Source: a virus (Duplodnaviria > Caudoviricetes). From it: a stretch of DNA of 26,746 nt. Location of the stretch: positions 1-26,746 of IMG/VR virus record IMGVR_UViG_3300030098_003834; one strand, 5' to 3'. Shown piece by piece: positions 1 to 26,746 of this stretch (positions are counted from its first letter, which is position 1; each line of letters starts with the position of its first letter). The notes under the pieces were generated by a model. The model saw only the letters and a program-made list of their open reading frames with translations, was not told the origin of the DNA and searched no databases. Position numbers and translations under genes: made by a program.

Positions 1-678
1 GAGATTGATACTGGCGATATGGTCGCTATTGCTGATTTCTTGGACAATATCTTTATGCCTGAGATTCAAATTGATGGTGGTTTGATTGTTGATGGTATAG
101 AATTTGCTGATGCTTTAACTGAAATTTTTGGTGAAGGAACAAGAGAAAGAAACAATAATTATGCTGCTGCATTGATTCATCATTATATGAAAGAAACCAA
201 TGATTTGAAGAGAGAGAATAAAGACTTTGAAGGAAAATCTATTAAAGAAAGAGCAAAACTATTTTATGCCGATTTTAAGGCTAGAAAACCATTCCCTGTA
301 TTTGCATTACCTCATTGGTTGGACATGAATCAAGGTATTCTAACAAAGGGAAAACCTGCTAAAAAGACAGCATATAATAGATTAAAGGCTATCTTTGAGT
401 CGGCTCAAGTGGACTTACCTGTTCTTCTTCACAAGTTATTGAAGGCCCACGATGTAATTAGGCAAGAATTAGGAAAGCCTATCATTTATGCACAGATTCC
501 TATGAATGAGTATGGAATTAACAAGATGATTACAAAGATGCAGGTTGATGAAAATATTGATTTGACTTCGTTTGAAGTGGAGCAAATCATTAAGGCAGTA
601 GATTCTCACGACAATATTTCAAAGGAGTATGGAATTAGCGGTGAACAAGTATATATGATTAAGGCATCTTTTAGGTGA
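1..678 (+). CDS. Hypothetical protein, probably 5'-truncated; possible C-terminal helix-turn-helix-like segment
   Basis: Frame is open from base 1 (GAG ATT GAT ACT GGC GAT ATG), so the ATG at 19 may be internal. C-terminus HDNISKEYGISGEQVYMIKASFR looks HTH-like. Stop TGA lies within the AGGTGA RBS of the next gene. Confidence 0.6.
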   Translation, partial: EIDTGDMVAIADFLDNIFMPEIQIDGGLIVDGIEFADALTEIFGEGTRERNNNYAAALIHHYMKETNDLKRENKDFEGKSIKERAKLFYADFKARKPFPVFALPHWLDMNQGILTKGKPAKKTAYNRLKAIFESAQVDLPVLLHKLLKAHDVIRQELGKPIIYAQIPMNEYGINKMITKMQVDENIDLTSFEVEQIIKAVDSHDNISKEYGISGEQVYMIKASFR

Positions 679-684
679 TGCTTC

Positions 685-2112
685 ATGACTAAAGTTCTCC
701 CTGCAATCTTTTCATATGAAAATATGAAAAGTAGGTTTGCTCAGGATAATCCTGACGACCCCTATACTCGCAGGGCTGATTTAGAATCTGGTATTTATGA
801 ATTAGATAGTTGGCTTATTCGTGTTGATGATAATAATAAAGCAATAGCAACCGTTGGTTTCAAAGAACACCCTTCACATACCGTTGTTGGGGGAATGTAT
901 GCTACTGCTGAAGGAAGACAGATTGGTGGAAATAGTCGAGCATTACAAGATGCAAGAGAACCGCAGTTGAATCCTTCAAAACCATTAGTTGCTGCTTTTG
1001 GACATAGAGATGGAGATAATGCTCGTTGGATTGCTAACGCAAAAAAGAATGGATGGTCTTTTCCAGATAGTCCAAATTGGGGACAAATGAGTAAATTATT
1101 GCCACCTGATGTTTTAAGTGCTTGGTTGTCCAAATATCCCGATAGAATGGCTATTCGACCTATTCGTAGCGAAGGCGAGTTTGCGAAGTGTGTTTATCTT
1201 GACGACCCTATGCCAGCATGGTTTAATCTTCTTAAATGGCTTCCTTCCACTGAGTTTGAAATTTTATTAGATAATAATGGCAAAAGAGTTACTTTTAAAG
1301 AAAAGAAAAGAAATAGGAGTAAGTATGATGATAGAATTTTTTATCATTCTGCTACTAATACTTGGATTAGACCTCATTACTTTGATAAAGGCGCAGCAAG
1401 AACAAAACATCAACCTTATGCAAATGATAGAACTCAAATAAACACTTGGTTAGAAAAATTGTCTCAAGAGAGTTTTTCTGGTAGGGCATGGTTTTATGTT
1501 AATGATGACCCTATGGACTTGAGTTATGTCGAAGTCATTAATATTCCTGTGGGTGGGAGATTACCTGAATCTATTAATAAAGTAACTAATAAAAAACCAG
1601 TAGAAGGAACTATGTTCAATTCATTTAGAGGGTCAAGAAGTGAATTAGATGCGTATTTAGGACATATAGGAGAAGATAAATTACTTGATTTTTGGGAAAC
1701 TGGAATTAAGGAAGGACATAAAGAAGGTGCTGATATGCATAATTCCGTTCCTAAAACACCCGATGATGTAAGAGCAAAAGAAAAATATGAAAGAGTTTCT
1801 TCGAGACTTAGCAAACTTTTTCCATTTAAAACATTTGATTCAAATAAAAATACATTAGGACATTACACTTCTGTTTTGGAAGTAGAGAATAGACTTCAAG
1901 AATTAAAAGATATTCCTTCAATAATAGAGAGAATTATACAACAAACTAAGAAAAATAAAAGAGAAAAGAAACAAAAATTTCTTGAAAAGGAATTACCTAA
2001 TGAAAAGGAACAACTAGAAAATTTCTTAAAAAGAAGAAAGGAATTAATTGCTGAAAATAAAAGGCTTTCAGGTATGTTTAAAAAATCTTGGTTTGATATT
2101 CTTAGGGTGTGA
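685..2112 (+). CDS. Hypothetical modular protein; possible N-terminal GNAT-like acetyltransferase fold; WFNLLK (internal) and WFDILR (C-terminal) motifs
   Basis: 475-aa ORF with AGGTGA RBS at 673-678. WLIRVDDNNKAIATVGF...TVVGGMYATAEGRQIGGNSRAL resembles the GNAT beta-strands and motif A (by eye, weak). Confidence 0.55.
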   Translation: MTKVLPAIFSYENMKSRFAQDNPDDPYTRRADLESGIYELDSWLIRVDDNNKAIATVGFKEHPSHTVVGGMYATAEGRQIGGNSRALQDAREPQLNPSKPLVAAFGHRDGDNARWIANAKKNGWSFPDSPNWGQMSKLLPPDVLSAWLSKYPDRMAIRPIRSEGEFAKCVYLDDPMPAWFNLLKWLPSTEFEILLDNNGKRVTFKEKKRNRSKYDDRIFYHSATNTWIRPHYFDKGAARTKHQPYANDRTQINTWLEKLSQESFSGRAWFYVNDDPMDLSYVEVINIPVGGRLPESINKVTNKKPVEGTMFNSFRGSRSELDAYLGHIGEDKLLDFWETGIKEGHKEGADMHNSVPKTPDDVRAKEKYERVSSRLSKLFPFKTFDSNKNTLGHYTSVLEVENRLQELKDIPSIIERIIQQTKKNKREKKQKFLEKELPNEKEQLENFLKRRKELIAENKRLSGMFKKSWFDILRV

Positions 2113-2116
2113 GTAA

Positions 2117-3547
2117 ATGGAACTTGAAACCTTTAATTTTGAACATGAGATGGATATGCAGTTATCCAAAAACTCATTTCCTTATTTCTTTCAAAATGTA
2201 TTAGGTTTTGATTTCCCATCATACATACAGGAATGGCATGAATTAATGAACACTACGCAAAGGACTGTAATTATTTGTTCAAGAGACCACGGAAAATCTG
2301 TATTTATGCATTCATGGGTTGTATGGAAATTAATCTTTGAAGAGCCTCCATATCAAATGCTTTACATTTCTTCTAACCAAAAACAGACTTTAGTTCACAT
2401 GAGAGATATTGACAAGATGTTTACTCATCCTATGCTCAAAAAATTTAAACCTGCAAGAGGTTGGGCTATTGGAAACATTACATTGACAAATGGCAATCAA
2501 ATCCTTGAAAGGTCGGTTGGTTCTCAGATTCGTGGACTTCACCCTCAAGAGATTATTATTGACGACCCTTTGAAAGAATTTAGTATGACTGGTATTCAAA
2601 AGGTTACGGATTGGTTTTATGGGGATATGATTCCTACACTTCACCATACTGCATCTTTGCGTGTTATTGGAACACCGTTTAGTTATACAGATATTTACCA
2701 GCAATTATCAGAAAATGCTGCTTATACTGTTAGAACATATCCGTGTTTAAATGCACTAAACGAACCGTTGTGGCCTGACCGTTGGAACTATGAGGCGTTG
2801 ATGGCTCGTAAGGCAGAAGTTGGTTCTTTAATGTTCACAAGAGAATATATGTGTGTGCCTATTTCAACAGGAACATCTCTCTTTAATCCAGAACATTTGG
2901 ATAATGCAAAGAATAAAGATTTGGTTTTAAAACCATTGAAGCGTGAAGGATATAAATACTTTATAGGCGTAGACCCTGCTATTTCAACAGATGGAGACTA
3001 TAACGTGATTACTGTTCTTGAAATGGATGAGAACGAAAATAAATCCATTGTATATATTGACCGAGCAAAGAACGTTCAATTTCGTGAGAATATACAGAAG
3101 GTGAAATTATTAAACCAAGTGTTCAGACCAGAAGTTATTCTGTTTGAAACAAATACATTCGCTAAATCTTTTACTCAGGAACTTCGTCAAGTCGCAGATG
3201 TAAATGTTCATGACTTCGATACAACCCGAAGAAAGAAACAGGAGATTATTCTCAATTTACAAATGACTCTTGAAAATGGAAAGATTAACTTCCCATACGG
3301 CAACGAAGAGAGTAGAAAAGTTTCTTCTTTATTGATTGAAGAAATGTCGATGTTTGCTATTACTGAACGAGGAAAATTTGAAGGAATTGGAGCGCACGAC
3401 GATATGGTTATGAGTCTTGCTTTAGCAAATGCAGCCACATATCAAGCATCAGATAACTTCATACTGCTTGACGATTTAGGGCTGTTTGGCGATGAACCAC
3501 AACGGCCACAACGAGGCTATTCCTCTACCATAGGTTTGAATTTTTGA
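2117..3547 (+). CDS. terL: Terminase large subunit
   Basis: Walker A ICSRDHGKS, IRGLHP followed by Walker B IIIDDP, coupling motif VIGTP, RNase H-like nuclease acidic motifs FIGVDPA and HDDMVMSLALA. Confidence 0.95.
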   Translation: MELETFNFEHEMDMQLSKNSFPYFFQNVLGFDFPSYIQEWHELMNTTQRTVIICSRDHGKSVFMHSWVVWKLIFEEPPYQMLYISSNQKQTLVHMRDIDKMFTHPMLKKFKPARGWAIGNITLTNGNQILERSVGSQIRGLHPQEIIIDDPLKEFSMTGIQKVTDWFYGDMIPTLHHTASLRVIGTPFSYTDIYQQLSENAAYTVRTYPCLNALNEPLWPDRWNYEALMARKAEVGSLMFTREYMCVPISTGTSLFNPEHLDNAKNKDLVLKPLKREGYKYFIGVDPAISTDGDYNVITVLEMDENENKSIVYIDRAKNVQFRENIQKVKLLNQVFRPEVILFETNTFAKSFTQELRQVADVNVHDFDTTRRKKQEIILNLQMTLENGKINFPYGNEESRKVSSLLIEEMSMFAITERGKFEGIGAHDDMVMSLALANAATYQASDNFILLDDLGLFGDEPQRPQRGYSSTIGLNF

Positions 3548-3556
3548 GGTATTTAT

Positions 3557-5164
3557 ATGACAGAACAGGCAGATAAATACCGTCAAGCGGCTCAACAAAT
3601 GAACCGTTTAGCCGATTTAGATGAAGAAGAAGAAGAAGTCAAAGATAGCATAGAAACAGAACTAGATACTGAATTGAAGAGTATCTTTAATAATTCTTAT
3701 GTTATGTCTGAGCATGAAGAAATTGTTAAATTATCTAATGCTTTTAATATTAATGCCAGTGATGCAAGAAAGAGGCTTTCTGTTTTTCCCAATGAATATA
3801 TTGTTCAGGAACATTCAATTCCTGATTTAGTTAGAAAGATGCGAAAGTCTCGTAGAGCATTAAAGGGAGAACATCGAACAAGAATGTCTAAAGCAATTGA
3901 TACAATGATTGATGCTTATACAGACCATTTAAACAAGTGCATTGATTCTATTACATGGCTATCTGATTATCAAGTTCCTTTGCGTAAGATGAGATATAAT
4001 GAAAAAGATTTATCTAAACTTCATAAGATGAAGAGTTCTGAATTAAGAAGAGAAACGATTGATGCTCTTTGTAAATACTGGGAAGCAGAATTAGAACAGA
4101 ATGGAATGGCTTATGGAAAAGAATACTCCGTATTGCATAAGACAATGAGTTTAGCAAAGAAAGAATTTAGAAATGCTATTGGTAAAATAACAGACCAGTC
4201 TTTAACAAAATCAAAGAGACAAAGAACAGAAGATTTCATTCTTAAAGCAGTTTGTGAAAATCCAGGAATTAATGCTGCTGGAATACACGAAAGAATGCCT
4301 TCTACTTTACATAAAGCATCAAGCCCTAATTCTATTTCAAAAGCCATTAAGAAGTTAGAAATCACTTCTATCAAGGGTAATTATTACAAAGTTCCTTCTA
4401 TGATTAAGAAAAACATTTGGGCTTATACTGCTGCATTTATTGACTCAGATGGTTATATTACTCTTGACCGCAATATGAATCCAAGAGTAGGATTAGTAGC
4501 AACAGGAACAAGGGGTCGTGCATTCATGGAAGAAATGCATAAGTCTCTTGGTTTTGGTCGTATGCACTTAGACCAAAAATCTCCACAGGCCACTCGATTA
4601 ATTAACAGGTTAAACTTTTATTCTCAAGATGACGTAACAAAATTATTGACAAAGTGTTTGCCTCATTTTAGATTAAAGAAAGGAAACGCTAAATTACTTC
4701 TTGAATTGATTCGTATGAAGAAATCTTACAAGAAAGCAGATTGGTATAAAGGCCGTTGTGATGAGATTTTTAAGTTAATGAAATGGGAAAACCATAAAGA
4801 CCATGTGGGGTTTGATTGGCTAAAAGAAGGCATTTATTTAGATGATATACAAAAATACAAAGATAATTGTAAGATGTCAGTTATGGATGAAATGGAAAAC
4901 ATTGGAACTATTATTAAGGGTTCTTCTAATCCATATTTAAGAGATAGAAAAAATTTAGGTGATAGAGAAGTAGATTTCATTATTTCTACTACTGAAAAAC
5001 TTTTAAGAAAGAAACCTGAAAATCTTGATGAAACAGGTAATAAAATATTTAAGGAATTAGAAAAAGCACATTTAATGTATAGGTCTGGTCAAAATTATAG
5101 TTATGCCATTGGAAGAATGCATAAATATATTAAAGAACACATTAAAAAATATGGAAAAATATAG
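3557..5164 (+). CDS. LAGLIDADG endonuclease-domain protein with N-terminal helical region and probable winged helix
   Basis: WAYTAAFIDSDGYITL is a LAGLIDADG helix, followed by the typical FMEEMHKSLGFGRM and LLTKCLPHFRLKKGNA segments. FILKAVCENPGINAAGIHERM...SISKAIKKL is wHTH-like. Confidence 0.8.
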   Translation: MTEQADKYRQAAQQMNRLADLDEEEEEVKDSIETELDTELKSIFNNSYVMSEHEEIVKLSNAFNINASDARKRLSVFPNEYIVQEHSIPDLVRKMRKSRRALKGEHRTRMSKAIDTMIDAYTDHLNKCIDSITWLSDYQVPLRKMRYNEKDLSKLHKMKSSELRRETIDALCKYWEAELEQNGMAYGKEYSVLHKTMSLAKKEFRNAIGKITDQSLTKSKRQRTEDFILKAVCENPGINAAGIHERMPSTLHKASSPNSISKAIKKLEITSIKGNYYKVPSMIKKNIWAYTAAFIDSDGYITLDRNMNPRVGLVATGTRGRAFMEEMHKSLGFGRMHLDQKSPQATRLINRLNFYSQDDVTKLLTKCLPHFRLKKGNAKLLLELIRMKKSYKKADWYKGRCDEIFKLMKWENHKDHVGFDWLKEGIYLDDIQKYKDNCKMSVMDEMENIGTIIKGSSNPYLRDRKNLGDREVDFIISTTEKLLRKKPENLDETGNKIFKELEKAHLMYRSGQNYSYAIGRMHKYIKEHIKKYGKI

Positions 5165-5176
5165 GAAGTGAAAAAA

Positions 5177-5386
5177 ATGGAATGGCAGGATATTTTAAAG
5201 AAAAAGAAAAAGAAGAAATCTACTGTAAATCAGTCTGGAAACTATACAAAACCTGGAATGAGAAAAAGAATTTTTAATAGAATTAAACGAGGAACAAAAG
5301 GTGGTGCGGCAGGTCAATGGTCTGCAAGAAAAGCGCAGATGTTGGCTCAGGCGTATAAGAGGGCTGGTGGCGGATATAAAAATTAA
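5177..5386 (+). CDS. Small basic protein with N-terminal WQDILK tag; resembles the N-terminal half of DUF5872-like proteins
   Basis: ATG at 5177 follows GGAAGTGA. GNYTKPGMRKRIF...GGAAGQWSARKAQMLAQAYKRAGGGY is a motif I recall from small marine-phage and DUF5872-type proteins. Confidence 0.7.
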   Translation: MEWQDILKKKKKKKSTVNQSGNYTKPGMRKRIFNRIKRGTKGGAAGQWSARKAQMLAQAYKRAGGGYKN

Positions 5387-5651
5387 TTGGCGTAATATTC
5401 TTAAAGCCAAATCAAAAAGGCAACAAGACTTATCTACTTGGACTGATGAAGATTGGGGAAGTGCTGAACAACACCGAGCAAAAGCAAAAGGAAAAAAAGC
5501 ACCATCTAAGACTAAAGGAAGATATATGCCGAAATCAACTTATCAAAGAACAGATAAAAAAACCTTAAGGTATCAAGACGCAAAGAAGAGAAAAGGTCGC
5601 AAAAAAGGTATTCAGCATGTTCCAACAGGAAAGAAGTTTAGTCAAAAGTGA
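5367..5651 (+). CDS. Small basic protein with WRNILK tag; resembles the C-terminal half of DUF5872-like proteins; start uncertain
   Basis: KSKRQQDLSTWTDEDWG...GRYMPK...KKRKGRKKGIQHVP. The track start at 5301 overlaps the previous gene deeply; in-frame GTG at 5367 (or non-canonical ATA 5376/ATT 5382) is more plausible. Confidence 0.65.
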   Translation: MADIKINWRNILKAKSKRQQDLSTWTDEDWGSAEQHRAKAKGKKAPSKTKGRYMPKSTYQRTDKKTLRYQDAKKRKGRKKGIQHVPTGKKFSQK

Positions 5652-5653
5652 TT

Positions 5654-5995
5654 ATGATGTGGCAAAAAATCTTAAAGGCTGACCCAAAGAAAGGAACAGG
5701 TAAGAAACCAAAAGGTTCAACAAGAAGATTATATACAGATGAAAACCCAAAAGATACTGTTCCTGTAAAGTTTAAAACAGCAAAAGATGTAAGAGGAACA
5801 TTTGCAAGCGGTTCGTTTAAATCAAAACCACATAAGAGACAATCACAAATAATTAACTTAGTTGAACAAAGAGCAAGAGTGGCGGCTAAAAGAGCAAAAG
5901 ACCCTGAAACAAAAAAGAGATTAAATGCAGCACATAAGGTAGCCTTAGCAAGAAAAGAATCAAGCAAAAGAAAAACGGAGAGGATGAAGAAATGA
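5654..5995 (+). CDS. Small basic protein with WQKILK tag
   Basis: ATG ATG TGG at 5654-5662. ADPKKGTGKKPKGSTRRLYTDENPKDTV resembles a conserved uncharacterised marine-virus family (recalled, unverified). Confidence 0.7.
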   Translation: MMWQKILKADPKKGTGKKPKGSTRRLYTDENPKDTVPVKFKTAKDVRGTFASGSFKSKPHKRQSQIINLVEQRARVAAKRAKDPETKKRLNAAHKVALARKESSKRKTERMKK

Positions 5996-6129
5996 AATGG
6001 GAAGAAATACTAAAACAAGATGTTAGCGAATTAGAAAAGATTGCTAAAGAGTTAGATAAAGCAATTGCTATGCATACTAGCCAAGCGAAAAGGATTCGTG
6101 AATATGTTAAAAAAATAAAAGAGAAGTGA
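5992..6129 (+). CDS. 45-aa helical protein with WEEILK tag (absent from ORF track)
   Basis: Translated by hand: MKWEEILKQDVSELEKIAKELDKAIAMHTSQAKRIREYVKKIKEK*. ATGA overlap with the upstream stop, fills the gap between neighbours, and carries the shared motif. Confidence 0.75.
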   Translation: MKWEEILKQDVSELEKIAKELDKAIAMHTSQAKRIREYVKKIKEK

Positions 6130-6135
6130 TAAATA

Positions 6136-6825
6136 GTGCCAATAACCAAAAAGAAGGACGGCTTTTATTGGGGTTCAAAAGGCCCATTTAAAACAAGAAA
6201 GAAAGCGGTTCAAGTTGCACAGGCGGCTTATGCTAGTGGTTATGTTAAAAAAAGTTGGTTTGATATTCTTAAAAAAAGAACTTGGCAAGGAAAGTTATCA
6301 AAGGATAAAAGTAAAATTTTACAAAGGAGTCCTAAAATAAAGTTAGATATTCCAAAAATGAGTTATCCAAAAGAGGAAACAGAAATACCTGCTATATTAA
6401 AGGTTATGAAAAAAAAGAAACTTACACCAAAACAAATGAAAGATTCTGACTTAAAACCAGAAATAGAAATGTTTAAAATAGTTGATGCAAATAAAAAAGA
6501 TTATGAAGATTTTATGAAGGACATAAACTATTATGCCATCTCTTTAAAAATGAAATATCAAAGACCACGACCTCACGAAATTTCAGATAAAATTCAAACA
6601 ACAAAAACAAAAACAGATGATACTCCTGCATTTCCAAGTGGACACTCAATGTTGGCTCATGGATTAGAAAAAGTATTAGGAAAGAAATACCCAAACAAAA
6701 GGAAAGAACTTAAAGAAATGGCAGATAGGATTTCTTTATCAAGAATGCAAATGGGAAGTCATTATCCAAGTGATATTCAAGCAGGAAAAAAATTAGGCTA
6801 TATGATAGGTGATAAGTATGACTAA
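6136..6825 (+). CDS. PAP2/haloperoxidase-superfamily phosphatase fused behind a short basic N-terminal module and an internal WFDILK motif
   Basis: All three PAP2 motifs are present: KMKYQRPRP (Kx6RP), FPSGHS (PSGH) and SRMQMGSHYPSDI (SRx5Hx3D). No transmembrane helices evident. Confidence 0.85.
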   Translation: MPITKKKDGFYWGSKGPFKTRKKAVQVAQAAYASGYVKKSWFDILKKRTWQGKLSKDKSKILQRSPKIKLDIPKMSYPKEETEIPAILKVMKKKKLTPKQMKDSDLKPEIEMFKIVDANKKDYEDFMKDINYYAISLKMKYQRPRPHEISDKIQTTKTKTDDTPAFPSGHSMLAHGLEKVLGKKYPNKRKELKEMADRISLSRMQMGSHYPSDIQAGKKLGYMIGDKYD

Positions 6826-7321
6826 CTGGCAAAATATATTAAAAAAACCATTTAAGGAAGACCCTGATGAAATGACTGATTTTATGAATATCAGTCCTAG
6901 AATGAAAATGGCAAAATTAGAGCGTCAAATTCTTAGAGAGATAGAGAAGGAAGGCGGAGCATTGGGAATGAAAAACCTAAAGCAATTCGGCAAAGAATCA
7001 AAAATCAAACAAGCCCTATCTAAGTTAAGAAAGGAAGGTAAAATCTTTATGCACGAAGATGGAGATATTTATACTCATAAACCAGAAGATATTGAAAAAT
7101 TTGGACTTCAATTTCAAGATGATAATGTAAAATTTGCATATAATCAAGCCTTTAAACAGTATGGAAAAAGACTTAAGAATGAAATGAAACGGGTTTATAA
7201 ATTTAATAATAGACCAATAACTCAACAAGACCTTGACCAAGCAAAAAGAGCAATTGGTTCACAAGGAGTTTCCTCTCTTCCTTCTATGAGGCAAACTGGA
7301 ACAAATATGCAAAGAGGGTGA
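6818..7321 (+). CDS. Hypothetical protein with WQNILK tag and probable winged-helix domain
   Basis: ATG 6818 after AGGTGA. LERQILREIEKEGGALGMKNLKQF...IKQALSKLRKEGKIFMHEDGDIY fits a wHTH pattern. Confidence 0.65.
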   Translation: MTNWQNILKKPFKEDPDEMTDFMNISPRMKMAKLERQILREIEKEGGALGMKNLKQFGKESKIKQALSKLRKEGKIFMHEDGDIYTHKPEDIEKFGLQFQDDNVKFAYNQAFKQYGKRLKNEMKRVYKFNNRPITQQDLDQAKRAIGSQGVSSLPSMRQTGTNMQRG

Positions 7322-7325
7322 TATA

Positions 7326-7610
7326 ATGGAAGAATGGCAAGAAATTCTTAAGAAGAAACCTTTCAAGGGTTATAACAAAAAGATTCACGCAAGAACAGGT
7401 GGATTAAGTGCTAAAGGTCGTGCCAAGTTTAAGCGTGAACAAGGTTCTAATTTAAAGCCACCAGTTACTACTAAACCAAGTAAATTAAAAAGAGGCAGCA
7501 AAGCAGCAAAAAGGCGTAAATCTTTCTGTGCGAGGTCAAGAGGATTTAAACGAGCCGACGGAACTTATAGTGAAAAAGCAAGAGCCGCCCGAAGAAGGTG
7601 GAACTGTTGA
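7326..7610 (+). CDS. Small basic protein with WQEILK tag; DUF6321-like
   Basis: GGLSAKGRAKF...GSNLKPPV...AAKRRKSFCAR...RRWNC matches a conserved phage family recalled from memory. GGGTGA RBS upstream. Confidence 0.7.
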   Translation: MEEWQEILKKKPFKGYNKKIHARTGGLSAKGRAKFKREQGSNLKPPVTTKPSKLKRGSKAAKRRKSFCARSRGFKRADGTYSEKARAARRRWNC

Positions 7611-7744
7611 AAGTATTAGGAAATCATAATTTTATGTATTGCGGCATATGTTACGCATTTGGAGATAAACCATTTGGATTCTGCAATTTATGTTGGATTG
7701 CACATGGCAAACCAAAAGGGATGAGTGAATCAAAATGGCAATGA
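7607..7744 (+). CDS. 45-aa zinc-finger microprotein (absent from ORF track)
   Basis: TTG start 7607 after AAGGTGG, overlapping the upstream stop. Translation MKVLGNHNFMYCGICYAFGDKPFGFCNLCWIAHGKPKGMSESKWQ* has CxxC-x10-CxxC, and its stop overlaps the next ATG (ATGA 7741-7744). Confidence 0.65.
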   Translation: MKVLGNHNFMYCGICYAFGDKPFGFCNLCWIAHGKPKGMSESKWQ

Positions 7745-7974
7745 CATGGAAAAAATTAAAAGAAGGTATTCTAAATGATGAATTGCCAAGAGATAGAACT
7801 AAATATGTTAGATATTCTAATCTTGCCTCTATCAATCAAAGAATGGTTATTTATTATTTAAAGTTAGGATTTAGAAAACCTGAAAATAGAGCCACCTATT
7901 TAAAGGGTATTTTAGATGAAATGCTTCGTTCAAGCAACGAAAGATATGACATAGAGGATAGAGGCCAACCATGA
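7741..7974 (+). CDS. Hypothetical protein
   Basis: ORF in operon context. ATG 7741 is coupled to the upstream stop (track start 7735 also possible). Confidence 0.6.
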   Translation: MTWKKLKEGILNDELPRDRTKYVRYSNLASINQRMVIYYLKLGFRKPENRATYLKGILDEMLRSSNERYDIEDRGQP

Positions 7975-8027
7975 CCGAAGCGTTGATAGGCAAGGATAGC
8001 GTAGGATTAAAACAGGGGGTGTAATTC

Positions 8028-9668
8028 ATGGTTGAAGAAAAAAGAAGATTTAGTATCACTAACTTGTTTAGGAGACAAACTCCTAAACCTGCCGATAGAA
8101 AAGTCTACAATATGGGTATTCAGGAAAGAGAAACCAATCACATGATGACTGGCCCAATTATCTATAATATTGTTAATCAATCAGTTATTGCGAGAACTTG
8201 TATTACTCAGTTAAAACAAGAAGTATTCAGAAGAGGTTATGTTTGGGAAAAGGCATATGAAGCAAGATGTAATAATTGTGGTAAAGAACATAAAAGACCA
8301 GTCCAAGAATGTTCAAGGTGTGAATCTTCTGATTTAAAAATTCCTGATGTTAAACAATTAGAATACGCTGAGAAATTCATTGAAGGTTATGTAAATAAAT
8401 CTGAACAATTATTTATTGATGTATTGCAGGAACTTGAAGATGATTTAAACATTATGGATGATGCTTACATCGTTCTTGTTAAAGAGTATTTTATTGATGG
8501 CAATGGTAAAATTAGAATGCACCGCATTAAAGAAGTTTATCGGGGCGACCCAGTTACTATGTTTATTTATAGTGATGAAAATGGACAAAGAGGAACGAAA
8601 GGATTTACCTGTGTAAATCATCGTGGTGTTATTCATAAAGACCCGCATGAAAAATGTGAAGTTTGCGGTAGTAGTCTATTTCCTGTTCATTATGTTAATA
8701 GAGTAAAAGGAGATGACCAACACTTTTTGAAAGGAGAAGTGTTGCACTTTAGTAAATATAGTCCTTCTCGTCTTTATGGTATGTCTCCAGTTATTACTTT
8801 GTTTAATAATATTATGACTCTTATTGCTATGGAGAACTATGTTAATCAATCATATACTAAGAGTAGAATGCCGAGAGGGTTACTTGCAGTTCAAACCAGA
8901 AATATGGATTCAATGCGTTCCTTTTGGCGTTCAGTAAAAGAAAAAATGGAGGCAGACCCGCACTTTATTCCTGTTATGGGAATTGAAGCCGAAGGAGGAA
9001 AAGGTGCGGTTGAATGGATTAAATTCATGGACAGTCTCAAAGAGATGGATTATGTGTCTGTTAAGGATGATTTGAGAGATAGAATCTCAGCATTTTATGG
9101 TGTAAGCAAGGTATTCATGGCTGATAATACCACAAGCGGTGGATTAAACAATGAAGGTATGCAAATTCTTGTTACAAATAGAGCCGTTCAAAAGGCACAG
9201 ACTGTCTATAATAATTATGTTTTCCCATTCCTTGTAAAACAATTTGGTATTACAGATTGGAATTTAAAACTACCACCAAGCGAAGAGGAGGATGAAATCG
9301 CAGTTCTTCGTAAGCGTGAGATTGAAGTCAATATCGCTGCATCAACAAAAAATTTAGGATTTGAAGTTGATATGGATGAAGATGGTCAATTTACGTTTAA
9401 AAAACCTGAACCCGAAGAAAAACCTGAAGGACAGGGAGAAGAAGAAAAAACGGAAACTGACCCCTATGCAGGAACAAACATTGATGCTTCGCAAATGGGT
9501 CAAATGCAGGAACAGGCTTTACAGGGTGGAAGTAAGCCACAGGAGAACCCTGCGACCACAAGAAATAAACCCTCCATGAGCGTAGCCCCCGATAAGAGGA
9601 TGTCGGGATTGCCATTAGATGCTGGAAATCAAAATAACGACAGAAGAACAGAAAGGAGAGTTGGTTAA
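8028..9668 (+). CDS. Portal protein with two Zn-ribbon insertions
   Basis: Position between terminase and protease/MCP. Portal-like segments LEDDLNIMDDAYIVLVK, EVLHFSKYSPSRLYGMSPV, MPRGLL and RDRISAFYGVSK; acidic low-complexity C-terminal tail. Confidence 0.85.
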   Translation: MVEEKRRFSITNLFRRQTPKPADRKVYNMGIQERETNHMMTGPIIYNIVNQSVIARTCITQLKQEVFRRGYVWEKAYEARCNNCGKEHKRPVQECSRCESSDLKIPDVKQLEYAEKFIEGYVNKSEQLFIDVLQELEDDLNIMDDAYIVLVKEYFIDGNGKIRMHRIKEVYRGDPVTMFIYSDENGQRGTKGFTCVNHRGVIHKDPHEKCEVCGSSLFPVHYVNRVKGDDQHFLKGEVLHFSKYSPSRLYGMSPVITLFNNIMTLIAMENYVNQSYTKSRMPRGLLAVQTRNMDSMRSFWRSVKEKMEADPHFIPVMGIEAEGGKGAVEWIKFMDSLKEMDYVSVKDDLRDRISAFYGVSKVFMADNTTSGGLNNEGMQILVTNRAVQKAQTVYNNYVFPFLVKQFGITDWNLKLPPSEEEDEIAVLRKREIEVNIAASTKNLGFEVDMDEDGQFTFKKPEPEEKPEGQGEEEKTETDPYAGTNIDASQMGQMQEQALQGGSKPQENPATTRNKPSMSVAPDKRMSGLPLDAGNQNNDRRTERRVG

Positions 9669-9669
9669 G

Positions 9670-9954
9670 ATGAATTGGAGAGAATTAATTAGTAAAAGAA
9701 AACAAATTAGAGATAAATCTCGACAAAAGCCACAAACAAGAATGTCTGGTGGAAAGCCCAGCATAACTCCCGTAGGAAGAACAGATGACCCTTCATTTGA
9801 TTCTATGTTTGGAGAAAGATTGGATAATTTGGCTGAAATGACAAGAGAAGATTTAGTAGATGCTATTACAGAAAAAATTTATAGAATGTCAAAAGAAGAA
9901 CTTATTGAAATTTTAGAAAGAACACAAGGAAATTTAATGGAGGCGAAAATATGA
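9670..9954 (+). CDS. Hypothetical protein with variant tag (MNWRELISK)
   Basis: ATG at 9670 directly after the portal stop is more plausible than the track start 9619, which lies inside the portal gene. Confidence 0.6.
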   Translation: MNWRELISKRKQIRDKSRQKPQTRMSGGKPSITPVGRTDDPSFDSMFGERLDNLAEMTREDLVDAITEKIYRMSKEELIEILERTQGNLMEAKI

Positions 9955-10175
9955 GTGAAGATTTAAACCAAAAGCAAAGAAGATTAACAAAAGAACTAGC
10001 CCAAGTAAAGGCTTTAACTGCACAACAGAACAATAAAGTAAAGAAGAACCGTGATATGTCTGTCGGATTACCACCAGATACTTCTCATAAGGCTATGCCT
10101 TCTTCGGCAGATAATCCTGATGTTATTCTATTACCCTCTAAGAAAAGAGGAAAGAAAGAAAATATTCCCTTTTGA
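9951..10175 (+). CDS. Hypothetical protein
   Basis: ATGA overlap with the upstream stop; GGAGG RBS. Confidence 0.65.
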   Translation: MSEDLNQKQRRLTKELAQVKALTAQQNNKVKKNRDMSVGLPPDTSHKAMPSSADNPDVILLPSKKRGKKENIPF

Positions 10176-10184
10176 GGTGATTAA

Positions 10185-11813
10185 ATGTTTTATGAATTAG
10201 CCAAAGATAAGTCGTTGATAAGTGTTTTAAGAAAGGCTAATTTAGATGAAGAGACCTCTTTATTAGTTAATGAGGGGGCTAATGTTTCTTTAATTAAGGA
10301 TTCATTAGTAAATAATCTTACTTCTCAAAACATGATTGAATATCGTAGATACATTAAGATTGCTAAGAATGAAGAAGAGGAAGAAGAAAGAAGGGCTGAA
10401 GAACAAAGGGCTGATGAACAATCAAGTCTTGAAGAAGGCGAATCTGATTTAACAACTGAAGAAGAAATCTATTCTGATGAAGCAGGAAGACAAGCGAGAT
10501 TAGAAGAGGAAGCCTATGGTTCAAGAATTGATAGGCAATCTGAAGAAAAAGATGCTTATAAAGAATTATCTTTATTAGATTATCAAAAAGATATTCTTTT
10601 AGATATCGCTGAAAAAGCAAATGTTCAAGTTATTGAAAAGAGAATAAGAAATAAAACGAGAAAAGTCACCGTAGTTAGAGGGGCTATGAAAGAGTATCTT
10701 AAATTGGGTTCTTCTGCTGCTACTGGTAAATTACTTTCTACTTTAACACTAATTAAGAAAGACCCTGATTACTTAAATAATAAGTATGGAAAACTTTTAG
10801 TTGATGGGATTTTGACTGGTAAAAAATATAATATAAGTAGAACCCAAAGAGAAGAAGAAAGAACAGGAAAAGATATTGATGTTAATAGAATAGATAGAAT
10901 GCTTAAAAGTATTTTAGATTTAACATATGAAGTTGAAGGAAAAGAACCAATTGATTTCTTAAAGGTCTTTGAAATATTATATACTCAAAAAGACCCATAT
11001 GGAAGAAAACCAAGAGCACTTGTTGATAGGCCAAGAGTCAAAAGAGAAAGACTACTCATGATGGAAAGAGCCAAAAAGAAAAATGTTGATTTAGGCGTGA
11101 ATACTCAGTATGAAAGAGCGTTAAGAAAGGTTGAGGCTGTTCAAACTAATAATAGACAGATTATGACAACTAGAGTATTTCTTGAAAACAAAATCAAACA
11201 ATTAGAAGAAATCCTTAAAGATAAAGATAAAATTGTTTCTAGAAAAATTAGTAAATTAAATGCTTCGCTTAAAAGAGTCATATCTTCGGGAAGAGTTAAG
11301 GATATTCAGGCTTTAACTAATACTTTTAATGATATTAACCAAAATAGAGAAAAATATGTAAGTGAAGCCACTCAAGAATTAGAAAGAGAGATTGCTCAAG
11401 AAAGAAGAAAACTTGAGCGATTAAAGACAGACCTCGATGCTTTTGACCAAGATGAAAATGTTAAAGAACTCGGAAAGTTTTTGGGAATGTTTAGAGAATT
11501 AGAGCCTTCTACTCCTGTTAAGAAAAAATTGACAAAAGGCATTAATTTGTTGTCTTATCTAAGGAGATATTCTAATCAAATGGCTAAAATTACCCGTGAA
11601 TCAGAAGGGGAAATCACTCAAGGTTTTACTGAATTTATGATGGAAAATCCTGATGTTAGGGTAGTGGACGGTGTTTTTGAAGGATTCCCCACTCTTAATG
11701 CTGCTAAAATGACTGAATTTGAAGAAGCATCTGAAAAGTATCAAGAAAGGTCAAATGCATTAGGAGGCATTATTGAAGAATTAAAGAGTCTTGCTAGCGG
11801 AGAGGAAGAATAA
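10185..11813 (+). CDS. Large coiled-coil, E/K/R-rich hypothetical protein
   Basis: 542-aa ORF with GAGGTGA RBS, an acidic tract near the N-terminus and long heptad-like helices. Confidence 0.7.
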   Translation: MFYELAKDKSLISVLRKANLDEETSLLVNEGANVSLIKDSLVNNLTSQNMIEYRRYIKIAKNEEEEEERRAEEQRADEQSSLEEGESDLTTEEEIYSDEAGRQARLEEEAYGSRIDRQSEEKDAYKELSLLDYQKDILLDIAEKANVQVIEKRIRNKTRKVTVVRGAMKEYLKLGSSAATGKLLSTLTLIKKDPDYLNNKYGKLLVDGILTGKKYNISRTQREEERTGKDIDVNRIDRMLKSILDLTYEVEGKEPIDFLKVFEILYTQKDPYGRKPRALVDRPRVKRERLLMMERAKKKNVDLGVNTQYERALRKVEAVQTNNRQIMTTRVFLENKIKQLEEILKDKDKIVSRKISKLNASLKRVISSGRVKDIQALTNTFNDINQNREKYVSEATQELEREIAQERRKLERLKTDLDAFDQDENVKELGKFLGMFRELEPSTPVKKKLTKGINLLSYLRRYSNQMAKITRESEGEITQGFTEFMMENPDVRVVDGVFEGFPTLNAAKMTEFEEASEKYQERSNALGGIIEELKSLASGEEE

Positions 11814-12178
11814 TGACATGGGATTACTATGGAGAGGGAGAAGATTTTATTCTCAAAGAAGAGAAAAAAAGACCTAAGAAACTTCTTGATTCGTTAGATG
11901 CTAAAGGAAGAAAGAAGTTAAAGAAAACACTTCAAGCGGCTGAACCAACAGAATTTTTTGGTCAAGACTTTACTAAACTGGGTGAATTAATTTCTACTCT
12001 TAAAGAATTAGAATTGGTTAAATCAGATAAGAAGTTAAACAAGAAAATGAAGTCAATGGATGAAAGGAACATTGATATAGTGGCCACTGCTACCAAACTT
12101 CGTAAAGAGTATGAACTTCTTTATAGGCAATTAAGAGATTTAGTCCATCCAAGAGGAAAGAAGGAGGAAAAGAGATGA
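11813..12178 (+). CDS. Hypothetical helical protein
   Basis: TAATG overlap with the upstream stop; GAGG RBS; contains FILK near the N-terminus. Confidence 0.7.
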   Translation: MTWDYYGEGEDFILKEEKKRPKKLLDSLDAKGRKKLKKTLQAAEPTEFFGQDFTKLGELISTLKELELVKSDKKLNKKMKSMDERNIDIVATATKLRKEYELLYRQLRDLVHPRGKKEEKR

Positions 12179-12420
12179 CAGAAGAAAGTATTAACAAAGA
12201 TGTATTAGAAATCATTAAGGCTTTAACTGCTAAGGTTGAAGCATTAGAAAAGACCATTTATGCAAAAGATAGTCTTCTAATGAAAGCAGGTTTGGTTATT
12301 TCTGAAAGTCCTACTCCTGCTATGGATAATACCGTTGGCGGTATTGATTCATTACCTACTACTGATGTTTCAAGTATGGATTGGTCTGAAATTCATAAGA
12401 TGGTTTCAAAGATGGAGTGA
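12175..12420 (+). CDS. Small coiled-coil protein sharing its C-terminal motif with the protease/scaffold (putative auxiliary scaffold)
   Basis: Ends LPTTDVSSMDWSEIHKMVSKME, compared with LPTMDELAEMDWADIHKMVGGNL at the end of 15551..16795. Confidence 0.7.
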   Translation: MTEESINKDVLEIIKALTAKVEALEKTIYAKDSLLMKAGLVISESPTPAMDNTVGGIDSLPTTDVSSMDWSEIHKMVSKME

Positions 12421-12425
12421 TTTAA

Positions 12426-12962
12426 ATGCCTGAGAGAGTTACAAGAGAAGAAAGAAAAATTAGTCTTATGATTGAAAAAGCGAGAGATGCAAAGGAAATA
12501 CTTTATCAATCGCTGATGGATAATAATAGAAATCCTATGGATGATGAATCAGAAGCGTTTAAATTAAAGCGACCAAAGGCTGAAAATTATAACTACAAGG
12601 CCGAATCAAACGATGGCCCCGATACTTTTCATGCTTATGCAGGAGAAATCACAAAGATGGTAAAGTTATTAAAGAACATTTTACCTGAAGATTATGAAAC
12701 AAATCCTTTCTTAGATGATGAGAAAAGAGTTAAGTTAATTAGTCAAATTGATGGTCTTTCCACCATGCTTTCTGGTATGGCTAAGCAGATTAAAGAGGCA
12801 AAGATTAGCGAACAACCTGCAATTATGGATAAGATGGTTGAAATTAATCAAAAGTTAGCGGCTCTTGAAAAAGAATTATCCGAAGTTCCCGAACAAACTA
12901 AGTTTTATGATTCAGAATATTCGGGAGAAACATTAGACCCTGAATACGAAAGAAATAGATGA
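12426..12962 (+). CDS. Hypothetical helical protein
   Basis: 178-aa ORF with GGAGTGA RBS overlapping the upstream stop. Confidence 0.7.
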   Translation: MPERVTREERKISLMIEKARDAKEILYQSLMDNNRNPMDDESEAFKLKRPKAENYNYKAESNDGPDTFHAYAGEITKMVKLLKNILPEDYETNPFLDDEKRVKLISQIDGLSTMLSGMAKQIKEAKISEQPAIMDKMVEINQKLAALEKELSEVPEQTKFYDSEYSGETLDPEYERNR

Positions 12963-15505
12963 TTCGTATGAAATTGGCTTCTATTGAGAAGGATAAGCAA
13001 CCTTCCCAAGAAATTCTTCGTCTATTTGAAAAGACAAGAGTAGCCTATTTATCTGCTATTCACGACCCAACAGAATATTCGGGTCGTTGGCGTAAAGCCG
13101 TAGATATGATTACTGAATCATATGAAGAATCAGATGCCGCAGGAAAAGAAATGCGAAACTTTATTGATGAGAAGGATTTAGAAGATAAGGACACAAAAGA
13201 CCCTACTTCAAGACAAGCGAAAGAACTGTATGAAAAAATAAAATTGCTTCGCTATTCGTCGCCTATTGTCGCTGACCCATTCGCATCTATGTTCAAGGAT
13301 AATGTCCTTGAAGAATTATTGGATAATCCAGAAAGCATGGTTAAATTTGTGCATTATGCTTTAAGGGATGACAATAAAGCCCTATCTGATGACATTTACA
13401 GCGTTAAAGGGATGCAACCCGACACGATTACGGAGGGTCTTAAGGGTCTTGACTTAGAATCGGATGATATTGCCCTCTATATTATTGAGCATTACGGGGA
13501 TGGAAAAGACTCAAAGAAGGTCGAATCCAAAGTAAAGGCTGCTATGGATATGTTAGAACTAATTTTCTTTTCTAAGAATGAAAAGAAGGATTGGGAAGAA
13601 TTGAAAGATATTGAGGGAGTAGAGAAGTCTGTTCCTAATGATGAGAAAAAATCTATCTCTCAATTTATTGTTCCTAATAAACCAATGTATAGAATTTTTG
13701 AAGTTAAGGACATTGAGGAATTAAAAGGCTTTAGTGGCAATTGGTATGTTCAAGAAAAGTATGATGGCATGAGAGTACAATTACATAAAATAGATAATAA
13801 GGTTACTATTTATTCTTATAACGGTAAAGACATTTCTAGTAAATGTAAAGAACAGGTTGATGAATTAAAAAAGAAAGAATACGGTGATTGTATTTTCGAT
13901 GGAGAATTAGTTCTCTTTGACGGAGATGAACCTCTCCATAGAGCAGATACTATCGCTCATGTATTCAAAGATAAATATAAAGAGGCTAAATTAAAGTGCC
14001 ATGTTTTTGATATTATTAGGCATGAAGCACAAACATTAGCAGATGAAGAATTAGAAAATAGAATGACAATTTTATTCAACAACTATTCTTCTAAATCAGG
14101 AGAAGCAATTGCTTATCCATCAAAGAAAGATACTCGCCAAGCAGATAACTTAAAGGATATTGAAAAATATGCTGAAGAAATGATGGAAATTCCTACATCT
14201 GAAGGAGTAGTTATCAAAGACTCTACTTCAACATATTATATTGGAACAAAGAAAAATCCTAAATGGATTAAGTTAAAGAAGTTTGTTGATTTAGATGTTA
14301 TTGTTTTAGATAAGAAAAAGACAAAAAGTAATCTTTATTCTTATACTGTTGGAGTTGGGCCAGTTGATGAAGAAATGACTGGTGCTGTTGAAATAAATAA
14401 GAGGCATTATTTGAATGTAGGCAAAGCATTGAATACAAAAATCGCAGTTGATATTGGGGAAATTATCCGAGTAAAGGTTGATGAAGTCAAAAAGAAAGGA
14501 GAAGGGTTTAGTTTATTCTCAGCGAAACCTATTGAGATACCTGAAGTAGAACACCCTGATAAATTAGTCACATTAGAATTACTTTCTCAAGACACCAAGA
14601 AGTCTTTAAATTATGATGTTGAGGCATTTACAAAAGGTGTTAAAATAACAGACCATATTCATGGAGAAGCCAATGTAATTATCAAATATGATTTAGATGG
14701 CTTTACTATTTATGGATATGAAAAAGATAATTTAATGTCTAAGAATGCCACAATGGACTTAGATATGTGGAAGCAACAAGCGATTGATATTATGAAGTCC
14801 AAGCAAAGTGATTTGACTGTGGCTTCCTTCCAATACTTAAAAATGAGTGGAGATAAAACTCCTAAAGAACTACATAACTTTTTGGTGAAAGAACATAAAG
14901 ATTTATACGAAGATGTTCTTGAATCTGATGTAAAGAAGTTAAAGAAGTGGATAATTCTTAGAGATGGCATTAGTGAAAAAGAAGGAAAAATTTCTGCTGA
15001 TGATGATAAAATTATGCAGGAAGAAGAAATCATGAAAGAAGATATTAAAGCGGTTGAAGGAGAATATAAAACACCTCCCGAATTAAGAGAAGGTGAATTT
15101 AAATTATACGCTAGAGAAGATGATAATTTAACTTTAGCAATTAAACTAAAGACAGAAAATATGTTCTGGACAATTGATATTGAGAATGAAGAAGAATTGT
15201 TTGATTTATTCGGGGCTGCTGGTAAATATCCAGCAGAAGTAGCAAAGACTGTAACTAAAGGAAAGGTCGTTGATTCTGGTAAAATAAAATTAGGTATTCA
15301 AAGAGATGGCTACCATGAATATTTCTTAGAAGGCAACAAGTTTGAAACTAAAATGCATTATAGAGTCTTAGATGTAGATGGACAAAAAATGTGGCTTGCA
15401 TGGACTGGATATAAACAAACTCCTGCTGATAAGGAAGGGGATGAAGGAAAGTGGAATATTTATGAAGATAGGTATAACAAATTACCCCTTCCTACTGAAG
15501 AATAG
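12959..15505 (+). CDS. lig: ATP-dependent DNA ligase-like protein with long N- and C-terminal extensions
   Basis: Nucleotidyltransferase motifs: I QEKYDGMRVQLHK (adenylated Lys at about 13757), III IFDGELV, IIIa CHVFDII, IV SEGVVIKD, V WIKLKK, followed by an OB-fold-like region. Start could be 12968. Confidence 0.88.
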   Translation: MIRMKLASIEKDKQPSQEILRLFEKTRVAYLSAIHDPTEYSGRWRKAVDMITESYEESDAAGKEMRNFIDEKDLEDKDTKDPTSRQAKELYEKIKLLRYSSPIVADPFASMFKDNVLEELLDNPESMVKFVHYALRDDNKALSDDIYSVKGMQPDTITEGLKGLDLESDDIALYIIEHYGDGKDSKKVESKVKAAMDMLELIFFSKNEKKDWEELKDIEGVEKSVPNDEKKSISQFIVPNKPMYRIFEVKDIEELKGFSGNWYVQEKYDGMRVQLHKIDNKVTIYSYNGKDISSKCKEQVDELKKKEYGDCIFDGELVLFDGDEPLHRADTIAHVFKDKYKEAKLKCHVFDIIRHEAQTLADEELENRMTILFNNYSSKSGEAIAYPSKKDTRQADNLKDIEKYAEEMMEIPTSEGVVIKDSTSTYYIGTKKNPKWIKLKKFVDLDVIVLDKKKTKSNLYSYTVGVGPVDEEMTGAVEINKRHYLNVGKALNTKIAVDIGEIIRVKVDEVKKKGEGFSLFSAKPIEIPEVEHPDKLVTLELLSQDTKKSLNYDVEAFTKGVKITDHIHGEANVIIKYDLDGFTIYGYEKDNLMSKNATMDLDMWKQQAIDIMKSKQSDLTVASFQYLKMSGDKTPKELHNFLVKEHKDLYEDVLESDVKKLKKWIILRDGISEKEGKISADDDKIMQEEEIMKEDIKAVEGEYKTPPELREGEFKLYAREDDNLTLAIKLKTENMFWTIDIENEEELFDLFGAAGKYPAEVAKTVTKGKVVDSGKIKLGIQRDGYHEYFLEGNKFETKMHYRVLDVDGQKMWLAWTGYKQTPADKEGDEGKWNIYEDRYNKLPLPTEE

Positions 15506-15512
15506 GTTGTTC

Positions 15513-15520
15513 TTTATATA
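15513..15520 (+). promoter_or_regulatory. Candidate archaeal TATA box for the protease-MCP operon
   Basis: TTTATATA in one of the few intergenic gaps, about 30 nt upstream of ATG 15551. Confidence 0.5.
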
Positions 15521-15550
15521 CTCGTTAATGGTTAGTTGGGGTTGAGAAGA

Positions 15551-16795
15551 ATGTCTTCTGCGGTGATGCGAAACAACACTTCGGATTTCAAAATTCTCAA
15601 GAGCCAAGACGATTTAATGATTGGAGGATATGCAAGCATTGAAATCGTTGATAAGCAAAATGATTTAATCACATTAAAAGCCCTTAAAGAAGCGGTTAAT
15701 AAATACATGGAGAACCCGAAGTTTAGAAATGTAATGACAAATCATTCAAATGTTCAAGTCGGAGAAGTAGTAGAATCATACCGAGATAAAACAGGGAGAT
15801 TGTTTAAAACAGAAGTAGATGATGTTGGATTCTTCGTAGTTATTAAATTAAGAGACGATATAGAAAAGGCCAAAGAAATTAATCGTGGCATTAGAAAAGG
15901 TTCATTAAGAAGTTTCAGTATTGGAGGACAGGCTTTAGAAAAGGTAAAGAAAACCAATAACGAATTTGGGCAATACAACGAAATTTCAAAGTTAGAATTA
16001 CATGAAGTCACTATTTGTGAAAAAGGAATTAATCCAGAAGCAAAGTTTGACATATTAAAGCAAGAAAAAACAAAAAAGGTGAAAAAAATGACCAAAATAG
16101 AAAAAGCATTAGCAGAACTTGACGCTCTTATGGAAGAAGTCAATATGCTAAGAAAAGAAGAAGAAGAAAGCATGGACATGACGGACGACAAAGATAAAAT
16201 GATGTCTGAAAAGTTGATGGATGAAAAAATGAAGGATGAAGAAAAGATGATGCCCGATAAAGACAAAATGATGTCTGAAAAGATGAAGGATGAGGAAATG
16301 ATGGATGACGAAGAGAGAAAAGCCTATGTTCCTACCCTTGATGGTGCGGGTGTTGAAATCGGTGAACCTGCCGATAGAATCGTTATTGAAGGAGGCCGAC
16401 CAAAGGCTACTGATTTACCAGTAGTTAAGGCATTTAACAACGATGAACTTGAAACCCTTGATTTGTCTGTTGGAAACATTGAGAAGGCTTATGAGGCTTT
16501 CCGACAAGAACAACTTGAAAAGTTGGCTTACGATAACCTTCAAAAGCAATTTGAGGCTCGCTTTAACGCTGAAACTTCTCAAAGAGAAGACGTTCTCGCA
16601 AAGTCGCAATATGATGCACAAAGCGAAATTGCTTCTCTTAAGAATGAATTTGCTTCCCTCCGAAAGTCTTTGACGACTGAGAAGGAAACAATTCTAAAGG
16701 CTCAAGAAGAAGCCACTATCAAACTCCCTACAATGGATGAATTAGCCGAAATGGATTGGGCTGACATTCATAAGATGGTTGGAGGAAACCTTTGA
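15551..16795 (+). CDS. HK97-type prohead (maturation) protease fused to C-terminal scaffold
   Basis: IGGYASIEIVDKQNDLI, catalytic His in MTNHSN, catalytic Ser in LRSFSIGG, and LHEVTICEKGINPEA. An acidic coiled-coil scaffold-like region follows, and the gene lies immediately upstream of the MCP. Track start is TTG 15536; ATG 15551 preferred. Confidence 0.9.
   Translation: MSSAVMRNNTSDFKILKSQDDLMIGGYASIEIVDKQNDLITLKALKEAVNKYMENPKFRNVMTNHSNVQVGEVVESYRDKTGRLFKTEVDDVGFFVVIKLRDDIEKAKEINRGIRKGSLRSFSIGGQALEKVKKTNNEFGQYNEISKLELHEVTICEKGINPEAKFDILKQEKTKKVKKMTKIEKALAELDALMEEVNMLRKEEEESMDMTDDKDKMMSEKLMDEKMKDEEKMMPDKDKMMSEKMKDEEMMDDEERKAYVPTLDGAGVEIGEPADRIVIEGGRPKATDLPVVKAFNNDELETLDLSVGNIEKAYEAFRQEQLEKLAYDNLQKQFEARFNAETSQREDVLAKSQYDAQSEIASLKNEFASLRKSLTTEKETILKAQEEATIKLPTMDELAEMDWADIHKMVGGNL
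16187..16310 (+). repeat. Imperfect intragenic tandem repeat encoding M/D/E/K-rich linker
   Basis: AAAATGATGTCTGAAAAG occurs twice. Protein DKDKMMSEK-LMDEK-MKDEEKMMP-DKDKMMSEK-MKDEEMMDD. Confidence 0.8.
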
Positions 16796-16805
16796 GGTGA
16801 TTTAA
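16789..16805 (+). promoter_or_regulatory. Stop-codon/Shine-Dalgarno junction CCTTTGAGGTGATTTAA (repeated at 18153-18169; variant at 18529-18545)
   Basis: The TGA stop is embedded in GAGGTGA, which is complementary to the 16S rRNA 3' end. A similar TGAGGT(GA) junction occurs at 3545, 10173, 19243 and 21882. Confidence 0.8.
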
Positions 16806-16806
16806 G

Positions 16807-18159
16807 ATGGTTGGATATATTAACACAATTGCAGATTTAGAAGCACAAACATACGGAACGGGCGCAACTGGGCATATTAGCAACCAGTTGCTTAAAGCGG
16901 CAGGAACCGTTAGTGGCATTCATGTCGCTCACGATGGCGCATTAAGCGACCCAACAGGTATTAACGCAAATCTTTACAACAAGATTTACGGCCAAAAGGT
17001 ATGGTCTATGTTAAACCGAGAATGCAACGCATTGTCTGTTATCGCAAAGCGACCATATTCTTCAAGTGGCTGGAGAATTTTGAAGAAAAGACCCGCAGGT
17101 GGAGCAGGAAACTTCTTGGACATTTCTGCCGCTTCCAACACAACTCTCAATACTGCGCTTTATGGTGCTGATTCTTTGAGAGCAGACCGAATCGGTGGTG
17201 TTCCTGAAAATGCTTCATTAGATTCTGATTCAGACGGTCTTCAATCAATTGCTCCCGAATACGATGTTCTCTTTACGAGTCCAAAGATTATTGCTCATCA
17301 ATTCTCTTTCAGCGAATTGGCTATGGAAATGGCTCAAATTGACGATGGTATCGGTGATATTAGAGCGCAATTGAGAGAAGATATGGGCAAGCACCACGCA
17401 GAAGTTCAAAACACCATGCTTGTTATGCCATTGGAGAACTATTCTCCAACTACGGCCTATAACACGGCAAACGCAATTGATAGAGGATATACTTCTCTTT
17501 TCAAGATTGTAAGCAACTCGGCTGAAATAACTGAGTTGGCTGACAATTCTGGTGGAAACCTTGTTGATTCTGCTAGTGACCAACAAATTGACACTCTTTA
17601 CGGAAAACTCCGAAGTGCGTCTGGAAACGAGTATTTAGATGCAGAAGTTTCTTTTGGTGATGGCTACCTTTCAGCAGAAGCACGACAATTGACCTTAACG
17701 GTTATTAACGATATGCTCCGAAGACTCCGTGTTGCAGGTGGTTCTCCAAAGGTTATCCTTACTGGATATGATACCCTTCAAACGCTTTCTGACTTATTAC
17801 AAGCCCAAGAGCGATTCATGGATAGAAAGGAAATTGTTCCTACTGTTAATGGTGTTCGTGGTGTTAAAGGTCAAGAAGTCGGATTCCGTGTTTCTACCTA
17901 CTACGACATTCCTTTGATTCCTGTTGCTGCTATGCCTTCAACTGGAAACAATTCAAGTTTGATTAGCGATATGCTTTTCCTTGATACTGACCATTTGTGG
18001 CTATCTGTTATGAAGCCTACACAATACTTTGAAGATGGTATCAGCAACGGAAACCCATTCGGTGTTGGTAATCTTGGAAACAAGGCTCTTTATCGCACAA
18101 TGGGTGAAACTGGTTGTTCTTACTTCAAGGGTCAAGGAAAGATTACCAATCTCCTTTGA
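16807..18159 (+). CDS. mcp: Major capsid protein (HK97 fold expected)
   Basis: 450 aa, directly after the protease/scaffold, with strong RBS. Typical late-MCP segments PKVILTGYDT and GFRVSTYYDIPLIP...DMLFLDTDHL. Confidence 0.88.
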   Translation: MVGYINTIADLEAQTYGTGATGHISNQLLKAAGTVSGIHVAHDGALSDPTGINANLYNKIYGQKVWSMLNRECNALSVIAKRPYSSSGWRILKKRPAGGAGNFLDISAASNTTLNTALYGADSLRADRIGGVPENASLDSDSDGLQSIAPEYDVLFTSPKIIAHQFSFSELAMEMAQIDDGIGDIRAQLREDMGKHHAEVQNTMLVMPLENYSPTTAYNTANAIDRGYTSLFKIVSNSAEITELADNSGGNLVDSASDQQIDTLYGKLRSASGNEYLDAEVSFGDGYLSAEARQLTLTVINDMLRRLRVAGGSPKVILTGYDTLQTLSDLLQAQERFMDRKEIVPTVNGVRGVKGQEVGFRVSTYYDIPLIPVAAMPSTGNNSSLISDMLFLDTDHLWLSVMKPTQYFEDGISNGNPFGVGNLGNKALYRTMGETGCSYFKGQGKITNLL

Positions 18160-18169
18160 GGTGATTTAA

Positions 18170-18535
18170 TTGACAGAAGAAGTTTTTACGGTGAGTCTGT
18201 TAGCAGACCATAAGGGTTTTACCAAACCGAGAGCAAATGGCGATGAATACATGGTTGATGCTCTACTTGATGTTTCAACCTATGATGCTTCTGGTGTTGT
18301 TCTTAATGCAAGTAATTTCGGATTAAAAACAATTACTGCGGTTTCTCATACTGGAACTAGCAATGTAAAGTTTTATCCAACCTTTGTGATTTCAGGAACA
18401 GATGGAAGTTATACTAGCGCAACATCATTTACAATGCTAATTGTTGATGCTTTACAGGCTACTCCTGCTGAAGTTGCAGATGGTGGAACACATAGCGGAA
18501 TGCAATTTAGATTGAGAGTATTTGGAAACCTTTGA
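18170..18535 (+). CDS. Putative minor capsid/decoration protein
   Basis: TTG start with GAGGTGA RBS immediately after the MCP; beta-rich, S/T/G-rich 121 aa. Function inferred from position. Confidence 0.55.
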   Translation: MTEEVFTVSLLADHKGFTKPRANGDEYMVDALLDVSTYDASGVVLNASNFGLKTITAVSHTGTSNVKFYPTFVISGTDGSYTSATSFTMLIVDALQATPAEVADGGTHSGMQFRLRVFGNL

Positions 18536-18545
18536 GGTGTTTTAA

Positions 18546-18866
18546 TTGGCAACAATTAAACTAACCAAAGGCTCAAGGGCAAAAACGCTCTTAGTCAATG
18601 GAGAGTTATTGGCAAGGGATATTTCTTTAGATGTTCCTGTCCAAGACGCTTTACGATATTTGGGCGATAATTGTCTTGATATTTCTTTTGCTGAAAGTGA
18701 AAGAAAAGAATTGAAGCAAATCGACCCTTCTGTTTTAACTCGATTAGGAAAGGCTTTAGGCAGGGATTTAGATACACATGATAAACTGTGTGCATATCTT
18801 CTTCCCGCTAAGGCTAAATCTAAGAAAAGCCCTGCTAAGAGCAAAAAGTCGTCTTTGACTGAATAA
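18546..18866 (+). CDS. Hypothetical protein with Lys-rich C-terminal tail
   Basis: TTG start with GAGGTG RBS; ends AKAKSKKSPAKSKKSSLTE. Confidence 0.6.
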   Translation: MATIKLTKGSRAKTLLVNGELLARDISLDVPVQDALRYLGDNCLDISFAESERKELKQIDPSVLTRLGKALGRDLDTHDKLCAYLLPAKAKSKKSPAKSKKSSLTE

Positions 18867-18927
18867 TCTTAGCGATAGGGTTAAGAGGGTGATGCCTCAT
18901 AGACAGTTTGAGCGAGAGTGATGAATC

Positions 18928-19245
18928 ATGCCGAGTTGCAGAAGTAGCGGAGTATTAACGGCCAGTTCATTAGTTTTTAATGGACAATGTAAATTAATTA
19001 GCATTCATGCTCAATATACTGGAACAACAGGAATAACTACTGTTAAGGTATTTGATAATACTGCGGCAAGTGGTAAAGAATTAGCAAGAATAATTCTTCA
19101 AGCCCCCAATCCAGCCGACCCAACGCTTTATAACAGTTCAACATTTGAATTTGATATGCATGGTGTAATTGCTTCTAATGGATTATTTTTAGAAATATCC
19201 ACAGGTGCGGGAACAGGTGCGGCAGTTTCAGTTGAGTTCGCTTGA
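18928..19245 (+). CDS. Putative small beta-rich virion protein
   Basis: 105 aa, G/T/S/A-rich with VKVFDNTAASGKELARI; resembles small structural proteins of tailed viruses (inference). Confidence 0.55.
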   Translation: MPSCRSSGVLTASSLVFNGQCKLISIHAQYTGTTGITTVKVFDNTAASGKELARIILQAPNPADPTLYNSSTFEFDMHGVIASNGLFLEISTGAGTGAAVSVEFA

Positions 19246-19254
19246 GGTGATTAT

Positions 19255-19638
19255 ATGGCAGCATTAAGTCAAGATACTCGTCTAATTATGACAATTCTAT
19301 TTGTCGGTGCATTAAGCGGAACAAATGTTTGGGCATATGCAGCATTTGGAATGAATTTCCCATATGGCCCATTAGCCCATTCTGTTCTATTTGGTTTAGG
19401 AACAATTGGTGCAATTATGGTTATGAAAGCAATCTTTGATTTATCACTCAATGATAGAATAGAACTTTGGCTCTTAGACCGTAAAATTGCGGCATACTGG
19501 GAAAGAAAGGCTAGGGATGAACAACAAAAACAAAAGATGCGTGAAAGTGCAAAACAATATAATACTACCTTTTATCAACCTGTTCAGCAAGAAGAAGAGA
19601 ATAGCGTTGGTAATGAGTTCTTAGCCGCACTTCAATAG
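19255..19638 (+). CDS. Membrane protein, two predicted TM helices plus charged coiled-coil C-terminus
   Basis: Hydrophobic stretches LIMTILFVGALSGTNVWAYAAFG and LAHSVLFGLGTIGAIMVMKAIF; GAGGTGA RBS. Confidence 0.75.
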   Translation: MAALSQDTRLIMTILFVGALSGTNVWAYAAFGMNFPYGPLAHSVLFGLGTIGAIMVMKAIFDLSLNDRIELWLLDRKIAAYWERKARDEQQKQKMRESAKQYNTTFYQPVQQEEENSVGNEFLAALQ

Positions 19639-19649
19639 GCGGTGAAAGA

Positions 19650-19868
19650 ATGGTCTTTGGCGACATAATGGGCTTTTCTGATTCAGACTACGCTTACAAT
19701 CAGCAAAGAGCGCATTCTGCTGACATCTTTTTTTTGAAGATGCGAATGCTTTTTTGGGGTTCATGTGCCTGTCTTTCAGGTTTTCTTGTTGGAAACATTT
19801 TAGGTGTTTTTGATATTAATGTCATGGGTTGGCTTTTTGATACTCTCCTTAACGGGTGGGGGCATTAA
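19650..19868 (+). CDS. Small membrane protein
   Basis: Hydrophobic MLFWGSCACLSGFLVGNILGVFDINVMGWLF; GCGGTGA RBS. Confidence 0.7.
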   Translation: MVFGDIMGFSDSDYAYNQQRAHSADIFFLKMRMLFWGSCACLSGFLVGNILGVFDINVMGWLFDTLLNGWGH

Positions 19869-20536
19869 TGTCATTAATGACAGGATTTGCTATTCTTGTC
19901 GGTGAAGCAATTATAGGATTCTACAAAAAGGTTCACGCCATTAATTTTGGAGTTTATGGGGCAACAATGGTTGGTAAAACAACATTAAGTCATCAGTTAA
20001 GAACGAGAGGAGAAGTGCCACAAATTAACGAAAGAACTGTTGGGCGACATAGAGCAACGAGAAAAAATGTTAAAATAGACGGTAATTCTCATACAGTAAG
20101 AAGTGCAGATATTGGTGGAGAAGCAATTTACTGGAAAGAATGGGAAAAAGACATGCAAAACCGAAGAGTAAAATACGTTGTTTTTATGATTGACCACCGA
20201 CATTTAGATAATGAAATTAACTTAGACCACCAATTAGCATGGAAATTTTTAGTCGATTCAATAATTTCAAACAGATGGTCGAATGGAAAAAAGAAAAGAG
20301 AATCTGATTATCCAATCGCAATAGGTATTTGGGCAAATAAATATGACATTTGGGGGAAAAAATACCCGTTAGCAGAAGGCCAAGAAATAGATAAACATGA
20401 GATTTTTGAACCATTTAAATACGGTATGAGAAAGTTAAACGATAAAGGAATACCATGTTTCAAATATATTGTATCTGCAAAGTCTGACCCCGAAATGGTT
20501 TATAGAGGAATTACTACAATGATAAAGGACTACTGA
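19868..20536 (+). CDS. Ras-superfamily (Arf/Sar-like) small GTPase
   Basis: G1 GATMVGKT, G2 RTVG, G3 DIGG(E), beta-4 VVFMID, G4 WANKYD, G5 VSAK. Hydrophobic N-terminal helix. ATG 19868 overlaps the upstream TAA. Confidence 0.88.
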   Translation: MSLMTGFAILVGEAIIGFYKKVHAINFGVYGATMVGKTTLSHQLRTRGEVPQINERTVGRHRATRKNVKIDGNSHTVRSADIGGEAIYWKEWEKDMQNRRVKYVVFMIDHRHLDNEINLDHQLAWKFLVDSIISNRWSNGKKKRESDYPIAIGIWANKYDIWGKKYPLAEGQEIDKHEIFEPFKYGMRKLNDKGIPCFKYIVSAKSDPEMVYRGITTMIKDY

Positions 20537-20541
20537 TTATT

Positions 20542-21222
20542 ATGTATCAAAATAATATTATAGGACAAACTGCACCACAACAATTTAATCCTTCTCTTTC
20601 GCCACTTAAACAGGCAAGAGCAAGCGGTGTTGTGCAAGAATACAAGTTTATTTCATACAAACCTAAGGCTCAATTAAAAGAACTTAAATTGGTTCTAAAA
20701 GCAGAACCAAAGAAGTTTTTAGGTATTAAGTATGGAAAAAAGTTTAATCTTAAAGATAGGTGTGTTGTCTGCGGTTTTCATCATGTTTGGGAACAAGGAG
20801 ATTATATGCGTCCACCTATGCCTTTAGATGGTGTAGTCAAAGGACGACCACTAATGGGAACTTATTGTCCTAAGCATGCTTCTATTTACGTTCAATTAGA
20901 AATGCTACAACAACAGATACTTGCTGATAAGCACGGTTTAGAATTTAGTGCCTTCAAACCACGAATGCCTAAAATTCTTAAAGGTGGGCCAATTAAGACT
21001 TTAAGCAAAGAAGATGTTATGAGCCTTACATCAGCAGGATGGTTTATAACCCCACCCGCATTAGGAGATTCAAAGACGGCAACGGATGAAGTCATTCGTT
21101 TGATTACAGAAATAAATATTATGACGGAAAGACTCAATCATTTAATGCTTAAGCACAATGTTCAAGCACAAAATGAATTACCGCAAGAAGAAGCAAAGGA
21201 AGAAGTAGTTAAGGAGGCATAA
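20542..21222 (+). CDS. Hypothetical protein with probable Zn-binding site and C-terminal coiled coil
   Basis: CVVCGFHH...YCPKH metal-ligand pattern; helical C-terminus. Confidence 0.7.
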   Translation: MYQNNIIGQTAPQQFNPSLSPLKQARASGVVQEYKFISYKPKAQLKELKLVLKAEPKKFLGIKYGKKFNLKDRCVVCGFHHVWEQGDYMRPPMPLDGVVKGRPLMGTYCPKHASIYVQLEMLQQQILADKHGLEFSAFKPRMPKILKGGPIKTLSKEDVMSLTSAGWFITPPALGDSKTATDEVIRLITEINIMTERLNHLMLKHNVQAQNELPQEEAKEEVVKEA

Positions 21223-21224
21223 AT

Positions 21225-21884
21225 ATGGTATTTGGAACAAGCAATAAAACAGTTTTAGGAGCAGTTCAGCAACAATCAGACGCACAATTTAAGACAGTAA
21301 ATAACTTATTATCTTTACAGGAAAATCACGTTGAAGAGTTCTTTCAATATCATGGAGAACAATTCTTGGTTGCTCTTGAAAAGTTAATGGAAGATGTTGT
21401 TGAACGAGTAGTTTCTCAAATGCTAGGTAAATTAGCATTTAGTCAAAATGGAAACATCATTTCTGTAAATCCTGATGCTATGAGAGAATATGAAAGAATT
21501 ACTCAAGAAAATATTGATTTAGATATTCAAAAGTTATTGCAATCGGCTATCAATAGTGAAGTTATTATGCAAAGAAAGATGGCCAAACAACAATATCTCG
21601 AATCTCAAGGTTTTGGTGGTGGTAATGGAATACAACAAATTACGCAGCCAACCGCAGCATCAGCAATTGCAGGAATTACTGGCAATCAGCAACAATATGC
21701 TCAAATGCAGGGTGCTATGAATAATGGTTCAGGCTATCCTGTTCCTCCATCGGGAACAGATGGATATGGCCGTCCTTACTGGATTGATGCTCAAGGACAA
21801 ATGAGTTATGAACCACCTACAAGTGGTTTGGGATTAGGTTCAGCAATTCAAAAAGGTGCTGCTTGGGCAAAATGGCTCATGTGA
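21225..21884 (+). CDS. Hypothetical protein: helical N-half, Q/G-rich low-complexity region, amphipathic C-terminus
   Basis: AGGAGG RBS; ends GLGLGSAIQKGAAWAKWLM. Confidence 0.7.
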   Translation: MVFGTSNKTVLGAVQQQSDAQFKTVNNLLSLQENHVEEFFQYHGEQFLVALEKLMEDVVERVVSQMLGKLAFSQNGNIISVNPDAMREYERITQENIDLDIQKLLQSAINSEVIMQRKMAKQQYLESQGFGGGNGIQQITQPTAASAIAGITGNQQQYAQMQGAMNNGSGYPVPPSGTDGYGRPYWIDAQGQMSYEPPTSGLGLGSAIQKGAAWAKWLM

Positions 21885-21894
21885 GGTGAAATAA

Positions 21895-23526
21895 GTGGTT
21901 AATTTCAATTGGGGTAAGCAGACTCTTAGTTTGCCCCGTTCAGCGTCTTTTATTGAAACGCAGATGAAAAACTACATTCTTGACGGTAATAAAGAATTTC
22001 GTCGTAGAGTGAGAAAAGCAAAAGAAAGCGTTGAAGATAGTGAGCCAAATAGTGCTGCATTAAAGAGTGAATTAACCAAAATCTTAGAAAAAGTTCTTGA
22101 TGAACCTTTAAAGCCAATCTTAGAAAGAGATACTGATTCATGGAAAATATTTTCTCGTAAGAGAGATAAAAGTCCTAATGAAGCAAATCTTTCTTTTATT
22201 GAAGATAAAAAAGTTGGAGATATTACTAGTGGAAAAGTTATTGGCAGATTAAGAGGAACGGATGTTTCTTTTATTCGTGGTGGTAAAACCAAACTACCTG
22301 ACTTTGATTTTGATGATTTTTTTTCAGCATATGGAAAAGAACCCCAAATTGCCTTTGAACTTCTTTTTAGAGAACACGCAAGATATAATGATAGATTTAA
22401 TTATTCTCACCAACCTGCCCGAAGTGGCCTTAAAGGACACATTGAGGCTAAGTTTCCTGCATTTGATTACGGTGATTTAGAAAAAGTAAAGGCTGATTTT
22501 ATCTTAGAAACAACAGGTCAAGAAGCAGGTTATAGACCGAGCAATACAAAAATAAATATTGCAAAGGAAGTAATTGATTACTCTTTTAATATTCCTGAAT
22601 CTGTTTTACAAAAATTAGATATAGAATCTGCACAAGATAACTATGTTACTGAAGCCATAATAAATGAAGATGGTGAATTTGAATCCGTTGGTGAAAAGAT
22701 TCCGATTTCAGATGATACTGACGATGAAATAAACAACTATGTTGTTCAAGCCGCAACAGACAGTTTAGATAGAACCGATGAAATGAGAGATGAAGATATT
22801 ATTCAAATCGGAGATAAATATTATACATATCAATTTACTCCTCAAGGTGAATCAGACAAACAAGCCTATCTTAAATTTGAAGGAGATGGAGCAGGAACAA
22901 TTGAAGGCTTCTTTAAAGATGAAGCAGTTAAAAATATTATTATGAGAATACTTAGACCATTTTTAGTTATTCCTGATGAAGTTTATTCTTTTAAGGTCAT
23001 TGGAAATATTAGAACCAAAAAGAAAACTGCGCCAACATATAGAGAGTTTGCTACTGAAGCAGCAGAAGATTTACGAGTAATGGATGTAGAAACAGGAAAA
23101 GAAGGAAAACCATTAACTCAATCTATGATTGATGAGCAATCTAAAAGAGCATTTAGTCATAAGACAGAAAAAGATGAGGATGGAAACCCAGTTTTTATTT
23201 CTGAAAAAGAATATGCTAAATTACCAAAAGAAGAAAAAGAAAACTATAAGTCTGAAATTAGGTATTATGAGATTAGTGAAGGTGGAGTTAAAAGCACAAA
23301 AGATTCTGCTGAATTTGGTGAAGAAGAGGTAATGGCCGAAACTGTTCGTGCAGAAGACCTTAAAGATGCTTTTAGAGAAGCATACGTCGAATTAACATTT
23401 GAAGCGACTAAGCATGGTGAATATAACCTAAGCGGTTCTCGTTCAAGACAAAACAGAAGTATGGTTACTTACACAAATAAACTCAAAAAGAATGTAAGAA
23501 AATTAAAGAGAATGATTGGTGTCTAA
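21895..23526 (+). CDS. Large acidic hypothetical protein
   Basis: GTG start with GAGGTGA RBS; 543-aa open frame with basic termini and acidic core. Confidence 0.7.
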   Translation: MVNFNWGKQTLSLPRSASFIETQMKNYILDGNKEFRRRVRKAKESVEDSEPNSAALKSELTKILEKVLDEPLKPILERDTDSWKIFSRKRDKSPNEANLSFIEDKKVGDITSGKVIGRLRGTDVSFIRGGKTKLPDFDFDDFFSAYGKEPQIAFELLFREHARYNDRFNYSHQPARSGLKGHIEAKFPAFDYGDLEKVKADFILETTGQEAGYRPSNTKINIAKEVIDYSFNIPESVLQKLDIESAQDNYVTEAIINEDGEFESVGEKIPISDDTDDEINNYVVQAATDSLDRTDEMRDEDIIQIGDKYYTYQFTPQGESDKQAYLKFEGDGAGTIEGFFKDEAVKNIIMRILRPFLVIPDEVYSFKVIGNIRTKKKTAPTYREFATEAAEDLRVMDVETGKEGKPLTQSMIDEQSKRAFSHKTEKDEDGNPVFISEKEYAKLPKEEKENYKSEIRYYEISEGGVKSTKDSAEFGEEEVMAETVRAEDLKDAFREAYVELTFEATKHGEYNLSGSRSRQNRSMVTYTNKLKKNVRKLKRMIGV

Positions 23527-23527
23527 A

Positions 23528-24829
23528 ATGGGTCAAACAATCTCGCCAAGCGATTTTACAGAAATTAATCCTGATTATTCTCAAGGTCGGGGATTCTATA
23601 CAAATGCTACCGAAGTTGCCAACTTACTTCAAGTTCCTGCCTTTTCAGTCTCAACATTCCCCACATTGGCCCAAGTTGGTTCAATTATCAAAAGGGTGGA
23701 AGGAATCGTTGATGACAAGGTAAAGCGGTCATACCGACCAATTATCACAAAGGATGAACACCATAACTTTGAATTTTCTCACCTGCCACACAAGGCATAT
23801 TACGGTGGTCATGTTGGTTTTGTTCAATTAGCAAAAATGAAAGTAAGAAAGATTGTTTCTTTACTTTTGTGGCAAGGTAGCCAGTATATTGAAATTGCGT
23901 CGGCTCAAGCCAAAATTACTTTGCTTGAGAATTTTAGAGACTTACATTCCATTATTTTACAATTACCAAACAACGGTGTATCTTTTGAGATGATTGCTGA
24001 AAACAATTTAAGTGATTTAGCAAACGATGAGTTCAATAATACCTTTGGTATCAAAACAACCAACGAAGAAATCATCTCTTTGGTGAACGAATCTTTTCCT
24101 TCAATGTCTCAATTTACTGGTGCAACTGCACCGAAAAGCCTCACTCAATCTAATTTATCCATTTCTGACTTTTTCTATGCCGCCAAGAACAAGAATAATG
24201 GCAAGCAAATTCTCTTCTCATCCCTACTTTCGGGGGATGATGGGGCAGATTGCGTCATCAAGGCTACCATAAAACAGTCATGTACGACTGTAAATGCATC
24301 AACGGCTCTTACTGTTTCTGATTCATCTAAATTAGCCGTAGGTATGACTGTTAGTGGAACAGGTATTACAGGAACAATTACTATCGCTTCAATTACTGAT
24401 GCAACAAATGTGGTGTTAAGTGGAACAGCATCGGGAAGCGGAACAAATACTTTAACATTTACAACTACGGAACAAATTCCAACTGTTTGCACATTAATAG
24501 ATTTTACAGACAAAGAAGACTTAAGAAGACTTGGAGACTATTGGACTATCAATGAAGAGGGCCGTATTTTCTTTTTGAAAGATTATCCTTATCATAGAAA
24601 TAATTCAGTTATTGTTTCATATATTGCTGGTGATAATAGAGTTCCTTCTGCTATTCACGAAGCAACAACAAAATTAGCAGCATCTGAAATTATACGACAT
24701 GATGACCAAAGTATTCTAATTACAGAATCGGGTGGCAATATTTCTACTAAAGAAAAGTATGATATACTTCGTAAAGAAGCGATGGATATTTTGAAAGGCA
24801 AAGGCGATTTAGTTTATTTCTTAGATTAA
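23528..24829 (+). CDS. Putative head-tail adaptor/connector with inserted domains
   Basis: N-terminal YTNATEVANLL...IIKRVEGIVD and C-terminal VIVSYIAGDNRVPSAIHEATTKLAASEI match SPP1 gp15/HK97 gp6-like adaptor patterns. ATG 23528 preferred over 23516. Confidence 0.65.
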   Translation: MGQTISPSDFTEINPDYSQGRGFYTNATEVANLLQVPAFSVSTFPTLAQVGSIIKRVEGIVDDKVKRSYRPIITKDEHHNFEFSHLPHKAYYGGHVGFVQLAKMKVRKIVSLLLWQGSQYIEIASAQAKITLLENFRDLHSIILQLPNNGVSFEMIAENNLSDLANDEFNNTFGIKTTNEEIISLVNESFPSMSQFTGATAPKSLTQSNLSISDFFYAAKNKNNGKQILFSSLLSGDDGADCVIKATIKQSCTTVNASTALTVSDSSKLAVGMTVSGTGITGTITIASITDATNVVLSGTASGSGTNTLTFTTTEQIPTVCTLIDFTDKEDLRRLGDYWTINEEGRIFFLKDYPYHRNNSVIVSYIAGDNRVPSAIHEATTKLAASEIIRHDDQSILITESGGNISTKEKYDILRKEAMDILKGKGDLVYFLD

Positions 24830-24830
24830 T

Positions 24831-25034
24831 ATGAAATTTAATATTGATACTCGTAAATTTGAGGAACTACTTCAAATCCAAATAGAAAGACAAAAGGCTA
24901 TGAAAGAACTATCAGAAGTTTTAGGTTATGATATTTCTTTTAGTGATGAAGAAGTTAAAAAATTTGCTATCGAAGAATTTAAGAAATATGTTGAAGGAGG
25001 GATTAGCGAGTGGATGAAGTCTCTCTTATCTTAG
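24831..25034 (+). CDS. Hypothetical protein
   Basis: 67-aa ORF filling the gap between adaptor and tail completion genes. Confidence 0.6.
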   Translation: MKFNIDTRKFEELLQIQIERQKAMKELSEVLGYDISFSDEEVKKFAIEEFKKYVEGGISEWMKSLLS

Positions 25035-25522
25035 ATTTATTATCAAACAATTGGTCGTCTAATGCTACTGCTCTTGTTAGTGCAGGAGAAATTGATGCTT
25101 CTCATGCAGTTACTCCTGATTTTATTGACATTAGAACATTATCTGCAAATAAGGGTGTTCGTGTAGATTTGAGTAGGACACCTGCAACAATTGTTGTGTT
25201 TGAAGATTCACAAAACATAGAATATCCAACAATTCACTATGATATAAGAAATGAGACGTATTCATTTACTTTGCATATAAGAGTATTACATGACGAGCGA
25301 GGCGGGGCAGATGCCTCACACGGAAAAGATAGGCTAAGGGCTATATACTTGATACTGCGTAGGACGCTTGAGAGCAAACGCAAAGGTTATACTGCAAGTA
25401 GCGGAGAAAAATTCAATCAGTTATTTCTTGGTTCAAGAAGCGAATCTAATGATAGAGCCAAGCGTTTATTCGGATATAAAGTAACATTAGAAGCAAAACG
25501 ATTCGCACAAACAATTCCCTAA
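25010..25522 (+). CDS. Putative tail completion/terminator protein
   Basis: GTG start with GGAGG RBS; 170 aa with an alpha/beta pattern, directly upstream of the tail tube-like gene. Function is positional inference. Confidence 0.5.
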   Translation: MDEVSLILDLLSNNWSSNATALVSAGEIDASHAVTPDFIDIRTLSANKGVRVDLSRTPATIVVFEDSQNIEYPTIHYDIRNETYSFTLHIRVLHDERGGADASHGKDRLRAIYLILRRTLESKRKGYTASSGEKFNQLFLGSRSESNDRAKRLFGYKVTLEAKRFAQTIP

Positions 25523-25523
25523 C

Positions 25524-25540
25524 GTAAGTAAGTAAGTAAG
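25524..25540 (+). repeat. (GTAA)4 microsatellite in intergenic gap
   Basis: GTAAGTAAGTAAGTAAG seen directly between the stop at 25522 and the GGGGGAG RBS. Confidence 0.85.
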
Positions 25541-25557
25541 GAAAAGGGGGAGATAGC

Positions 25558-26746
25558 ATGGCAAATGAAGAAATATTTTTAGGAAGCGGAGCAAGTATTA
25601 CATTTATACCAGAAAATGATATTTATGTTGGTGGAAAGCATACAAGCGGCTTAGCGTTCAATGGAGGAAGAGGAGAAGTTGATGAAATTAGAGTAGATAG
25701 CGATTTTACTTCTTCCTTCCTATTAGTAACTGATTTGTATAAAGGCTGTTTATTGGAATTTTATAACTCCAGTAACGAACTACAATCAGTACATAGAGTT
25801 TCTTCAAACACTTTAGATGACATCAAATTTTCTCCCAGTTTAACAGATATTGCCGCAGGTTCATATTTTGTAATCAAATCATATGGTGCGCCTGTTCCTG
25901 CCGTTAAGGACGGAACTGGAGGAACAGCCACTAAGAGACTTTTATCTGATGAATGGTTAGGTATTCTTGAAAGTGCTACCTTCCCAACAACAGAAGTTGA
26001 AATGAAACAATTAAATCTATCTCTCGGTGGTTCAAGAAACTATACTTACCAATATAAAGGAATTACTTCTTTTAGTGGAGGTAATCTTGCTTTTGTTTCT
26101 AATCATGCTGCATGGTTCTATTATTTCTTAGGAAAGTGTGATAAGGTAAATGCTACTGTTGCGGGAGTTGGTGGCGGAACTCCTAGTATCTATGCAGTAG
26201 GCGGTGGTGCAGATAATAATAAAATCTTTATTGAAGGAACAGGAGTTTCTGCGGGAACAGGAGTAGATATTGCAGGAGTTAGTGAAACTGGCCCTCTTTT
26301 CTTTAGAACAATCGGTAATAAATTTTGTCCTCCACTTGCTCCACATTTGCATACTTTAAATGATATGGTCACATTAACAAGAGCAAGTGGTTCAACAACA
26401 ATTTCTGACGCAATTACTTACACCTTCAAAGAACAGGATGGTGATTTATTGCCTTCCTTTGCTTTAGAACAAAATCTTTCTAAACTAACTGGCACTAATC
26501 AATACAGAACAAATACTGCTTCGCAAGCAGAAGATTTAAATTTTGTAAAGATTGCAAGAGGTTGTCGAGTAAATACTTTGACAATGACCGCTAACGAGAA
26601 TGAAGAAGTAAAAATGACTCTTGATTTAAGTACCAAAAATGTTCATGACTTAGCACAAGGTGAACGATATGATGCAAGAAGAGGCGTTGATGCTGAAACT
26701 TCTTTCTTCAATTATGAAAGCAGCACAAATACTGACCAAATGAGAG
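25558..26746 (+). CDS. Putative major tail (tube) protein, 3'-truncated (absent from ORF track)
   Basis: ATG 25558 after GGGGGAG, with frame open to the window end. MANEEIFLGSGASITFIPE...WLGILESATFP...LPSFALEQ...IARGCRVNTLTMTANENEEVKMTLDL; the LPSF and GCRVNTLT segments are tail-tube-like. Confidence 0.7.
   Translation, partial: MANEEIFLGSGASITFIPENDIYVGGKHTSGLAFNGGRGEVDEIRVDSDFTSSFLLVTDLYKGCLLEFYNSSNELQSVHRVSSNTLDDIKFSPSLTDIAAGSYFVIKSYGAPVPAVKDGTGGTATKRLLSDEWLGILESATFPTTEVEMKQLNLSLGGSRNYTYQYKGITSFSGGNLAFVSNHAAWFYYFLGKCDKVNATVAGVGGGTPSIYAVGGGADNNKIFIEGTGVSAGTGVDIAGVSETGPLFFRTIGNKFCPPLAPHLHTLNDMVTLTRASGSTTISDAITYTFKEQDGDLLPSFALEQNLSKLTGTNQYRTNTASQAEDLNFVKIARGCRVNTLTMTANENEEVKMTLDLSTKNVHDLAQGERYDARRGVDAETSFFNYESSTNTDQMR

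Follow-up and report, generated by a model that had tools for sequence, protein, structure and literature searches.

We observed a block of five consecutive genes, encoding a predicted small GTPase together with two membrane proteins and two further proteins, in a 26,746-nt fragment of a magrovirus, a virus of the Poseidoniales (the whole fragment is referred to below as the window), and this block likely acts on a membrane. We consider it plausible, if short of probable, that the five proteins form a GTP-switched machine which, late in infection, reshapes or breaks through the host membrane, most likely for the release of progeny. The evidence presented here does not distinguish release from other membrane tasks. 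The host is presumably a Poseidoniales archaeon (Marine Group II). The hosts of magroviruses rank among the most abundant microbes of the ocean, and the exit of tailed archaeal viruses is an open question, with their lysis system termed completely uncharacterized in a passage of PMC10791045.

Gene content and genomic setting

All five open reading frames listed in the first-pass annotation were present on the plus strand. The first (A, 19255..19638, 127 aa) has two predicted transmembrane segments and the second (B, 19650..19868, 72 aa) has one. These are followed by the GTPase (G, 19868..20536, 222 aa, Ras superfamily, Arf/Sar1/SRbeta-like), a protein with a putative zinc site and a proline motif (Z, 20542..21222, 226 aa), and a protein with a helical N-domain, a Gln/Gly-rich linker, a WW-like motif and a Trp/Lys helix (Q, 21225..21884, 219 aa). 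The major capsid protein gene (16807..18159, plus strand; phrog_24667, E 9e-20) lies 5' of the block, and a neck-like gene (23516..24829, plus strand; phrog_17057), named "neck" from its position, lies 3' of it. The closest annotated records to the capsid gene were the haloviruses HCTV-1 and HVTV-1, and the neck-like gene is a homologue of HCTV-1 gene 117 (phmmer E 1.5e-7 to L159:11712-12386), which in HCTV-1 comes after the capsid gene with the five-gene block absent between them.

The genes had been described as tightly coupled. The gaps within the block are indeed short (11, -1, 5 and 2 nt) but not distinctive, as similar spacing was observed before the block (11, 10, 10, 61 and 9 nt) and after it (10, -11, 1 and -25 nt). 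Insertions of unrelated genes separate B from G in 11 of 78 relatives and G from Z in 20 of 76. As noted earlier, no endolysin was found among 32 window ORFs searched with Pfam or 30 searched with PHROGs, in a record that represents about 29% of a complete genome. A literature search returned no published description of the five-gene block. Two metatranscriptome contig sets contained short pieces over the capsid gene, B, G/Z and Q, mostly less than 95% alike and uninformative for this genome.

The GTPase

The start of G is most likely the ATG at 19868, which shares the sequence TAATG with the stop codon of B; a GTG at 19856 is less likely. Most homologues are 217-222 aa in length and align from that Met. 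The protein carries the motifs G1 (GATMVGKTT), T57, G3 (DIGGE), G4 (NKYD) and G5 (SAK), with G31/G36/K37/T38, T57, D81/G84, N157/K158/D160 and S203/A204/K205 invariant in 50 of 50 members, and G1 and G4 are retained by the GTPases of all five clades described below. The structural model (pLDDT 77.9, pTM 0.78) matched known small G-domain folds with a Foldseek probability of 1.00, and VIA-align returned Z scores of 16.3 for Arf6, 16.3 for LokiRagO, 16.0 for SRbeta and 15.5 for Sar1, superposing 155-170 residues at 2.5-2.9 A rmsd. The model predicts a divergent Ras-superfamily GTPase, with Arf6, Rag, SRbeta and Sar1 tied as best folds. Pfam matches among the 50 members were spread over MMR_HSR1 (47), Roc (42), Ras (38), SRPRB (31) and Arf (3), and a PDB sequence search gave only Ras/Rab matches, all with E values of at least 0.065.

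An N-terminal hydrophobic helix (residues 3-22) was predicted in the model, with a KD19 of 1.62, a mean hydrophobicity of 0.61 and a best moment of 0.48; median hydrophobic moments across clades ranged from 0.50 to 0.70. Since the moment in G was not above that of shuffled sequences (p = 0.13), the helix may be a fixed anchor in the style of SRbeta. The Arf switch-2 signature reads wDvGGqxxxRxxW. This signature was incomplete in G, where DxGG and the final Trp are present and the first Trp is absent in all members; the Arg position holds Trp in 76 of 76 own-clade GTPases and Arg in 12 of 13 from one distant clade. At the switch-II (Gln) position, 66 of the 76 own-clade members have Glu and 10 have Gln, with His or Asp in other clades. 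An Arf switch-2 signature is described in part of PMC6724607 in connection with the interswitch toggle.

Several features are common to G, the Arf family (Arf6, Arl3/8/13B, Sar1, SRbeta) and the Asgard ArfR proteins (bioRxiv 10.1101/2024.02.28.582541; PDB 8ouk): these were among its best Ras-superfamily folds, a helix precedes the G domain, and in all five clades a Trp stands 11 residues beyond DxGG. Like the two ArfR tested in the same study (bioRxiv 10.1101/2024.02.28.582541), G has no myristoylation Gly2. It differs from both groups in its 11-19% identity, the missing Trp before G3, a catalytic Gln that is mostly Glu, about 40 inserted residues, LokiRagO as an equal best fold, and its encoding by a virus with partner genes of its own. 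The Atabeyarchaeia Arf-like pair (PMC11529989) and the mimivirus Rab (PDB 5xc5) are likewise Ras-superfamily GTPases on a virus or mobile region; these, however, group with Arf and Rab proteins of host type or look like them, the passages on them describe no five-gene membrane block, and neither carrier is a tailed archaeal virus. As it lies outside both eukaryotes and Asgard archaea, a viral GTPase of Arf/Sar1/SRbeta type would also bear on how GTPase-driven remodelling of membranes arose.

A tblastn search of annotated phage records gave no match for G or for the distant-clade GTPase. A pattern search of GTDB genomes, reaching close relatives only, yielded a relative in 1 of 67 matched stretches. 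This seemingly cellular relative, on a 12,200-base contig in a Maricaulis MAG, was rejected as a misbinned virus, since it agrees with the viral contig L042 in length, range and identity.

Membrane proteins and soluble partners

Hydropathy bore out the earlier view of A as a two-segment and B as a small transmembrane protein. Two hydrophobic segments were observed in A, with KD19 peaks of 1.49 (residue 10) and 1.89 (residue 43) and predicted transmembrane segments at about 10-28 and 43-61, followed by a charged helical tail and a conserved C-terminal GNEFLAALQ. B has one hydrophobic segment (KD19 1.65 at residue 38; predicted to span about 38-56) between a conserved polar N-terminal motif, AYNxxRAHSAD, and a Trp-containing C-terminal helix. 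The holin layout (small, one to three transmembrane segments, charged C-terminal tail), a weak criterion, is one that A fits, and B has one peak. Both also resemble components of holin cassettes, among them the putative holins of Adrikavirales (PMC11706807), in their small size, one or two transmembrane segments, the charged tail of A and the late region. Unlike holin-endolysin cassettes, the block comes with no endolysin in the window and with no holin family match for A (36 members), B (35 members) or the window ORFs in Pfam and PHROGs, and it includes a GTPase and two soluble partners, components missing from holin cassettes. HHalign against the pooled distant clades gave 55% for A and 28% for B, and against the 100-118-kb clade alone 1.8% and 0.5%, with homology undetected there and values higher only when clades were pooled; these profiles suggest homology of A and B across clades weakly.

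The putative zinc site of Z (C74-x2-C77 ... C109-x2-H112, C3H with a 31-residue spacer) was invariant at all four ligands, C74, C77, C109 and H112, in 65 of 65 aligned members, in keeping with the earlier annotation. Z also carries an RPPxPL proline motif (90-95) and long helices at 110-131 and 180-205. Z matched distant Z proteins with HHalign values of 96-98%. The second Cys is replaced in two distant clades and the C/H pair is lost in another, and the putative C3H site is clade-specific. ArfGAP proteins have a C4 zinc finger, CxxC-x16-CxxC, with an Arg finger. The suggestion that Z serves as GEF or GAP drew no support, with no ArfGAP pattern or Pfam ArfGap match among 65 members, no fold match, and zinc ligands lost in one clade. 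The Z model (pTM 0.52) reached at best a VIA Z of 4.0 against the PDB, and the fold search gave only its own family in BFVD, matches below 0.9 in the Atlas and none in the PDB; a weak or missing fold match does not show that the fold is new. A nitroreductase match of Z (E 0.0034, 49 residues) was rejected as chance.

The block resembles ArvA-ArvB-ArvC (OapABC), as described in part of PMC10927574, in pairing an archaeal small GTPase carrying an N-terminal helix with a conserved operon and with a downstream Zn-binding gene, there proposed as a GAP. ArvABC is cellular and has three genes, and the two membrane proteins of our block have no counterpart in it. No Pfam match to ArvB (DUF2073) or ArvC (DUF2072) was observed in Z (65 members), Q (44 members, among the best 25 of 38 families), A (36), B (35) or the window ORFs.

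The conserved helical N-domain of Q spans about 20-130, its C-terminus is SAIQKGAAWAKWLM, and HHalign against distant Q proteins gave 85-96%. Where an amphipathic Trp/Lys helix had been described at this C-terminus, the Trp and Lys residues were invariant in 44 of 44 members, but the moment (0.40) was not above shuffles (p = 0.23). A coat or filament role of Q, also proposed earlier, drew no support from profile searches, with no ESCRT-III/PspA or longin/roadblock match among the best 25 of 38 Pfam families or in the PDB. An Atlas match of 0.79 was uninformative. Residues 168-202 (21726..21830, plus strand) form a truncated, degenerate WW-like stretch that falls below significance. With E<=1, 17 of the 44 members matched PF00397 (WW), the best of them at 1.3e-4, and all 12 PDB matches of the stretch at E<=5 were NEDD4/Itch chains (best E 0.029); the central aromatic pair and terminal Pro are invariant, the first Trp and first strand are missing, and the second Trp is replaced by Tyr. 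This WW-like motif and the polyproline motif of Z are confined to one clade.

Proposed mechanism

Of the GTPase-timed membrane machine put forward in the first-pass annotation, we retain the membrane action, which draws on the GTPase, its hydrophobic N-helix and the two membrane proteins; the GEF/GAP role of Z and the coat or filament role of Q drew no support. In our release reading, A and B would build up in the membrane to serve as an anchor, with A possibly forming a pore, and G would dock there through its hydrophobic N-helix in the style of Arf/Sar1. GTP loading of G would recruit Z and Q, Q would grip the membrane through its C-terminal helix, and in the window's clade only its WW-like stretch could possibly bind the proline motif of Z. 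The GTPase cycle would then set the timing that in phages falls to a holin clock. A fuller version is possible but doubtful: a previously undescribed GTPase-timed exit machine for archaea without a peptidoglycan wall, built from a viral Arf-like switch that comes with anchors, a regulator and a scaffold linked through WW and polyproline motifs, all of its own, and common to tailed magroviruses and an undescribed large tailless group. In that case it would be a first named way in which tailed viruses of archaea rupture the membrane of their hosts. Tailed haloviruses lyse cells, and the block is absent from 19 kb around the capsid gene of HCTV-1, so lysis can be achieved by other means. The 2.6-kb block could be expressed in a model archaeon, which makes the question of release testable.

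Conservation of the block and alternative roles

A lack of co-occurrence among relatives had been named as grounds for abandoning the module; the genes were instead found in fixed order both in their own clade and across four distant clades. The order A-B-G-Z-Q was kept in 110 of 110 GTPase-anchored loci with enough flank (155 examined). Of 78 new loci, 21 were on capsid-anchored contigs that reach from the capsid to the neck gene, and all five genes were present in 21 of 21. Measured by median identity to the window in these 21 contigs, G (63%) is conserved to the same degree as the capsid protein (60%), followed by Q (56%), A (50%), Z (48%) and B (43%).

The GTPases of the four distant clades are 25-35% identical. 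In one of these (100-118 kb) the block order was the same in 74 of 74 loci, from which the profiles themselves were built, and the block precedes the terminase, with the capsid gene following about 21 kb downstream. A third tailed clade contained G, Z and Q in 13 of 13 loci and A in 12 of 13. As the block is upstream of the terminase in two tailed clades, its reported placement between head and neck holds for the window (capsid 16807, neck-like gene 23516) but is not general. The block relocates as a unit, and it is co-oriented with the virion genes in both tailed positions. GTPases of the five clades fell on one branch (support 99/98) along with three unplaced proteins, in a tree covering viral and unnamed relatives. 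P0252 gave no pattern match among viral contigs and was found in metagenomes.

The five-gene block was also present in G003, a 110-kb element in which searches for capsid, terminase and portal found nothing, while the same searches matched G001 and G002; one candidate capsid protein tried against the PDB gave no match. G003 is 79% complete (CheckV), and its head genes could therefore be missing. It encodes a stand-alone FtsK/HerA-type ATPase, with no match in annotated phage records (tblastn), and several small hydrophobic proteins.

That viruses with seemingly unlike architectures share the block points to a host target that they have in common, and exclusion functions typically involve small membrane proteins. 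Both would suit a takeover of the host membrane other than release, with the GTPase as a signalling switch and superinfection, division, secretion or a membrane-based defence being blocked. We regard this as quite improbable, as the capsid-level conservation and the presence in 21 of 21 contigs fit a core step of the life cycle better than an accessory one, and the block is co-oriented with late genes.

Membrane-containing viruses encode stand-alone FtsK/HerA-type ATPases and small hydrophobic proteins, and the content of G003 is consistent with a membrane that is bent rather than lysed, into an inner compartment, a membrane-anchored assembly site or vesicles packing virions or DNA, in the manner of ArvA or an Arf/Sar1 coat with Q as scaffold. 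The same GTPase, membrane and synteny evidence serves this alternative as serves release, and the best PDB profile match of the helical part of Q was an I-BAR protein, although not significant (E 0.67). However, tailed viruses as a rule assemble without membranes, no coat-like domain was detected in any of the five genes, and the ArvB/ArvC families are absent, so that we consider bending without lysis rather unlikely. Arf-type GTPases do bud membranes according to parts of PMC10927574 and PMC6724607, and ArvA drives vesicle formation in Haloferax in the former.

Release also has to be weighed against a role in the virion itself, for example as a membrane channel that is ejected or as chaperones that assist the joining of head and tail during assembly. 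The position between capsid and neck genes in the window's own clade would suit such parts, as would the weak match of Q to phrog_14074, "virion structural protein" (E 0.0046), and its Gln/Gly-rich helical make-up, which some ejection proteins share. We find this very unlikely, since the block lies away from head and neck genes in two tailed clades and HCTV-1 has the capsid and neck homologues without it. Its presence in G003 without a detected terminase, portal or magrovirus capsid likewise argues for a portable host-acting module over ordinary virion parts. A W-x-x-ILK motif, which would count here if it marks packaged cargo, was observed on 7 other window ORFs and in 0 of 76 members for each of the five proteins.

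Conservation of the five-gene block in close relatives

The five genes form a real, deeply conserved viral module that falls into a known class, the small-GTPase membrane systems, and whose function is putative. All five ORFs described in the first-pass annotation were present: A (19255-19638) and B (19650-19868), both small predicted membrane proteins; the GTPase G (19868-20536, most likely starting at ATG 19868); the putative Zn-site protein Z (20542-21222); and the helical Gln/Gly-rich protein Q (21225-21884). The tight coupling ascribed to them was not distinctive, as intergenic spacing was no tighter than among neighbouring genes. Of 78 close relatives, 11 had foreign genes between B and G, and of 76, 20 had them between G and Z; no insertions were observed between A and B (0/78) or Z and Q (0/72).

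The proposed co-occurrence and synteny held in the own clade, the close relatives of the window, where the order A-B-G-Z-Q was observed in all 110 of the 155 GTPase-anchored loci that had sufficient flank. An independent, capsid-anchored test yielded 78 new loci; each of the 21 spanning capsid to neck carried all five genes, as did all 22 whose downstream flank reached 5.5 kb or more. Median identities in the 21 loci were 63% for G, 60% for the capsid protein, 56% for Q, 50% for A, 48% for Z and 43% for B, and the conservation of G equals that of the capsid protein in these loci. A magrovirus contig within a Maricaulis MAG (L082, NZMJ01000024.1) was considered as a cellular copy and is probably misbinned instead.

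The window record is 26.7 kb and 29% complete, and Pfam and PHROGs scans of the window found genes for terminase, portal, DNA ligase, prohead protease and the major capsid protein. A homologue of G with 78% identity (P0077) is annotated as hypothetical in Poseidoniales virus YSH_150918, which exemplifies Aoguangviridae (PMC10768690), and the closest annotated capsid proteins were those of haloviruses HCTV-1 and HVTV-1. We therefore regard the window as a magrovirus fragment, and from this kinship we infer a Marine Group II host. None of the five profiles matched within 19 kb around the HCTV-1 capsid gene or 15.6 kb around that of vir335, and G, the sole tblastn query for the rest of both genomes, gave no match there.

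The block in distant clades

A profile search with G over 1.84 billion representatives gave 79 hits, including full-length proteins 25-35% identical to G, whose loci formed four further clades. In a 44-row tree, midpoint-rooted and without named reference GTPases, the GTPases of the five clades and three unplaced proteins fell on one branch (support 99/98). A clade of 100-118-kb tailed viruses (80 loci) showed the block order in 74 of the 74 loci with enough flank, a count that, the profiles having been built from the same loci, speaks for consistency inside this clade only. HHalign of own-clade profiles against this clade gave 100% for G, 96% for Z, 85% for Q, 1.8% for A and 0.5% for B; against the pooled distant clades it gave 98% for Z, 96% for Q, 55% for A and 28% for B, with off-diagonal pairs at 16% or less.

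In the third clade, all 13 loci had G, Z and Q, and 12 had A; a terminase lay downstream in 5. The fourth (4 loci) included G003, a 110-kb element, 79% complete, with the block following a thermosome gene. The fifth consisted of 11 metagenome loci; gene-by-gene mapping of two of them showed the standard order, with an acidic gene with a long Asp/Glu tail between B and G (L344:9241-9996, L353:9229-9996); two of its loci had a protein in common with the ATPase region of G003 (39-42 bits). A sixth small two-TM gene was observed directly after Q in three distant clades (L242:10314-10568, L244:10214-10453, L344:12232-12549), with no counterpart after Q in the window; in the 100-118-kb clade, the largest, it was there in 74 of 74 loci.

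The placement of the block between head and neck genes stood for the own clade (21/21 capsid-to-neck loci) but not for G001, a complete genome of the 100-118-kb clade. There the block precedes the packaging genes, as seen from the positions of the GTPase (59388-60098), terminase (50496-51794) and capsid gene (36845-37963) on one shared strand.

G003 (L323-L328) encodes PolB, a primase, an Rpb1-like RNA polymerase subunit, a thermosome and an AAA ATPase, together with a stand-alone FtsK/HerA-type ATPase of 238 aa and a protein rich in Arg and Lys whose C-terminus is hydrophobic. Searches for terminase, portal and magrovirus capsid genes, productive in G001 and G002, gave no match in G003, and those for terminase and portal gave none in the fragments G004 (L355-L357) and G005 either, the capsid profile being confined to G003. 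Because terminase, portal and magrovirus capsid went undetected, G003 and G004 possibly represent an undescribed large tailless virus group. The block was found in viruses of apparently different build, and we consider it quite improbable that its products are virion parts.

The GTPase and its partners

The G1 to G5 motifs were invariant in all 50 aligned members of G, and the model (pLDDT 77.9, pTM 0.78) matched Ras-superfamily folds. VIA-align gave a tie between Arf6 (Z 16.3), LokiRagO (16.3), SRbeta (16.0) and Sar1 (15.5), with Rab and Ras chains below these at 15.1 or less, and in Foldseek Rab33 and G-alpha chains ranked alongside Arl3, Arl8b and Arf1. Pfam matches among the 50 members, all sub-threshold, were to MMR_HSR1 (47), Roc (42), Ras (38), SRPRB (31) and Arf (3); TIGR00231 small_GTP matched 12 of the 23 members of a wide alignment. 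Scored against the Arf switch-2 signature, G retained DxGG and the last Trp but lacked the first Trp, and the Gln position was Glu in 66 of 76 members. Residues 3-22 were predicted as a hydrophobic helix with a moment not above shuffles (p=0.13). One GTPase match per genome was found in 3 of 3 genomes. G plausibly has an Arf- or Sar1-like mode of action, although we do not assign it to the Arf family. The nearest relatives outside the viral family were small GTPases with hydrophobic N-termini (P0279, P0307, P0310, P0290, P0305, P0303, P0313, P0317-P0319).

The four partners of G are orphans, and A and B gave no informative family match. The suggested Zn site of Z (C74, C77, C109, H112) was kept without exception in the 65 own-clade members but altered in distant clades, with Asp or Thr replacing the second Cys in two of them and loss of the Cys/His pair in the fifth, so it is not the universal core. 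The Z model was middling (pLDDT 70.8, pTM 0.52), and no structural match to it was found. The helical domain of Q was conserved and common to all clades. For 17 of 44 members, an own-clade stretch of Q matched the WW family (PF00397) below significance, with E 1.3e-4 at best, and its PDB hits were NEDD4/Itch chains in 12 of 12 cases (best E 0.029, below significance). A PY[WY]xD core occurred in 72 of 76 own-clade Q proteins versus 0 of 78 distant ones, and an RP[PTS]xP[LI] motif in 74 of 76 own-clade Z proteins versus 0 of 67 distinct distant ones. Since WW domains bind proline motifs, our guess from these sequences is that Z and Q may be in contact in the own clade, a pairing that rests on one evolutionary event.

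Proposed function

The observations behind the proposed mechanism are an intact conserved GTPase, two hydrophobic proteins, a fixed order, relocation as a unit and the spread over viruses that seem to differ in build. The five proteins very probably act together, and the block probably acts on the host membrane, we infer late in infection. Its membrane task may be the release of progeny, at a little under an even chance. We rank release first among membrane jobs because no lytic virus is known to do without a release function, none was detected in the window of this 29% complete record, and the conservation of the block matches that of the capsid. Non-lytic membrane bending or vesicle formation is a rather unlikely alternative to release, and some other takeover of the host is less likely again.

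The block is undescribed in the literature searched, where no description was found among reports on magrovirus or Poseidoniales virus GTPases, most subscription papers lying outside the scope. 'GTP' was absent from the main text of PMC5434244, PMC10160649, PMC5332604 and PMC11706807, the annotation tables of the last possibly carrying a GTPase label, and the Aoguangviridae profile (PMC10768690) makes no mention of GTP. Parts of an egress review (PMC10791045), the papers on the archaeal vesicle-forming GTPase ArvA (PMC10927574) and the Asgard Arf-related GTPase ArfR (bioRxiv 2024.02.28.582541), an Arf review (PMC6724607) and a report of an Atabeyarchaeia Arf-like pair on a mobile region (PMC11529989) were also covered.

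Other genes of the window

An ATP-dependent DNA ligase of 848 aa that carries long extensions (12959-15505) lies within the head module, where portal and prohead protease flank it, and G001 has a 1960-aa gene in the matching position. The terminase is followed by a 535-aa gene (3557-5164), one region of which resembles homing endonucleases (phrog_5046, E 5e-5). Directly after Q lies a large, hypervariable acidic gene (21895-23526), with a median identity of 34% in 40 of 80 close loci and no full-length match among the 21 capsid-anchored loci.

Many small, unrelated genes carry a W-x-x-IL-K motif at their N-terminus or close to it, including 7 of the 33 window ORFs (685-2112, 5168-5386, 5301-5651, 5648-5995, 6136-6825, 6809-7321, 7326-7610). 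One of these (6136-6825) is a PAP2-family phosphatase (PF01569, E 4e-12), possibly a cargo enzyme that would act on lipids or nucleotides. By presumed analogy with T4, the motif may direct proteins to the capsid or serve as a signal for the prohead protease. It was also carried by nearly all genes inserted into the block (L007, L014, L018, L021-L025, L030 and others), and similar AWxLLK motifs were present in a distant clade.
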